The position numbers were made by a program, and so were the translations under genes. Of a stretch of DNA of 64,000 bases, positions 1 through 64,000 are shown piece by piece. Under the pieces are notes generated by a model. That model worked only from the letters and a program-made list of their open reading frames with translations. It was not told the origin of the DNA and did not search any database. Source of the DNA: a virus; IMG/VR virus record IMGVR_UViG_3300037200_000067, positions 10,260 to 74,259 of that record, one strand, 5' to 3'. The first letter of the stretch is position 1. Each line of letters opens with the position of its first letter.

Positions 1-76
1 TGATCGGCGATGCCAACGAACTTGAGGTGCTTGATCCGGAGAGTGCCAAGCCGGCGCCGAAGGCCAAAGTCGCTGC

Positions 77-421
77 GTGATGGGCGAAGCATCCGCTCCC
101 GAACTTGAGAAGATCGCAGAGCGCGATCAGATCAAGCTCAACGTGAGCCTGACGGGAAAGCTGCCAAAGCTTCCGCCGTGGGTTCGGGAACGGAAATTCA
201 GATCGATGGGCGACGTGCTGCGGATCAGCGATTTAGTTGACCTGACAAAGGCGCATCCGTTCGTCGACCACGAGTACGTCAAGACGCGGATGGCCCAAGG
301 CGCGAAGCTGATCTGGTTTGAGATTCAGTGCTCGTGGGAAGATGCGGAAGCGCAGTTCGGGCGCGACCCGACAGAGTTTCTTCGCCACACGACGATGCGT
401 GAGATCAAGCAGCTATGGTGA
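77..421 (+). CDS. hypothetical protein (head region)
   Basis: ORF overlaps the stop of an upstream partial gene; no recognisable motif. Confidence 0.55.
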   Translation: MMGEASAPELEKIAERDQIKLNVSLTGKLPKLPPWVRERKFRSMGDVLRISDLVDLTKAHPFVDHEYVKTRMAQGAKLIWFEIQCSWEDAEAQFGRDPTEFLRHTTMREIKQLW

Positions 422-431
422 GGGGTTCCGG

Positions 432-794
432 GTGCCGACGCAGCAGAACTTCTCAGTCCCCTCTGGCGATGATCGGCAGGTCGAATTCACGATAGCTGCG
501 GCTGACATGCCATCTGGAGATATCGTCGACGTCTACTGGCAAGCGTTTGATCAGGCCTACGGCGTTCCGACGTCCACCGTTCCCGTTGTCCAGAAGACGA
601 GTGAAGGAAGCCCCGGCGACATCGACTATCCTGCGAGTCCTGGCGACGTCTTCACCGTCGATTTCATCCCGGCAGACACGAGCACGCTTCTCGGAAACTA
701 CTATCACGAAGCGCGTGTGGTCGACGGGAGCGGGAATATCTCGACGGTGATCTATGGCGTCATGACCGTGACGCAAACGGAGGTGGTCACATGA
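432..794 (+). CDS. putative virion structural/adaptor protein (beta-rich, BppU-N-like)
   Basis: GTG at 432 after GAGGGG; acidic beta-rich sequence ending ...GNYYHEARVVD...YGVMTV. Confidence 0.55.
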   Translation: MPTQQNFSVPSGDDRQVEFTIAAADMPSGDIVDVYWQAFDQAYGVPTSTVPVVQKTSEGSPGDIDYPASPGDVFTVDFIPADTSTLLGNYYHEARVVDGSGNISTVIYGVMTVTQTEVVT

Positions 795-1042
795 GCACGC
801 ACAATCACATTTTCACGCCGTTCTCGATCTTGGACCCGGCCCTGATGCGCAAGCAGATCGAAACCGCTCTGGACGAGCACAGTCTGTTCACGCCGGTCAT
901 GGCCCTGAGCGACACGCTGATGCAGACCGCCATTCAGACCGCGACGGGCCGCGATACGATCTTCGCAATTCGAGGCCTGACCGACCCGCAATGGACGCCT
1001 GACGCTCTCGCTGCGGCGATGGGCCTCGATACGAGCCCGTAA
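791..1042 (+). CDS. hypothetical virion-associated protein
   Basis: ATGA overlap with upstream gene, GGAGG RBS; N-terminus resembles that of the next gene. Confidence 0.6.
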   Translation: MSTHNHIFTPFSILDPALMRKQIETALDEHSLFTPVMALSDTLMQTAIQTATGRDTIFAIRGLTDPQWTPDALAAAMGLDTSP

Positions 1043-1053
1043 GGAGATAGCCG

Positions 1054-2790
1054 ATGACGACCGTCGTTCTCACGCCGCAAGACTTTCTCGACCCTGTCGC
1101 GCTCGCGAATAAACTCGCGGCTGCGATCAATGAAGGCGACGGCGCAGGGCTGGAAGGCTTCACCGCAACCTATGTCGCGGAGCCGTATGATGGCGCGACG
1201 AATCCAGCCGGCGTCCTTCAAGCGTATGACGGCACGGACGCGACAGACCCGGTTGACGTCGTGCTCATGCCGGGCGGTCAGCGCGAAGGTGAGCCTGACG
1301 GCAACATCACCTACGGCGCGATCCAGGCGACGCTTTCCGATGGCACGCCAATTGGCGGCAATCAGCGTGGGACTGGCGCGGTCGATTTTCAGATGTTCCG
1401 CACTGATCCGTCGCAAGTCGCGTCGGGCATTTCGGCTTTCGCAGCGGGATCGGCGAACGTCGCGTCGGGCTGGATTTCGACGGCTTTTGGCGACGCCAAT
1501 GAGATCACGGGGTTTATCTCTTACGGCGAGGGTTCGGGCAACGTCGAGGCAGGGTCGATCAATCACGTCGAAGGGGCCGACAATACCGCTGACGGAACCT
1601 ACGTCCACGTCGAAGGTGAGGGCAACAACGTCGGTGGCGTGTCTATGCACGTCGAGGGCTCAGGCAACACGGCAGAAGGCGAGCTTCAGTACGTCCACGT
1701 CGAAGGCTACCAGAACACCGTCAACAACAGCTATTCCCATGCTGAGGGCAGTGGCAACACGATCAACGCTGGGGGCGCGTATTCGCACGTCGAGGGGAAT
1801 GGCAACTCGACGTCGGGGAACGCAGCGCACGCTGAAGGCTCTGGAACGCAAGCCAACGGCGCGCAATCGCACGCCGAAGGTTCTGGTACGCTGGCGGAGA
1901 GTATTGGCGATCACGCGGAGGGGGTGAACACCGCCGCAAATAGCGCGGGAGGCGGCGGTGCGCACGCGGAGGGACTCAGCACGGCGGCAAGTGGACCACA
2001 ATCCCATGCCGAAGGGAATACGACGCAAGCGCTGAGTAATGGTGATCACGCCGAGGGTTACAACACGACCGCCAATAGCGGAGGCGACGGAAATTATGGT
2101 GCGCATGCCGAAGGCGATTCGACACAAGCGCTAAACGACGGGGCGCATTCTGAGGGCGGCTACACGGTTGCGTCTGGCTACAATTCCCACGCCGAAGGAC
2201 AAAGTACGGTTGCCGCAGGAGACTCATCGCGCGCCGAAGGCATAAATACGGCGGCATATGGCTACGCGTCAAGGGTTGAGGGCAACTTCGCGACAGATTA
2301 TGGGGTTTCAGGCGTAAGCGTTCGGGGCGCTTATGGCAGCAGCATCTTAGGTCACGCGCAGTCTACTATCGCCCTGTTCGTCACCGAGACCGAAGACGCC
2401 ACTCCGACCGTGATGACGATCGACAACCAAGACCCTTCGACGATCAATCAGGTCATTCTCGGCCAAGACAACGCGCTGTACTTCGCTGACGTGTACCTGA
2501 CGGGCAAAGTCACAGGCGCAAGCGATTGGGTATCAATTTGGGCGCAGGTCACGGCGCAACGCGGAACAGGGGCCGCGTCCGTCACAATTCCCACCTCAGT
2601 CGGAGGCACAAATCCGGCGCTCGCGTTGACCAGCTACGGAAGCGTCACTGGCTTGACGTGGGGTTCCGGAAGCCCTCTCGCGCTCGTTGCTGACACCGAC
2701 AACGGCGCGCTTCAGATTCAAATCACAGGCGCAGCCGATACAAACATCCAGTGGTATGCCGAAGTCCGCACCCGCGAACAAGTATTCTGA
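1054..2790 (+). CDS. fibre/adhesin protein with (S/A)HAEG beta-roll repeats
   Basis: AGGAG RBS; many ~14-aa xHxEGxxN/T repeats typical of YadA-head/Hep-Hag-like phage fibres. Confidence 0.8.
   Translation: MTTVVLTPQDFLDPVALANKLAAAINEGDGAGLEGFTATYVAEPYDGATNPAGVLQAYDGTDATDPVDVVLMPGGQREGEPDGNITYGAIQATLSDGTPIGGNQRGTGAVDFQMFRTDPSQVASGISAFAAGSANVASGWISTAFGDANEITGFISYGEGSGNVEAGSINHVEGADNTADGTYVHVEGEGNNVGGVSMHVEGSGNTAEGELQYVHVEGYQNTVNNSYSHAEGSGNTINAGGAYSHVEGNGNSTSGNAAHAEGSGTQANGAQSHAEGSGTLAESIGDHAEGVNTAANSAGGGGAHAEGLSTAASGPQSHAEGNTTQALSNGDHAEGYNTTANSGGDGNYGAHAEGDSTQALNDGAHSEGGYTVASGYNSHAEGQSTVAAGDSSRAEGINTAAYGYASRVEGNFATDYGVSGVSVRGAYGSSILGHAQSTIALFVTETEDATPTVMTIDNQDPSTINQVILGQDNALYFADVYLTGKVTGASDWVSIWAQVTAQRGTGAASVTIPTSVGGTNPALALTSYGSVTGLTWGSGSPLALVADTDNGALQIQITGAADTNIQWYAEVRTREQVF
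1561..2286 (+). repeat. coding tandem repeat, ~14-aa HVEG/HAEG units
   Basis: recurrent cacgtcgaagg/cacgccgaagg at ~42-nt period. Confidence 0.9.
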
Positions 2791-2805
2791 GACAGGAGAA
2801 ACCCG

Positions 2806-3339
2806 ATGGCTTGGTCCGTCCTCATCAATAATAAGGCCGTCGAAATGGCCCCGCCCGACGCCGCCGCGATTACCGCCGCGCAGGCGAAGATTACAGCACA
2901 GAACACGGTCGCGCCCGTCGCGCCGACAATCCCGCAGACCGTCTCCTATCGTACGTTCATGTCGCGGATCACGCCTGCGGAGAGCGCCGCGATTACGACC
3001 GAAGCGGCCAAGCAACTCGCGGCCTCCGCGCAGGCGACGCAACTCACGCGCTGGTGGTCGCGCGTCCAGAAACAGCGCGGGATTATGATGCTCAACCGAC
3101 CGGACGTGCAGGCGGTCGAGCAGAACCTCGTGGACAACGGCGTGCTGACGATCGCGCGCGCGGCAGTCTTGTTCGCGGTCGGGACGGGCATGGGCGCTGG
3201 CGTCGGCCCGAAGGCCAAGCACTACGGGGCCACGGGAGCCACAGGGGCGACCGGAACGCACGCAGGCCACACCGGCGCGCGCGGCGGCGCGACGGGCGCC
3301 ACAGGCGCCACAGGCGCGACTGGCGCGGCTGGCGCGTAA
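2806..3339 (+). CDS. small protein with C-terminal collagen-like (GAT)n tail
   Basis: AGGAG RBS; C-terminus GATGATGATGT...GATGATGATGATGAAGA. Confidence 0.75.
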   Translation: MAWSVLINNKAVEMAPPDAAAITAAQAKITAQNTVAPVAPTIPQTVSYRTFMSRITPAESAAITTEAAKQLAASAQATQLTRWWSRVQKQRGIMMLNRPDVQAVEQNLVDNGVLTIARAAVLFAVGTGMGAGVGPKAKHYGATGATGATGTHAGHTGARGGATGATGATGATGAAGA

Positions 3340-3354
3340 CAAGAGGCCGCTCCC

Positions 3355-3726
3355 ATGCCGTCAACGACCGTCACGGCCCAAAACGTTCGCCTGCGCTTTC
3401 CGGAATTCGGAACGCAAACCGACGCCGCGATCGAATTCGCCATCGAGGATGCTTTGCGCGTCGGCGACGCAGCGACGCTCGGCCTCGATTACACGCGCTT
3501 CATCATGTACATGGCCGGGCATATCCTGATGGTCGGGATTTCCCGCGCGGAAAGCGCCAGCGGGCTTCAGATCGCCTCCGAAAGCATGGATGGCATCGGC
3601 GACATTACCTACCAGACCAACAGGCAGCCGACGATGGCTGATCTCAACGACTGGACCACCACACCCTACGGGACAATGTGTCTCGACATCGTCAAACGTC
3701 AAATCCCGGCCGTGATGGTGATCTGA
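3355..3726 (+). CDS. head-tail connector/adaptor (DUF4054-like)
   Basis: RFPEF, GHIL and WTTTPYG motifs; position. Confidence 0.75.
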   Translation: MPSTTVTAQNVRLRFPEFGTQTDAAIEFAIEDALRVGDAATLGLDYTRFIMYMAGHILMVGISRAESASGLQIASESMDGIGDITYQTNRQPTMADLNDWTTTPYGTMCLDIVKRQIPAVMVI

Positions 3727-3727
3727 C

Positions 3728-4099
3728 GTGAGCAGCATCGTTCCCCCGCGCAACTGGCAGCAGACGGCCACCGTCTTCTCAAACCTGATTCAGCGCTGGG
3801 GCATGCAGGCTCAACTCGTTCGCGCGGCCGGCGCGCGCTGGGTGACGATCGCCCAAGCAAGGTTCACCTCGACCGAAAAGTCCGGCAAGCTCTATCAGCC
3901 CACTGATCGCAAATTCGCGATGGCCTCTGCTGGGCAGACGATCGCGCCCGACATGCAGGAAGACCACCTGCTGACGTTCACGCAGACCGGCGACCCGAAT
4001 GCTCTCATTCCCGACGAAAACCTGAAGCTGGTCATCCCGCCAGAGCGTATCGCGCCGGGCGGGATTCTGATCGGCTGGACTCTCTGGGTGAGAAAATGA
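3728..4099 (+). CDS. putative head-closure protein
   Basis: size and synteny between adaptor and tail terminator. Confidence 0.55.
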   Translation: MSSIVPPRNWQQTATVFSNLIQRWGMQAQLVRAAGARWVTIAQARFTSTEKSGKLYQPTDRKFAMASAGQTIAPDMQEDHLLTFTQTGDPNALIPDENLKLVIPPERIAPGGILIGWTLWVRK

Positions 4100-4587
4100 T
4101 CGACGCGCGCGAGCAGATCATCCTTCGCCTGGTTGAACTGCTGGGCAGCGTCAGCGGCATCACCGCCGTTTATCGCGATCGTGGTCAGACGACGGAAGAC
4201 AGCCTGCCCGCCGCTTACGTGCTCGACGGTGAGGAAACGATTCCGCAAGAAGCGCGCGACGGGATATTTCGCAGCAAGAGCGTCAAAATGCGCCCGACGC
4301 CGATGACGCTGAGGCCGCAGATTTTCATCCTGCTGAAGCCGCGCGACACGGTTCTCAACCTGACCTTGGACAACGTATCGGCCCCAATCGGCCCGGAACT
4401 GAGCGCCTATCGTTTTCAAGTCCTGTCAGCAATTGTTAACGATCCTACGCTCTTAGGTTTGCTGACGACCAACGGGCAGATGATTTATCTCGGGTGCGAC
4501 ACGGATATGCAGACCATGAGCGCGATGAACGGCTCTCTTCAGATGCACTTCGAGTTCACATACTTTCTTGACATGCCGCGAGGCTAA
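4096..4587 (+). CDS. putative tail terminator protein
   Basis: REQIILRL N-terminus, LPA motif, FEFTY C-terminus; directly before tail tube. Confidence 0.65.
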   Translation: MIDAREQIILRLVELLGSVSGITAVYRDRGQTTEDSLPAAYVLDGEETIPQEARDGIFRSKSVKMRPTPMTLRPQIFILLKPRDTVLNLTLDNVSAPIGPELSAYRFQVLSAIVNDPTLLGLLTTNGQMIYLGCDTDMQTMSAMNGSLQMHFEFTYFLDMPRG

Positions 4588-4598
4588 AGGAGAACACC

Positions 4599-5135
4599 AT
4601 GGCTGTTGTACCCACCTATGCCTCGCCGAATATCGGCAACTATTATATCGGGCGTGGCATCGTTTCGATCAAAGTGCAGGGCGAAAGCGAGTTTTCGGAC
4701 GCCGGCAACTGCACGCAATGCGAGGTCACCGTCAAGCCGACGATCCTGCCGCATTTCTCCTCGCGCGTCGGGACGCGCTTCAAGGACTTCACCGCCGTCA
4801 CCGAAATCGAAGCGACGATGATGTGCTCGCTCGAAGAGTTCACGGCGCGCAACCTCGCCTTCGCCCTCCTCGGCATTCCGCAGGAATCGGGTGTCGTCTC
4901 GATCGATATGTTCGCGCAGCCGCAGTATTACGCGGCGATGCAGTTCGTCGGCACGAATACGGTCGGCCCGCAGTGGTCGCTCGAAATGCCGCTGGTCCAG
5001 TTATCGCCGCAGAAGGCGATCTCGCTCATCGCGCAGGGTTCGGGAACCTGGGGCACGATCGACCTCCAGTGCGACGTGCTGAAAGACCCGGTCACCGGCC
5101 AGTTCTGCATCGCCACCGCGAGCGACTTCACCTGA
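4599..5135 (+). CDS. major tail tube protein
   Basis: NYYIGRG...GNC...HFSSR motifs, strong RBS, precedes chaperone and tape measure. Confidence 0.75.
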   Translation: MAVVPTYASPNIGNYYIGRGIVSIKVQGESEFSDAGNCTQCEVTVKPTILPHFSSRVGTRFKDFTAVTEIEATMMCSLEEFTARNLAFALLGIPQESGVVSIDMFAQPQYYAAMQFVGTNTVGPQWSLEMPLVQLSPQKAISLIAQGSGTWGTIDLQCDVLKDPVTGQFCIATASDFT

Positions 5136-5182
5136 TCTGACGACCCGTAGGCCAAAAAACAAAAAATACTCTGGAGAACGCA

Positions 5183-5647
5183 ATGCCGGGACCGATCGGT
5201 ATTATGGACCTCGTAAGGCAGACCAAACAAGTCGACATCGGCGGGGGCAACCTCCTCGAAGTCGGCGGCATCAACGCCGAAGACGTGGTGGGGCTGATGA
5301 AGCGCTTTCCCGATCTTCAAGCGCTCATTCGCGGGATGGAGACTTCATTCGAGGCGATCCGCGACGCGGTTCCGGGCGCCATCAACGCGATCATTGCGGC
5401 CGGGTGCGGTCTTCTCGGCAATCCGGAAGCGGAAGCGAAAGCGGGCCTCATTCCGATCGAGGCGCAACTCTCGGTCTTGGGCGCCATTGAAAAACTGACA
5501 TTCAGCGAGGGCTTTGGCCCTTTCGTCCTGAAGCTGCGGGCTCGGGCAGCCGCTTCCGCCCAAGCCACAAGGCCGCCGGCTATGAGATCGCCGAAAGCGT
5601 CGTCAAACTCATCCGCGATATCGGAGCAGCCGACGCTTACGCATTAG
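5183..5647 (+). CDS. tail assembly chaperone (gpG-like)
   Basis: position after tail tube; contains slippery heptamer. Confidence 0.75.
   Translation: MPGPIGIMDLVRQTKQVDIGGGNLLEVGGINAEDVVGLMKRFPDLQALIRGMETSFEAIRDAVPGAINAIIAAGCGLLGNPEAEAKAGLIPIEAQLSVLGAIEKLTFSEGFGPFVLKLRARAAASAQATRPPAMRSPKASSNSSAISEQPTLTH
5518..5524 (+). promoter_or_regulatory. -1 ribosomal frameshift slippery site C CCT TTC
   Basis: X XXY YYZ heptamer in the chaperone frame; -1 frame open 5491-5808. Confidence 0.75.
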
Positions 5648-5808
5648 TCTGGTCGATGACGCCGCGACGCATTGCGGCGTGGCTGTACTTTCTGGGCCGG
5701 ATTGAACTGAGGGAACAGCGCCGGCATGTGGTCGGCGTCGCTCTCGCGTCCCGGAGCGACAGCAAGGACATCAAAAACCAGATCGAGGCTTGGGACCGCG
5801 AGCTTTAA
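5521..5808 (+). CDS. frameshifted C-terminal extension of tail chaperone (gpGT-like), not in ORF track
   Basis: -1 frame reads FRPEAAG...ALVWSMTPRRIAAWLYFLGRIELRE...WDREL*. Confidence 0.7.
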   Translation, partial: FRPEAAGSGSRFRPSHKAAGYEIAESVVKLIRDIGAADAYALVWSMTPRRIAAWLYFLGRIELREQRRHVVGVALASRSDSKDIKNQIEAWDREL

Positions 5809-5871
5809 GACTTCAACGTGGAAACCGCCCGGTTCCGCGTTGGAGACCCGAAAGGGCGTTCTCCAGAACTT

Positions 5872-5900
5872 GCCGGGGGCTGTAAGGCTCCCGGCCTTTT
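5872..5900 (+). terminator. intrinsic terminator-like hairpin
   Basis: GCCGGGGGC-tgtaag-GCTCCCGGC followed by CTTTT. Confidence 0.55.
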
Positions 5901-5911
5901 GAGGACAAGCG

Positions 5912-6481
5912 ATGCCGACCGTCAGAATGTATCTCGGTGGTGATCGCATCGGGCCAAAGTTTCAGCGCTCAGTGTTTCGTCAAGGCGAACTGGTCCGCGA
6001 CGCCGCGCGCGCCGCCGCCGTGGATGCGGCGTTTGAAATCCAGCAACGCGGCGCGGCCGACATCGCAGGGTCTGGCAAGTTCGGATCACGCTGGACCGAG
6101 GGGCTGCACGAGACGGTCACGGAAGGCGGCGGCAATATCCGCATCGCCGTCACGCACGATATTGCTTTCTGGCCGGTCTTTGAGTTCGGCGCCACGATCA
6201 AGGGCAAGCCTCTTCTCTGGATTCCTATGTCGTTTGCCGATGATGCGCAAGGCGTCAGCGCGAAAGACTATCCCGGCGTCCTGTTCCGCGTCGATCGGAA
6301 GTCGGACGGTCTACCGTTGCTCTTGGCCGCAAGCGGCGTGAAGGGCGAGCCAGCGCAGGTCAAGTATTTCGCGAAATCGCAGGTGGTGATTCCACGCAAA
6401 TGGCATCTGCGTGATATCGTTCGCGACGTAGCGCGGCACATGGGGCAACTCTACAGGGCGAGGTTTACGAACCGTGGCTGA
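5912..6481 (+). CDS. putative tail completion/neck protein (HK97 gp10-like)
   Basis: basic protein with FEFGATI motif; unusual position before tape measure. Confidence 0.55.
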   Translation: MPTVRMYLGGDRIGPKFQRSVFRQGELVRDAARAAAVDAAFEIQQRGAADIAGSGKFGSRWTEGLHETVTEGGGNIRIAVTHDIAFWPVFEFGATIKGKPLLWIPMSFADDAQGVSAKDYPGVLFRVDRKSDGLPLLLAASGVKGEPAQVKYFAKSQVVIPRKWHLRDIVRDVARHMGQLYRARFTNRG

Positions 6482-9400
6482 CGCAGACAATATCGTCGTC
6501 GCGCTCGTCCTCGATGGCGTCGACAAGATCAAGTCTGACCTTCAGGCGGTCGCATCCGCTGTCAGCACGACTTTCAGCAACGTCCATGAGAGCCTAGCCG
6601 GCGTTTCCGAGCAACTTACGGCTGTCTCGACGAATATTCAGTCGACGGCCCAGACGACTGACGAGGTTTCCAAGCACGTCGAAAGTTCTGGCGATAAAGC
6701 CGAGGGCTTCGGCGCGAAGCTGAGCGAGGCCGGCCACAAGGGCGAGGAGGCGTTCAAAGGCGTCAATGCTGCTGTTCAATCGACGGTCGGCGCACTGAAT
6801 ACCTTGTCTGCGGAAGGGACGCTCAGCGCTCTTGAAGGGCTCGGCGAAGGCGTCGAAGCGGTCACGAGTCAATTCGGTACGTTCGGGCGCATCCTTGGTC
6901 TGACGGCGATCGGAGCCACAACCGTTGGCGTTGCGTTCGGCGCCGCGACTTACGGGCTTCTGGAATTCGGACGCGCTGGCGGCGAAGCGGCGCAAGAAAT
7001 CGTCCAACTCGCGCATATGACGGGTTCAAGCGTCGAGCAAATCCTCGCGCTTCAGGACACCATGACGAAGGCGGGTATTTCCGCCGGCAACATGGCGCAG
7101 ATGTTTCGGATCATGTCGATCCGCATTCAGGCGGTGTGGCCCGACATCGTTCGCGATGCGAGGGACGCGGCTGACAATCTGGCGAAGAACGATCTCGCGA
7201 TTGCCGCAGCGAGCCAGGGCGTCGTCACGGCGAAGATCAAGGAAGCCGAATCCGTCGTCAGCGCGGCCGAAGCGTCGCGCAGCGTCCTATCGGCGCAGGA
7301 CGCTGTCACGGAGGCGACGATCAAGGCGCGTGAAGCGGCGATCGATTACGCCGGTTCACAAGACAAATTGGCGCAGGCCGCGATCACGGTGCGGCAGGCG
7401 CAATTCGGCGTCATCGACGCCTATCGCGACGTCGAGCACCAGCAGCAGGACGCCCATTCGGCCGCTACAAGCGTGGCAGAGGCTGAGTACAATCTCTCGC
7501 TCGCGCAGGGCGGACGCAAGGACGCGCAACTCGAGAAGACGTTCAAAATCCAGCATGCCGAGGAGGCGCTCGCGCAGGCGCGCCAGCGCCAGGCTGAGGT
7601 GCAAGAGAACGCGCAAAAAAAACAGGCCGCATTCGAGGAAGCGCAAATCCATCTGCGCGACGCTGAGCGCGCGCGGGACAAGGCGACGCTCGACCAGAAA
7701 ACCTCACAGCTTCAATATCAGGCCGCCCAACGCGCGCCCGCGACGGCAGAGGCCAATTATGCGAAGGCGATCCTCGCTGAGGCGACCGCCAATCTCGAGA
7801 AGACGGCTGCGATCGATGGCGTCCGCAAGGCGACGATCGATCTCACCGACGCGCAGAACAAAGAGCACGACGACTTTGAGCACAGTTCGACGGCCGTCGC
7901 CGACCAACTGAACGGCTTCCGCAAAAACATCAACCTCACACAGGTCAATTCCGAGACGCTGTTCAAGGCCATGCTCAAAGGCTGGCATGACCAAGCGGGG
8001 GCTGCGGCGGATGCGGTGCCGACCGCCATTCAGGGCATCGATGCTCTGGCGAAATACTACAAAAAGCTCAGCGCTGAGCAGCGACAGTCTGTCGAGCGCC
8101 TAGCGTTTGGGCGCAATGCGACGCCGGAGGAAGACGAGTTTATCGCTGAACTGAATAGGCGTGGAGAGTCGCTTGATCAGGCGCTGAAAGACGCGTCACC
8201 AGATTTTGCGAAGCAGGCGAGGGACGTCAAGAAAGCCGCTGACGCCTACAAAGAACTGAACGCAGCGAGTGGGACGTTCCAATCCGACTTGAATGCCATG
8301 CTCCGGCCGATCCAGACCGATTTCATGAAGGGCTTCACGGGGAGCTTCAAGGAATTCGGCGAGACGCTCAAACTCAATGGTCCAGACATTGAGAAGTTCG
8401 GCCACGAGATCGCGGTCAATATTGTTCCCGTTATTCAGAGCGTGCTCGCACTCCTGACGGGCAACACGCCGAGGATGCCGTTCTTCAAGCACCTGGCGGA
8501 CGACGTTCAACTCGTCACGGGCCATATCAAGGAGCTTGCCGAGGTTCTAGCCGCGCTGTTCGCGATCGACCTTGGCGCTGGCCTACTCAAGAAGATCGGG
8601 ACCATAGGCACTGCGGTATCGGACGCGGCCAAATTGGCCAGAGAGGCGAATGTCGCTAGGCCCGGAAGTATCCCCGGCCTTCCCGAGGGTCGCATTCCGC
8701 CGGTGGTTCCCGTTCCTCCCGTGCCCGCTACAGGCATCGGGGCGCTTTTGGCGGAGCTTACCGCAGGATTCGTTCGGCTATTGCCGGCCATTTCCCGGTT
8801 CGGAATCGCGCTCACGCTTTTGGACCTTGGGATTCGCGGTGCAGTAACCGCTGACAAAAACACCGGCGCGCTCGCTGAGGAAAACCGCGCGCGCCAGCGC
8901 ATTGACACTGAGGCGGCAAGCGCGGGCCAAGAACTTGCGGCCGCGAAGTCTGGATATGACCCGAAAGAGATTGCCAAACGTGAGGCATTGATCGCCGCTC
9001 ATCCGGAACGGGCTCACGATCAGACCGACCGCGAGAATTTCCCAGACGTCGTGCGCGCGGAGGAACGCCTCGCGGAAGTCGCGCGCGCGCGGGCTGCGTC
9101 GGAAGCGCGCGTCAAAGCGATCAACGATCGCATCACAGGCCCCGCCCGCGTTGCTGAAGCCGTCGCCAAGCGAGCCGACGAAGAGAAAACGGGCGCTGCG
9201 TTGCTCAAAGGCGCGATGACGCCGCGTGAGGAAACGCCTGCCGAGGCTCCTGGGCCAGACAAAACCTATGGTGCGCTGACGGAAGGACTCGCATCGACAC
9301 ATGGCAGCGCGCCCGGCGCGCCACCGCCTACGGTCGTTCAGCCAAAGCCGGAAGACGTCACGGCGGGCCATCGCCAGTTCCAGATCATGCGCGGCGGCCA

Positions 9401-11987
9401 GATCACAACCTATGACGCCGTCACAGGCAAAGAAGTTAGCCACGCAGGGACCGCGTCGACGGCGCCAGAAAGCCCACAGGCCCTTCTCGACGAAGCAAAG
9501 CACGCGCCAACGGCGACAGAGATCAGCCGCCAGCACGAAGCCGCGCCGGCGCCGCCCGGCACGCATCAGGTCCAGATCGTCCGTAACGGCCAACTGGAGA
9601 CGATCAACGTCGAGGGACCGACGCCTCCCGCGCCAGCCGCGCGCGCGCCACAGGCCAGCGTCGGCGATCAGGGCGACGTTGGACCCGCTGGTCCGCCCGG
9701 CGCGGTGACGCCAGCCAGCGCCCCGCCGCCGCCGTCCCATCGCGTCATTGAGGTCAACCGTGGCGGCAAGATTGTCGCGGTAGACGCCGATACGGGCGCG
9801 CCAGTCAGCGCCGCCCCCGCACAATCCATCATCCCGGCAGCAATCACCGCGCCAGCATCCGTCTCCCCACCAGGACGACCCGAACAACTGGAAAAATCGG
9901 CGACGGCTCAACGCCAGGCGACGGCCTCATCCGAAGCCTCTGTGTCGTCGTCGTCAGCGGTCGAGCGCAGCACCGATCGCATCGCGACGAACACCGATCG
10001 CGTCGTCACGGCGGTTGAGCGCGCCACGGTCGAGAAGATCGCGCCGGCGCCCGGAACCGCGCCCCTCGGCAGCAGGCTGGAAACCGGCCAAGGCGCTGCG
10101 CCTGCCGGGCTGATCGAAGGGCGCATATCCGCCGCCGAGGCTTCGCTCCCCGCGCCGAAGGCAGCGGACGCGCTCGCGCAGATCGCGACCATCGCCGCCG
10201 AGCGGCAACCCGCCGCGCCGATCGTCCAGCCGAGCGCGGCCGTTGCGTCGCCCGCCGCAGCATCGGCCCGCATCGAACATATCGTCGTCGCGGCTGATCG
10301 GCTTGGCATCGCGTCGACTTCACTGACGACGGCATCCACGGCGATCACGAGCGCGGAGACGAAGGAAAGCGACGCGGCGACGGGCCTCAAGTCCACGGTC
10401 GGTAATTTCGCCGCCTCCATCAGTGCATTCAGCACCGCGGTCGTCGCGCTGCGAACTGCGGCCGACAAGCTCGCTGGCGGAAAGAAGGGCGACGAAGGCG
10501 CTCCCAAGGACGACGGGACGGCGGCGGCGTCCGGCGGCGGCGGGAGCGGAGGATCAGGTGGCGCGGGCGGCGGTGGCGCCGCTCCTAGCGGCGGTGGCGA
10601 AGGCGTCGACACGGGCGTTCCAGTTTCCAATGTCGTCCCTGCCGTCGCGAGGCCGACGACCGCGCCTCCGTCAGTTGCGACGCCCACGGCGGCGCCGGCT
10701 ACTGCCGCCGCGCAGGACGGCGGGGCGCTCCAGCCGCGCGTGACGCTTGAGGGCCGCGCGGCGCCCACGAGCGCATCAGGCGCGCCAGCGGCGAGCGGCG
10801 GGACGCCCGCTACTGTGAGCCAGCCGGGAGCATCTGCGGCTCAAACGGGAGCCTTTGCGCCTTCACTTGGAGCTTCTGGCGGCGAAAGTGGGGCTGGCGG
10901 CGAGGCGAGCGCGATCGCGGTCGGCGGAGCAGGGCTCGGCGGCGTCTCCACAATGGCGACGCCGGGGTCCGGGGTTCTGCCACCGGCTGGTGCGCCTATT
11001 CCAGATTTCCTGAAGCAACTCTCACCAGAGGACTATGAGCGCGATCCGACAGGCCGCACCGTGCCAAGCTATCCGTTCCGAGAGGGTCAAACGCCCTATC
11101 AGATCAACACCGTGCTTGGGGGCGCGCCAATGTCGTATCTTGGCGAAAATATGGACGCGGCGATCGACAAGGGCGAAGCGATCGCGGAAAAGAAATTGCA
11201 GCAGGAATACAAGCGCGACCCGTTCAAGTTTCAACAGGACTCCGAAAAGCCGCCAAAGCCTAATCCCATCTTCCCGTCGCCTTTCGCGGATCAGACCTAC
11301 GCCCAACGCGTCAAGGGGACGATGCACGACGAAGACGGAAACCAGATTGCGGTCGACAGGGAGCTTCCGCCCGACTATTCGATCAACACGCAACCCGGCG
11401 CGCAGCCGGTCGGCTTCACGCCAAGCGAAGGTTACGGCTACGCCGGCAACAGCGGCGACACTGTCGACCCTGGCTTTGCGACTGGCGGCCACATTCAGGG
11501 TCCGGGTTCGACGACGTCCGACAGCATCCCGATCATGGCGTCGCACAATGAATTCGTCATGCAGTCGAAGGCGACCGAACATTGGGGCGTCGACTTCATG
11601 CACGCGATCAACGAAGGCCGCATTCCGGCGATGTTCAATGGCGGCATTCTCGGTGATCGCGATGCTGGCGCGGCGGCGCTTCCGTTCAGCAGCATGTTCG
11701 CACCACCGCGCGAGGAAGGCGCGTCCTTCAAGGGGTTCGCTATGGGCGGCGTGATCGACGGCTTCGCGGCGGCGTTCTCGCATCCTCTCATTCCCGATGC
11801 GCCAAAATTCGCGGGCGGCGGATCGGTCCCGAGCGGTTCGTCCATGCGGCCCTTGACGCTGGTCATTGGCGATCAGAAATTCGGTGGCCTGATGGCGCCC
11901 GAAAAAACGGCTGGAGACATGACCAAATTCGCGATCAACCAGCAATTGACCTCGACCAGCCGCAACTCGCCAAGTTGGAGGCGCTGA
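6474..11987 (+). CDS. tape measure protein
   Basis: 1837 aa, Ala-rich coiled coil, C-terminal FATGGHIQGPGSTTSDSIP motif. Confidence 0.9.
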   Translation: MADADNIVVALVLDGVDKIKSDLQAVASAVSTTFSNVHESLAGVSEQLTAVSTNIQSTAQTTDEVSKHVESSGDKAEGFGAKLSEAGHKGEEAFKGVNAAVQSTVGALNTLSAEGTLSALEGLGEGVEAVTSQFGTFGRILGLTAIGATTVGVAFGAATYGLLEFGRAGGEAAQEIVQLAHMTGSSVEQILALQDTMTKAGISAGNMAQMFRIMSIRIQAVWPDIVRDARDAADNLAKNDLAIAAASQGVVTAKIKEAESVVSAAEASRSVLSAQDAVTEATIKAREAAIDYAGSQDKLAQAAITVRQAQFGVIDAYRDVEHQQQDAHSAATSVAEAEYNLSLAQGGRKDAQLEKTFKIQHAEEALAQARQRQAEVQENAQKKQAAFEEAQIHLRDAERARDKATLDQKTSQLQYQAAQRAPATAEANYAKAILAEATANLEKTAAIDGVRKATIDLTDAQNKEHDDFEHSSTAVADQLNGFRKNINLTQVNSETLFKAMLKGWHDQAGAAADAVPTAIQGIDALAKYYKKLSAEQRQSVERLAFGRNATPEEDEFIAELNRRGESLDQALKDASPDFAKQARDVKKAADAYKELNAASGTFQSDLNAMLRPIQTDFMKGFTGSFKEFGETLKLNGPDIEKFGHEIAVNIVPVIQSVLALLTGNTPRMPFFKHLADDVQLVTGHIKELAEVLAALFAIDLGAGLLKKIGTIGTAVSDAAKLAREANVARPGSIPGLPEGRIPPVVPVPPVPATGIGALLAELTAGFVRLLPAISRFGIALTLLDLGIRGAVTADKNTGALAEENRARQRIDTEAASAGQELAAAKSGYDPKEIAKREALIAAHPERAHDQTDRENFPDVVRAEERLAEVARARAASEARVKAINDRITGPARVAEAVAKRADEEKTGAALLKGAMTPREETPAEAPGPDKTYGALTEGLASTHGSAPGAPPPTVVQPKPEDVTAGHRQFQIMRGGQITTYDAVTGKEVSHAGTASTAPESPQALLDEAKHAPTATEISRQHEAAPAPPGTHQVQIVRNGQLETINVEGPTPPAPAARAPQASVGDQGDVGPAGPPGAVTPASAPPPPSHRVIEVNRGGKIVAVDADTGAPVSAAPAQSIIPAAITAPASVSPPGRPEQLEKSATAQRQATASSEASVSSSSAVERSTDRIATNTDRVVTAVERATVEKIAPAPGTAPLGSRLETGQGAAPAGLIEGRISAAEASLPAPKAADALAQIATIAAERQPAAPIVQPSAAVASPAAASARIEHIVVAADRLGIASTSLTTASTAITSAETKESDAATGLKSTVGNFAASISAFSTAVVALRTAADKLAGGKKGDEGAPKDDGTAAASGGGGSGGSGGAGGGGAAPSGGGEGVDTGVPVSNVVPAVARPTTAPPSVATPTAAPATAAAQDGGALQPRVTLEGRAAPTSASGAPAASGGTPATVSQPGASAAQTGAFAPSLGASGGESGAGGEASAIAVGGAGLGGVSTMATPGSGVLPPAGAPIPDFLKQLSPEDYERDPTGRTVPSYPFREGQTPYQINTVLGGAPMSYLGENMDAAIDKGEAIAEKKLQQEYKRDPFKFQQDSEKPPKPNPIFPSPFADQTYAQRVKGTMHDEDGNQIAVDRELPPDYSINTQPGAQPVGFTPSEGYGYAGNSGDTVDPGFATGGHIQGPGSTTSDSIPIMASHNEFVMQSKATEHWGVDFMHAINEGRIPAMFNGGILGDRDAGAAALPFSSMFAPPREEGASFKGFAMGGVIDGFAAAFSHPLIPDAPKFAGGGSVPSGSSMRPLTLVIGDQKFGGLMAPEKTAGDMTKFAINQQLTSTSRNSPSWRR

Positions 11988-11991
11988 TCTA

Positions 11992-12465
11992 ATGGCAGGC
12001 CCGACGCTTCTCACGATCACGCCGCTATCCGGATCGTCGGCATTCACGCTGACGCCCTATTCGGCGCGCGGGCTGACACAAACTCTGGAGCCGATCAGCA
12101 GCACGGGCGCATCGGGCGGCAATGCCATGGGGACGTGGCTGAAGCGCGACATCAACGGCAACCTCGTCAATCTTGCCTATCCGCAGTTCCAGAAATACGC
12201 CTCGACGATCACTTGCCGGGACACGGAGACGCCATCTTTTGATGACGCATGGATTGGAGCGACGGTCCAGGTCGATTGCGCGTGCGAACTCAACTATCTG
12301 ACGGGCGGTTCGCCAGCGCGGCCGCCCGTATCGGGTTCGGAGAGGACGGAGGGCGATTATACTTTCTATCGTCCATCATTGACTATGATGGTCGCCGAGA
12401 TCAAAAATTCGTTCGCGGAATGGGAAGCCGAGTATGCTTGGCAGCTTTCACTTTTTGAAGTCTGA
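11992..12465 (+). CDS. putative distal tail protein
   Basis: directly after tape measure; RDINGNL motif. Confidence 0.6.
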   Translation: MAGPTLLTITPLSGSSAFTLTPYSARGLTQTLEPISSTGASGGNAMGTWLKRDINGNLVNLAYPQFQKYASTITCRDTETPSFDDAWIGATVQVDCACELNYLTGGSPARPPVSGSERTEGDYTFYRPSLTMMVAEIKNSFAEWEAEYAWQLSLFEV

Positions 12466-12471
12466 GGCGAC

Positions 12472-15279
12472 GTGAGCAACCCGGTCAATCAGTGGTATTG
12501 GGCATGGGTAGACCCGACTGACACGACGTTCAGCAGCGCGTTCTATCGCTACGATGAGCAAGTCCTATCTTTCACGCGAGATCACCAAGAGGGCGCAAAG
12601 CCCGAACTATCGGTGGTCATCAAAAATCCTGGGATTGGCCTTCTATCTCCGACGCGCAAGCAATGGGCGTGGCTTTCGTGGAACAATAACGGCACGGTGA
12701 CGCCGCTGTTTTTCGGCCAATTGGTGGGAATTCCGGACAACCTTTTCCAGAAGATGCTCACGCTGAAATTGATCGCTAGATCCCTGACGTACATCGCTGA
12801 CAAACAGCTTGCGGCCGAGCCGCTGAAGGTCTCGCCCTATTATGACGAGGTGTTCATCGACCTGACCAAAAGGGACGATCCCGATACTGTCCTCGAAGGC
12901 TATTCCGCACTGTACCACGTCGATCCCGTCACGCTTCAAACGACGGTTTCCGATGTCTTGATCGGTGAGGACGGCACGGCCGTCTTTCAGCAGTCAGACG
13001 CCTTTTTCGACAGCGTCCAAATGAAAATCGGCTCCCAGCCGCTTACCGCGGTCGCCGTCGATGCGACTGTGACGTGGACGCAGGAGTCTATCGGATACGT
13101 CGATTTTGGGCAGAACGTATTTTACAGCTATTCCGGTGATGGCTTCATTTCTGACTGGCCCAAGCCAGGCGCTGGCCTTGGCGCGGGATGGTCATGCTTC
13201 ACGAGCCTTGCCACCGATACGTGGGGCGTCAGCAAGGTCATGACGGCGTCCTATTCCTACAGCTTTCAGAACCAGAACAAGCATCCGCAGGACGGCGACA
13301 CGATGAGCGTGTCGACCAGCGTCACGCAGCCGATCTTCAACAATCCAGGCGTGTCTGACTTTTCGGTTGCGACCGGCTATCCGAACCTCGCGCCCTATCA
13401 ATCTGGCGTGATCCGAAGCCTGATCACCATCGGCCTGCAAGACCCGTTCGCGATCGACCCTGACACCCAGCAGCCGGCGCCCGTCAATATTCCGGCCTCC
13501 GCATTCGTCACGACGAACTATGTGCCGATGTGGCAGATCAACGCATCGCTGGTCATGCGCTATGACGCCAAGCGGCCTCGATCTGAGCGTCTGACGTTCC
13601 TTTTGCAGGCCGAGACGCAGCCAGTTCTCGTCAACCCGACCGTCGCGCAGGACAGCGAACTGATCAAAAAGACTGGCGACGTCGGCGCGCCGATCTACAA
13701 CCTGCTGAACTGGACGTCGCTCGCCAACTCGGCGGTGTCGGTCGGGCAGCTTTGCTTTCCGAATAATCCGAACTTTCCCGGCCAGCAGTCGACGCAGATT
13801 TGCATCACGGCCGGTATCGCCGGTTCGACAGAGCCGGCGTTTTCAGCGGTCGCCGGCATTGAGACGGTCGACAACACCGTCGTCTGGGAAAGCCTCGGCG
13901 ATACGCCGCCGCCGACCACCGCGCCCGATTGGGCCAAGGAAACCAATACGCCGCCCGGCGATCTACTGATTCCACGGCCGCCGCTCTATACCGAGTACGC
14001 CGACCTGCTGATCCCCGGCCAGTCGCAGCTCGTGCCGGTCGCGACTTCGATTTCTTACGGCCAGGTCATTCAGACGCCGGACGGCGGCTTTCAGATTTGC
14101 AACCTGTCTGGCCTCACGGCGGTCTGGCCGATCGGCTCCTATCCCGCTTTCAGCGACGTGTGGGGAACCGCAACTGAAGACGGGACCGTTCAGTGGATCA
14201 GCCTCGGCGATACGCTACCGAGCGGCGCCATCAGCTACATCGCAATCTCAGGCGGGGAGACGGGCCTCTACCTGCCATCGTTCGACCCGACGACTGGCGC
14301 TCAAACCTCGGACGGTTCCGTCGTCTGGCAGAGCTTGGGGCCGGTCGACATCCCGGCTGGCGGCTATCCTGGCAACATCACGGCACGGAGCTATTTTCCG
14401 ACCGAGCGCGGCCTCCAAAGCGTCGAATATTTGCTTGCGCTGGCAAGAGCGCGGCTGCGCTATCGATCGCGTGCGATCACCGTCTCCTGGGACTGCCGCT
14501 TTGAACTGGCGATGTCGCTCACCTGCCGATGGAACGCGCTGCTCTACGATTTCCGCCTTCCGGGCGGGCAGGCGGCAGGCAAAATAACGCGGGTCACTAT
14601 CAAATGCGATGGCGACGGCGAATTGCTCGGATCAGTCACCATCGGAGCCAGCGTCGGCTATGGCGACGTGATCACCACGAGTCCCGGCGAGCCTACTTAT
14701 GTGGACGAAGACTACGTCGGCGCCGACTATCAGATATTCACAGGCGTCACCGTCAGCATCGACGCGCACGAAAATGACGTCGGCTACACGCCTCCGAATG
14801 CCGATCCTGATCTTTGGGATGATGGTCTCCAGTTCCCGCTCAGTGTTCAGCAAGTCTGCACCTTCGCCGCCGTGCATGGCTCGGGCCTCGTCGTGCCGCT
14901 CGGCTATAGCGCGGCATTCCCCTCACAGAACACGATATCGGATGGACAGTGGAGCGATCTCTTGGCCGACCAGGTCGGGACGGCTTCGACGGGCGGCATC
15001 CGAAGATCATTCGCCGCCGCCGCCGCGATCTACAGCACGCCGCTGACAGGCCAGTACAACTATAACCTCGCGCCAGCCGATGTCGCGCAGTCCTTGCAGC
15101 TTCAAGAGCGCCAGCTTAACGCCCAGGCGTATTCAGCCTCGATCGAGTTGCAGGCGAACCCGGTGTGGTATGATCTCCAGATCAAGCCTGTCACGAATGG
15201 TCCTTTCGCGGCGGAGTACGGCCTGACGGTGACTGAGCTTACGGTTCCGAAGACGATTGACCTGGAGGCGCATGCATGA
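12472..15279 (+). CDS. tail tip/hub protein with inserted repeat module
   Basis: size, position; three D(G/N)(T/S)VxWxSLG repeats. Confidence 0.7.
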   Translation: MSNPVNQWYWAWVDPTDTTFSSAFYRYDEQVLSFTRDHQEGAKPELSVVIKNPGIGLLSPTRKQWAWLSWNNNGTVTPLFFGQLVGIPDNLFQKMLTLKLIARSLTYIADKQLAAEPLKVSPYYDEVFIDLTKRDDPDTVLEGYSALYHVDPVTLQTTVSDVLIGEDGTAVFQQSDAFFDSVQMKIGSQPLTAVAVDATVTWTQESIGYVDFGQNVFYSYSGDGFISDWPKPGAGLGAGWSCFTSLATDTWGVSKVMTASYSYSFQNQNKHPQDGDTMSVSTSVTQPIFNNPGVSDFSVATGYPNLAPYQSGVIRSLITIGLQDPFAIDPDTQQPAPVNIPASAFVTTNYVPMWQINASLVMRYDAKRPRSERLTFLLQAETQPVLVNPTVAQDSELIKKTGDVGAPIYNLLNWTSLANSAVSVGQLCFPNNPNFPGQQSTQICITAGIAGSTEPAFSAVAGIETVDNTVVWESLGDTPPPTTAPDWAKETNTPPGDLLIPRPPLYTEYADLLIPGQSQLVPVATSISYGQVIQTPDGGFQICNLSGLTAVWPIGSYPAFSDVWGTATEDGTVQWISLGDTLPSGAISYIAISGGETGLYLPSFDPTTGAQTSDGSVVWQSLGPVDIPAGGYPGNITARSYFPTERGLQSVEYLLALARARLRYRSRAITVSWDCRFELAMSLTCRWNALLYDFRLPGGQAAGKITRVTIKCDGDGELLGSVTIGASVGYGDVITTSPGEPTYVDEDYVGADYQIFTGVTVSIDAHENDVGYTPPNADPDLWDDGLQFPLSVQQVCTFAAVHGSGLVVPLGYSAAFPSQNTISDGQWSDLLADQVGTASTGGIRRSFAAAAAIYSTPLTGQYNYNLAPADVAQSLQLQERQLNAQAYSASIELQANPVWYDLQIKPVTNGPFAAEYGLTVTELTVPKTIDLEAHA

Positions 15280-15554
15280 GCGCGGTTGAGAGCATTGTCC
15301 GTCCGTTCCAGACGACGACGGACCCGACGAGCGTCGTGGCGGCGAATCAGGTCGGCGTGCCCATCCTGCTACTCACCTTCGGCCGCTCTGGCAGCGGCGT
15401 CTCATTCACAGGGACGTTCAATCAGACGGTGACGTACTATCAGGACAAGGTCACGGTCGAGCAGTCGAACCTCGACTTCAGCCCGGAAATGCAAATGTGG
15501 GCTGAGATCGCGGCGAGCCTGAATAATCTCAGCGGCAACCCGAACCCGGACTAG
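15276..15554 (+). CDS. tail-associated hypothetical protein
   Basis: ATGA overlap; ESIVRPFQ N-terminus. Confidence 0.6.
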   Translation: MSAVESIVRPFQTTTDPTSVVAANQVGVPILLLTFGRSGSGVSFTGTFNQTVTYYQDKVTVEQSNLDFSPEMQMWAEIAASLNNLSGNPNPD

Positions 15555-15557
15555 CGC

Positions 15558-16202
15558 ATGCCATCCATCGATCCGAACTCGATCCGGTCGCACGTCAAGC
15601 GGATCATCAACGGCGCGAACAATGATCCTGTCACGGGACTTCCGCTCTGCTACGTCGACGTCGAGCGGATTGATTATTTCGTCGTCATCGACAATGGGCA
15701 GCGCACAGGCGTCGTCCTCCAATGGGGCGACGACGGCAACACGACGGGAGCGTCGAGCAACCAGAGCCGGAAAATGGTCAACCTGCGCACGAACTCCAAT
15801 CTGGACAATGGCGGTGATGCAGATCAGGTGGTCTTTGTCGACATTCCAGTGATTGCGTCGTGGACGTATGCTCCTGAGGGGGGGCCGCAAAGGATCACCG
15901 AGGTGTTCCAGAACGGCCCGCACAACGACAATAGGGTCGACAATCTCGTCATCATGAACCCCTGGGTTATGCGGCCAGATGTCGAGGCGGCGCTGAATGC
16001 CGGGAAAAATGTGGATGGTCGTGTCTACGGGCCGTTCACACCTGAAAATTTCGATACTGGTCCACGCGAAATATTTTCTAATGGCGTCCCCTCGTGGCTT
16101 TGGCCCGTGTTTTATGTTACGCACGACGACAACCAGATGCTGGGGCACCTGATTCCGCAGACGTACCTACAGAGCATCCGGCCGCTCGGAACCGGCGATT
16201 AA
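15558..16202 (+). CDS. tail-associated hypothetical protein
   Basis: in-operon ORF. Confidence 0.6.
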   Translation: MPSIDPNSIRSHVKRIINGANNDPVTGLPLCYVDVERIDYFVVIDNGQRTGVVLQWGDDGNTTGASSNQSRKMVNLRTNSNLDNGGDADQVVFVDIPVIASWTYAPEGGPQRITEVFQNGPHNDNRVDNLVIMNPWVMRPDVEAALNAGKNVDGRVYGPFTPENFDTGPREIFSNGVPSWLWPVFYVTHDDNQMLGHLIPQTYLQSIRPLGTGD

Positions 16203-16213
16203 CAGGAGAAGAA

Positions 16214-16474
16214 ATGGCGACTAGACCGACGCCGGTGCCCCATGCCAAGCCCGCGCCGAAGGCGACCAAGTCCACGACGCCTGAAACCGATTCGATCATG
16301 GCCTCTCAGAAGGCCGCGCTGACCGCCATCCTCGCCAAGACCGCGCCGCAGACCGACCCGCTGCGCGCGCAGATCACGGCTTTGCAGGCCCAGATCGACA
16401 CGATCGAGGGGCCGGACGTGAAGTCCGCGCGCAAACATCTCGCGATCCTGAATAACCTCTCCGCGTCGAACTGA
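16214..16474 (+). CDS. small coiled-coil hypothetical protein
   Basis: AGGAG RBS before ATG 16214. Confidence 0.6.
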   Translation: MATRPTPVPHAKPAPKATKSTTPETDSIMASQKAALTAILAKTAPQTDPLRAQITALQAQIDTIEGPDVKSARKHLAILNNLSASN

Positions 16475-16486
16475 GGCCCTGATCGC

Positions 16487-17683
16487 ATGGTCGACATCAC
16501 ATACGTTACGGCTGGCGAGTGGGGGCCGGGCCAAGGCACAAAATTGAGCGCGCCTCAGGCAGACGACAATATGTGGGCGCTCGCCTCGGCGGTTGTCGCG
16601 CTTCAGGACCATGCCGGCGTCGGCGTCGGCATTGCCAGTATCGAGCAGATCAACGCCACGCAGTTCATGATCTATCTGACCAACGGGAACGGCGAAGGGC
16701 CGTTCACGTTGCCGACCAACCCCTGGAATTTCACGGGGCCATGGCTGCCGGACACGCCGTATCTGCCCAACGACGTCGTCACGGCAAACGGCGCGGTCTA
16801 TCTGATCACCTTGTCGTTTACCAGCGCGTCGGCGTTCAGCCCGAGCGCGACGGACGGCGACGGGCATCTTCTTTATAATCTCCTGCTGAGCAACCCTGAC
16901 ACAGTATTGCCCGCCGGGGGCCTGACCGGCTACACGCTGGTCAAGCGCAGCAACGCCAACTATGACGTCGCATGGGGCACGAACGCGATCGAAACCCTGA
17001 CCGACGTCTCGATCAGCGAGTCTCCCCCGCCAAGCCTCTATGACATCCTCGTTTACGACGCCGGCATCTGGACCAATGTCAGCATCGACACGATCGCCAG
17101 TTTGCTGCTCAATGTGGAGAACCTCGCGAATGTCGAATCATATGCCGAGAGTTCTGCTGGGTACTATGTGCTTTATGGCTATAGTGACGGTGTTGGCGAC
17201 GTTTACTGGACTTCCACGCCCGTCGACACGTTCAACAACGACCTGCTCCTCGGATACCTCGCTGACGCGGAATATCTGAATTATTCGATTACGCCAGCGA
17301 CAGGCCAGTTTCTGCGCTATGGCAGCAGCTTCTGGGAACCCGAGAATATTCAAACGACGGATATCAACGATACGTTGACGGACCTCGGCTCTATCAGCGG
17401 AACGGCGACGGTTGATCCTTCTGTCGGATCATTATTCATGGCCGAGCCGTCTGGCGATTGCACCATCGGATTGGCTTCGCTCACAGGAACCACGGGCCGA
17501 GAAATCAAAATCCAGATCGAGACGTCGGGCAGCGTCCCTTACAACATCACGTTCGATGACGTGAGCGGATTTATTTCGCAAGGCGTCCTGTCGACCGGGG
17601 TTCTCGACAGCAAGCGTTTCGTGGTATCCTTCGTCAGCGACGGAACCTACATGAGCGAAACCAGCCGCACGTCGGCGATGTGA
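16487..17683 (+). CDS. tail fibre/receptor-binding protein
   Basis: LSAPQADDN fibre-type N-terminus; WLPDTPYLPNDVV carbohydrate-binding-like motif; very acidic. Confidence 0.65.
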   Translation: MVDITYVTAGEWGPGQGTKLSAPQADDNMWALASAVVALQDHAGVGVGIASIEQINATQFMIYLTNGNGEGPFTLPTNPWNFTGPWLPDTPYLPNDVVTANGAVYLITLSFTSASAFSPSATDGDGHLLYNLLLSNPDTVLPAGGLTGYTLVKRSNANYDVAWGTNAIETLTDVSISESPPPSLYDILVYDAGIWTNVSIDTIASLLLNVENLANVESYAESSAGYYVLYGYSDGVGDVYWTSTPVDTFNNDLLLGYLADAEYLNYSITPATGQFLRYGSSFWEPENIQTTDINDTLTDLGSISGTATVDPSVGSLFMAEPSGDCTIGLASLTGTTGREIKIQIETSGSVPYNITFDDVSGFISQGVLSTGVLDSKRFVVSFVSDGTYMSETSRTSAM

Positions 17684-17686
17684 TCG

Positions 17687-18460
17687 ATGCCTGGGACTCC
17701 GAACGTCGACAAGCCGGGCGGACCCTATCGGCTCGATCCGTTCCAGCGGGTGGTAAATTACCAATATGGATGGCCGCAGTACATAGCTCCCGGCTGGTTT
17801 CTGTACTTCCTGTCGGTAACGTACGACTCGGCGACAGAGGGCGCGGCGGCGAGTGCGGAGGCCTACGTCAAAGCGAACCTCACGCTGATGCCAAGTTCGA
17901 TCGCCGCATGGGCGACGCTGATCCTGGCGTGGCCCGGTCCTCCCACGCCGTTCCCTGTCCCTCCACTACCTGGGCCTGGGCCGGCAGTCCCGACGGCCGA
18001 TCTGACGTTTGCGGACATCTATGGTGAGCCAAACACGGACCTCTTCCCGTACCTGACGCCGCAAGTGAACATACCAACGAACACGTTCACAAGCCTCGTG
18101 TCGTCAACCACGGAACAGACGGGATTTTCCACGTCCGGAGCGATGCTCAACACCGGCATTCACGGCGTCGGATTTATCGCGAGAACGTTCATCGGCTGCG
18201 CGACCTATCTGAGCAGCCCAGATCAAGTCATCACGGGAGCCGGCGCAGGGGGACTTGGGCTGTTTGACCCGGCTGATTTTGGCGCTGGAGGCGAGAGCTT
18301 TTCCGTCGATCAGTGGAATAATCAGTACACGAACGGCTTCGCCCATCGGTGGGGCTGGGCGGGAGGAGAACCGACGTTCACAGGCGAGTTAGCGACGGTG
18401 ATTGCCACGCCTCCTGGCGTTGAAATGAATGCGACATGGTATATTAGGGAGGGGTATTAG
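17687..18460 (+). CDS. tail-associated hypothetical protein
   Basis: in-operon ORF with Pro-rich linker. Confidence 0.6.
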   Translation: MPGTPNVDKPGGPYRLDPFQRVVNYQYGWPQYIAPGWFLYFLSVTYDSATEGAAASAEAYVKANLTLMPSSIAAWATLILAWPGPPTPFPVPPLPGPGPAVPTADLTFADIYGEPNTDLFPYLTPQVNIPTNTFTSLVSSTTEQTGFSTSGAMLNTGIHGVGFIARTFIGCATYLSSPDQVITGAGAGGLGLFDPADFGAGGESFSVDQWNNQYTNGFAHRWGWAGGEPTFTGELATVIATPPGVEMNATWYIREGY

Positions 18461-21400
18461 TGGTCTATTGCACGCTGCACAATCCGACGAAAACGCCGCG
18501 CGTCATCCATGACGGCATCCCAGGATCGCAGAAGAAAATTCCGATCGGGCCAAACGAAACGACAGAGCCTGTCGAAATCGCCTTGCATATCGTCGAGACG
18601 CTGAGGGCGCGCCGCAATACGCTGATCGTCAACCAGCTTCGTCGACCCGACGCGCCCGCGCCCGTCGAGATTGGCGAATTGATCGCGCCAGAACCCGCCC
18701 CGGCGCCCGGCCGAAAGCCGCCGATCGTCATCCAGGGCATGTGGGGCATCGGCGATAATCTCCATCAGCGCGCCTTCCTGCGCGAACTGATGAAGACCAA
18801 GGATGTGTGGCTGGAGACCTGCTTTTTCCACCTCTACCACGACATGATTCCGCAAGGTCTTCATATCATCCCAAGGCGCACGCGGCTGCGGGCGCAGGCC
18901 AAGATCATTGCCCAAGAAGAATCGCTGCATGGTCCTCTTGTTCCGCTCCCCGCCAACGCGCCGGCGCCGATAAAAATCTGGTACTACAAGACCGAGATTG
19001 ATCGACAGGGATCAATCCTCGCGGAAATGATGCACCGCGTCGGCGTGAAGGTTCCGAGACCCGATTTCAGCATGCCGGTCCCTGACGAATGGAGGGCCAC
19101 GGCAAGAGCGCTGATCAGCGGATGGAAGACCAGCGGCAAGCCGATCCTGCTCTACCGGCCGATCGTTCTCAGAAAAGAATGGGACGGAGCGGCCAGAAAT
19201 CCCGATCCTCTGGTCTATCAGGCTCTGTTCCGATCCATCCGAGACAGGTTTTTCGTCGTGTCGCTCGCTGATCTTGAACCGGGGGTGGAATGGATCGTCG
19301 GCCCTGATCAGGCGGCAGACGTGAAATTGCATCACGCCGAGCTGGATTTTCGGGGCATGGCTGGATTGTTTGCCGAGGTCGACATGGCGTTTTGCTGCGC
19401 GGGCATGGGGCCGGTGCTCGCTCAGGCCGTCGGAACTCCGGTGGTGATCGTCTATGGCGGCAGGGAGAGTTTCAAGACGACGGAATCAGCCGGCGCACAC
19501 CTCGCGCCGACGCTGGGGCTTGATCCAAACCATCCTTGCGACTGCCACAGCCATCGGCATGCCTGCGATAAACGGATGACCCTGGCGCCCGCCCTAGGGC
19601 GTCTGAGGGCCTTCGTTGACGAACACACGACCAGGCGCCGGACGTTGATCTTCGCCACGACCTATGTCGACTGTCGAGAGCGGGCGATGCTGACGGACCA
19701 ATGGATTACTTTGGTCAAGGAAAAGAACCCCTGGTGCGATATTCTGATCGTCGACGCGAAAAGCCCATGGTCGCCGCTGATTGATGAAAAGTCTCACGGC
19801 AGATTCATCAAGTACACGCCCGGCCGGCAAAGCCGCCAGATGCTGCATGTGTTTGACGAGAACGTCGGCCACCTTTCACGAGGAGGCAAAGACGGCTGGG
19901 GGCGCGCCTTCACCTTCGGGCTTCAGGCGGCGATCGACTGCGGCTATGACTTCGTGGCCCATATCGAGGGCGACAGTCTTTTCAGGCTTCCTGTCGGGCC
20001 GATCATTGATCAGATGGCGCATGAGAACGTGAAGGCCATGTCGATCCCGGTTGTCGGGATGACGGTGACGCTGAGGGATTGGGTTGAGACCGGCCTGATG
20101 TTTTTCGAGACCGCCTATCTGCGCGAAAGCAAATTCGTCGAGAAATACGACTGGAAGGCTCGCACGCCGGCGCCGACGCCCGAAAAGGTGGTGAGGGCTC
20201 TGCTGGGCGACAGTCTCGTCATGGCGTCGTGGAAGGGCATGAGAGGCGACAAGGGCCAGATCACGCACAAAAACGTCGACAAACTCGACCTCGACTGGAT
20301 CACGCATTGCCACACCGACGTCTGGGCTTATGATCGCTTTCTCGCCCTCGCGTTGGGCCGAAAGGAGGTGGTGCCAAGTGTACGAGGAAATGCCGTGGAG
20401 CCCTTACCGGCCCCCGATGTCGCCTCTCAGAGGCCCATTGTAGCGACGCCAGCCGAGAAGCTGAATTTCGGGTGCGGGACGAACAAGCTTCCCGGCTGGC
20501 GCAACATGGACATCGAGGTCGACATCGAAAAGCCGCTGCCCTTCGCGGATCATTCAGCTTCAATCGTTTTCTCAGAGCATTGCGTCGAGCACGTCGACTA
20601 TTATGCGGCTATCCGGTTTTTTCAGGAAGCGTGGCGCGTGCTAAAGCCTGGCGGCGTGATCCGGATCGCGGTTCCATCCATCGAAAAGATCATGGAGAGC
20701 GATGACGCCGAATATTGGAAATTCTCGACCAAATTTCAGACCAAGGGTCCGACCAAACGCGGCGCGATGCACGGCATCCTGTTCTCCCACGGCCACAAGA
20801 CCGGCTGGACATCGAACCTTCTCAGAGCCACGCTCTATTACGCGGGCTTTGAAGACCTGACGATCCATATGCCGGGCGAGTCCTTTAGAGACGAAACCAA
20901 AAACCTCGAAGGGCATGACAAGGTCATAGGAAAACGGTTCAATGATCTCGAAACGATCGCCGTCGAAGGCGTGAAGCCCGATCCAGAAGCGATGGCGAGG
21001 ATGGCTGCGACGGTTCAACCGATTGCTCTTCCATCCCCTGATCCGATCAAGCTCGCGATCGTGGTCGGCGGCGGCAATGATCCGATCGAGGAAGCGCAGC
21101 AAGCCGCCCTTTACGCTCACAAAGCGGGCCTTGAACCGACTTATTTCATCGTAAACGACATGATCGCCCACTTTCCGCATGAGGCCGTTGCGGTCACATT
21201 GCATCGTGAGAAGCTTGAGGGCTGGATGCAGACGCGCGTGCGCGAGGGACTGCCGCTGATCAGTCAAGTCTGGGGCCACCGCAAATATGACCGCATCACC
21301 AATGTCACCGAGGACTGGTCAGGCTCATCCGGCCTGTTTGCGGTCAAGATCGCCCGGATGCTCGGGTTCACGCGGATCATCTTGGCTGGCGTCCCGATGA

Positions 21401-21573
21401 CGGCGGACGGCAATCATTTTGTGCGCAAAGTGAGGTGGAACGCCGTGCAGGGCTTCCGCCGAGGCTGGGAGCGCCATAAGGACGAGATCGCGCCTTACGT
21501 GCGCTCAGTGTCGGGCTGGACCGCCGAGCAGTTCGGCAAGCCGACAGAGGACTTTCTGAGGGGCAAGCCGTGA
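18460..21573 (+). CDS. multidomain GT9-like / GT-A-like glycosyltransferase / SAM methyltransferase / MptE-Maf-sialyltransferase-like fusion
   Basis: GIGDN and GPVLAQAVGTPVVIVYG (GT9-like); ILIVD...HIEGD (GT-A-like); LNFGCG...PLPF...SEHCVEH...RVLKPGG (class I MTase); IVVGGG...SSGLFA...LGFTRIILAGVPM. Confidence 0.8.
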   Translation: MVYCTLHNPTKTPRVIHDGIPGSQKKIPIGPNETTEPVEIALHIVETLRARRNTLIVNQLRRPDAPAPVEIGELIAPEPAPAPGRKPPIVIQGMWGIGDNLHQRAFLRELMKTKDVWLETCFFHLYHDMIPQGLHIIPRRTRLRAQAKIIAQEESLHGPLVPLPANAPAPIKIWYYKTEIDRQGSILAEMMHRVGVKVPRPDFSMPVPDEWRATARALISGWKTSGKPILLYRPIVLRKEWDGAARNPDPLVYQALFRSIRDRFFVVSLADLEPGVEWIVGPDQAADVKLHHAELDFRGMAGLFAEVDMAFCCAGMGPVLAQAVGTPVVIVYGGRESFKTTESAGAHLAPTLGLDPNHPCDCHSHRHACDKRMTLAPALGRLRAFVDEHTTRRRTLIFATTYVDCRERAMLTDQWITLVKEKNPWCDILIVDAKSPWSPLIDEKSHGRFIKYTPGRQSRQMLHVFDENVGHLSRGGKDGWGRAFTFGLQAAIDCGYDFVAHIEGDSLFRLPVGPIIDQMAHENVKAMSIPVVGMTVTLRDWVETGLMFFETAYLRESKFVEKYDWKARTPAPTPEKVVRALLGDSLVMASWKGMRGDKGQITHKNVDKLDLDWITHCHTDVWAYDRFLALALGRKEVVPSVRGNAVEPLPAPDVASQRPIVATPAEKLNFGCGTNKLPGWRNMDIEVDIEKPLPFADHSASIVFSEHCVEHVDYYAAIRFFQEAWRVLKPGGVIRIAVPSIEKIMESDDAEYWKFSTKFQTKGPTKRGAMHGILFSHGHKTGWTSNLLRATLYYAGFEDLTIHMPGESFRDETKNLEGHDKVIGKRFNDLETIAVEGVKPDPEAMARMAATVQPIALPSPDPIKLAIVVGGGNDPIEEAQQAALYAHKAGLEPTYFIVNDMIAHFPHEAVAVTLHREKLEGWMQTRVREGLPLISQVWGHRKYDRITNVTEDWSGSSGLFAVKIARMLGFTRIILAGVPMTADGNHFVRKVRWNAVQGFRRGWERHKDEIAPYVRSVSGWTAEQFGKPTEDFLRGKP

Positions 21574-22148
21574 GCAACATCGCAGCCGATTACGACGACA
21601 AGTTTTTCCAGATGCATGTCGGCTGGCGCGCCGAATACAACGCCATGGCCGAGATTCTGATCAAGCACTTGCTTGGTGGAAAATCGACCGTCATCGATAT
21701 CGGCTGCGGCAACGGCTATATCGCACAGAAGCTGATCTCGCGCGGGTTCCGCGTGGTCGGCGTCGATGGATCGCCCGTCGCCCGCAAGTATTTCCCGCAA
21801 GTGCTGATCCGCGACCTGCGCACGCCTTACGCGCATCCCCAAAGGCACGACCTCGTAATCTGCACGGAAGTCGCCGAACATCTTGAGGAGAAGTTCGCCG
21901 ATACGCTGGTCCAGTCGATCATCGCCTGCGCCAAGGACACGATCTGGTTTTCAGCGGCGGTCGCCGGCAACGGCGGCCACCTCCACCTCAACGAGCAGCC
22001 GCACGAATACTGGCACGAGAAATTCGCCGCTAAAGGCTGGATCGTCGATGAGGAGAAAACCGAGGCGATCCGCGCCGATCTCCACGAGCGGGTGATCAAT
22101 ATCTGGTGGTTCGAGGCCAACAGCTACGTGCTGCGAAGGGCGCAATAG
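21570..22148 (+). CDS. class I SAM-dependent methyltransferase (small-molecule/glycan type)
   Basis: VIDIGCGNG, VVGVDGS, DLVICTEVAEHL, HLNEQ motifs. Confidence 0.85.
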   Translation: MSNIAADYDDKFFQMHVGWRAEYNAMAEILIKHLLGGKSTVIDIGCGNGYIAQKLISRGFRVVGVDGSPVARKYFPQVLIRDLRTPYAHPQRHDLVICTEVAEHLEEKFADTLVQSIIACAKDTIWFSAAVAGNGGHLHLNEQPHEYWHEKFAAKGWIVDEEKTEAIRADLHERVINIWWFEANSYVLRRAQ

Positions 22149-22171
22149 GCGCCCTCCCCGAAAGAATGGAA

Positions 22172-23149
22172 TCAAGTCCTAAAAACCTCGCGCCGGTGGC
22201 AGCGCGTTACAAAGTCGTCGATCCAGTCATAATCCGGCTCGGCTTGAAGTGTGGAGACGGCAGACGCGGCTTCGACGTCGGCGAGCCCTTGCTCAATCTC
22301 GGCGGCGACATCCTGATAGGCGCACCGCCCGAGTTTGATCGCGAGGATGTGCGCGGCGTCAGGAATTGGAAAAGTCACGCGCCCCGTCGTCAGCATTTCG
22401 ATCGCTTGCCGCGCCACGCGAACAGCATGGGATAGCGCCTTCCAGTCAACGCCGTTCTGACTTTCCGCCTGAAGCGCGCGGGCGCCGTAGTCTTTGACGA
22501 GGGCGTGCATTATATCGCGCGCGTTTTTGATTGATGCAGAGTAGGACAACTTTCGCCCGCAGACTTCCCAGTGGTCCATCATCACGCCAGATGCGTGCTC
22601 AATCGGCACGATGGCCATATGTTCGTCGCTGGCGACGGCATGATCAATGAAAGGCGCGATCTCTCGCAACTTCGCGGTCGTTCCAAGCCCCTCTACGGCG
22701 TCGTCGAGAATCGCTAGCGCCTTGCGCGCTGCGGCGACGCGCGAACCCTTGATGCCATACTTGTTGGCCTGCTGACGGCAATAACCGACGAAGGCGGCGG
22801 ACTTGCTTGTGATCAGGCGATGGCGATTGGCGACCACCTCGCGCCACTCTGGCGACGGCGGTTCGGTCATACTCCATTCGGGTGCGAACAGCACGTCGGT
22901 GGCGACTGTCTGCCCCTCAGACATCAGGGACAGATAGCGTTGCAGGCTGAAGGACTCCTCATCGACTTCTCCAGCGAAGTTCTTTTCGCCTTCGCTCTTT
23001 GCGCGCTTAGTCGAGATTGATCCGCGAACGCGCTGCAACAGGATTGAGCGCGCGTCGGGCATGTAGACGCTTTTGAAATCGAGGTCAGACTGCGGCGTTG
23101 ATGTCCCGTAAAGGTGCGAACCGAATTTGATGCGGACCAGCGTTCTCAT
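22172..23149 (-). CDS. Pol-beta superfamily nucleotidyltransferase (T4 NrdC.11-like)
   Basis: FGSHLYGTSTPQSDLD motif; YGIKGSR and DWKALSHAVR. Confidence 0.85.
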   Translation of the reverse strand: MRTLVRIKFGSHLYGTSTPQSDLDFKSVYMPDARSILLQRVRGSISTKRAKSEGEKNFAGEVDEESFSLQRYLSLMSEGQTVATDVLFAPEWSMTEPPSPEWREVVANRHRLITSKSAAFVGYCRQQANKYGIKGSRVAAARKALAILDDAVEGLGTTAKLREIAPFIDHAVASDEHMAIVPIEHASGVMMDHWEVCGRKLSYSASIKNARDIMHALVKDYGARALQAESQNGVDWKALSHAVRVARQAIEMLTTGRVTFPIPDAAHILAIKLGRCAYQDVAAEIEQGLADVEAASAVSTLQAEPDYDWIDDFVTRCHRREVFRT

Positions 23150-23367
23150 TTGTCCACCAAGAGGAATTTTTCGTCGAGGTCGTGAAAGGTGAACCGCGCT
23201 GTGGGCTGCGTCCAGTCGCCGTTCGCGAAGATCACGATGTCATCCGGCCCAATATCACGGCGCGCGCGAGTGTCCCACCCCCGATGGATGAATCTTGGAC
23301 CACCCCATATCCGGTAGGCGCTCCAGTAGCGATCGTCCCGGAATCCCACGTAATGAACCGCGCGCAT
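23146..23367 (-). CDS. hypothetical protein
   Basis: ATG 23367, overlaps NTase start; MRAVHYVGFRDDRY. Confidence 0.6.
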   Translation of the reverse strand: MRAVHYVGFRDDRYWSAYRIWGGPRFIHRGWDTRARRDIGPDDIVIFANGDWTQPTARFTFHDLDEKFLLVDK

Positions 23368-23509
23368 CAGCCAAGCCCATTTTCTCTCCCGCCTCCACTC
23401 TAAATCGCGGTTGGGGGCCGCAATAGGCGCTAGCGCTCCAAATCGCACACAAAATCAACGCGGGGTCTTCACGGAGCCTTCATAATTGAAGGCGAAACCA
23501 TGGCGATAG

Positions 23510-23523
23510 GTTTCACGTGAAAC
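23510..23523. promoter_or_regulatory. parS-like palindrome GTTTCACGTGAAAC
   Basis: perfect 14-bp palindrome identical to the core of the chromosomal parS consensus. Confidence 0.7.
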
Positions 23524-23532
23524 GAGGGGCGA

Positions 23533-24330
23533 TTGGGCATGGTCGACGTCAATTTCGCCGGCTGCTACGCCGACACGCTCGTATTCGAGGGTGGCTACTC
23601 GGACAACCCGAATGATCCAGGCGGTTCAACAGATCGTGGAATCACCCAGACAACCTACGACGCTTATCGGCGGACCATAGGCGCGTTCACGCGCGATGTC
23701 CGCGACATGACGGATACGGAGTGCCGGGCGATCTACCGCACGTATTGGGATGCGGTGCGTGGTGACGAGCTATGGGATGGACTCGACCTTCTCCAATATG
23801 ACGAGTGTGTCAACAGCGGGTCTGCCGAGGCGGTCCGCCTCATGCAGCAGACACTGGGCATTGAAGCCGACGGCTTCTTTGGCCTAGAGACGCTCGCCGC
23901 CGTCAATGCGGTCGTCGACAAGCCAGCCTTCATCAAAGACCTCTGTGCCCGGCGCCTCTCATTTTGGAGGTCGCTTTCGACGTGGCAGTTCTTCAAGGGG
24001 GGCTGGACGACACGCGACTACGGTATGGAAGCCAAGGCGCTCGCGCTTTGCGCCACATCGAAAGGCGCTGGGTCGCTTTCTGCTGCACCCGTTCCAGCGC
24101 CGGCCCAGCCGCCGAATCCCAGCTATGCTGATGGCTCCACAGAGTGGCTACAGGCGTCGCTGAATGCCCTCGGGGCTGCGCCGCCGCTGTCCGTCGACGG
24201 CGACTATGGCGCGGCCACCACGCGGGCCGTTGTGGCATTCCAACAGGCGACGAAGGGGCTATGGATTGACGGCGCCGCCGGGCCTAAAACGAAGGCTGCG
24301 ATCAAAGCAGCACTGGCGGCAAAGTCATGA
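23533..24330 (+). CDS. endolysin, glycoside hydrolase family 108 with peptidoglycan-binding domain
   Basis: EGGYSDNPNDPGGST.RGIT motif; C-terminal VDGDYGAATTRAVVAFQ...DGAAGPKT. Confidence 0.92.
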   Translation: MGMVDVNFAGCYADTLVFEGGYSDNPNDPGGSTDRGITQTTYDAYRRTIGAFTRDVRDMTDTECRAIYRTYWDAVRGDELWDGLDLLQYDECVNSGSAEAVRLMQQTLGIEADGFFGLETLAAVNAVVDKPAFIKDLCARRLSFWRSLSTWQFFKGGWTTRDYGMEAKALALCATSKGAGSLSAAPVPAPAQPPNPSYADGSTEWLQASLNALGAAPPLSVDGDYGAATTRAVVAFQQATKGLWIDGAAGPKTKAAIKAALAAKS

Positions 24331-25049
24331 ACGATTTCTACGTTTACATCGGCGTCCACCCAGACACCGAGGAATCCTGTTATATCGGGAAGGGGCGCGG
24401 TCAAAGAATTGGCGATCACTCGCCGCTGCTGAAGAAGGGGACGCACCCAAACGTCAGGTTGCAGAGCATCTTCGATAGGCACGGCCCTATCCTATGGGCA
24501 AAGCTCCACGAAGGCCTCTCGGAGCGCGAGGCATTCGAGATAGAAAAGGCACTTGTCGCGCTTTTGGGCAGGGGGCGCGGCAAGCCGCTTTGCAACAAGA
24601 CGGATGGTGGTGACGGAACGAGTGGCCATAAGCACACCGAAGAAGCGCGCGCCAGAATGAGCCGTGCCCAGAAAGGGCACTATGTATCGCCAGAAGCGAG
24701 AGCAAAAATAGGCGCGGCGCACCGTGGCAAGAAACTGTCGCCAGAGCACCGTGCTAAGTTTATTGCCCATAACCACGAGCCAAAGTCGCCAGAACACCTA
24801 GCAAAAATTCAGGCGGCAAAGATCGGCAGGCCACGGTCTGCAGAGACGAAGCAAAAACTTAGTGAGGCGCTGAAGGGACGGAAGCAGCCGGCACGGTCGC
24901 CTGAGTACCGCAAAAACATCAGTGAGCACAAAAAGCGATGGTGGGCCGAGCAAAGGGTAGCCATGGTCGCGCTCGGAATGGAACCTACTTTCGCGGGAAT
25001 AATCAGAAATGCGCAGGCAAAGCGCGCCGCTTTAAAGGGGGCGGCATGA
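24327..25049 (+). mobile_element. free-standing GIY-YIG homing endonuclease with NUMOD3 repeats
   Basis: FYVY...YIGKG.G.R; NKTDGGDG; repeated H(T/S)xExRAK(M/I)S units. Confidence 0.85.
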
Positions 25050-25384
25050 AGCTCGCGAGCGCAGCGGCCATCGCGGCAGGCGCCATCGGGTTCGCGCGGC
25101 CAGTGTTTGCCCATGATACCTGGGCGAGCGGCGAGCCGGTCCCCGCGTGGGTAAAACGCGCCTGCTGCGGGCCAGACGACGTTCACCACCTGCGCAAAGA
25201 ACAGGTGCGCCTTGAAGTGGACGGGTGGCACGTCGACGGCTATCCAGATGTCATCCCGGCCGGAACCGAGCAGCCATCGCCAGACGGCGAATACTGGATT
25301 TTCTATCGGACGAATACGCGGGCAGACGGGTCGACATATCAAACACGTGTCTATTGCTTTTTCGTCCCGCCCACGAGTTTCTGA
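25046..25384 (+). CDS. secreted Cys-containing hypothetical protein
   Basis: signal-peptide-like N-terminus; CCG, SPDG, YCFFVP motifs. Confidence 0.7.
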   Translation: MKLASAAAIAAGAIGFARPVFAHDTWASGEPVPAWVKRACCGPDDVHHLRKEQVRLEVDGWHVDGYPDVIPAGTEQPSPDGEYWIFYRTNTRADGSTYQTRVYCFFVPPTSF

Positions 25385-25396
25385 CAGGAGCCTCCC

Positions 25397-25720
25397 ATGT
25401 CCATTGATCCACGCGTCGCGCTCATCATCAAGATCGTCCTCGCGCTCGCCACGGCGATTGCTGGCGGGGGCCTGCCGCTGGCCGGCATCGTCTCCCCGCA
25501 GACGGCTGCGCTGATCGTCGCCATCGCGTCCTCGCTGACGGTGGTCCTCGGCATCATTCTGACGGCGTATAGCTCCTCGACTCCGGGCCCGCTTGCCCCG
25601 CAGGACGCGCCCGTCGTCGCCGCGGCAACCGCTCTGTCGGAACTGCCGCCAAGCGCCGCCGCTTCTGTCGTTGCGTCAGCAAAGAGCGCGGTGGTCGCGG
25701 CTGCCGCAGCGCACGTCTGA
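25397..25720 (+). CDS. putative holin
   Basis: two hydrophobic segments; lysis-cassette position. Confidence 0.55.
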   Translation: MSIDPRVALIIKIVLALATAIAGGGLPLAGIVSPQTAALIVAIASSLTVVLGIILTAYSSSTPGPLAPQDAPVVAAATALSELPPSAAASVVASAKSAVVAAAAAHV

Positions 25721-25733
25721 AAAGGAACGTCCC

Positions 25734-25979
25734 ATGTGCTTCTCCCTGAGCTTTATTGAGAGCCTGCTCATCGACCTTGTGGTGATCGCCGTCGTCGTCG
25801 CCATTCTGCGGCTCCTCGTGCCGTGGATTCTCGGACAGATTGGCTTCAACGCCCCGCCGATCATGCGGGTGATCGACATCATCGTGTGGGCGATCGTGAT
25901 CATCTTCGTGATCGTGGTTGTCTTTGATTTGCTTCGCTGCGTGGTCGGCGGCGGCGGCTTTCCGCTCCTGCCTCACTGA
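25734..25979 (+). CDS. small two-TM membrane protein (holin-like)
   Basis: AAGGA RBS; two long hydrophobic helices. Confidence 0.65.
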   Translation: MCFSLSFIESLLIDLVVIAVVVAILRLLVPWILGQIGFNAPPIMRVIDIIVWAIVIIFVIVVVFDLLRCVVGGGGFPLLPH

Positions 25980-25990
25980 AAGGAAACACC

Positions 25991-26368
25991 ATGAAAATCT
26001 TTGCATTCATAGTCGCCGCAGTCGCGATGACATTCGCCGGCTGCGCGCAGCTTCAGACCCTCTCCACCATCGCGGGCGCAGCAAGTGCAGCCAATTCTGA
26101 TTTGCTCGCAGCCAACACCGCCATTGCGAAGGCGTCGCCCACGGTGGGCGCGTTCATCACCAAGCACCTCGCGCAAGCGGACGGGTATTTCCAGGACGTT
26201 GCGGCGACCGGCGTCCTCTCCGCCGCTGCGATCGCGCAGGAACAAGCCGCAGTGGCGAAGGTCCAGAGCTACGCGACGAACATGCCAACGAGCGTTGCGG
26301 GCGTCGCGGCTGATCTGGCGCAGGCGTTTACGACCGTCCAAACGATGACTCACGTTCCCGGCACCTGA
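25991..26368 (+). CDS. lipoprotein (possible spanin component)
   Basis: lipobox FAGC after hydrophobic signal. Confidence 0.65.
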   Translation: MKIFAFIVAAVAMTFAGCAQLQTLSTIAGAASAANSDLLAANTAIAKASPTVGAFITKHLAQADGYFQDVAATGVLSAAAIAQEQAAVAKVQSYATNMPTSVAGVAADLAQAFTTVQTMTHVPGT

Positions 26369-27180
26369 TGGCGAACGGCGGCGGTCCATCCTCGCGGTCA
26401 TCCAGCACGCCCAACTATGGCGTGCTGGAGCAGCGCGTCTACGGGACCGAACGCAAGGTCGACGAACTCAGCGTCAAATTCGGCGAACTATCGTCGCAGG
26501 TCAGTCAGCAGTTCGGAGCCATGCGCTCCGAAGTCTCGCGCGATATTGAGATCATCGGCGGCAAGATCGACCGCCAACTCACGGCCGGCCGCGCGAACTG
26601 GACGGCGATCATAGCATCAGCGGTCGGGATTGGCGGGCTGCTCGTCAGCGTATTCGTCGTCGTCGGATCAATGTCGCTAAGCCCGATCCGGGAAAACCAG
26701 AGCGACTTCAAACAAGCCGTGCAGCGGCTCTATGACGAAACCCTGAACAAGGCCGACTTCCGGGATTACGTCGCGGGAACGGATCGATGGCTCGGGAGCC
26801 TTCGGGACCGGCTCCAGACGCTTCCGCAAGAGTACGTGTCACAACGCCAGTTGACCGAACTGAAAGAGCGCTTTGACGAACGCTATCAGATCACCACCAA
26901 ATTTCATGACCAGCGCCTTGACCACGAGGACGCCAGAATCGGCGACTTGAGCGCCAATACGCCACGTCGCGCCGAAATGACGACCGCCGTGGATACGCTG
27001 AGCGCGCGCGAGACATCAATCATCGCCAGCCTGAATGAACTGCGGCACGACCTCGGGTCCGACTTCACGCTTGGCGACGCGGTGAAGGAATTGCAGAGGC
27101 GGATTTCCGAACTGCAAGCGCAGGGCAACGGGACGGCGATATCCGCCGCAAGGTCTAGGGTAACGCCCGGCGGCGAATGA
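26368..27180 (+). CDS. single-TM coiled-coil protein
   Basis: central TM helix flanked by heptad regions. Confidence 0.65.
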   Translation: MANGGGPSSRSSSTPNYGVLEQRVYGTERKVDELSVKFGELSSQVSQQFGAMRSEVSRDIEIIGGKIDRQLTAGRANWTAIIASAVGIGGLLVSVFVVVGSMSLSPIRENQSDFKQAVQRLYDETLNKADFRDYVAGTDRWLGSLRDRLQTLPQEYVSQRQLTELKERFDERYQITTKFHDQRLDHEDARIGDLSANTPRRAEMTTAVDTLSARETSIIASLNELRHDLGSDFTLGDAVKELQRRISELQAQGNGTAISAARSRVTPGGE

Positions 27181-27218
27181 TCTTCCGATCGGGGGCGGTG
27201 CCCTCTCGCTGCCTGACG

Positions 27219-27317
27219 TCACCTGTCGAAATTATCGAGATACCAGAAAAATGCGATCCAGACAGCCGCGACGCAGATAGCGACGATCGAATCGGCGAAT
27301 GCTGTGGGCCAGTCCAT
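27219..27317 (-). CDS. 32-aa membrane peptide (not in ORF track)
   Basis: MDWPTAFADSIVAICVAAVWIAFFWYLDNFDR; TAATG coupling to upstream gene, AGGAG RBS. Confidence 0.55.
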   Translation of the reverse strand: MDWPTAFADSIVAICVAAVWIAFFWYLDNFDR

Positions 27318-27745
27318 TATGTCGGCTCCTGCTCTGCGAGGGCGATTTTGGCGCGGAGAATACATGCGAGCATCGCGAGCGATGCGGTGTTAGCGGACGC
27401 CAGTTCCTTGATCTCGCGCTCTTCCGGCATGACTGCCGTGAACATGCGCGCCATGAAAAACCCTCTACGCGGATGCGCGCCGCCGAAGCGTTCGATTGAC
27501 CACCACCAGCCCGGCAGCACGCGATCGGCAAGCGCTATGCACGCGTCGACCGACGCTGTGTACCGCCAGAGAATGAACTCAGGGGCACGTACTTCGCGAC
27601 CAGTTAGATAGAGATTGATCGTTATGGGTGGGTCGACCAAGTCCGGAACCAAAGCCCGCGCAACATCAAGGTCTATCTTCCGATCCGGCCCGGTCGCCGC
27701 CTCTACGCGGGAGAGGAGAGATTGGAGGGTGGCAATATTGCTCAT
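27317..27745 (-). CDS. hypothetical phage protein (ABA-sandwich-like)
   Basis: ATGPDR..D, YTASVDA, LPGW motifs. Confidence 0.6.
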   Translation of the reverse strand: MSNIATLQSLLSRVEAATGPDRKIDLDVARALVPDLVDPPITINLYLTGREVRAPEFILWRYTASVDACIALADRVLPGWWWSIERFGGAHPRRGFFMARMFTAVMPEEREIKELASANTASLAMLACILRAKIALAEQEPT

Positions 27746-28284
27746 GCGACAATCCTATCGAACAGAGGCGCGCCCATCATCGTTCTGGGGCGAGCTGCCA
27801 TCGGCGCCGGCATATCGGAAGGATCAAGTCTCAGCGCCAGCAATCCGCCCTTGGTTTCGCCGGCCTCGGCAAAGCCGGCCTTTCGGTAGGTCCATCCCCA
27901 AGTCGGGACGCCGCGCACGAGTGTCGGGCGAACCTTCGACCGATCAACAAATGTGATCATGCCGAGCGCGGGCGACGGCCCGTAGTGCGCCAGTGTCGCC
28001 GCCACGGCCGCGCGGATCAACTCGGAGGCTTTGGCGTTGCCCTCAGAGCGGAATGCGGAGCAAACCCACGCGCCCGCCCATGCGTGCTTCACGAATTGAG
28101 CGAATGGCGCCGACGTGATCCAGAACGCGTCTGCTTCGGCCGTCAGAAGTACGAGGCACGAGCCCGGCGGCGCGAATTGCGGCGAATCCGGCGTCTGGCG
28201 ATTGTAGTGGCGATCGGCCACCCGCTTGGCGGCCGGATCAGCGCGGTGCGACAAGCACCAAGGTTGCGGGGTCATTTCAGCCAT
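27742..28284 (-). CDS. Mom-like GNAT-fold protein (putative DNA modification)
   Basis: RHY, ASELI, ITFVD, GWTYRKAGF..AGET pattern. Confidence 0.5.
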   Translation of the reverse strand: MAEMTPQPWCLSHRADPAAKRVADRHYNRQTPDSPQFAPPGSCLVLLTAEADAFWITSAPFAQFVKHAWAGAWVCSAFRSEGNAKASELIRAAVAATLAHYGPSPALGMITFVDRSKVRPTLVRGVPTWGWTYRKAGFAEAGETKGGLLALRLDPSDMPAPMAARPRTMMGAPLFDRIVA

Positions 28285-28356
28285 AGCAGGCCATCCAGAA
28301 GTTTTCTCGCGCTCATAAGCCGAAGCGCGCAAAGGTAGGTCATCACCAAGTCAATT

Positions 28357-28587
28357 TCAGATTGTGTGAGATGATGCTTTTCCACTAGCTTTCCGAACGT
28401 CATCATTTTGTCCCTTCGGCGCGGTAAAAAGCCAAATCATGATCTTGGCAAGCGTTGTGGAATCGCAGGCGTTTTCATTCTCAACCCGGTTCAATGTTGC
28501 CGCCGAAATGCCGATGATTTTCGCCAACGCGCGGACACCGTAGCGATGCTGTTCGCGATAGGCGGCGATGACGGGACCAAGCATCAT
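28357..28587 (-). CDS. XRE-family HTH protein
   Basis: VRALAKIIGISAATLNRVEN. Confidence 0.8.
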   Translation of the reverse strand: MMLGPVIAAYREQHRYGVRALAKIIGISAATLNRVENENACDSTTLAKIMIWLFTAPKGQNDDVRKASGKASSHTI

Positions 28588-28629
28588 GGCTTCTTCTCAT
28601 TCCACGTGATCATCGCGGCGCGGCAAGTT

Positions 28630-28830
28630 TCAGTCATTGTAATAGTCCTCGATCGAGTCATAGACCTTAACCCCGTCGATCCATTTGTACTTCGCCTGCG
28701 GCCATCCCATTTCGCCGCGAACCCACGACTGCCTTTGCGCTTCGCGATGTTCTGCTTGCTGTTCCGGCGTCATTGCGTCAAATCGCGCTTGGGCTTCGGC
28801 GACGAGTTTCTTGAGTTCGTCTTCGGTCAT
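28630..28830 (-). CDS. hypothetical protein
   Basis: MTPEQ..HREAQRQSWVRGE. Confidence 0.6.
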   Translation of the reverse strand: MTEDELKKLVAEAQARFDAMTPEQQAEHREAQRQSWVRGEMGWPQAKYKWIDGVKVYDSIEDYYND

Positions 28831-29040
28831 GGCTTCGGCTCGTTGTACGCGATCATCGCGGCGCGGGCGGCTTTGGCCTCGTTACGATATTCATTTATCA
28901 CGTCGGTCCGCGGCATAGTCGTCGGGGTCTAAACCGCGCCGCGCGCATTCTTCGCGGGCCTCAATCTCGCGTTCTTGTTCCGGCGTAATGTCGTAGTAGC
29001 CTGAGTCGATTAGATAGTCCCCGAACGTGATGGCCATGGT

Positions 29041-29388
29041 TCAACTCTCCTTTGCGCTGTGGCCCGCGAGATAGGCTTCAATGTCGTCGGCGATCATGTC
29101 GGGGGTGACGCTGGACATTGAGACGAGGTGCCTGACACGCTGGGCCCCGGCAAAAATGCGCCTGCGATCCACCCCCGGCGCGGAGAGTATCATTGTCAGT
29201 GCAGCCTTACCCCAAATTTTCTCCGCTAACGCAATGGCGCATGTGGAGCAACTGCCGTATCCCCATTTGAACCCTTCGGGCCAAAGCTTCGGCCTGCGAA
29301 GCCGCCATGCCAGCCCCCGCAACGACGGCTTGTCGAGATCGACAAACAGATCGGTGGTTTCGTCAATGGTGATCGGGGTGTGCTTCAT
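29041..29388 (-). CDS. hypothetical protein
   Basis: ATG 29388 with RBS, coupled to upstream gene. Confidence 0.55.
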   Translation of the reverse strand: MKHTPITIDETTDLFVDLDKPSLRGLAWRLRRPKLWPEGFKWGYGSCSTCAIALAEKIWGKAALTMILSAPGVDRRRIFAGAQRVRHLVSMSSVTPDMIADDIEAYLAGHSAKES

Positions 29389-29564
29389 GGTTGAGGTTCC
29401 TTCCATCCAAGGCTTTTCAGAAATAGAAACAACGCGGCGATAACTTCGGGTTCCAGACAAACGGCTTCAGACGCGTCGATAGAGTTTACACGCAACCAGA
29501 TGTTCCATCCGTCAAAAGTCGCGTACACGCCGTCGCCAAGGTATATTTTTTTCTCGTCGCTCAC
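29385..29564 (-). CDS. hypothetical protein (YLGDGVY motif)
   Basis: GTG 29564 with GGAGG RBS. Confidence 0.6.
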   Translation of the reverse strand: MSDEKKIYLGDGVYATFDGWNIWLRVNSIDASEAVCLEPEVIAALFLFLKSLGWKEPQP

Positions 29565-29956
29565 GTCGCCCCTCCCTGCGGCTTCGCCGCCTCGGCCTGA
29601 TTGAGTTTCGCGAGGACGGCGCGGGCACGGCGAAAGTCGCCAAGTTTGGTTCCTAAGCCTACAGTCGTGCCATCCGGTTGCAATTCCGTGCCGGGGCGTT
29701 GATATGCAAGCCATCGTTTGTCGGCTTCACTAGCCGCCCCCGCGAACGGCTCCAACGCCCCTGCCGCCTCCGCCAGCAGCCGGTCCTTCTCCGCGAGCGC
29801 GGCGCGGAGGGCGTCGCGTTCGGCGGCGAGTGCGACTATCATCGAAGCTGCATTTTGACTTCCGTTGCCGCTGCGCAGGCGCAGCCAACTTGCCAGTGTG
29901 AACGCTGCTTCAGATGAAGTATCGCCATTCTTGTCGAGTTCCATAACGATTGTCAT
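29561..29956 (-). CDS. hypothetical protein
   Basis: in-operon ORF with RBS; ALEPFA motif. Confidence 0.6.
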   Translation of the reverse strand: MTIVMELDKNGDTSSEAAFTLASWLRLRSGNGSQNAASMIVALAAERDALRAALAEKDRLLAEAAGALEPFAGAASEADKRWLAYQRPGTELQPDGTTVGLGTKLGDFRRARAVLAKLNQAEAAKPQGGAT

Positions 29957-29958
29957 GT

Positions 29959-30708
29959 TTAGCCTCCTGGTACATCTGGTGAGGGAAGGACGTCGGGAGA
30001 GGCGGGAGGCAGAGGAAGTGCTCGGATCGCAGCGGCGATTTCAGCGCAAAGCTTCTCGCGTTTGACGTTGTGATAGCCGGTCGATGATGATTGCGCTTCT
30101 GCGCATGTCGCCGCCGCTTCGCGCATCAGTTCGACGGCGACATTCGGCAAAAGCGGAAACGGCAACAACGGCTTCCCATCTTCGGTCTTGCCATAAGCAA
30201 GCATGTCCAGAAGGCGAATAAAATCTTCGTTGTTCTCCAGTCGGAAGGATTCTCCGATCATACCAACGGCTTGATAGCATTCGGCAATGACGGTCGCCAT
30301 CGGGGCGGCTGCGGTTATCGCATCCCGCACCGCCGCAATCCCTGCGACGTTCGGCCATTTCATCGGATCGCCCGCGAACGGATCGCGCGGCCCGGCTTCG
30401 GTTTCCGCCACACTGAATATCCCGCACAGGACGTTGAGCGGGAGAGCTTCGCCCGCGCTCTCGGAAGCGCGGAGAGCGGAGAGGAATACGTCGCGGTGGC
30501 GGAAAGCGAATGCGCCAAGTTCATCAAAATCAGGCGCCGAGTCGATTGAGGGAACGCTTTCGACGTAGGCGGCAAATTGGTTGCTCAACTTGTGCATTTC
30601 GGCAAGCCCCTCGTAATACGTCTCAAGGTCGCGCTCTTGCTCGGGGCTTAAAGGCCCAAGCCGACCTAAAATCTGGTCTTCAAAGCTGCGCATCACGTCT
30701 TCCTCCAC
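29959..30708 (-). CDS. hypothetical protein
   Basis: in-operon ORF. Confidence 0.6.
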   Translation of the reverse strand: MEEDVMRSFEDQILGRLGPLSPEQERDLETYYEGLAEMHKLSNQFAAYVESVPSIDSAPDFDELGAFAFRHRDVFLSALRASESAGEALPLNVLCGIFSVAETEAGPRDPFAGDPMKWPNVAGIAAVRDAITAAAPMATVIAECYQAVGMIGESFRLENNEDFIRLLDMLAYGKTEDGKPLLPFPLLPNVAVELMREAAATCAEAQSSSTGYHNVKREKLCAEIAAAIRALPLPPASPDVLPSPDVPGG

Positions 30709-30956
30709 ATAGGATCGCGCGGAACGGCGCTATTCAGCGCGTCGCGCAGCGAGCGGTTCTCGCGCAAGGTGCTGGCGAAGCGCTGGACAAGCGCATCCCG
30801 ATCCGTGCGCACGGTCGCAAGGTCATCTTGTAGGCGCTCATGCGCGCCGACCAGATAGCCGCACGCGAGGCTCAGCGCCGCCCAATCGGCGTCGGCGCCA
30901 TGCGAGTGCGCGGCATCAATCAGCGCGGCAACGGTGGCTTTTGAGACGTCAATCAT
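30693..30956 (-). CDS. hypothetical protein
   Basis: coupled ORF. Confidence 0.5.
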   Translation of the reverse strand: MIDVSKATVAALIDAAHSHGADADWAALSLACGYLVGAHERLQDDLATVRTDRDALVQRFASTLRENRSLRDALNSAVPRDPMWRKT

Positions 30957-31174
30957 GATGCTGCCCAAAGATAGAATGCATAAAGGCCGAACATGACGAC
31001 GCCTGCTACGCCTGCAATAGCGGCGGAAACAGGAAGAGCAGCCACCCACGACAGCCACCAGAACAAGACCGGGTATTCGTCATCAAGCACCTCGACCATG
31101 ATGCTGTAGACGACTTTCCTGACGCCGACGTACAGGAGCAGAGAAACCACAAACAGAACGATTGTCGATGCCAT
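30953..31174 (-). CDS. small membrane protein
   Basis: two hydrophobic segments; TGATG coupling. Confidence 0.55.
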   Translation of the reverse strand: MASTIVLFVVSLLLYVGVRKVVYSIMVEVLDDEYPVLFWWLSWVAALPVSAAIAGVAGVVMFGLYAFYLWAAS

Positions 31175-31371
31175 CAGGCGACCCTCTTTTTCGCGCTGCG
31201 GCGTCTGTCGTCCAGCATCCACAAGAGGATGCGGGCAAGCGTCCGGCTGTCGCACGCATGGCCATTTTCGACGCGGCTGAGCGTTGACACCGGAACGCCG
31301 ATCTCTTTCGCCAGTTCGCGGACGTTGCAGCGGTCGTAGCGATAGGCGCGGAGGACGTCGCCGAGTTTCAT
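31174..31371 (-). CDS. XRE-family HTH protein (paralogue of 28357-28587)
   Basis: VRELAKEIGVPVSTLSRVEN. Confidence 0.8.
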   Translation of the reverse strand: MKLGDVLRAYRYDRCNVRELAKEIGVPVSTLSRVENGHACDSRTLARILLWMLDDRRRSAKKRVA

Positions 31372-31568
31372 TTCTTGACGTCCTTTTCTTTTGTCGGAGC
31401 GACATTGGCGCGCGGCGATACGATGGCTGCGAGCAGAACGATGGCGATCTTCGTAAGGGCGCTCAGCGCCGCTCCGACCATAAGGAGAATGAACACGGCA
31501 AACCAGAAGCCCCAATGGCGGTCGATGAATTCGAGAAACGTCATGGCTGCTCCCGATCCAAGCCCCAA
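31368..31568 (-). CDS. small membrane protein
   Basis: hydrophobic ORF. Confidence 0.5.
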   Translation of the reverse strand: MGLGSGAAMTFLEFIDRHWGFWFAVFILLMVGAALSALTKIAIVLLAAIVSPRANVAPTKEKDVKK

Positions 31569-31945
31569 ACTCTCACCGAAAGCTGATGGAACCGCCTGCT
31601 GTAGCCGGTGTCTTTCGCGAGAAACCGCAAGCGGAACTCTTCGTCGACTGTCTCGCCGTACATCTGACCATCGCAGCCGTTCCCTGCGCCGAGGACCGCT
31701 TTGGCGGCTTCTCGCATCCTCTCGGCGCCATGGATGCGCGTGCGCACCGGCGCCCAGAGCGCGGGCGACTCAATGACGCCGCATGTTCCGCGCCCGTCTT
31801 CATGCTCGTGCAGCGCCGGGCACGGCAGCGCGTGATCCTCGCCAAACAACTCGGCGCCGATCGGGCAAAGAGCCTCGCGGCAGCACATACCGCACGCGTT
31901 GCAGGCCGATCCGTAGGGCACTTTCTGTATGGCTGGCGCGGTCAT
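31541..31945 (-). CDS. CxxCxxCC (YkgJ-like) metal-binding protein
   Basis: CNACGMCC...CP...CPAL...CG. Confidence 0.7.
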   Translation of the reverse strand: MTAPAIQKVPYGSACNACGMCCREALCPIGAELFGEDHALPCPALHEHEDGRGTCGVIESPALWAPVRTRIHGAERMREAAKAVLGAGNGCDGQMYGETVDEEFRLRFLAKDTGYSRRFHQLSVRVWGLDREQP

Positions 31946-32328
31946 GCGGACTCCTGCTCTGCGCCAAAGATCGCTTCATCCTCTTGCGCGGCGATAGCGC
32001 GGCCTGTGGACCCAGGGTCGATCGGGAACTGGCCCGGTTGCAACGGATCGGGCGAACGCTTCTGGACGCCTTCCTCAATGTGGCCATTGCGCACGCGCCG
32101 GAAACTCCCTTGCGACCGCCGCAGCGCCGCGATCCGGCTCCCGACGATTTCAAAGACGTCCGCCAGTTCGACGTCTTCACGCGTCATGGCCGCTTCGACT
32201 TGTTCACGCGTCAAACCGACCAGGCGCGCATGGGAGAGCTTGCGCTCGTGCGCGCGGCATTCGTCTTCCGATGCGAATTCGACGCCGTCGAACGCTTCGT
32301 ATTTTGTGATTGTCTTCATGGTCCCCAT
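31942..32328 (-). CDS. hypothetical protein
   Basis: YEAFDGVEF..EDEC.AHE motif. Confidence 0.6.
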   Translation of the reverse strand: MGTMKTITKYEAFDGVEFASEDECRAHERKLSHARLVGLTREQVEAAMTREDVELADVFEIVGSRIAALRRSQGSFRRVRNGHIEEGVQKRSPDPLQPGQFPIDPGSTGRAIAAQEDEAIFGAEQESA

Positions 32329-32504
32329 CCGAGTGGCGCAAAAAATCCGCCGTAGTAAAGAACGACGCCTGTAATGAATTCGACAATGAAACGCGCGAGC
32401 GGGTTGAAGTTACCACCAAGGGGCTCGCCAGACTTGGCGATATGGACGCCAATGGCGATGCAGGTCACGCCAAGGTAGATGTACTGAGGCCAATGCGCGA
32501 TCAT
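32316..32504 (-). CDS. small membrane protein
   Basis: WPQ...LYYGGFF. Confidence 0.6.
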   Translation of the reverse strand: MIAHWPQYIYLGVTCIAIGVHIAKSGEPLGGNFNPLARFIVEFITGVVLYYGGFFAPLGWGP

Positions 32505-32689
32505 GCTGGCGCTCCTGCCCTGGCGAGGATGGCGTTGCGCATCGCCTGGATTTCAAGCATCCTGTCGTAAAGCCCTTGTGTCAGGCGAGGCATTTCGTTG
32601 CGCCAGTCGCCAGTCAAAACTAGGGCCGCTTCCCATTGTTCGTAGGCGCGAAGCACGGCGATCATTTCATCCCGCTCTTTATCGGCCAT
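32501..32689 (-). CDS. hypothetical protein
   Basis: coupled ORF. Confidence 0.55.
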   Translation of the reverse strand: MADKERDEMIAVLRAYEQWEAALVLTGDWRNEMPRLTQGLYDRMLEIQAMRNAILARAGAPA

Positions 32690-33089
32690 TTCCAGTCCCC
32701 TTCACTTTCCCGATATCCCTGAATAACTGGCGCGGCGGCAGGGACGGCTTTGTGACCGGCCGCTCTGGTTTCTCCCGCGATGGAATCGACGCCTTGTTCG
32801 GCTTCTCCGCGCCAAGGTGACGCGCTTCGGTGTTGACGGCTTTGGCGATGACCTTGCGGTCGATCTTGGTTTTGGCCTTGTGGCAGGGGATGCAGAGCAG
32901 CTTGCCGTCAGCGGCCTTCAGCGCGCGCTTCTGGACCACGAGGGCGTCGGCGACGGTGTGATCGATCTCGAATTTCGTGCATGGCCGCTCGCACGACGCT
33001 TCCTCGCAATAGATCACGTTATGACGCGTGGCTCTCTTGATGATCTCGACCTGGACGCGCTGCGTGAAATTGAGCCGCTTCATGGGCAA
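32679..33089 (-). CDS. HNH endonuclease
   Basis: C..C, EIDH, LLCIPCHKAKT. Confidence 0.75.
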   Translation of the reverse strand: MPMKRLNFTQRVQVEIIKRATRHNVIYCEEASCERPCTKFEIDHTVADALVVQKRALKAADGKLLCIPCHKAKTKIDRKVIAKAVNTEARHLGAEKPNKASIPSREKPERPVTKPSLPPRQLFRDIGKVKGTGNGR

Positions 33090-33454
33090 CCTCGCTCAAT
33101 CCATACCCGCTTGCCGGATGCGATCACGGCGCGCGCGTTCGGGTCAGGATTCCGCCGCCACATGGCGCGCATGGCCCGCGTCATTTCGCGATACTGCTCG
33201 CCACAATCATAGCCCGTGCAAAGAACTGGCGCGCTCCCATGAATCGTGCATCCGTTCGGCCCAAGATAGAAACAGTCGCCGTTTTCCTTGTGCGCGAGCA
33301 TCTTCGCCGGCTGATGCGTGATCGGGTTGACGGTGTCGACGGTCTGGTAGCGCTCGACGACGTAGCCGTCCTCCGGACGCAGGATGATCATAATGCCGCC
33401 TTTGCAGCAGGCAGTGCAGCCGTTGCAGTTGACGGTCGCGGGGAGCTTGGTCAT
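33080..33454 (-). CDS. YkgJ-family CxxCxxCC protein
   Basis: CNGCTACC...GDCFYL...CTIH..AP.LC..YDC. Confidence 0.85.
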   Translation of the reverse strand: MTKLPATVNCNGCTACCKGGIMIILRPEDGYVVERYQTVDTVNPITHQPAKMLAHKENGDCFYLGPNGCTIHGSAPVLCTGYDCGEQYREMTRAMRAMWRRNPDPNARAVIASGKRVWIERGCP

Positions 33455-34038
33455 GCGCGGATGATCTCTTTCAGCGCCTTGTCGCGCGCAGCGTTTAGTT
33501 CGGCCATCGCCGCCTGGGAACCGCCGCGATCAGGATGACGGTCCTTGGCGAGACGCCGGTAAGCGGCCTCGATCGCTTCTCGCGATGCGTCCTTTCGGCA
33601 CTCGAGAATGTCCCACCACTCGCGCGGCGCCGGCAACTGGACAAAGCCGCGAAACATTTCCGCGACTGTCGCGACGCCATGGCGCTCGATCGCGCGCGTC
33701 GCTTCAATGTGAGCCGCGATGGCGGCAAGGTTCTGAGCGACCTTTTTATAGGTCTGGCACGGCAGACACGTTGATTTGCCGTCGAGTTGGAAATAGACGG
33801 CGACGGCAGGATCGCCCGGTTCTCCTTGACCCGATCGTGGCAGGCCGTCCGCACGCAAGGGAATGTTGGTGCTGACCACGACGTTCTTGGCTCCGAGGAG
33901 GAACAGTTGGCGATGGAGACGGTCAAGCGCGACGCTGACGGTCAGTGTCGATCCGCCTTTTGAGAACGAGCCGAATCGCTTGGGGAGTTCGCGCGCCCGG
34001 CCAGCGGGCCACTGGAGCGGATAGGCGGAAATGCTCAC
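33451..34038 (-). CDS. J-domain (DnaJ-type) protein
   Basis: AYRRLAKDRHPDRGGS with HPD motif; YPLQWP N-terminus. Confidence 0.9.
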   Translation of the reverse strand: MSISAYPLQWPAGRARELPKRFGSFSKGGSTLTVSVALDRLHRQLFLLGAKNVVVSTNIPLRADGLPRSGQGEPGDPAVAVYFQLDGKSTCLPCQTYKKVAQNLAAIAAHIEATRAIERHGVATVAEMFRGFVQLPAPREWWDILECRKDASREAIEAAYRRLAKDRHPDRGGSQAAMAELNAARDKALKEIIRA

Positions 34039-34322
34039 TCGGATTTCTCCGCGCGCGCGCCGCCCTCGACGGCGTCCGCTGGCGGCTTGATGCCGTCCAA
34101 CGTCCGCCTCAGATGGCCCACGATGGCGAAGTGCTGCCCCGTCGCGACCATCATGGCTACAATGCCGTCGATCGCGCCCAGCGACCGCCCAGCCGCTTCC
34201 ATTGGCCCTCCCGCGAGAAGCCCGTCGCTGAAAATCTCTGCGCCCAGCTTCCTGCCCGCGCGAATGTGCGCCGCAGCGACGCCGAGCGCCCCAAGCCCGT
34301 CAGCTTTCTGATTCTGGTCCAC
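34035..34322 (-). CDS. hypothetical protein
   Basis: in-operon ORF. Confidence 0.45.
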   Translation of the reverse strand: MDQNQKADGLGALGVAAAHIRAGRKLGAEIFSDGLLAGGPMEAAGRSLGAIDGIVAMMVATGQHFAIVGHLRRTLDGIKPPADAVEGGARAEKSE

Positions 34323-34833
34323 CGATCCTCCTCTCGACGCCGACCAGCGCCTCCAGATAATTCAGCACGTCCTCTTTGGAGCGCTGGAATTCGTCTTTCG
34401 TCATGCGGTGCTGCTTTTGCGAGCGCGGCGTCAGTTCAGTAACGACGTCGCCGTGGATTGTGACGATGGAATATTGCTGGTCTTCGTCGTCGTCGTCGGG
34501 GCGCGAGCGCACGAAAGCGGCGAAGCGCCGCGCCTCACGCGGGTCCGACGCGATGAATTGCCGGGAATTTGCCCAGCCCGTGGCGACGAGGGCGTGCTTG
34601 CGGAGCGCGGTTTCGGACTTGTATTGCGCGGACAGGTGATCGGGCAGGGACATCCAAATGTCGCGGATGCGGGCAAAGTAATGCGCTCTAGATCGAGCGC
34701 TCGTTCCCTCCGAAATTTCCAGACGATAGAATTGACCGACGACGAGTTTAGCGTCGCATTCTTTCATGAAGCGGCGCGCGGGCTCGAAAGCGGTCCCGCT
34801 CCATTGGGCCATTATCGGCGCAGGCGTGCTCAC
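34300..34833 (-). CDS. NinB-like recombination accessory protein
   Basis: S.RSRAHYFA...W; SQ...MTKDEF; recombination-cluster context. Confidence 0.5.
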   Translation of the reverse strand: MSTPAPIMAQWSGTAFEPARRFMKECDAKLVVGQFYRLEISEGTSARSRAHYFARIRDIWMSLPDHLSAQYKSETALRKHALVATGWANSRQFIASDPREARRFAAFVRSRPDDDDEDQQYSIVTIHGDVVTELTPRSQKQHRMTKDEFQRSKEDVLNYLEALVGVERRIGGPESES

Positions 34834-34846
34834 GTTCGGCAATCCA

Positions 34847-35464
34847 TCAGTCAATGTAAAGCACGCCAAGGCGCGCCATGTTCTCGGGGGACTCGGCGGT
34901 CTGGCGCAGGAGCGCGGTGATCGCGCCGGGACAAACATAGAAGCCTTGGTTCCCGTACTTCATCATGCGGCGCACGGACGCGACCGGGTACGTGATCTTG
35001 TGAACGGCGAGGCGCTTGCGGCCCAAGTCCCAAAGGGAGTGGTCGCCCGTCACAAGGCTTTCGCCGTCAAACGCGAACTGGCAGATGGTGAAGTCGAAAC
35101 TGTCGATGACGGCTTCGGCGCTGTTGTAATATTGGAATTTGATGCACTGAATATCACGCTCAGCCGTCTCGTCAGGCAATTTTCCCTTGTAGTGGATATG
35201 GTGCTCGCTCTCGCGGAGCTTCGTCAGCCCCATCGCGTCAATAGACGACGTGAATGAAGCGAGTTGCGACTCGTCCCGAAAGAAGAAATCAAAGTCGCTC
35301 TTAACGTCCTCGTTGAGCAGCGTTCGGCGCACGGCGCCGCCAGCAAGCCACGGCCCTTGCGGCGAGATAGGAAAGCCCTTGCGGAGTACCTTCGCCATGT
35401 CTGTTTCCTCGAGTCCTCTGTCGGAGGATCGCGCGACGAATTGCGCCATATCGTGCTTGCTCAT
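34847..35464 (-). CDS. minimal class II (CCA/poly(A) polymerase head-like) nucleotidyltransferase
   Basis: LAGGAVR, DFDFF, FDFTICQFA, R..KY...GF. Confidence 0.8.
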   Translation of the reverse strand: MSKHDMAQFVARSSDRGLEETDMAKVLRKGFPISPQGPWLAGGAVRRTLLNEDVKSDFDFFFRDESQLASFTSSIDAMGLTKLRESEHHIHYKGKLPDETAERDIQCIKFQYYNSAEAVIDSFDFTICQFAFDGESLVTGDHSLWDLGRKRLAVHKITYPVASVRRMMKYGNQGFYVCPGAITALLRQTAESPENMARLGVLYID

Positions 35465-35468
35465 GATC

Positions 35469-36077
35469 TCACCCGTAAGCCTTGATCTTCGCCACCATGG
35501 CGTCGAGATCGCGATTGAAGTCGATCACGGCCGATCGCAAATTCGCGATATAGGCCGGGTCGCGATATGCCCGCTTGATGAACAGCGGCATTTTGGGCCA
35601 ATAACAAACAAGGTCGCACCACGCGCGCTCTGTGATCCACATTTGGCCTTGAACCTGCGCCACATGCTGCGGAGGAAAGTCGCCTTTCTCTAAAATCTCG
35701 ATCAGCACGGATGGCTTGCAATTCTTGACTTCGAGCAGGCCATCTGCGCTCAACAGCGCGTCCGGCGACGCGCCGGCAAGCTCATTTCGAGCGAATGAAA
35801 TCCGCTTCGGTTCGGCGCCGGCGACCAGCGCATAGGCGAGTCTGGCCTGCTCTTCCATCTGGCGCCCGCGTTCCATCGCGGCGTTGGTAAACGTCTCCTC
35901 GGGTTCGCCGGTGATCCGCTCGCCGGCCAGCCGCAAGAGCAGCGCGCGCCGCATCTTGCCTTCGCCTTTGGCGAGCATGGCGCCGAATTCTGAGGCGGTG
36001 ACAATGCCGGCGCGAAGGGCTTTCCATTTGGGAGAGCCTTGGGGAAAATCTTCGTGGCTGAAATATTCAGTGGGCAT
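35469..36077 (-). CDS. YqaJ/lambda-exonuclease family protein
   Basis: QGS..W...R, TASEF, GASPD, EVK, QVQGQMW. Confidence 0.92.
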   Translation of the reverse strand: MPTEYFSHEDFPQGSPKWKALRAGIVTASEFGAMLAKGEGKMRRALLLRLAGERITGEPEETFTNAAMERGRQMEEQARLAYALVAGAEPKRISFARNELAGASPDALLSADGLLEVKNCKPSVLIEILEKGDFPPQHVAQVQGQMWITERAWCDLVCYWPKMPLFIKRAYRDPAYIANLRSAVIDFNRDLDAMVAKIKAYG

Positions 36078-36339
36078 CGTCAGCGTCCTCGTCTTGGGGA
36101 ACGCCCGGAACGCGAATCCATTTGATCTCCAGGAAACTGCCACTGGCCTGAGGAGCCACCCAAAGGCTTCCATCATCGCAAAGGGCGAGAATTCGAGGAT
36201 AGTATTGATCCGTTTCGGGGACGTCTGTGACCTGAATTATCTTCCGCTTCACGGGCCACTCCTTTTTCGACCGGCTCCAGGCGCCCCAAAAGGCGGACGC
36301 CATGAGAAAACCTATGACAAACTGCAACGGCTCGACCAC
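36067..36339 (-). CDS. hypothetical protein
   Basis: RKIIQV...ALCDDGSLW. Confidence 0.55.
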   Translation of the reverse strand: MVEPLQFVIGFLMASAFWGAWSRSKKEWPVKRKIIQVTDVPETDQYYPRILALCDDGSLWVAPQASGSFLEIKWIRVPGVPQDEDADDAH

Positions 36340-36342
36340 GGC

Positions 36343-37392
36343 TCAATACGCGATCGAAACGCTGGGAACATTCCCCGTCGCGATAGCCCGCACGATCGCC
36401 TTCGCGCCATCGGTCGCAGCCTCAGCGGAAATCTTGTCGCCGGCCAGCAGCAGCGCGATCGTGCTCGCGGCGCGTCCGTTGACCTTGCGGCGGTGCTCGT
36501 GATCGGCCTCGCGGGCTGCAATAGCGTCCGCGTCGCGCTTGCGCTGCGCCTCGGCGGCGTCAGCCTCGGATTTGAGCCGCGCGTTCTCCGCGCGCTCATG
36601 GGCTAAGGCCGCGTCAGAAACACGCCGCGCCTCGGCTTCCTGCGCGAGCCGATCGGCATGTTCCTTGCTCGCCGCTTCCAGTTCGCGGTTGCGGGCCTCA
36701 TTCTCGCGGTTGCGCGCTTCCTGCAACGCGAGCGCGGCGCGGCGATCGGCTTCCTCGCGCTCGGCTTGCGCGGCCCGCAGGCTGGCAAGTTCGACTTGTT
36801 CGGCCTCATAGCGCACCCGCGCGGCAAAGGCCGTCTGCGCCTTGTCGCGGGCCTGCTGGACGGTCAATCGATATTCGTCGAAGAAATCCTCGTCCGCAGG
36901 CGGGATGAACGCCATCAGCGCCGCGATGTTCGCCTTGATCTGGTCGGCAGTCAGCGGGTTGCCCATGGAATCGACCGCGCTTCCGAGCAGCGCCAGTTCG
37001 TTGATGCGCTGGACGTGCTTGTCTTTGCGCGCAGTCTCAACGGCTTCCCATGCAGCGACGGGCGCGCGCACCTGCTCGGCGAGCGCATCAAGCGCGTCAC
37101 GCATCCGCTTGCGGTTTGCGTCGATGGTCTTCGGCAGTTCTTTCAGCTTCGCGACCAGCGTCTTGCCAGCGTCGTCGAGGATAGTCTTCGACCGGACGAT
37201 CTTGTACGCGAACGCCTTCGCAGCCTTGCGGCCTTCCTCAGTCGTCGCATCGGCGCTGAAATCAGCGACCAGCGCGCGAACCTTCGCGACGTGAACGTCG
37301 AGGCCCTTTCCTTCTGGCGCCGTGAAGACGTCCATCGCGGAATCAGGGTCGATCGGCGGGGAGACGAAATTGTCGGTCGGTTCGGCGGTCAT
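36343..37392 (-). CDS. conserved phage coiled-coil protein of recombination clusters
   Basis: LKELPK.IDANRK..RD.LDAL; READHEHRR..N. Confidence 0.75.
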   Translation of the reverse strand: MTAEPTDNFVSPPIDPDSAMDVFTAPEGKGLDVHVAKVRALVADFSADATTEEGRKAAKAFAYKIVRSKTILDDAGKTLVAKLKELPKTIDANRKRMRDALDALAEQVRAPVAAWEAVETARKDKHVQRINELALLGSAVDSMGNPLTADQIKANIAALMAFIPPADEDFFDEYRLTVQQARDKAQTAFAARVRYEAEQVELASLRAAQAEREEADRRAALALQEARNRENEARNRELEAASKEHADRLAQEAEARRVSDAALAHERAENARLKSEADAAEAQRKRDADAIAAREADHEHRRKVNGRAASTIALLLAGDKISAEAATDGAKAIVRAIATGNVPSVSIAY

Positions 37393-37451
37393 GAAGGGTG
37401 CTCCGTGCCGCCTCCCCGCAATGCGCGAGGAGGCGTCGTATTTTCGACAGA

Positions 37452-38258
37452 TCAGGAAGCGCCAAGCATTTTGTCGAGGCCGAATCCGGGTTCATCCCAA
37501 AAATCGACGATGAACCGGCCGTTGCCCTTCGCGAGGCTTGGATTGTTGATGCAGACCATCAGGAACGGGTCAGGGTATTCGATCGCGGGCGCGGGCGCGT
37601 AGTCACAAACGAAAAATGAGACAGGCGCTTTCTTGAACCCACGTTCAATGGCAGCGACCTTCCTCAGCGCGTGCAGCGGAATGGTCTTGTCGTAGACTTT
37701 GACAGGCGACGGAACCGTGAAGGCCTGAGAAACGCCGCCGTTTCCAAGGGAAACGTAATCAGACGGCAGCCCCAAAGCAGATCGCGCCCTCAGATCATTC
37801 GCTTCGGACGGACTCATTTTTCGCGGCCCGACGTAATAGTCGGAAGCCGGGCTTGATTCTGTGACCCCAAGAGACGCGTGCCAGCGACGCGGGGGTGTTC
37901 CGAAAGATACGCCCTCCATGTGGTCCTTTTCGCGCAGCGGCCGCCATTCCCAGCCTGATTTATCGCGGCTCTCTTCATGCGCCTTTTTGTCCATGTACGC
38001 GATGACGTCGGCGAGAGAGAAAAGACCCCAATCCTGCGCGATGATGAAATCCTTCAACGCGCCAATGGCGCTGTCGGGAACAGGCACGCCGACAGATTGA
38101 GCGAGGCTGGCGTACTCTGCCATGAACGCATCGCGCGATGGCGCAGCGGGTTCGCGTGACAAGGGCGCGGACGGGATCGGCGGCTTCGGAAGCGTGACGG
38201 CCTCCATGACGTCGCCGCCGCCTGAAATACGCCTATTCGGCCTGAAAAAAGGAACCAT
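37452..38258 (-). CDS. hypothetical protein
   Basis: W.WRPLR, DPFL, WDEPGF motifs. Confidence 0.65.
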   Translation of the reverse strand: MVPFFRPNRRISGGGDVMEAVTLPKPPIPSAPLSREPAAPSRDAFMAEYASLAQSVGVPVPDSAIGALKDFIIAQDWGLFSLADVIAYMDKKAHEESRDKSGWEWRPLREKDHMEGVSFGTPPRRWHASLGVTESSPASDYYVGPRKMSPSEANDLRARSALGLPSDYVSLGNGGVSQAFTVPSPVKVYDKTIPLHALRKVAAIERGFKKAPVSFFVCDYAPAPAIEYPDPFLMVCINNPSLAKGNGRFIVDFWDEPGFGLDKMLGAS

Positions 38259-38268
38259 GATTCCACTC

Positions 38269-38451
38269 CTATGGTTTGAAGACGCACCATTGAACCCACG
38301 TCATTTCGACGTTAATGCCCGCGCAGAATGCGTCAATAACTGCGAGGTAGGGACGATCGTAGTGAAGCGCGATGGCGCAAGCCAGAGCGCAAAAGACCGC
38401 GTTGGCTGGGCACGCGATGCGCATGAATTTGACTGTCGGTTTGGCAGTCAT
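38269..38451 (-). CDS. small membrane protein
   Basis: coupled hydrophobic ORF. Confidence 0.45.
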   Translation of the reverse strand: MTAKPTVKFMRIACPANAVFCALACAIALHYDRPYLAVIDAFCAGINVEMTWVQWCVFKP

Positions 38452-39047
38452 ACGGCATCCTTTGATGGACGGTGCTTTGACGGGCGGTGCTCGCCAAACT
38501 TGGAAGGCTTCCTCGGCCCTGGAGCGCCCTCGCTTTCTGCCACTCGGCGCCCTAAGGTTCGACGGGCGAAACCAAATTCCTTGGCGACTTGGCCGGCCGG
38601 GATGAGTTTGATTTCTGACGTTCGCTCCTCGGGAGGCAATCCAAAAGCAGCACGCTTGAAGTTTTCGATTGCGTGGCGATCGAAGAATAGGCGCCCGTTT
38701 AGCCTCAGTGGTGCCGGAAACTCCGGTGTGGACGTTTTGGCTTGCTCCGTCGCGACGGGCGGCGCGGGCCGTTCCTTGATCTGCGACGGCTCAGGATTTG
38801 TTCCGCCCTTTCGCGGCCCTATCGGCGCCGTTCCGATCGGCACCGACTCCAGTTGGTCGATGTAGACGCGGTTCGCTTCGATCAATGTACGCTGGGTGGC
38901 GATGAGAGTGTTCAGCGCCGCGACCTCAGTCGCACGCGCTTCGATGAGCCGCTTACAACTCGCCTGCAAGCGCAGACTGGAGTACCAGGATGCGACCAGC
39001 ATCACGGATAGAACGACGTCGCATATAAACAGAATGCTAGCGTTCAC
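38448..39047 (-). CDS. TM/coiled-coil protein with AlpA/Xis-like C-terminal region
   Basis: FPAPLRLNGRLFFDRHAIE and QVAKEFGFARRTL. Confidence 0.55.
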   Translation of the reverse strand: MNASILFICDVVLSVMLVASWYSSLRLQASCKRLIEARATEVAALNTLIATQRTLIEANRVYIDQLESVPIGTAPIGPRKGGTNPEPSQIKERPAPPVATEQAKTSTPEFPAPLRLNGRLFFDRHAIENFKRAAFGLPPEERTSEIKLIPAGQVAKEFGFARRTLGRRVAESEGAPGPRKPSKFGEHRPSKHRPSKDAV

Positions 39048-39421
39048 GCTTGCATCCCTCCGCTCTGCGCGCGCCTAAGCGCCGCATCGCCAGCTTCCGT
39101 GATGACATACACCGTAAAGCCATCGCCGACTGCCGCGCGCACGAGGCCGCGCTTGGCAAGCCACGCCAGTTGCGACGGCGCGCGCTCTTTGTCGACGCCT
39201 TCCGGCGAAGCAGATGCAGCAAGCCATCGCATCGCGCGGACCATCTTCGGCGGTCGGACGCGGCGCTCGGGAACGTGGAATGACGTCATGTCAGCGCCAC
39301 GATCCTTGGCGCACTGCGGCGAGCAGTAGCGCGGGATTCCGCCGCCCTCGTCATCAATGTACGTTCCGCAGCACTCGCAAAGCGTGCCGTCGAGAAGCAT
39401 GTCAGCCACGTCGCCCATCAC
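39044..39421 (-). CDS. Zn-finger/winged-helix hypothetical protein
   Basis: MGDVADMLLDGTLCECCG...YCSPQC; ITEAG. Confidence 0.65.
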   Translation of the reverse strand: MMGDVADMLLDGTLCECCGTYIDDEGGGIPRYCSPQCAKDRGADMTSFHVPERRVRPPKMVRAMRWLAASASPEGVDKERAPSQLAWLAKRGLVRAAVGDGFTVYVITEAGDAALRRAQSGGMQA

Positions 39422-40296
39422 TTGCCTCCTTGCGCGCGCTTCATCTTCTGATTGAGAAGCGCAATCGCCCGATCGTACGACTCCTTCGGGAGCGCGGAAA
39501 TCTGCGGGATTTCAAACGCCGCACAGAACGCCGCGCGATCGGATTTGGTCGCTTCCAGAAGATCGGCAAGCGTCTGCAACTGAGCCGCATCAATGAGATA
39601 TTCCTCGATTGAGCCAGCCTCCGATCCAGCCGCCCTTCCGTCATCGTCGCCATCGGTCGGCGCGCGCGACGTAATGTTCAGCAAGAGCGACGCGGTGTAC
39701 CGTTTGCCATAAGTGATCGACGAGCCCATGGCTTGGACCGGGTTCTTTGAGCCTGTACTATCGTGCATCAGAACCATTGTCGTCTGTTCCTCGTGGCCTT
39801 CACGATGCCCAAGGATGCCCGTGACGGTGATCCGGCCATCGGGCGCAATGCCAGTCTTGAACGACAGCGCGAACCCGAATTTGGCGAGCGGCCCTTTGAT
39901 GGCCTCGTTGATATCGGCCAACGACGAATAGGGCGTCTCTTGAATCGGTTTGGCGTTCGGATTCGGCGGCTGCCTCTCCCGATCGGCCTTGGAATAGACG
40001 ATAATCCTGCCCGTCTGCGCGACGCCCGGAAGCTCGGGCTGCATAGCGCTGAAATCAGCGAAGAACGCGGCCTTGGCGCGCCTGGCTTGAACCCTGTCGT
40101 GCAGGTCCATCAGCTTTTCGAGCCGCGCGAGATCAACGCTCGGATCGACTAGCACGCGCTCGATCATCGCGGTGAAGTGGTCCTGCGCGACGGGCGCGGC
40201 ATGGCGTCCGTGCTGGGCGTGGACGACGCTTCCGCCGTCGTGAACGCCTTCGCCGACGACGATCGTCTCGACCGCCGCGTCCGTCGTTTCCGCCAT
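39418..40296 (-). CDS. ERF-family single-strand annealing protein
   Basis: Y..LADI, GH.E, QAMGSSITYGKRY, DDDG. Confidence 0.92.
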   Translation of the reverse strand: MAETTDAAVETIVVGEGVHDGGSVVHAQHGRHAAPVAQDHFTAMIERVLVDPSVDLARLEKLMDLHDRVQARRAKAAFFADFSAMQPELPGVAQTGRIIVYSKADRERQPPNPNAKPIQETPYSSLADINEAIKGPLAKFGFALSFKTGIAPDGRITVTGILGHREGHEEQTTMVLMHDSTGSKNPVQAMGSSITYGKRYTASLLLNITSRAPTDGDDDGRAAGSEAGSIEEYLIDAAQLQTLADLLEATKSDRAAFCAAFEIPQISALPKESYDRAIALLNQKMKRAQGGK

Positions 40297-40375
40297 GCTG
40301 ATTCTCCGTGCGTGAGAACCAGATATATTTTACGCGGCGGGAAATAACAACGGACGGAACGATCCTCTCACGTAT

Positions 40376-40759
40376 TTATTTTGTCGCACATTCGGGACAG
40401 AATACCGGAGGCGTCCAGTTCGCGTGAATGTGGCCGCGCAGCGGGACGATCACTTTGCGCTCTGTCCCGCATTCGGCACACAGATACGGCGTCTGGATCG
40501 GCGTGTTCAAGTCGATCGGAAGCGCTTTGCCGTGCTGCGCGGCGCAAACCAGCGCCTCGATCTCTTCCTCGAACGGGTCATCGGGTTTGATTAGCCGCTC
40601 TTTCCAGCCCTTGATCGGAGGCCACGAGACGCCCCAGCGCGCCAGTTGCGCGGCGGTGTAGCCGCCGTTGCGCGACCGTCCGGCCCGAAATTCAGCGATG
40701 GTGATCCGGCGCTTGATATTCTCGACGGGCAGACCGGGAGCAGCTTTGCGACGGGACAC
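40376..40759 (-). CDS. hypothetical protein with C-terminal Zn ribbon
   Basis: GGYTAAQLARWGVSWPP; CAEC...CPEC. Confidence 0.6.
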   Translation of the reverse strand: MSRRKAAPGLPVENIKRRITIAEFRAGRSRNGGYTAAQLARWGVSWPPIKGWKERLIKPDDPFEEEIEALVCAAQHGKALPIDLNTPIQTPYLCAECGTERKVIVPLRGHIHANWTPPVFCPECATK

Positions 40760-40763
40760 GCGA

Positions 40764-40805
40764 TATCCCCAGCGACAACTTGACGTTTTTTACTCCCTGG
40801 GGATA
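40764..40805. promoter_or_regulatory. divergent promoter with inverted-repeat operator
   Basis: TATCCCCAG (40764-72) / CTGGGGATA (40797-805) flanking TTGACG (40780-85). Confidence 0.6.
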
Positions 40806-40814
40806 GAGATAGCA

Positions 40815-41060
40815 ATGGACCTGATGGCCTACATGCAGCGATTCGAGCTTGATAATGCGGCCATGGCGCTGAAAATCGGCTGCTCGCAGGGCGCCGTGAA
40901 CAAGTGGAAATACGGCCACGTCATGCCGACGCCAGTGTCCTTGCGTAAAATATTGCAGGCGACAAGCGGCCTCGTGACGGCCGATGATATGCTTCAGGCT
41001 TTCGAGCGCCAAGTCGCGCGGCAGGCCGCACGCAAAGCGAGAAACGAGGATGGACAATGA
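40815..41060 (+). CDS. Cro-like HTH regulator
   Basis: MALKIGCSQGAVNKW...P......I..AT.GLVTADD. Confidence 0.8.
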   Translation: MDLMAYMQRFELDNAAMALKIGCSQGAVNKWKYGHVMPTPVSLRKILQATSGLVTADDMLQAFERQVARQAARKARNEDGQ

Positions 41061-42319
41061 GCGCCGACCTCGAATTTCATCCTCTCGCTGAAATATTCCC
41101 AACCATCTACGGCGCGGAATTTGATGCACTTGCGTCTGACATTGCCGCGCATGGTTTGCGCGAGCCGATCGTGCTTTTCGAGGGCGCTATCCTGGACGGG
41201 CGCAACCGATACCGCGCTTGCGCGGAGGCCGGCGTGCCCGCTCGATTTGAGACGTATACCGGCTCCGATCCGGTTAGCTACGTCGTCAGCCTGAATCTTC
41301 GCCGCCGGCATCTGGATGAGAGCCAGCGGGCCATGGTCGCGGCGCGGCTAGCGAACCTTCGCGACGGACAACGGAAGACAGCTTCGCCAATTGGCGAACG
41401 TGCCGTGTCTCAAGCCGACGCCGCCAAGATGCTGAACGTCGGCAAGCGTTCCGTCGAACGCGCCGTCGAAGTCCGCGACCAAGGCGCGCCAGATCTTATC
41501 GCCGCCGTTGATCGCGGCAAGGTCAGCGTGTCTGCTGCCGCCGATGTGGCGACGCTTCCGAAGGCGCGGCAGGCGGAGGTCGTCAAGTGGTCGCCTGACG
41601 ATATCGTCAAGGAAGCGAATCGGATCAAGCGCCACCGCAAGGAGACGAAGCGCGAGGAACGGAAAGCCGAAATTGCCGATCTTGCCGCCGTTGCCGCGCC
41701 CGCAGGCGCTCGACACGATCTTCGGCGCGCGCCGTGTTCCTCAATTCTCGCGTTGGCGCCGAATAGCGCCGAATGGTTCATCACGGACCCTCCGTATCCG
41801 AAAGAATTCCTGCCGGTCTATGACGAATTGGGCGCAGCGGCCGCGCACGCTTTGAGGCCGGGCGGCTCGCTGCTCTGCATGGTCGGTCAGTCTTACCTTC
41901 CTGACGTCATTGCGATGCTCGGAAAGCACCTGACCTATCACTGGACGCTGGCTTATCTCACGCCCGGCGGCCAAGCCGTCCAGGTGTTCCCACGCCGCGT
42001 CAACACCTTCTGGAAGCCGGTTCTTTGGTTCGTCAAGGCGGAGTTCGATGGTTCGTGGATTGGCGATTCCGTCGCGTCCAAAACAAACGACAATGACAAG
42101 CGCTTCCACGAATGGGGCCAGTCCGAGAGCGGCATGCTCGATCTTATGGCGCGCTTTGTGCGGCCCGGCGAAACCGTTGTTGATCCATTCATGGGAGCGG
42201 GCACTACGGGCGTCGTGGCGCTAGCACTCGGCGCCAAATTCATCGGCCTCGATATCAACGAGGACGCGTTCAACGAAGCAACCGTGAGGATGGACCGTGC
42301 CGCAAAACTGGTCGCCTGA
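41057..42319 (+). CDS. ParB-like/HTH domain fused to N4-C/N6-A DNA methyltransferase
   Basis: LDGRNR, NL.RRHL, HTH; TDPPY; DPFMGAGTT. Confidence 0.9.
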   Translation: MSADLEFHPLAEIFPTIYGAEFDALASDIAAHGLREPIVLFEGAILDGRNRYRACAEAGVPARFETYTGSDPVSYVVSLNLRRRHLDESQRAMVAARLANLRDGQRKTASPIGERAVSQADAAKMLNVGKRSVERAVEVRDQGAPDLIAAVDRGKVSVSAAADVATLPKARQAEVVKWSPDDIVKEANRIKRHRKETKREERKAEIADLAAVAAPAGARHDLRRAPCSSILALAPNSAEWFITDPPYPKEFLPVYDELGAAAAHALRPGGSLLCMVGQSYLPDVIAMLGKHLTYHWTLAYLTPGGQAVQVFPRRVNTFWKPVLWFVKAEFDGSWIGDSVASKTNDNDKRFHEWGQSESGMLDLMARFVRPGETVVDPFMGAGTTGVVALALGAKFIGLDINEDAFNEATVRMDRAAKLVA

Positions 42320-42770
42320 CGGCACGCGCCAAGAGCGCACGGGCTGGCGAGATGCGGAAGTCAGTGCGCGCCATCGGCATTGGGGGATGAACTGCCCTGC
42401 CGTCGATCTCGATTTTCTGATGGTCGAATACAACCTCGGAAAGCCTGTCGCGCTTGTGGAGTATAAACATCACTACGCGCGAACGCCGAACCTCCTGCAT
42501 CCAACGTACCGCGCCATTCGTATGCTAGCGGACGGCTATCGGGACGACCCGCTGCCCTTTATCGTCGCCTTCTATTGGTCGGACATATGGGCATTCCGAA
42601 TCGTTCCTGTTAACGAAGTCGCTGAGCGACATTTCAAATTTAATGAGCACGTCAGCGAACGAGAATTTGTATCGCGCCTCTACCGGATGCGCCGACTCGT
42701 GTTGGCTGCGCACTTGAAGGATTCCCTTCATACCGAACTTCCTGCGGAAGCCGCAGAAAGCCACACCTAA
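42297..42770 (+). CDS. putative PD-(D/E)XK nuclease-like protein
   Basis: DLDF...LVEYK motif. Confidence 0.5.
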   Translation: MPQNWSPDGTRQERTGWRDAEVSARHRHWGMNCPAVDLDFLMVEYNLGKPVALVEYKHHYARTPNLLHPTYRAIRMLADGYRDDPLPFIVAFYWSDIWAFRIVPVNEVAERHFKFNEHVSEREFVSRLYRMRRLVLAAHLKDSLHTELPAEAAESHT

Positions 42771-42791
42771 CGAACTACTGGAGAAGCGATC

Positions 42792-43364
42792 ATGGGGCGC
42801 CCAAAGGGATCAAAGAATCGTCAGGCTGGAGCAGCGAAAGCCGCCAAATCAGCGCCGCGCAGCGACGGCGTGACCACCACGAAGCACAATATCGCGGCGG
42901 CGGCGGCTTCGCTCACCGATGACGAGCGCCAGGCTCTGACGCGCCATCACGTCGGGCAATACAAGCGCGATCTAGAGGCCAAAAAGGCGGCGGACGCGAC
43001 GTTCAAAAACACCTGCAAAAAGGCCAAGTCGGACGGCGTCGCGCTGTCGGAAATCAAGACTTTCATCGAAATGGAAACGCCAGAGGGCGAAAAGCGCGTC
43101 GCCGAAAACCTCGAACAGTCGCTCCGGATCGCGCGCTGGCTCGGGTCGAACATCGGCGACCAGCTCGGCCTCTTTGCCAATGGCGAAGCGGACGGCGACC
43201 CTGCGGGCGCGGCCTATCGGGCCGGCAAGCGGGCGGCGATGGAGAACAAGAAGGGCATTCCGCCAAGCCATTACGATCGTGACGAATGGCTGCGGGGCTA
43301 CCAGGACGCGCAAGCGGCCTTGATCGAAAGCATGGGCACGAAGGAAGGCGCGGCGGCGCACTGA
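42792..43364 (+). CDS. GapR-like protein with RMF-like C-terminus
   Basis: KKAKSDG...QLGLF; AYRAGKRA...P....EWLRGYQ. Confidence 0.5.
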   Translation: MGRPKGSKNRQAGAAKAAKSAPRSDGVTTTKHNIAAAAASLTDDERQALTRHHVGQYKRDLEAKKAADATFKNTCKKAKSDGVALSEIKTFIEMETPEGEKRVAENLEQSLRIARWLGSNIGDQLGLFANGEADGDPAGAAYRAGKRAAMENKKGIPPSHYDRDEWLRGYQDAQAALIESMGTKEGAAAH

Positions 43365-43370
43365 GGATCG

Positions 43371-43892
43371 ATGCGCCTGCTGTTTCTCGATCTCGCCCGG
43401 CGCACCGGCTACGCCTACGGTCGCGCCGGGCAGATTCCGACGTCCGGCTCGCTGACGCTGCGCGACGTCGACGACAGCAAAGGCCTCGCGATCGGCGCGC
43501 TCGGAAGGTGGCTTAGCGACCTGATCATCGCGGAAGGACCGCCCGATCTGATCGGCATCGAGCGCTGGCTCCCGCCGAAAATCAGCCGTAACGCCGTCTC
43601 GACTGAGGACGCGCTGCGCATGAACGGATGCATCCACGGAATTGCGGGAATCTATGGGATTAATATCGTCGAGCCTTATCCGGCCACAATCAGATCAGCG
43701 GTCTGCGGGCGCTCGCACGCGGCAGGCGAAAACGATATCGGGACAAAACGGATGGTCATTGATACGATGATCTTGCGAAAATACATCCCGAAGGGCTGCG
43801 AGGACCATGACCGTGCCGACGCTTGCGCCGGATTCGCGTGGATGGAAGCCTATTGCGTGCCGGTCGGGCAGTCGAAATTCAAGCTGATGTAG
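43371..43892 (+). CDS. RuvC-like Holliday junction resolvase
   Basis: LFLDLA..TGYA, IGIE, DHDRADA acidic residues. Confidence 0.75.
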   Translation: MRLLFLDLARRTGYAYGRAGQIPTSGSLTLRDVDDSKGLAIGALGRWLSDLIIAEGPPDLIGIERWLPPKISRNAVSTEDALRMNGCIHGIAGIYGINIVEPYPATIRSAVCGRSHAAGENDIGTKRMVIDTMILRKYIPKGCEDHDRADACAGFAWMEAYCVPVGQSKFKLM

Positions 43893-43900
43893 GGGCGTTC

Positions 43901-45160
43901 ATGGACCTCGAATTTCACCCGCTCGCCGCCATTTTCCCATTGATGCAGCCGGCTGAATTTGCGGAGCTTGTCGCCGACATCAAGGCCAACGGAATCCGCG
44001 ACGAAATCGTGGTGCTCGACGGCAAGATTCTCGACGGACGAAACCGGCATCTGGCCTGCCAAGAGGCTGGCGTGAAGGGCGTCTATGCGACGTTCGACCC
44101 GGAGGTCGACGGTCCCGATCCACTTGCTTTCGTGATCAGCCACAACATCAAGCGCCGGCATTTGAGCGAAACGCAGCGCGGCATGGTCGCCGCCAATCTC
44201 TGCACCATGCCACTCGGAGGCGCGTTTTATCGGACGGCACGGTTGCCGACCGATCGGCCGCTCATATCGCAGGCCCAAGCCGCGCAAATGGTAGGGGTGT
44301 CCGAGCGCACGGTTCGAGACTGCGTAAGGATCAAAAACGAGGGTTCTCCGGAACTGTCGGACGCGGCGCGCGGCGGTCAAATTCCCGCCAGCGTCGCCGC
44401 CAAGGCCACACAACTGCCCCCAGATCAGCAAGTCGCGATTGCCAAGGCTGCTGAGGCCGGGAACACGCGCGCCGCCTCCACGGTCGTTAAAAAGGCCGCG
44501 CGCGCCAAGCGCGAAACCGACCTTGCCGCCGCGCAACTGGCGCTGCCGGCGAAGCGCTACGGCGTGATCCTCGCCGACCCGCCGTGGTCGTTCGAGGTCT
44601 GGGCTGCGGAAACCGGCATGGACCGTGCGGCAGATAACCACTATCCGACAAGCACGATCGAAGACATCAAAGCGACGGATATCGGCTCGATCGCCGCTGA
44701 CGATTGCGTGCTGTTCCTGTGGGCGACGTCGCCGATGCTGCCGCACGCGCTGATGGTGATGGCGGCGTGGGGCTTTGAATATAAATCGAGCGCGGTGTGG
44801 ATAAAAACCAAAGACGGCACCGGATATTGGTTTCGCAACCGGCACGAGCTTCTTCTGGTCGGCACGAAGGGCAATATTCCGGCGCCAGCCATGGGCACGC
44901 AAGACTCGTCCGTCATCGAAGCGCCAGCCCGCACGCATTCCGAAAAGCCGGACGAGGCCTACGAACTCATCGAAAAATATTTTCCCACAGTCCCCAGAAT
45001 CGAACTGAATGCGCGCCGAAAACGAGCCGGATGGGACGCTCACGGAACGCTGGAGCGCGAGATTCGCCTAGAGAATCCTATTGTCAATTCCCGCCCTGTA
45101 AACAAACGCAAAACGCCGCCTCCGGGGGGCGGAAGCGGCGCCTTGACGTCTTCACGATGA
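43901..45160 (+). CDS. ParB-like/HTH domain fused to MT-A70 adenine methyltransferase
   Basis: LDGRNR; ADPPW, LFLWAT, HELLL, HSEKP, IELNAR. Confidence 0.92.
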   Translation: MDLEFHPLAAIFPLMQPAEFAELVADIKANGIRDEIVVLDGKILDGRNRHLACQEAGVKGVYATFDPEVDGPDPLAFVISHNIKRRHLSETQRGMVAANLCTMPLGGAFYRTARLPTDRPLISQAQAAQMVGVSERTVRDCVRIKNEGSPELSDAARGGQIPASVAAKATQLPPDQQVAIAKAAEAGNTRAASTVVKKAARAKRETDLAAAQLALPAKRYGVILADPPWSFEVWAAETGMDRAADNHYPTSTIEDIKATDIGSIAADDCVLFLWATSPMLPHALMVMAAWGFEYKSSAVWIKTKDGTGYWFRNRHELLLVGTKGNIPAPAMGTQDSSVIEAPARTHSEKPDEAYELIEKYFPTVPRIELNARRKRAGWDAHGTLEREIRLENPIVNSRPVNKRKTPPPGGGSGALTSSR

Positions 45161-45299
45161 CGAGGCACAAAAGGTGCGTCTTGGGCCGGCCAGCCCGTTG
45201 ACGCGGAGCCAACGATAAGAGGGTATCGGTGACTGAATATTTCTTTACAGCATTTATTATCACGTTGCAACCGTGCGGCGCTAGCGCTGGCGGTCAACG

Positions 45300-46064
45300 A
45301 TGATTCCGGCGCCAGTCCTAGTTCAACTCGGGACGATCGGCCTCTCGCCGGACCAACTTGCGGCCGTCGCTGAAATGCTTCGCACGGTTGAAGAAGCCAC
45401 GATCACGGACCTCAGCGGCCGGATCGAAGTCGCCGAGGAGGAGGCGCTTCGCCTCGCGCGGGCGAAAAATGCCGATCGGCAGGCGCGCTTTCGAGAGCGC
45501 CAAGCGGCAAATAGTAACGTTACTTCTGACAATTTAACGTTACGTAACGTTACGAAACGTTACGCGACTCGCGCGCCCACGCGTGCGCCCGGTCTTCTTT
45601 TCGAAGAAAGAGTAGAAGAGTCCCCCGTTGACGCTAAGAAGCGTCAACAGCCCCCAAGGGGGCGCGACGACGAAAACAGCCGGGCTCGTCGATTGCCAAA
45701 AGATTGGCTCCCATCGGAAGCCCATCGCTCCCAAGCCGCAGCGCTTGGCCTTACGCCGCTGGAGCACGAGGAGATCGCAACCGAATTTCAGAATTATTGG
45801 TGGTCGGAAGGCGGGCAGAAAGCCCGCAAAATCGATTGGGAACGGACCTACACGAATCGCCTGAATGAACAGGCAAAACGGGTTTTGAAAGGAAAGCAAA
45901 ATGGGCGACGAAGAACTGTTCACGACGCAGCCCGCGACCTCTGCGATTACGTCGATGCCGGCGGCAAGCTCAACATCCCTCCCATCCCTCCAGTCCCATC
46001 GTTGTTCGAACTCCGTAGCGTCCCAACGAGCCCGTCTTTTGCTCGGCTGCTACCGGAAAGGTGA
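45300..46064 (+). CDS. replication initiator protein (lambda O/DnaT-like)
   Basis: ADRQARFR; LPKDW.P; F.NYW...K.DW.RTY; internal iteron-like repeats. Confidence 0.7.
   Translation: MIPAPVLVQLGTIGLSPDQLAAVAEMLRTVEEATITDLSGRIEVAEEEALRLARAKNADRQARFRERQAANSNVTSDNLTLRNVTKRYATRAPTRAPGLLFEERVEESPVDAKKRQQPPRGRDDENSRARRLPKDWLPSEAHRSQAAALGLTPLEHEEIATEFQNYWWSEGGQKARKIDWERTYTNRLNEQAKRVLKGKQNGRRRTVHDAARDLCDYVDAGGKLNIPPIPPVPSLFELRSVPTSPSFARLLPER
45513..45564. repeat. AACGTTAC iteron-like repeats (candidate origin)
   Basis: palindrome AGTAACGTTACT then TAACGTTACG TAACGTTACG AAACGTTACG, AT-rich. Confidence 0.7.
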
Positions 46065-46530
46065 GGCCGAGGACCCGGATACCTTCCTGACAGCCCTTGT
46101 TTCGATCTTGATGGGCTATCCCGAATCGGTCGTGATCCGCGTGACCGACCCGCGCACGGGCATTCCTGGATCATCGAAATTCCTGCCAACGATCGCCGAC
46201 GTGCGCCACGAGTGCGAAGTCGCCATGGCGCCGATCTATCGGGAACGCGAGAGAGTCGCCAAGGCGGCGCAGGCCGAGGAGCGGGAGCGCAAAGAGGCGC
46301 AGGGCGACCCTCAGAAGCGGGCAGAAACGCTTGCGCGTCTCAAGGCGGCATATCCGGGCATGTTCAACGAGACGGGCCGTGGGGCAGGCTCCCTGAAGCC
46401 GATCGCGGACATAATCGAGGAGCGCAAGACGGATTGGTCCAAGCCGTGCGGGCCGCTCTCGCCAGCCGTCCTGAAAACGCTCGGCCTGCTACAGGAGGAA
46501 CCCGAACCGGACCCACGCGATTACGAATGA
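45901..46530 (+). CDS. putative helicase loader/replication accessory protein
   Basis: follows initiator; DPRTGIP...KFLPTIAD. Confidence 0.55.
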   Translation: MGDEELFTTQPATSAITSMPAASSTSLPSLQSHRCSNSVASQRARLLLGCYRKGEAEDPDTFLTALVSILMGYPESVVIRVTDPRTGIPGSSKFLPTIADVRHECEVAMAPIYRERERVAKAAQAEERERKEAQGDPQKRAETLARLKAAYPGMFNETGRGAGSLKPIADIIEERKTDWSKPCGPLSPAVLKTLGLLQEEPEPDPRDYE

Positions 46531-46666
46531 TCACTATCATTGAGGTTGATCGGCGGGGCTGCAACCCCCGCCTAGATCAGTCGTGACAACGCGCGCCGTC
46601 GCCTAAAGCTATTTAGACGAAACGGGAGCGCTTGTCATCATGACAACTATAGATTCTGGCGAAAAC

Positions 46667-46900
46667 TCACGATCCGGTGAGCAAGCTCCACGGGTCGAGA
46701 TGGAACACCAACCCGAGCGTACAGGAAAGCAAAACGCACACGCCGCAAATCAAATATAGGCCACCGACGATTTGCCGACCGTCATAAATAAAGTATTGCC
46801 ACCCTTTGACTTGAAGATAAATGGAAGGGAGGCTGAACAGAAGACAACTGACAAGGGAGAAGAGGGAAGTGAATTCTGGACTCCGGTTAAAGGGGGTCAT
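46667..46900 (-). CDS. AT-rich membrane protein
   Basis: two hydrophobic segments. Confidence 0.5.
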   Translation of the reverse strand: MTPFNRSPEFTSLFSLVSCLLFSLPSIYLQVKGWQYFIYDGRQIVGGLYLICGVCVLLSCTLGLVFHLDPWSLLTGS

Positions 46901-47045
46901 AGTATCCACCGCGCGAAGACGTAGCAGATGGCGACGGACCCTGCCAAATGGATAAGACCAAACACCATGTCGGGTTCCCGCATATGAGTAACCTCGCCGA
47001 GGATTGAGAGGATCAGCATGAAGGCGAACTTCTGCCGGAACTCGC

Positions 47046-47342
47046 TCATACCGCCCTCGCAAAGCGCAGCTTGGCGTGCCTCGACAGCCACGCCTGAAAG
47101 CGCTCAGGAGACCCGTGGCAGGCCGCTGGCGCATGACGGCGCAGGAAGCCCATGATGGCCTTCAATGCCGCCGTGGACTGGTCGTCGCCGTGCCGGCAGG
47201 CTCCATCCAGGTCGTTGCGCAGGACCGCGCAGAGGAAGTGGCCCGGAACCACGCCGAACTTGATCCAGCGGCGCAAGCCGGCGCGCAGGTGCTCGGGCAC
47301 GTATTCGAGGCCCTTTTCGAGATCGTCATCGTCAATCATCAC
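47046..47342 (-). CDS. hypothetical protein
   Basis: PGHFL.AVL.NDL...P.ACHGS.E...W. Confidence 0.7.
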   Translation of the reverse strand: MMIDDDDLEKGLEYVPEHLRAGLRRWIKFGVVPGHFLCAVLRNDLDGACRHGDDQSTAALKAIMGFLRRHAPAACHGSPERFQAWLSRHAKLRFARAV

Positions 47343-47623
47343 GCGTTCCCTATGGTTGAGGGCATGACCTCGTCAAGGTCGACCCGGCTGTCAAAACGGA
47401 CGATCCGAAAGCGGATTCCTTGCTGGACGGGACCGTCTGGCGCGTCCAGCATTTTCGTCGCCATCGCCGTAATGCGCGGGACGTTTGCGGGCTCCGAGCA
47501 CATGAGCGGATACCACGCGCCGTTCATTTGATAGGAGACGAGTCCCTCGTGGCCTTCTGGCGTGAGGGACAGGACAAACCAGATAAATTCCATCCGGTTG
47601 TGGGCGTGCGGGGCTTCGGTCAT
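47339..47623 (-). CDS. hypothetical protein
   Basis: coupled ORF. Confidence 0.6.
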   Translation of the reverse strand: MTEAPHAHNRMEFIWFVLSLTPEGHEGLVSYQMNGAWYPLMCSEPANVPRITAMATKMLDAPDGPVQQGIRFRIVRFDSRVDLDEVMPSTIGNA

Positions 47624-47934
47624 TTGAACCCCGTGATTCTGATGCCAGCGTTTGGCCCGCGATAGTCGCGAATGAAATCAGCGAAGGGTTTTCCTTCCGG
47701 ACAGCGAGCCTTGATGAAGGACTCCTCGTTGTACTTTCGGATCGTCGCGAGAAAGCGCGGCGCGCATGCCGGGCAGACGCCCTTCGACTCGAAAATGAAG
47801 CCGCCAGAGACGGCGCTATCCGTGCAATCAGCGTCGCAAAGATCGCAGACCACCGTGCGCCCCACGGGGACAATCGTTCCTTGGTTTGCGGCGGCTTCGT
47901 CCCATTTGTTTTGCAGTTCTTTCGGTAATGTCAC
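47620..47934 (-). CDS. Zn-finger hypothetical protein
   Basis: CDLC...CPAC. Confidence 0.65.
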   Translation of the reverse strand: MTLPKELQNKWDEAAANQGTIVPVGRTVVCDLCDADCTDSAVSGGFIFESKGVCPACAPRFLATIRKYNEESFIKARCPEGKPFADFIRDYRGPNAGIRITGFK

Positions 47935-48485
47935 GGTCTGTCCTCCTCCAGATGAATTACGACGCCGCCGATCGCTGCGGCGACCTCCTCGGCGCTATGC
48001 TCTTTGTCCCGCATGGCGGAATGAAGTTCCAGCCAGTCCGCGTTGTCGCCGAAGTGCGGCGCCACCAGCAGAAAAGCGTCCGTCGAACTATGCCTGATCA
48101 GCGCGGCGACGCCCTCCTTTGCGCGGCGCTGGACATAAGCCCGGAGTGCCGGATCACGATGCGCGTCGCGAAAACGCGGGTCGCACCAAACCTGGATCAC
48201 AGGGATTGCAGTCTCGACGCCATCGTCGGTCTTGTGCCGGACAAAATCAGGAACCACGTCGATCACGTAGCGCGAGCGGTCGGGCCGCGAAAGATCAGCC
48301 GTGTCATCGTTCGTCAGCCATCGGCATGTCCAGACCTTGCACGACCACGGCATTTCGCGAGAGCCGTAGATCACGCAGCCTTTGCCGTACCTTTGATGCT
48401 GGCACTTGTGGTTGCCGGGCTTGGATATTTCCTTCACCGGCAACAAGGAACAGCACAAAGTACAGTCGCCGCATTCGCGTCTCAT
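47931..48485 (-). CDS. CxxCxxCC (YkgJ-like) protein
   Basis: CGDCTLCC...KP....C.H....GCVIY...P.SC..W.C.WL...RPD. Confidence 0.8.
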   Translation of the reverse strand: MRRECGDCTLCCSLLPVKEISKPGNHKCQHQRYGKGCVIYGSREMPWSCKVWTCRWLTNDDTADLSRPDRSRYVIDVVPDFVRHKTDDGVETAIPVIQVWCDPRFRDAHRDPALRAYVQRRAKEGVAALIRHSSTDAFLLVAPHFGDNADWLELHSAMRDKEHSAEEVAAAIGGVVIHLEEDRP

Positions 48486-48498
48486 GGCGTTTCGCTCC

Positions 48499-49263
48499 TC
48501 AAATATGGCAGTCGATCACGGTGATCCATTGGTCGGGCCGGATGGCCGCAAGGATGGCGTCAGCCTCCTGCTGCCAGTCCGGATTGTCGTCGCTTGAAAT
48601 GTCCCACCAGCCCATCGGACCGCGCTCTCGCCACTCGCCGTCGACGACGAATCCCCAACTGGAAAGCGCTGGCGCCGAGGCGATCCAGTCGTCCAGCGTT
48701 TGGCCCTCGGGAACGTTGAAGTCTCCCCATGTGTCGTCCCGCGCAAGACAAAGACCCCTCTCGCTCTGGCTAGCGAGCCACTCGTAGATGCCGTCGACAG
48801 TGCGCTGCCGATCGCGCACGCGCATCCGTTTCATGAATGCCATGGCGACGTCGCCAAAGCGCGCACTGTCGACCTCGACGGCGTTCGCAAGAGCGATCTT
48901 GCCCTTGTAGCGACCGCCGATCTGCCACCAGTCCCATTTGCGGTTCGGGTTCGTGCGGTCGATCACCCTCAGCAGGTTGCCGCCAGCGTCAACTTCAATG
49001 CTGCCGTACTTGGCGTCGACGTGCGTGCCGGGGTGCTTGATGGGCACGCCATAATACTCAGCGGCCCACTCGGCCGGCGACTGTTCTCGCTCGTCATCGC
49101 CACGCTTGGCATAGGCCGCGAGCGCCTCCGTCGTCTTGTCGACGTCGACGACGTACTCCTCAAAACCCGTGCTTTCGTATTCATGCCACGGCAGCAAGAT
49201 CGCATGGAGCGCCGCTTCGGTTGGTTTTTCGTCTGTCACGACGATCATTGAAAAATGGCTCAT
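48499..49263 (-). CDS. conserved phage hypothetical protein
   Basis: MSHF, NPN.KWDWWQIGGRY, DCHI C-terminus. Confidence 0.8.
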   Translation of the reverse strand: MSHFSMIVVTDEKPTEAALHAILLPWHEYESTGFEEYVVDVDKTTEALAAYAKRGDDEREQSPAEWAAEYYGVPIKHPGTHVDAKYGSIEVDAGGNLLRVIDRTNPNRKWDWWQIGGRYKGKIALANAVEVDSARFGDVAMAFMKRMRVRDRQRTVDGIYEWLASQSERGLCLARDDTWGDFNVPEGQTLDDWIASAPALSSWGFVVDGEWRERGPMGWWDISSDDNPDWQQEADAILAAIRPDQWITVIDCHI

Positions 49264-49700
49264 GATTTTACCTCCTCTTTCGTCGCCAAAAAATCTCGCC
49301 ACTGGCGCACGGTGTAATTGATCCAAGCGTCGAAGCTGTCGCGTCCGGTTCGTTGCGCCTCCAGACGCGCGATTGCGCGCGCAGCGAAAGCCCGTGAGGC
49401 CGGGTCGTGCGAAAGCAGCGGGGATGGTCGCGTGTCGGTCATTTCGGCCTCTGTGGCGCGCTCAACGCTTTCCAGTCGACTATTCCTCGCGATTCCCATC
49501 CATCCGCCTTGCACCGATCGCAAAACATCTGGACGTGGCCGCTCTTGTGCTTGCCGGCCCATGACGCGGGTCTGCCGCATTCGTGGTTGAAAGTGCCGGG
49601 TTCGCAATTCGTACAGCGTTCAGCCATGAAATTCCCCCTCTCGTCGCCCTCGTTGGCGCATCGCATGGCCGGCGTCTCTGCCCGCCGGCCAGTCATCGCG

Positions 49701-50129
49701 TCAGTCAGATTGACTAGCCCTCCGCGCTTCTCTTTTCGCGTTTTTGCGCAACTGGCGCCGAGTTGGCGGGGGCGCGAGAGCAGCGAAGCCTTCACGCCTC
49801 CAGTATGTACGCGCCTCCTCCACAAACAAGAGAAAGACATTCGCCGGTAGACGAGCCTGCGCGACCCGTACAAAAATCGTCTCGAATGAGAACCTAGCGC
49901 CCTCCTCAAGGATCAATCGCATGTCCCCGATCTGGCGGATTAGGTTAGAGCGCTCCGCATTGTCCGTCTCCGCACGCAACCTCACCTTGAGCGCGTCGTA
50001 TTGTTCCTTAAGGGACGTAAGGACTTCCATTGTATCGCTCGACTCTCCGTATCCGCGCGCTGAAATTCGCGTCGAAAAGTCGCCCGTCTTTCCCATGAAT
50101 TGCTCTGACGTCGAGGTCTTCTTAAACAT
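49701..50129 (-). CDS. hypothetical protein
   Basis: GGAGG RBS before ATG 50129. Confidence 0.6.
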   Translation of the reverse strand: MFKKTSTSEQFMGKTGDFSTRISARGYGESSDTMEVLTSLKEQYDALKVRLRAETDNAERSNLIRQIGDMRLILEEGARFSFETIFVRVAQARLPANVFLLFVEEARTYWRREGFAALAPPPTRRQLRKNAKREARRASQSD

Positions 50130-50161
50130 TGTCGCTCCTCCCGTTGCCAGTGATCGTCGCG

Positions 50162-50416
50162 TCAGTGCAATTCGTCGTCGTCCACAAGCTCCACAAAGCC
50201 AAGCCGCTGCGCAATCTGGCCCATGGGAAACTCGTCTTTGTGCGCGTTCCAAAAGCCTCGGCAGCACGCGTCTTTCGAGTAGTGACAGACCCGATGGCCT
50301 TTGAAGCCCATGTGTTTGTCGCGCACCTGATCTTCGAGGTGCGCGAGGTTCAGCGGCGAGTCCTTCCGGTAGATGCATGTGGCGCAAGGCTCGCGCTGAA
50401 CACGAAACATCAGCAC
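50162..50416 (-). CDS. Cys-rich hypothetical protein
   Basis: CATCIYR.D...CH.....CCRG. Confidence 0.65.
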   Translation of the reverse strand: MLMFRVQREPCATCIYRKDSPLNLAHLEDQVRDKHMGFKGHRVCHYSKDACCRGFWNAHKDEFPMGQIAQRLGFVELVDDDELH

Positions 50417-50636
50417 TCCACTCCCGTTTGCGCCAGCGCGCGATTGCGCCGGTTCATGCGCTGGACGCGGCGATGATCCGTCGCGAGACGTCGCGCCAGT
50501 TCTTCAACGGCCTCATCGTCAAGGAAATGCAAAAGTCCCTTGCGGCGCACCATGTCGTCGAATGCGCTAGCGACGCGCGATTCGCTGAAATCCTTGATCA
50601 GCCGCTCATGTCTTTGCCGTCGCGGTATCATGGCAT

Positions 50637-50900
50637 TCACTCCTCTCGGATCACGATGTTTTCGTTGCCCCACGGATATTTGCCGTCAGGCTCCCGATCA
50701 AAATCGCCGTGCAGGAGATAGTCCTCTACGGCGTTTGCGACGACATCGAACTCTGTGCTGGTGGGCGCTTCCCAGATGGCTTCCGGCGAGCGCTTGCTGT
50801 CGCTGATCGCGTGGATTGCGACCGCAACCGCGTGATGCGTATTGCGACTGGCGCTCCATTCACGATCGACATTCGGGGTCTGATACATGCGATTTTTCAT
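50637..50900 (-). CDS. hypothetical protein
   Basis: RBS before ATG 50900. Confidence 0.6.
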   Translation of the reverse strand: MKNRMYQTPNVDREWSASRNTHHAVAVAIHAISDSKRSPEAIWEAPTSTEFDVVANAVEDYLLHGDFDREPDGKYPWGNENIVIREE

Positions 50901-51121
50901 GGCCCTTCCCTCCTCTTGATAACCTTGTGCAGGGCGCTCACGATGTCGGGGATCGACCAGCGCCCTAAGTCGACCAGGTAGTGCATGACCGCCGTCTGGT
51001 TGTTGGCGACGTCCGATGGCGTCGCCGCGACCATTTCGGCGATGATCTGCTGATAGTCCCACGCGTCGAGGCTCGCCCCGCGCGCAACGTCCATGGGATC
51101 GCGGTTCACGGTCAGCACCAA
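50897..51121 (-). CDS. hypothetical protein
   Basis: coupled ORF. Confidence 0.5.
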   Translation of the reverse strand: MVLTVNRDPMDVARGASLDAWDYQQIIAEMVAATPSDVANNQTAVMHYLVDLGRWSIPDIVSALHKVIKRREGP

Positions 51122-51269
51122 ACGACTTCTGAATAGGCCATGAACCTTTCATCGCCATATTCGTCGTCGCCCTCGAAATGGCCCCTGTCGTTGAACAGTG
51201 TGTGGCAGGCATACCAGTGTGTCAGGCCGCGCATCTTCACGCGGCCTGACAAAACTTGCGCCATGGTGC

Positions 51270-51584
51270 TCATGCGACCTCCCTCAGCATTTCCGCATGG
51301 CGATACTCGACGCGCACCTTGCGGTCGGTGCGCGTGCCCGTGCATTCCGAAAGCTGGCGAGCCGTCAAAAACGTCTTGCCTTTCTTCGCATCGAACGTGC
51401 CCACGGTGACATCGTCGATATGGATGGTGGCCGAAGCGCCATCGATCTCAGGCAAGCCCCGCGCCAGCACTTCGGCCTTCAGCGGCTCCAGCGCCTTTTC
51501 TGCCGCCTTGGCTTGGGCGTGCGCCCTCGCATAGGCGTCGGCCAGAGCCCTGCGGCTCAAGCCCTTGATTTCAGCGTTCGTCAT
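51270..51584 (-). CDS. hypothetical protein, first gene of second leftward arm
   Basis: GGAG RBS before ATG 51584. Confidence 0.65.
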   Translation of the reverse strand: MTNAEIKGLSRRALADAYARAHAQAKAAEKALEPLKAEVLARGLPEIDGASATIHIDDVTVGTFDAKKGKTFLTARQLSECTGTRTDRKVRVEYRHAEMLREVA

Positions 51585-51624
51585 CGCGTTCTCCAGTCGT
51601 CGCCGGAATATCTCCCGCGTTATG

Positions 51625-51680
51625 AAAAAATATATACGAGCGATCGACTGTTTACAACAGAAACCGGACACGCTATAGAA
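51625..51680. promoter_or_regulatory. overlapping divergent sigma70-like promoters
   Basis: + strand TTTACA-17-TATAGA (51651-79); - strand TTGTAA...TATATT. Confidence 0.6.
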
Positions 51681-51683
51681 AAT

Positions 51684-51911
51684 ATGTTGGACGCGAAAAG
51701 GGAGCCTGGAGCCGTGGCGGCACAACCCGTAAAAGCCGATGAAAAGCCGAAGCCGGAACGCCTGTTTCTGGGCGAGTTTGCGATTGAGCTTCGCGACGTG
51801 ATCGAGGACGAGCGCGCGCACGAGCGACCAATCCCAGCCTTCAAGGCGATGGTCGAGACCCTGATCCGCGAAGCCGCTGCCGCGCGCCGCGCCAAACGCG
51901 AGAAGCCCTGA
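51684..51911 (+). CDS. small ribbon-helix-helix-like regulator
   Basis: first gene of rightward arm; MVETLIREA helix. Confidence 0.5.
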   Translation: MLDAKREPGAVAAQPVKADEKPKPERLFLGEFAIELRDVIEDERAHERPIPAFKAMVETLIREAAAARRAKREKP

Positions 51912-52378
51912 TGGCCTTCAAGTCACCATTCTGGACCGAGGAACGCGCGAAACAGCTTCTCGCGCTCGACGCCGAAGGAAAAACCTCAGTCGTCATCGCG
52001 CAGGAAATAGGCTCGACCAAAGGCGCGGTCATCAGCAAGCTCGCGAGCCTGCGCGGCCGGCGCCCGAAGGCCGCGCCGAAGCCCAGCGTCGAAAAACGCC
52101 AGAGGCCTGTCAGCGACGCTCCCAAGCCGTTTGGAAAGGCTCGACCCACGCCAGTTACGGATGCTGGCGCGCCGGCGCCGGCCAGCCGATTTGTCTGTTG
52201 GGATGCGCTCGACCTCGGGACCGACTGCAAATTTCCGATCGGCGATCCCAAAGAGGATTTTGAAGGACTTCGATATTGCGGCGCGCCGCAAGCGCCAGAA
52301 TCGCGCTCGTGGTGCGCATGGCATTTCGATCTGTGCTTCCCGACGCGCGGGCAGCGTTACCAGAGGAGGGTTGCGTGA
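51911..52378 (+). CDS. gcrA: GcrA-family cell-cycle regulator
   Basis: WTEER...G.T...IA.EIG.TK.AVI.K; CKFPIGDP.....YCG......WC.WH. Confidence 0.9.
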   Translation: MAFKSPFWTEERAKQLLALDAEGKTSVVIAQEIGSTKGAVISKLASLRGRRPKAAPKPSVEKRQRPVSDAPKPFGKARPTPVTDAGAPAPASRFVCWDALDLGTDCKFPIGDPKEDFEGLRYCGAPQAPESRSWCAWHFDLCFPTRGQRYQRRVA

Positions 52379-52716
52379 AGCGTTGCACCATATTGATATT
52401 CGCCTTGTGGCTGTCCGGGTGCGGCTATTCGTCCGTAGAAAACGAGGCCGTGGGACAGGCCAAGAAGATTGCCAACGCCACCCCGTTGCTTTGCTATGAT
52501 CATATCGACTTCGATATGAGTCTCGGCGTCATGCGAAACGGCACCGGCTCAATGTCAACAGAGGACATGTGGTTCACGCTTCAGAACCCTGCTGATGCCG
52601 AGGTGCTTAAAGCCGCAGTCGCGAAGGGCGCGGTCGTCCGCCTTCAATACAAGGTGGCGCGCGTCACGTTGTGCATCGAAAACTATATCATCACCAAGGT
52701 CATATCGGTGGAGTAG
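52375..52716 (+). CDS. lipoprotein
   Basis: GTG 52375; lipobox LSGC. Confidence 0.7.
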   Translation: MKRCTILIFALWLSGCGYSSVENEAVGQAKKIANATPLLCYDHIDFDMSLGVMRNGTGSMSTEDMWFTLQNPADAEVLKAAVAKGAVVRLQYKVARVTLCIENYIITKVISVE

Positions 52717-52721
52717 CTTTT

Positions 52722-52931
52722 GTGGATCAGCCGGACTTCATCTACTTCGAGTGCCCAGAATGCGGCTTTAGCAGCGTTCAAAAATCGACGTTTGATGGTT
52801 CGGACGATTGTCCGCTTTGTGCGGGCGACAGCGGGCATGTGGTGAGGATGCGCGAGCGCGTTTGTCGCTCGACCGACAGGCCGGAGGGCCGCGATGCGCG
52901 GGTGGTCGCAGATTTGGGACCGATAACGTGA
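52722..52931 (+). CDS. Zn-ribbon protein
   Basis: CPECG...CPLCAGDSGH. Confidence 0.6.
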   Translation: MDQPDFIYFECPECGFSSVQKSTFDGSDDCPLCAGDSGHVVRMRERVCRSTDRPEGRDARVVADLGPIT

Positions 52932-53544
52932 CCAATCGCCCGCATGGTTCGAGGGCCGCAGAGAAGCGGCCGCTCTCTCAAACCCCGTCAGCGATAGCGG
53001 CGCGCGAACGTCGCCTGACAGCCGCCATAAACAAATTCGACGCCGAGTGGCATGCCGAAATCGGGGCGAAGATGAAAGCGGAGAACATGACTTACGATGA
53101 GGCGTTCGTTGCCTGCGGAGGAACGATCCTGCCGCTCTGTTTATGGCGGCTGTTTCCCTTGAAACCAGACGAGGAGTCGTGACGATGACCGCCCAGTCCG
53201 AAGCCCACGAGAAGCTCGTGGCTGAGATCGCGCAGCTTTTGGCCGGCCGCGATTGCGCCGTCCATGCCGAGGAACGGCAGGACGCCCGCGCCGTCCTCTC
53301 TCTTATCGCAGAGCGCCTGTCCGACGTGACGCCGGAAATGGTGGAAGCGTGGGGTGCCGCTTATCCGTCTAGGACGCCAGACCCGACGTGGACGGACGAA
53401 AACTGCGCGCGCTGCGATTTTGTCGCTATGATCGCCGCCTCTCCTCTCATGCCCGGCACTGACGCCACGCTCGACACCGCGCGCCGCTAAGCTACAGTCT
53501 ACTTTCCGTGAGGGGACGCGGAATCAGGGGGAAAGGGGAAATCT

Positions 53545-54138
53545 ATGGGGGAAGACCAGCCGCGACGTCTCAGCCGCAACGAGACGCACGACCTTGGGAT
53601 GATCATCAAGGAGCGCGCGAAGGTACTGAAATCCTACGCGAGTGAGCAGGCGGCGAAATGCATGGCCGATTTTGAGGCCAAACTCGCGGCCGAATATCAT
53701 TGGGACCAGGACGCGGCGTGGAAGGCCGCGACCAAAGAGGCCATGGCCGTCGTTGCGGCGAGCCAAGATATCATCGCGAAACGCTGCCAAGAGATTGGCA
53801 TCCCGGCCGCATTTGCGCCAACGCTTGCGCTGTCGTGGCAGTCGCGCGGCGAAAACATGCTGGAGAGCCGTCGCCGCGAACTCAGACGCGTGGCGGAGAG
53901 CCAAATTAGCGCGATGACGAAATCGGCGCTCACCAAGATCGACAAGCAGGCGCTCGACCTGCGCACGCAGGTAGTATCAATGGGCATCGTGTCGGAAAAC
54001 GCGCGTGCGTTTTTGGAGTCTCTCGCGCCGATCGAGGAAGCGATGAGCATGCTAGAATTTTCCGAGGTGGAAAAGAGGTTGGAAACCGAACAGCAGCGCC
54101 TGGCGGACCATCGCCGACATTATGGCGGTTCGCTGTGA
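53545..54138 (+). CDS. helical hypothetical protein
   Basis: 197-aa ORF with RBS and own upstream intergenic region. Confidence 0.7.
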   Translation: MGEDQPRRLSRNETHDLGMIIKERAKVLKSYASEQAAKCMADFEAKLAAEYHWDQDAAWKAATKEAMAVVAASQDIIAKRCQEIGIPAAFAPTLALSWQSRGENMLESRRRELRRVAESQISAMTKSALTKIDKQALDLRTQVVSMGIVSENARAFLESLAPIEEAMSMLEFSEVEKRLETEQQRLADHRRHYGGSL

Positions 54139-54773
54139 AACCCGTCTATCCGACTGCGCACGAGGTCGCCGTAGCAATCACCACGGCAGCGCACGTCTTC
54201 GAGGAAAGCCCGATCGACCTCGCGACTGGCCATCCACGCGGATATGCCCGCTGGATTGCCTATGCGGTTTTGCTCGAATTGTTCCCGACCGTTCCATGCA
54301 AGACGATCGAGGGGTGGCTTGGCGACCGCAAGGGCTTCTCCACGATGCACGCCCGAAAGCGCCTCGCTGACCGGAAAAAACACGGCACCTGGAATAAGCA
54401 GGCCGAAAGCGTCGTTCGGCATGCCGTCAGAAACGCCATGCAGCACACCGAGCGGGCGTGGGACTTGGCCGATGAAGCGCTGGAACCCGATGCGCCAGAA
54501 CCCGCGCTAGCCCCGCCCGTCACCGTCGCCAAGCTGATTGACGTCGGCCGCGCGGCGCGCGTGCAGCGCATGAAGGATTTTGCCGTCGCCGCCAAGCCGA
54601 CGCCTTTGCGATCGTCCAAGCCGCTATTCACGCCGACCATTGGCGTTGATCTGACCGTGCGGCCTGACGCGCCGATTGATCCGGCTACGCTACTGACAAG
54701 CCAGCTTATGGGCGATCCGAGTCCGCTGAGATCGGCTCTGGCGCAACGCGAGCGCGAGGCGAGAAAACCATGA
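54135..54773 (+). CDS. hypothetical protein
   Basis: coupled ORF; LMGDP.P.RSAL C-terminus. Confidence 0.65.
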   Translation: MKPVYPTAHEVAVAITTAAHVFEESPIDLATGHPRGYARWIAYAVLLELFPTVPCKTIEGWLGDRKGFSTMHARKRLADRKKHGTWNKQAESVVRHAVRNAMQHTERAWDLADEALEPDAPEPALAPPVTVAKLIDVGRAARVQRMKDFAVAAKPTPLRSSKPLFTPTIGVDLTVRPDAPIDPATLLTSQLMGDPSPLRSALAQREREARKP

Positions 54774-54907
54774 TCCAGTCCGTCCTTCTCACCGCTTTCG
54801 TCGGGTGTCTGTTCGTCATGGCGCTTCGCAAGCAGCACGTAACCTCGATCGCATTCGGATTTGCCTTCGTCCTGCTGGCCTTCATGGCGATGGAATATCC
54901 GCGATGA
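54770..54907 (+). CDS. 45-aa membrane peptide (not in ORF track)
   Basis: ATGA overlaps at both ends; hydrophobic. Confidence 0.55.
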   Translation: MIQSVLLTAFVGCLFVMALRKQHVTSIAFGFAFVLLAFMAMEYPR

Positions 54908-55461
54908 ACGCGACCGCACCGGCGATGCTGTTCAGCCGGACATGGGCAATGCCGCACCGGGACACATTCTCTGTGCCGCCGATCGGCGAATTTGTCTGGA
55001 AATATATGGTCGCCGCGCCCGTAAGCGCCGATCCGTTCGCGCGCAACGGGAGCCGGGCAACGTTCACGAATGACTTGGACCCGGCGACGGACGCTGCGCT
55101 CCACATGGATGCGGAGCAGGCTTGCAAACTCTGGACCGCGCAGGGCGTCCGGGCCGATCTGGCGATATTCGACCCGCCATATTCGCCGCGCCAGATTTCC
55201 GAGTGCTACAAGTCGATCGGCCTCAAAGTCGGCATGGAGGAAACACAAAACGCGCGGCTCTACAAGCGGGTGCGGGACGCGCTGGACCCGCTGGTCAAAC
55301 CGGGCGGCATTGTCCTCTCGTTCGGCTGGCAGAGCGCGGGCATGGGCGAAAAGCGTGGCTATGATCCGATTGAAATCCTGCTCGTCACGCACGGCGGCGC
55401 TCACAACGACACGATCTGCATCGCCGAACGGAAGCGCGTGAAAATGGACTTTTTCTCCTGA
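54904..55461 (+). CDS. adenine-specific DNA methyltransferase
   Basis: ADPFA, NDLDP, FDPPYS, HGGAHND. Confidence 0.8.
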   Translation: MNATAPAMLFSRTWAMPHRDTFSVPPIGEFVWKYMVAAPVSADPFARNGSRATFTNDLDPATDAALHMDAEQACKLWTAQGVRADLAIFDPPYSPRQISECYKSIGLKVGMEETQNARLYKRVRDALDPLVKPGGIVLSFGWQSAGMGEKRGYDPIEILLVTHGGAHNDTICIAERKRVKMDFFS

Positions 55462-56117
55462 TGGCATTCCTTCGCGCTTTGGACCTCTTTTGCGGCGCTG
55501 GCGGCGCAACGCGCGGGCTACAGCGCGCGGGCTTTCGCGTCACGGGCGTCGATATAAAGGCGCAACCTCGTTACGTCGGCGATCGGTTCATTCAAGCGGA
55601 CGTGCTGAACTGCGGGCTTGACATGGCGGAATTCGATTTCATTTGGGCGTCGCCGGTTTGCAAACGGTGGACGGATGGAGCCCCGGCGCGTATGCGCGCG
55701 GGCTCCGAATACCCTGATCAGATTGCCGCTACGCGCGCGATCATGGCCCGGCATCCTGCTACGTGCATCGAAAACGTCATGCGCGCTCCCCTGCGCGCGG
55801 ACATCGTGCTGCACGGAGACATGTTCCCCGGCCTTCGGGTCATACGGAGGCGGAAGTTTGAACTTTCGTGGCCTTTTTTTCAACTCGTGCCGCAGGCCCG
55901 CGTCGGGCTGCTGCGCAAGGGATTTGTCTGCGTGGTCGGCAAAGGAACGCCGAGCGGCGTGAGGGGCATGGGCCTCCCGAATGCCACAGCGGCTAACCGG
56001 CGCGACGCTATGGGCATCGACTGGATGAACGAGATTGAGCTGAGCCAATCAATCCCGCCAGCATATTCCGAATTCATCGCCCGCGCGTGGCTCGCTCAGC
56101 AAACGGTCGCCGCCTGA
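55461..56117 (+). CDS. C5-cytosine DNA methyltransferase (short phage type)
   Basis: LDLFCGAGG, ASPVC, IENV, R.R.FE, MGIDWM...L.Q.IPPAY. Confidence 0.88.
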   Translation: MAFLRALDLFCGAGGATRGLQRAGFRVTGVDIKAQPRYVGDRFIQADVLNCGLDMAEFDFIWASPVCKRWTDGAPARMRAGSEYPDQIAATRAIMARHPATCIENVMRAPLRADIVLHGDMFPGLRVIRRRKFELSWPFFQLVPQARVGLLRKGFVCVVGKGTPSGVRGMGLPNATAANRRDAMGIDWMNEIELSQSIPPAYSEFIARAWLAQQTVAA

Positions 56118-56347
56118 TGGCCACGCAAGCCCCCGCCTCAATCCACTCCCAATGCACCGCTCTTGCGGCCCTCCTCGAACACGGTGTCGCCGGGCTGATC
56201 AAAACCGGATTCCGCAAGAGCGAAGCGGAATATCTGGAGCCGCATCTTCAAGCCGCGCTCCGGACGCTGCGCAACGTCGCGCGCTATGAGAACGCCATGC
56301 GCGAGGCGATCATCAAGGCGAAAGAGGAGGAAAAGGGTGGAGGCTGA
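56117..56347 (+). CDS. hypothetical protein
   Basis: TGATG coupling. Confidence 0.5.
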   Translation: MATQAPASIHSQCTALAALLEHGVAGLIKTGFRKSEAEYLEPHLQAALRTLRNVARYENAMREAIIKAKEEEKGGG

Positions 56348-56534
56348 AACCACAGGCCAGCGTGGTTACCGTTGCGGCTCTGGCCACGGCCGCGCCAAAC
56401 TCACGGACGCCGCCGTGAAAGAAATACGCGGCTCGCCTTCCGTCCCGATCAAGGTGCTCGCGCGCCAGTTCGCGATCGGGGTGTCCACGGTCAAGAAAAT
56501 CCGGGCTGGCGCGATATGGAGGCATGTCGGGTGA
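56337..56534 (+). CDS. stand-alone HNH-associated HTH fragment
   Basis: G..HG.AKLT...V.EIR...LARQF.I..STV..I..G.IWRHV, no nuclease domain. Confidence 0.65.
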   Translation: MEAETTGQRGYRCGSGHGRAKLTDAAVKEIRGSPSVPIKVLARQFAIGVSTVKKIRAGAIWRHVG

Positions 56535-56971
56535 GCAGCCTCTGGAAACGCGCGAACGGCCCGCAATATCGGATGCTGAAAATCGTCGCGGGCGCGGTGC
56601 TGAACGCGGCGCATTTTCATCCAGGGAAGCCGGTCGACAAAAAGTTTGCCCGTTCGGTCGCAAAACGGGCTGTAGGGACGATCTCGTCGCAGTGGGCGGG
56701 ATTGTTGGCGGCGCCGAACAAGGCGTCGTCAGGCGCGGCGCGTGGGACGCCGGACCATACCGCGCGTCGCCGCAGAGCGTATCTGATGGCGCTCTGCAAA
56801 AGGGGGCCGGCGAGAGGCTACGATCGCTGGCCCCCACTTGCGATTGCCGTCAAGAATATCTCGCGGAAAATCCGCCCGGCGCGCGAAGCTGGCGACCACG
56901 CGCGCGCGGACGCCTATGTCGAATGCCTGAAGATCATCGCCAAGGCGGCAAAACAGGAGGTTGAGCAATGA
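56531..56971 (+). CDS. basic hypothetical protein
   Basis: GTGA coupling. Confidence 0.55.
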   Translation: MSSLWKRANGPQYRMLKIVAGAVLNAAHFHPGKPVDKKFARSVAKRAVGTISSQWAGLLAAPNKASSGAARGTPDHTARRRRAYLMALCKRGPARGYDRWPPLAIAVKNISRKIRPAREAGDHARADAYVECLKIIAKAAKQEVEQ

Positions 56972-58195
56972 CGATCAAGAGTGAAACCCAAGAGCAGGTG
57001 ATCGAAGCCATAAGGGTATCGTTCGGGGACCAAGTCGGCCTGCCGCTTGGCGCCGTCTTGGCCCTCAGCTCGCTAGCGAACCGCTGGCTTGCGACGCTGG
57101 GCATTCCCTACACTGCAGAGGACGTCAACGCGCTGACGGCTCTCCTCTGCCGAGCCAAGGAATTCAGGCTATGAGGATAACGGTGGCAATGGCAGACCCT
57201 GACGGTGTCCAGATCGCTGGATGCACACTGCAAACGCGCGCCCAGGTCAATCGGCTCGTCTTCGCGCTTGAACAGGCCCGCAACATCGTCTGGCCTTTCG
57301 AGTCGTTAGACCCCTCGCTCGTGCGAACGGAATGCAGCGTGCGGGTGAATGACGACGGCATTGAAACGTTCACGGCGCCGCCTCACCTGAAAGGACATTC
57401 CCCATGAGCGATGGTCTTGGATTCGTCCGGCGTGGCAATTGGGGTTCTCCCAAAATGCCCGACGACCTCCCGCCAAACAGCGTCACGTTCATGGCCGGCG
57501 ACAAAATCGCCATGCAAATCCTGCCCGGCGACCCGCCAAGGATTGTGGTGCCTGTCGGAATCAGCGTCGATGAGGCCGCGCGCGGGGTGCTGGAGGCGAT
57601 AAACCACTTCCTCGGCCGGCATCTGTGGACGACAAAGCCATGAGCGACGATACGGTCATCGGCCACGGGCGCGGCGTGCAGGGTTCGTCAGGCCCGGCAT
57701 TCGTGGGGCTTGTAGACCCGCCCGACGCAGTCATGGCAGCCCTGCGATCTCGCATCGAGCGCTGTGAGCGCCTCGTCTTTGAGCTTGCCGGCGCGATCGT
57801 GCGCAAAGGCTCCGAGCAAGACGGCAATTGGGGCTATCCGTTTTCCTATGACGAAATCCAGCGGATACGCCGCGCGCTGGCAACGCCAGCCGATCTTGAA
57901 CGCCTCCACATAGTTTCCGAGCCGCACGGATTGCCGAGGGACAAGCCATGACTGAAACCAAAGCCGAAACGAGCGTCCATTTGCATCGCGTGGCGCTGAA
58001 ATTCAGCGACGTTCCCGATCCCGTTGGAATCTCGAACAACTTGTCGATAGGGTTGCCAAAGCTAGAGGTTGACGTGCAGCGGCGCACCACGAAGCTAGAG
58101 CGCGACGAATTGAATACCAAATGCTCCCTTCGCCTCATATTCGTTGATCCGCTCGGCGACCAATGGACGGTCACGATTGAGAGAAGTGCGCCCCT

Positions 58196-58588
58196 ATGAG
58201 CGAAATCATTGAGCGCGTCGCGGCGGCGATGTACTGGCAGACGGTCGAGCGAGCGTCGCCTGATGCTGCCGCGCGAGGCGCGACGGTGCCATGGGCGGGG
58301 CTTCCCGACGATCGTAACCCAGTCCTCTCGGCGTGGTTCTGTCGGCGCTTCTGGCGTGACGCTGCGCGAGCCGCGATAAAGGCTGTAGGCGTCAGCAAGA
58401 TCACGAACGAATTGCTTGCTGCCCTTCGAGGCATGGAGGCTTTATATGGCAACCAGTATAACGCAGAATACGATTGGAAAATGAGGAATTTCGACGACTA
58501 TGACCAGACTGAGGAGGTCGTTGCCGCGCTAGCAGCTATCGAAAGCGCGGAGTATTTCGGCGCCATGATCGACGAGGCGCTGAAATGA
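58196..58588 (+). CDS. hypothetical protein
   Basis: MSEIIERVA...ARAAI...AMIDEALK frame typical of accessory phage ORFs. Confidence 0.6.
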   Translation: MSEIIERVAAAMYWQTVERASPDAAARGATVPWAGLPDDRNPVLSAWFCRRFWRDAARAAIKAVGVSKITNELLAALRGMEALYGNQYNAEYDWKMRNFDDYDQTEEVVAALAAIESAEYFGAMIDEALK

Positions 58589-59065
58589 GCGCACAATCGC
58601 CTCGGATGCGCGGGGGCGCTAAAAGGAAGCGCAATAGCCAAGGTTGGGCGATTTTTACAGGAAACGGGAGCGGCTGTCACCATGGATGCCCATCTATTTG
58701 GCCTGTTTACTTCGGTATTGGCGATAATTGCTGCCTGTATTTCCATCATTTTCGCAAGGAAAGCTATTCGGCGCTGTGAGGCGTGGGAAGCAGATTTGCG
58801 AGCAAGAGAGACAGCGATGCGGTCCAGGGGGAGCGGTACAGGGAGATGATCGATACAATCGTGGCGATCATTGCTATGGCTAGCGCAATCCTCGCAATGT
58901 TATTGGCCTTTTTAGCCTCCCGAGCCGCCACGCGCGCGTCCGCAGCCGCTGAGCGACTTAGTGCAACCTGCTCCGCTTGGATGGCGTCTTTCGCGCGGGA
59001 ATCTTCCTGATCTTTCTCGCTCCCGACTTGAAGACGCGCCGCTCTCGCGCTACTGACGCCTCGGA

Positions 59066-59226
59066 TGCGCGGCCGTTCGGAAGGACGAACCCGAGGCCTC
59101 GTCAGCCTTTGCGCAGCGGAGTGGGCGAATGGTAAGCCACACGGCTCTGAACGACGTGCCGTGGCACGCGAGTTCAAATCCTGCCTCCGGGTGCGAGCCG
59201 GTATCAAGCCCCGGCCCGCGCATCCA
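59066..59226 (+). ncRNA. tRNA-like RNA with a nested second tRNA-like unit
   Basis: 7-bp acceptor TGCGCGG/CCGCGCA + T + CCA; D-, anticodon- and T-like arms; inner cloverleaf at 59115-59191. Confidence 0.6.
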
Positions 59227-59235
59227 ACGCCTAAA

Positions 59236-59311
59236 TGGTGGAGACGGCCGGAATCGAACCGGCGACATTCTGCTTGCAAGGCAGACGCTCTCCCAACTGA
59301 GCTACGTCCCC
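59236..59311 (-). tRNA. tRNA-Ala(TGC)
   Basis: 76-nt cloverleaf GGGGACGTAGCTCAGTTGGGAGAGC...TTGCAA...GGTTCGATTCC...CTCCACCA; G3:U70; encoded CCA. Confidence 0.97.
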
Positions 59312-59316
59312 GAAAT

Positions 59317-59440
59317 GAGCGGGCGGCGTCACGCCGCTGGCCAACACCGTATCGCAGGTTTCCCAACGATTGCCCCGAAGGGTCGCGTGGCGATGTTGGC
59401 GACATCCACTGAGCCCCGCGCCTAGGGGCGCGCTCCGCTC
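59317..59440 (-). ncRNA. structured RNA upstream of tRNA-Ala
   Basis: 10-bp helix closing cUUCGg and gGAAAc hairpins; outer GAGCGG/CCGCTC helix. Confidence 0.5.
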
Positions 59441-59603
59441 GACTCAACGCGACAAGTCCGTGGGAGGACAGGAGACGCGATACCGAACGCGCCCGGCCGC
59501 CGCAAGGAATCAGCACAAGATCACAAAATAAGGCGTGGATAATGGCGCGTAGCGTTTGCCGCAAATTGCGCAAAGGCGGAAACTGCGGCCGGATTTTTGC
59601 GCG

Positions 59604-59846
59604 TCATCCCATTTGCGTGGAGCGAGGGGCAACCCTTGAAGGTTCCCGCCGCGCCAGTTCCATAGCCTCATATATCTGCCAAACTAAGCCCTCAGTTTCT
59701 TCAAAGCGGCTATCCCACTCGCAATAAGCATTTATGCCCGCCTCAATCATCTCAGGCGTGACTTCGATTTCCTCTTCGCGCGCGCTAGCCGCGTCATTGG
59801 ATGCGACGGTCGAATCGGTATTCATCGGCAACTTCACGCTCACCAT
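59604..59846 (-). CDS. hypothetical protein
   Basis: IEVTPEMIEAG motif. Confidence 0.55.
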   Translation of the reverse strand: MVSVKLPMNTDSTVASNDAASAREEEIEVTPEMIEAGINAYCEWDSRFEETEGLVWQIYEAMELARREPSRVAPRSTQMG

Positions 59847-60265
59847 TCTCCCCTCCGCATCTTGTCCAGCATGATTTCCGCATCCGTCCGCGTCCGTCGA
59901 TCCGCTGGCAACGGCCTTGGCCGTCGATCCACTTTCGCCAGGTCAGGATAAGCCATCGCCACCCGCTGGACGATCTCCAGCCGCCGATCGCCGTCGCGCG
60001 CAAGCACTTCCAGCCATTGCTCCAAAAACAAGCCGCCCTTGTCGTTGTTGCACTTGCGGCAGCAGACCACTTTCAGCGTCCCGCCCGCCCACATTGGCTT
60101 TACATGATCGCGGGTGCGCAGGAGATTATCGGCCTGCCGCGTCGGAATTCCCGCCGATCGGTGCGTCCGCTGCTCGCAATAGGTGCAGAGCAACTGGTTT
60201 CCTGTCACCTCGCCGAATGGCATAAATTCCATGTTCATTCGACAGCCCCTCCGCCACCATAGCAA
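59840..60265 (-). CDS. HNH endonuclease
   Basis: CTYC, TRDHVKP...GG, CRKCNNDKG. Confidence 0.85.
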   Translation of the reverse strand: MLWWRRGCRMNMEFMPFGEVTGNQLLCTYCEQRTHRSAGIPTRQADNLLRTRDHVKPMWAGGTLKVVCCRKCNNDKGGLFLEQWLEVLARDGDRRLEIVQRVAMAYPDLAKVDRRPRPLPADRRTRTDAEIMLDKMRRGEW

Positions 60266-60347
60266 CCCGCAACGATTCTGCTATAGTGGTCAAAGGGAAC
60301 GGATATAAATAAATATCCGCAGATATATTCCGGGGCTGAATATAAAT

Positions 60348-61703
60348 ATGGGGCGGCGTAAAAATATTATTTCGCACAATAAACCCTGGCCCGCTGATAA
60401 AGTGGAGCGCAGAGATATTTCATCCCTCGTCGGATACGAACGGAATTCCCGGCTTCACAGCCCCGAGCAAATCGCCAAAATCGCAAAGTCGATCACGGAA
60501 TTCGGTTTCACCAATCCTGTCCTGATCGATGAATCTGGCGGCATCATTGCAGGCCATGCGCGCGTCGCCGCAGCCAAGTCTCTCGGCATAACCGACGTTC
60601 CCTGCATCGTCGCAACAGGATGGTCGCCCGCGCAAAAGAAAGCGTATGTCATCGCCGACAATGCCCTCGCTCTCGGATCGACTTGGGACGAAGCGATGCT
60701 CAAGATCGAACTCGGCGATCTGCAAGGCATGGGCTTTGACCTGTCGCTCACCGGATTTTCACTCGACCAGATCAACGGGTTTATGGTCGATCGGTCGGCT
60801 GGGCTCACGGACCCTGATGATGCGCCAGAACCGCCAGCGTCGCCTATCAGCAAGCTCGGCGATGTTTGGGTGCTGGGAGGCCATCGGCTGGCCTGTGGGG
60901 ATTGCACGAGCCCGGCTGTCGTTGCGTCGGCGCTCGGAGGCGCAAAACCGCATTTGATGGTGACCGATCCACCGTATGGGGTTAGCTACGACCCGACATG
61001 GGCGGACGGCGGGGCCGTGATGGCACGAGCCAAGCGCAAAAGTGGGGCCTTCGGGCCGGTTATGAACGATGACCGCGAGGATTGGACTGCCGCGTGGACA
61101 CTGTTCTCGGGGCAAGTTGCGTATTGCTGGCATGCCGGTCTCCATGCCAATACGCAACTTGCCTTCGAGTCGTGCGGATTTGAACTCCGCTCACAGGTCA
61201 TATGGGCGAAATCGCACTTCGCAATTGGGCGTGGTCACTATCACGTTCAGCACGAGCCATGTTTCTACCTCGTGAGAAAGGGCGCGACTGCGCGTTGGGA
61301 AGGCGACCGCAAGCAAACGACCGTCTGGGCGATCGACAAACCGTCGAAATCCGAAACCGGCCATAGCACGCAGAAGCCGATCGAATGCATGAAGCGCCCG
61401 ATCGAAAACAACTCGAAGCCCGGCGACTTTGTCTACGAGCCGTTTTCCGGAAGCGGGACCACCATCATCGCGGGCGAAATGACGGGCCGGCGCGTTCTGG
61501 CGATCGAACTGTCGCCAGCATATTGCGACGTGGGGTGTTGCCGATGGCAGAGCTATGTGGGCGGCACGGCGATCCTGGAAGCGACGGGCGAGACCTTCGC
61601 CGAAGTGAAAGCGAGACGGGAATCGTCGGATGGTATCGCTACGTCCGGCACGCCGACATTGCCCGCTACGAATCAGAGGGATGGCGATGGTCTGCGGATT
61701 TAG
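60348..61703 (+). CDS. ParB-like domain fused to N4-C/N6-A DNA methyltransferase
   Basis: N.R.HS, FGFTNP, IIAGHAR, ADN; TDPPY, HSTQKP, EPFSGSGTT. Confidence 0.93.
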   Translation: MGRRKNIISHNKPWPADKVERRDISSLVGYERNSRLHSPEQIAKIAKSITEFGFTNPVLIDESGGIIAGHARVAAAKSLGITDVPCIVATGWSPAQKKAYVIADNALALGSTWDEAMLKIELGDLQGMGFDLSLTGFSLDQINGFMVDRSAGLTDPDDAPEPPASPISKLGDVWVLGGHRLACGDCTSPAVVASALGGAKPHLMVTDPPYGVSYDPTWADGGAVMARAKRKSGAFGPVMNDDREDWTAAWTLFSGQVAYCWHAGLHANTQLAFESCGFELRSQVIWAKSHFAIGRGHYHVQHEPCFYLVRKGATARWEGDRKQTTVWAIDKPSKSETGHSTQKPIECMKRPIENNSKPGDFVYEPFSGSGTTIIAGEMTGRRVLAIELSPAYCDVGCCRWQSYVGGTAILEATGETFAEVKARRESSDGIATSGTPTLPATNQRDGDGLRI

Positions 61704-61745
61704 GCCCGACACATGGACATTGGTGCGTCCTGATGGAGCGCGACG

Positions 61746-62186
61746 ATGAGCCGCTGGGGCGAGGGCCGCAAGCCACACGTTTCGACTGAGCAGAGCCGCA
61801 AATTCGTCGAGGCGATGGCGGCGACAAAAATGACTCAGGCGGAGATCGCGACGGTGATCGGCGTCTCGATCCCGACGCTGCTCAAATTCTATCGCCACGA
61901 ACTGAAAACCGCCGCGCTTAGAGCCAACGCCACGGTCGGCGCGACATGGTTCCAAGCCGCGACGGGCGGCGGAAAATGGCAAGACGCCAACATGACGGCC
62001 ATGATCTGGTGGACGAAGGTTCACATGAAGGCGAAAGAGCCGATCCAAGAGGTTCGCCATTCGGGCGCCATCGGCAGCTACGACATCACGAAATTGAGCG
62101 ATGAAGACCTTGACCACCTCCACGCAATCCTTAGCCGAACCCCTCTCATCGGTCACGATAAACGACCTGATGAGGGAGAAAGCTAG
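61746..62186 (+). CDS. terS: terminase small subunit
   Basis: HTH (IA.VIGVSIPTL.KFY..EL), TAMIWW.K; directly upstream of TerL. Confidence 0.75.
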   Translation: MSRWGEGRKPHVSTEQSRKFVEAMAATKMTQAEIATVIGVSIPTLLKFYRHELKTAALRANATVGATWFQAATGGGKWQDANMTAMIWWTKVHMKAKEPIQEVRHSGAIGSYDITKLSDEDLDHLHAILSRTPLIGHDKRPDEGES

Positions 62187-63630
62187 GCGCTACGCGACGC
62201 GGTCACGCGGAAACGAAACCCTAGCGGCGTTCATTCGCCTGATGCAGGCCGACTATCAGTTCGGCTGGTTCAGCCTGAATATCTGCGCGCGCCTCGACAA
62301 ATTTCTCGACGACGTCATCAACAAACGAAGCCCACGGCTGATGCTGTTCGCTCCGCCTCGCCACGGGAAGAGTCAGATCGTCTCGCGCATGTTTCCCGCC
62401 TATGCGCAGGGGCGATACCCGGACCTCCAGATCATCGCGACATCGTATGCCGCCGAACTCGCCAGCAAGACCAATCGCGAGGTCCAGCGCATTTTCGACG
62501 AACCAGCCTATCAAATGCTGTTCCCCGAAACGCGCCTGCCATCGGCCGGCGATCGGGCCTACGTCCGAAACAGCGATATCTTCGAGATCGTGGGCAAGCG
62601 CGGCGTCTATCGCTCAGCGGGCGTAGGCGGAGGCATTACGGGCATGGGCGGCGACGCGCTCATAATCGACGACCCGATCAAAGACGCAGCCGACGCAGCA
62701 TCGGCGGTTTACCGGGAAACCCTTTGGGAGTGGTATCAGTCCGTCCTCTACACCCGCCGCCAGCCCGGCGCGGGAATCGTGCTCGTCATGACGCGCTGGC
62801 ATCAATCGGACCTCGCGGGCCGGCTGCTGGAGGCGATGAAAAACGGCGCTGACCAGTGGGACGTCGTTTCCTACCCGGCCATCGCAGAACATGACGAGGA
62901 ATTCCGCAAGGAAGGCGAGGCGCTGCATCCCGAGCGCCACTCGCTCGAAAGCCTCTTGGCGACGCAGCGCGGCATGACCGCCTATGCGTGGGCGTCGCTT
63001 TTCCAGCAGCGGCCGGTTCCCCGCGAAGGCGGCATGTTCAAACTCGCGTGGTTCGCCGACAAGATCATTGATCCCGCAGCCGTGCCCACAACCGGCGTTT
63101 ATTGGTGGCGTCATTGGGACTTGGCCGCGACCAAAAGCAAAGACGCCGCGCGCACGGCCGGCGTGCTGATGGGCAAGACCCGTGACGGCCGGTTCATTGT
63201 TCGCGACGTCAAGCTCTGCCAAGAGGAAGCGCCCTACGTCCGGCGACTGATTCGCTCGACGGCTCAACTCGACGGCCGGGACGTGATGATCAGCTTCCCA
63301 CAAGACCCTGGGCAGGCCGGCAAGGGGCAGGCCTATGATCTGGTTTCGATGATGGCCGGATATGTCGCCAAGGCCGAACGGGAGGACGGGGATAAGGCGT
63401 TGCGCGCGGAGCCGTTCAGCGTACAATGCGAGGCTGGAAACATATATTTGGTGAAGGGCGACTGGAATAAAATATACGTTGACGAACTATGCGGATTCCC
63501 AAGCGGGAAGTGGAAGGATCAAGTCGACGCATCAAGCGGCGCATTCCTTCGGTTAACAATGGACGAGCCAAAATACGACGGCTCGCTCGATTGGGTTGGG
63601 GTTCTACCGCCTGTGAGGATGTCGGGGTGA
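62101..63630 (+). CDS. terL: terminase large subunit
   Basis: Walker A PPRHGKS, Walker B IIDDP, MTRWH, WDLA, DQVDA; true start may be slightly downstream. Confidence 0.95.
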   Translation: MKTLTTSTQSLAEPLSSVTINDLMREKARRYATRSRGNETLAAFIRLMQADYQFGWFSLNICARLDKFLDDVINKRSPRLMLFAPPRHGKSQIVSRMFPAYAQGRYPDLQIIATSYAAELASKTNREVQRIFDEPAYQMLFPETRLPSAGDRAYVRNSDIFEIVGKRGVYRSAGVGGGITGMGGDALIIDDPIKDAADAASAVYRETLWEWYQSVLYTRRQPGAGIVLVMTRWHQSDLAGRLLEAMKNGADQWDVVSYPAIAEHDEEFRKEGEALHPERHSLESLLATQRGMTAYAWASLFQQRPVPREGGMFKLAWFADKIIDPAAVPTTGVYWWRHWDLAATKSKDAARTAGVLMGKTRDGRFIVRDVKLCQEEAPYVRRLIRSTAQLDGRDVMISFPQDPGQAGKGQAYDLVSMMAGYVAKAEREDGDKALRAEPFSVQCEAGNIYLVKGDWNKIYVDELCGFPSGKWKDQVDASSGAFLRLTMDEPKYDGSLDWVGVLPPVRMSG

Positions 63631-63782
63631 TTCTCTACACCGTTCTCGTCTGGCTGAGCGGCCTCTTTGCAGCCGAGACGCTATTCTATGCGCGACTGGA
63701 CCAGCGCGGCCCCGCAATCGCAGCGGCGTCGATTATGGCCGGCTGCATGACCGTTGCGATAGCCTGTGAGGTGCGCTGGTGA
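63627..63782 (+). CDS. small membrane protein
   Basis: GTGA overlap with TerL stop; hydrophobic. Confidence 0.45.
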   Translation: MILYTVLVWLSGLFAAETLFYARLDQRGPAIAAASIMAGCMTVAIACEVRW

Positions 63783-64000
63783 GCAAGATTACGCCGCTGT
63801 TTCGGTTGAGTCCGAAGCTGTCAATTGACGTCACGGAGATCGCGACGCTTAGGATCGTCGACATCTATGAGATCGGCCATTCCGATCCTGCCGTCTGGCT
63901 CGAAGTGCGGATGAAAGACGGCAAGGAATATCAGTCTGAGCCGGACAGCGATGCATTTGAGATCAAGCGCGATATCGAGGCGCTGCGCACGCATCTTGCG
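63779..64000 (+). CDS. hypothetical protein, truncated by window end
   Basis: GTGA coupling, GAGGTG RBS, open to the end of the window. Confidence 0.45.
   Translation, partial: MSKITPLFRLSPKLSIDVTEIATLRIVDIYEIGHSDPAVWLEVRMKDGKEYQSEPDSDAFEIKRDIEALRTHLA

Follow-up and report, generated by a model that had tools for sequence, protein, structure and literature searches.

The window that we analyzed, a stretch of 64,000 nucleotides, corresponds to bases 10260-74259 of a 74,259-bp IMG/VR virus record that carries direct terminal repeats and is rated complete. The phage, with its complete genome of about 74 kb, is of peat origin, and DNA nearly identical to the window was found across several peat metagenome runs. 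The 161-nt element considered here (59066-59226) was compared with contigs of four peat runs, of which three span all or most of the element with zero differences to the window. Small plus-strand open reading frames run 5' of the element, and the neighboring ORFs match no family. On its 3' side lie a tRNA-Ala(UGC) gene, which is convergent to the element with the two 3' ends 9 nt apart, a ParB-methyltransferase gene and the large terminase gene, about 2.9 kb upstream of which the element is situated. No tyrosine or serine recombinase or integrase was found in the whole phage genome, and a reading of the element as an attP site was rejected for a phage devoid of such recombinases. The features of the locus are given below, where "frame" and "cargo" denote the shared and the variable parts of an RNA family described further on, and R2 is the model of that family.

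59058-59065, plus strand: 5' flank extending the closing helix, paired with 59223-59230 as an inverted repeat
59066-59072, plus strand: 5' strand of the closing ("acceptor-like") helix, paired with 59216-59222 (mean pair probability 0.95) and aligned by R2 to the family closing helix
59075-59090, plus strand: D-like arm of the frame, GUUCG-GAAGGA-CGAAC, with the family-consensus loop and a stem changed on both sides
59093-59109, plus strand: first part of the cargo, an anticodon-arm-like hairpin, GAGGC-CUCGUCA-GCCUU, of low pair probability (0.05)
59111-59114, plus strand: 5' strand of the connector helix, paired with 59191-59194, comparative support being absent
59117-59189, plus strand: second part of the cargo, derived from a tRNA; its D- and T-loop residues are canonical, its acceptor has 5 bp and its anticodon loop 14 nt (Rfam tRNA, 31.8 bits)
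59191-59194, plus strand: 3' strand of the connector helix, as seen from its pairing
59197-59215, plus strand: T-like arm of the frame, GCCGG-UAUCAAGCC-CCGGC, which stacks on the closing helix without intervening bases (pair probability 0.94)
59216-59222, plus strand: 3' strand of the closing helix, from pairing and R2 alignment
59223-59230, plus strand: 3' flank (TCCAACGC), its TCC paired with the GGA at 59063-59065
59236-59311, minus strand: genuine tRNA-Ala(UGC), separate from the element (ARAGORN; Rfam, 73.8 bits)
60348-61703: ParB-methyltransferase gene, downstream of the element
62101-63630: large terminase gene, downstream of the element

A weak promoter-like pair is visible at window positions 59027-59056 on the plus strand, either as CTTGAA, 17 nt and CTACTG or as TTGAAG ... 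GCTA; it stops about 10 nt short of the closing helix and was not reported by the consensus scanner. Just upstream of tRNA-Ala, positions 59317-59440 (minus strand) are GC-rich and ORF-poor, with no R2 match. Elsewhere in the window, at 40195-40282 (plus strand), ARAGORN calls an 88-nt tRNA-Gly(UCC), which has no Rfam tRNA match and resembles unremarkable GC-rich sequence that may be coding on the opposite strand; this call is probably a false positive.

The original prediction, which described the element as one cloverleaf nested within another, placed nine helices here, and all nine were confirmed in place. The outer unit comprises a closing helix of 7 Watson-Crick pairs, a D arm of 4 pairs (or 5, as GUUCG/CGAAC), an anticodon-like arm of 5 including one G-U, a T-like arm of 5, and a connector of 4, also including one G-U; the inner unit comprises an acceptor of 5 pairs, a D stem of 3, an anticodon stem of 5 and a T stem of 4 with one A.C mismatch. 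The same prediction read the 3' end as a discriminator T followed by a CCA tail, and this part is not supported. The closing helix continues outward to give 10 contiguous pairs (59063-72 with 59216-25), and 13 of 15 positions are paired over 59058-72 with 59216-30; consequently, the T and CC are paired with the upstream GGA and there is no free tail. The family, too, lacks a conserved CCA, and the "CCA end" of the element is probably incidental. A permissive scanner for cloverleaf shells (variable region of 4-130 nt), with tolerances chosen after the element had been seen, reported just two loci in the real window, namely the genuine tRNA-Ala and the shell of the element, whereas 60 dinucleotide shuffles gave 0.23 shell loci per 128 kb and none with CCA. 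The margin is large, and a tRNA-shaped shell like the outer one is rare in shuffled sequence.

A pattern joining the inner and outer T-loops of the element retrieved a second locus, L076, which was also matched by R1, a model made from the single sequence of the element. The T-like hairpin of L076 is almost identical to that of the element, and a 15-mer of this hairpin occurs in at least 120 IMG/VR contigs. Among the matches listed, 86 distinct elements have a perfect upstream partner for the seven bases 3' of the hairpin, and in 75 of these 86 a conserved module, CG-GCGUG-GAAGGA-CACGC, follows directly after this partner. The shared frame thus opens with a 7-bp closing helix, free in sequence, followed after two bases by a D-like hairpin (5-bp stem, loop GAAGGA or GAUGGA), then the cargo, and then a T-like hairpin stacked on the closing helix. 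This last hairpin, GCCGG-UAUCAAGC-CCGGC, is near-invariant, with an A before it and the 3' strand of the closing helix directly after. The frame gives a 7+5 bp coaxial stack as in tRNA, and it is this stack that tRNA enzymes measure. Entire elements measure 88 to 224 nt, and what lies between the two modules is unrelated across members. As members were chosen for pairing, the 100% paired figure follows from selection, which does not, however, explain either the covariation or the fixed position of the conserved module: among 36 members both sides have changed in 6 of 7 closing-helix pairs and in 5 of 5 D-like stem pairs, and the pairing collapses when the register is slid. The G-U pairs and the strand-specific model match assign the RNA to the plus strand.

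This tRNA-frame family is absent from Rfam 15, a typical member having no tRNA match at E<=10, and motif and keyword searches of a literature collection found no description of it. Members are present, unannotated, in Caulobacter phage DMCA and the Komagataeibacter phages phiKX1 and phiKX2, and also in prophage-like regions of alpha-, beta- and gammaproteobacteria and other phyla; 150 genomes drawn at random from the class of one holder contained one member. The phiKX1 member occupies the minus strand of LC644975 at about 52667-52810, and that of DMCA the plus strand of PQ480021. In 15 of 75 member loci a same-strand large terminase gene follows downstream, and lysozyme genes are also found near members. 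Judged from sequence, then, the family is large, widespread in phages and prophages, and uncatalogued. One member, L176:7905-8000 (minus strand), has an Rfam abiF RNA motif 14 nt downstream, at L176:7856-7891 (minus strand), with 41.1 bits, above the gathering score.

R2 was built from 36 members, with the window, L066 (a terminase relative described below) and L076 excluded. It matches 59066-59222 on the plus strand with 50.1 bits (E 1.3e-8) over model positions 1-118 of 118, and as this match is the only one in the whole phage the element is single-copy. In return, R1 matches 36 members at E<=1e-3. On the strength of these reciprocal matches, what had been described as an outer cloverleaf is the frame of the tRNA-frame family. 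The D-like hairpin, GUUCG-GAAGGA-CGAAC at 59075-59090, differs on both sides of its stem from the consensus GCGUG/CACGC; the T-like hairpin is found with its surroundings at 59196-59222, with one extra C in the loop relative to the family; and the closing helix has the consensus GCGG/CCGC inner half. The 9-nt T-loop variant recurs in 12 metagenome contigs; the cargo of the element was seen in none of them. Comparative evidence of this kind leads us to regard the element, with high confidence, as a real RNA and a member of the family. A covariance model of the outer shell had been proposed as the way to find relatives, and the family model R2 does find the element, with pairs that covary in 36 members. 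The accompanying view, that the layout stands alone and belongs to no named family, was right in that no Rfam family covers the element, but the shell belongs to a large phage family in which at least five other members carry tRNA cargo.

Taken as a tRNA, the outer shell is aberrant, with C8, G14, C37 and a 9-nt T-loop in place of U8, A14, a purine at 37 and a 7-nt loop, and ARAGORN finds nothing in three insert-deleted versions, relaxed threshold included. Of 69 family members, 1 has an anticodon-arm-like hairpin straight after its D-like arm, which is the chance rate; such a hairpin is not a family feature. The inner unit is matched by the Rfam tRNA model (RF00005) at 59117-59189 (plus strand) with 31.8 bits against a gathering score of 29 (per-genome E 2.8e-6), and it retains U8, A14, G18G19, A21 and a UUCAAAU T-loop. 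By default ARAGORN misses this unit, as tRNA scanners had been expected to do; at a relaxed threshold it reads a tRNA-Ser(UGA)-like fold, and once 7 nt are deleted from the 14-nt loop it returns tRNA-Gln(CUG), in keeping with the Gln-like character first attributed to the unit. The R2 match to the shell and the Rfam tRNA score of 31.8 bits together bear out the core of the original prediction, a composite RNA in which a tRNA-derived unit is nested in a tRNA-shaped shell. The inner cargo is very likely to derive from a tRNA. Its acceptor has 5 pairs, followed by A.G and G.G mismatches at 1-72 and 2-71, and runs into the connector helix; it has neither a 7-bp acceptor with a free 3' end nor a 7-nt anticodon loop, this loop being 14 nt, or 12 nt with a sixth pair. 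The signs of decay, namely the T-stem A.C mismatch, the 5-bp acceptor, the 3-bp D stem and the 7-nt insertion, fit a relic as well as a mimic.

Thermodynamically, an alternative fold of the cargo is preferred (MFE of -68.6 versus -61.2 kcal/mol with the nested fold enforced), with pair probabilities of 0.15 or less for the inner helices and about 0.95 for the closing helix and T-like arm; the element as a whole, with a folding z-score of -0.67, is no more stable than shuffles. No relative with the same cargo was found, and because the cargo is common to no relative, the anticodon-like arm, the connector and the inner cloverleaf are without covariation support. Covarying homologues, which the original prediction asked for, were found for the outer frame and not for the cargo. 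Given the lack of covariation and the disfavored fold, the case for the inner cloverleaf is made by the Rfam score and by the analogy of five other nested members of the family.

While tRNA-like cargo is rare (1 of 75 in an unbiased sample), a targeted pattern found more cases. Inside their R2 shells, L076, L291, L295, L294 and L298 reach Rfam tRNA scores of 47.2, 46.5, 41.4, 39.3 and 38.2 bits, respectively, and in all five the inner tRNA keeps the D and T arms with an anticodon loop of only 4-6 nt. Inner units of the L076 type have full-length acceptor stems with a discriminator base. Four of the five share a common 133-nt architecture that has covarying helices and includes a hairpin with a GACG tetraloop; RNAalifold reproduces its nested layout, and 14 of the pairs have changed on both sides. 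With five other members bearing a disabled tRNA as cargo, the nested, non-decoding tRNA is, on this comparative reckoning, a recurrent and selected design within the family. The element differs from these five in that its hairpin lies 5' of the tRNA unit, a connector helix is present, and the anticodon loop is enlarged rather than shortened; it is a separate variant of the nested-tRNA design. In L076, L291, L295 and L298 a hairpin with an invariant GACG tetraloop is seen 3' of the disabled inner tRNA, its 4-bp stem covarying as AUGG/CCAU, AGGG/CCCU and CCAU/AUGG.

The only IMG/VR relative of the large terminase, at 38% identity, is found in L066, which at the same map position carries a 180-nt nested cloverleaf RNA (L066:4248-4427) matched by R1 with 26 bits (E 0.006). 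The MFE fold of this RNA recovers the nested cloverleaf (z -3.1), and it has a GAGGC/GCCUU hairpin stem as in the element, while neither R2 nor the Rfam tRNA model recognizes it; we count it as a possible counterpart of the element and not as a family member. Beside it in the L066 provirus, at L066:1735-3938 (minus strand), lies a divergent, PARIS-like two-gene defense pair coding for an AriA-like ATPase (PADLOC E 4.8e-24) and an AriB-like nuclease (E 6.9e-10). Adjacency to PARIS as a family trait was rejected, AriA and AriB being absent among the neighbors of 75 members. No copy of the element itself was found in 64 ParB-methyltransferase loci or in five whole related phage records of 60-75 kb, and the metagenome scan produced no relatives of the large terminase. 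BLAST of the element against cultured phages gave 28-nt chance matches only. DNA patterns combining the inner D and T loops, or the three outer loops, retrieved nothing, and one combining the outer D loop with the anticodon-like loop retrieved 66 loci, none matching R1 at E<=0.01.

The surroundings and termini of family members offer clues to processing. A real tRNA gene is present within 500 nt of 9 of 75 members, always on the same strand and in four cases at a distance of only 5-17 nt; the tRNA-Ala next to the element is, unlike these nine, on the opposite strand. The closing helix is extended by at least 3 bp in 24 of the 75, and among members without such an extension, whose DNA is GC-rich, 43% have T at -1 and 59% have A as the discriminator base. 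We interpret the tRNA neighbors and base enrichments as signs of tRNA-type processing.

The stable tRNA-like RNAs of phages T4 and T5 were described decades ago and are not known to have a function, and T5 RNA1 and the T4 rnaC and rnaD presumably resemble the frame RNAs. When run on 3.5 kb of phage T5, R2 singles out RNA2 (NC_005859 32959-33083), weakly (17.1 bits, E 0.007), with ends within 1-4 nt of the annotation. This RNA, annotated as "tRNA-like stable RNA with unknown functions", has like the frame a 7-bp closing helix, a "CG", a D-like hairpin with a GA..GGA loop, an insert and a 5-bp T-like hairpin abutting the closing helix; it lies in the tRNA region of T5 and, unlike the element, has different hairpin sequences and no tRNA-like insert. 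The match is too weak for a claim of homology. Set against canonical tRNA (RF00005), the inner unit scores above the gathering threshold, and the outer frame mirrors both the 7+5 bp stacking of acceptor and T stem and the order of the D and T hairpins. What separates the inner unit from a canonical tRNA is the missing free acceptor end, the anticodon loop of 14 nt and the T-stem mismatch, and the frame is recognized as tRNA neither by Rfam, for a typical family member, nor by ARAGORN, for the element with its insert deleted. The element resembles tmRNA in enclosing a large insert within a tRNA-like acceptor/T frame with a reduced D element, but differs in having no G3.U70 (the 3-70 pair is C-G), no conserved CCA and no tag reading frame. 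A tmRNA reading was rejected: ARAGORN finds none, and a weak Rfam tmRNA_permuted match on the opposite strand is caused by the T arm of tRNA-Ala.

YrlA-type Y RNAs of bacteria and phages are likewise non-coding RNAs with a tRNA-like module that has no free CCA end and an abnormal anticodon loop, and the YrlA module is a substrate of tRNA enzymes (PMC4201824). They are, however, defined by the motif GNCGAA(N)G and by a Ro60 (TROVE) gene that neighbors them within about 4 kb on the same strand, and their module is joined via the anticodon stem, that of the element via the acceptor stem (PMC4201824). The motif is not present in the element, in which GACGAA at 59085-90 is followed by CC and not G, and a Y-RNA or RNA-repair reading was rejected, as the whole phage has no TROVE or RtcB domain and no Y-RNA-type Rfam match was obtained at E<=10. 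The engineered "tRNA scaffold" (PMC3401473), used for recombinant RNA expression, places a foreign RNA in a tRNA body that is processed and stabilized by tRNA enzymes, a logic that may equally apply to the frame; being man-made, with an insert that replaces the anticodon stem of a genuine tRNA, it serves as an analogy only.

As the best explanation overall, to which we give slightly less than an even chance, we propose that the element is a processed, stable frame RNA that shows a non-decoding tRNA body. It would be transcribed together with the upstream plus-strand genes or from its own weak promoter, and tRNA-maturation enzymes would trim it to the frame, with RNase P cutting on the 5' side of the closing helix. 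The frame would confer stability on the RNA, and the cargo, displayed as a non-decoding tRNA body, would occupy a tRNA-recognizing protein, for which a tRNA-targeting defense nuclease or toxin and a tRNA-processing or -modifying enzyme are candidates. Phage tRNAs allow escape from the tRNA-cleaving immunity of PARIS, and AriB is reported to cleave tRNA-Lys (PMC11455837). A look-alike or decoy function of the element, considered by itself, is conceivable but somewhat doubtful. The crippled anticodon loops of the five nested members argue against a cleavable substrate mimic of anticodon nucleases, but still leave room for a mimic that binds via the tRNA body. Carried to its full extent, the proposal would make the frame a phage display and processing cassette for swappable cargo, the disabled tRNA body an uncleavable competitive inhibitor or sponge of PARIS/AriB-, PrrC- or VapC-like nucleases or of another tRNA-recognizing host factor, and the element a two-headed version with a full cloverleaf frame and a tRNA-Gln-like body; we put this forward as a speculation that is improbable in its entirety.

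The main rival, itself possible rather than likely, holds that the frame is functional and the tRNA-like cargo a neutral, decaying passenger. The frame might then act as RNase P/RNase Z punctuation or as a stabilizing end in a late transcript, between lysis-side and packaging genes, and the cargo would be a tRNA captured by recombination from the tRNA cluster of the phage and now eroding. Such a view accommodates the unrelated cargo of different members, their proximity to lysozyme genes, the large terminase gene that follows on the same strand in 15 of 75 loci, and the modest 31.8 bits, mismatches, 7-nt insertion and thermodynamically disfavored cloverleaf of the inner unit itself. It sits poorly with the five nested members, in which the tRNA body is kept, its stems covary and shortening is confined to the anticodon loop, a pattern that indicates selection and not random decay. 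Neutral cargo would moreover be expected to shrink, yet a cargo of 60-150 nt is the rule, and the next gene downstream of the element is a convergent tRNA rather than a co-transcribed mRNA. That the element is instead a precursor cut into two RNAs, the inner unit being freed by RNase P and 3' processing and the frame halves held together by the closing helix, strikes us as quite improbable. There is a precedent in the YrlA module of M. smegmatis, which is embedded in the RNA, cut by RNase P and given CCA (PMC4201824), and the full-length acceptor stems and discriminator base of L076-type inner units would suit such a fate; the inner acceptor of the element, by contrast, has 5 pairs and A.G and G.G mismatches and continues into the connector, and the product would carry a 14-nt anticodon loop of no known use.

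Two further readings retain hardly any probability. A working decoder, either an outer tRNA-Thr(CGU) or an inner tRNA-Gln(CUG), could appeal to the outer loop CUCGUCA, which has U33 and the proper 7-nt size, to the CUCUGAA with which the inner loop begins, and to the tRNA-Gln that ARAGORN reads after removal of 7 nt. It comes close to being refuted by the outer unit, which is without U8 and A14, has C37 and a 9-nt T-loop and is rejected by ARAGORN when its insert is deleted, by the general lack of an anticodon arm and CCA in the family, and by the missing free 3' end of the inner unit. The supposition that the locus encodes no RNA at all, and represents chance inverted repeats or a DNA site (pac/cos or attP) upstream of the packaging genes, draws on its location about 2.9 kb from the large terminase and on a whole fold no stabler than shuffles; it is disfavored by the R2 match (E 1.3e-8), the compensatory changes and strand-specific G-U pairs of the family, the rarity of shell-like layouts in shuffles and the missing tyrosine and serine recombinases.

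The nested "tRNA inside a tRNA" is now tied to a large, conserved frame family absent from Rfam, and disabled tRNAs as a recurrent cargo turn an oddity into a testable class with cultured members. Should the frame prove to be a natural scaffold for RNA display, it would also offer a ready tool for stable RNA expression in bacteria. In the cultured temperate Caulobacter phage DMCA (L271:3999-4131; PQ480021, about 25554-25686), the frame RNA lies between an ISL3-family transposase gene and an integrase gene.
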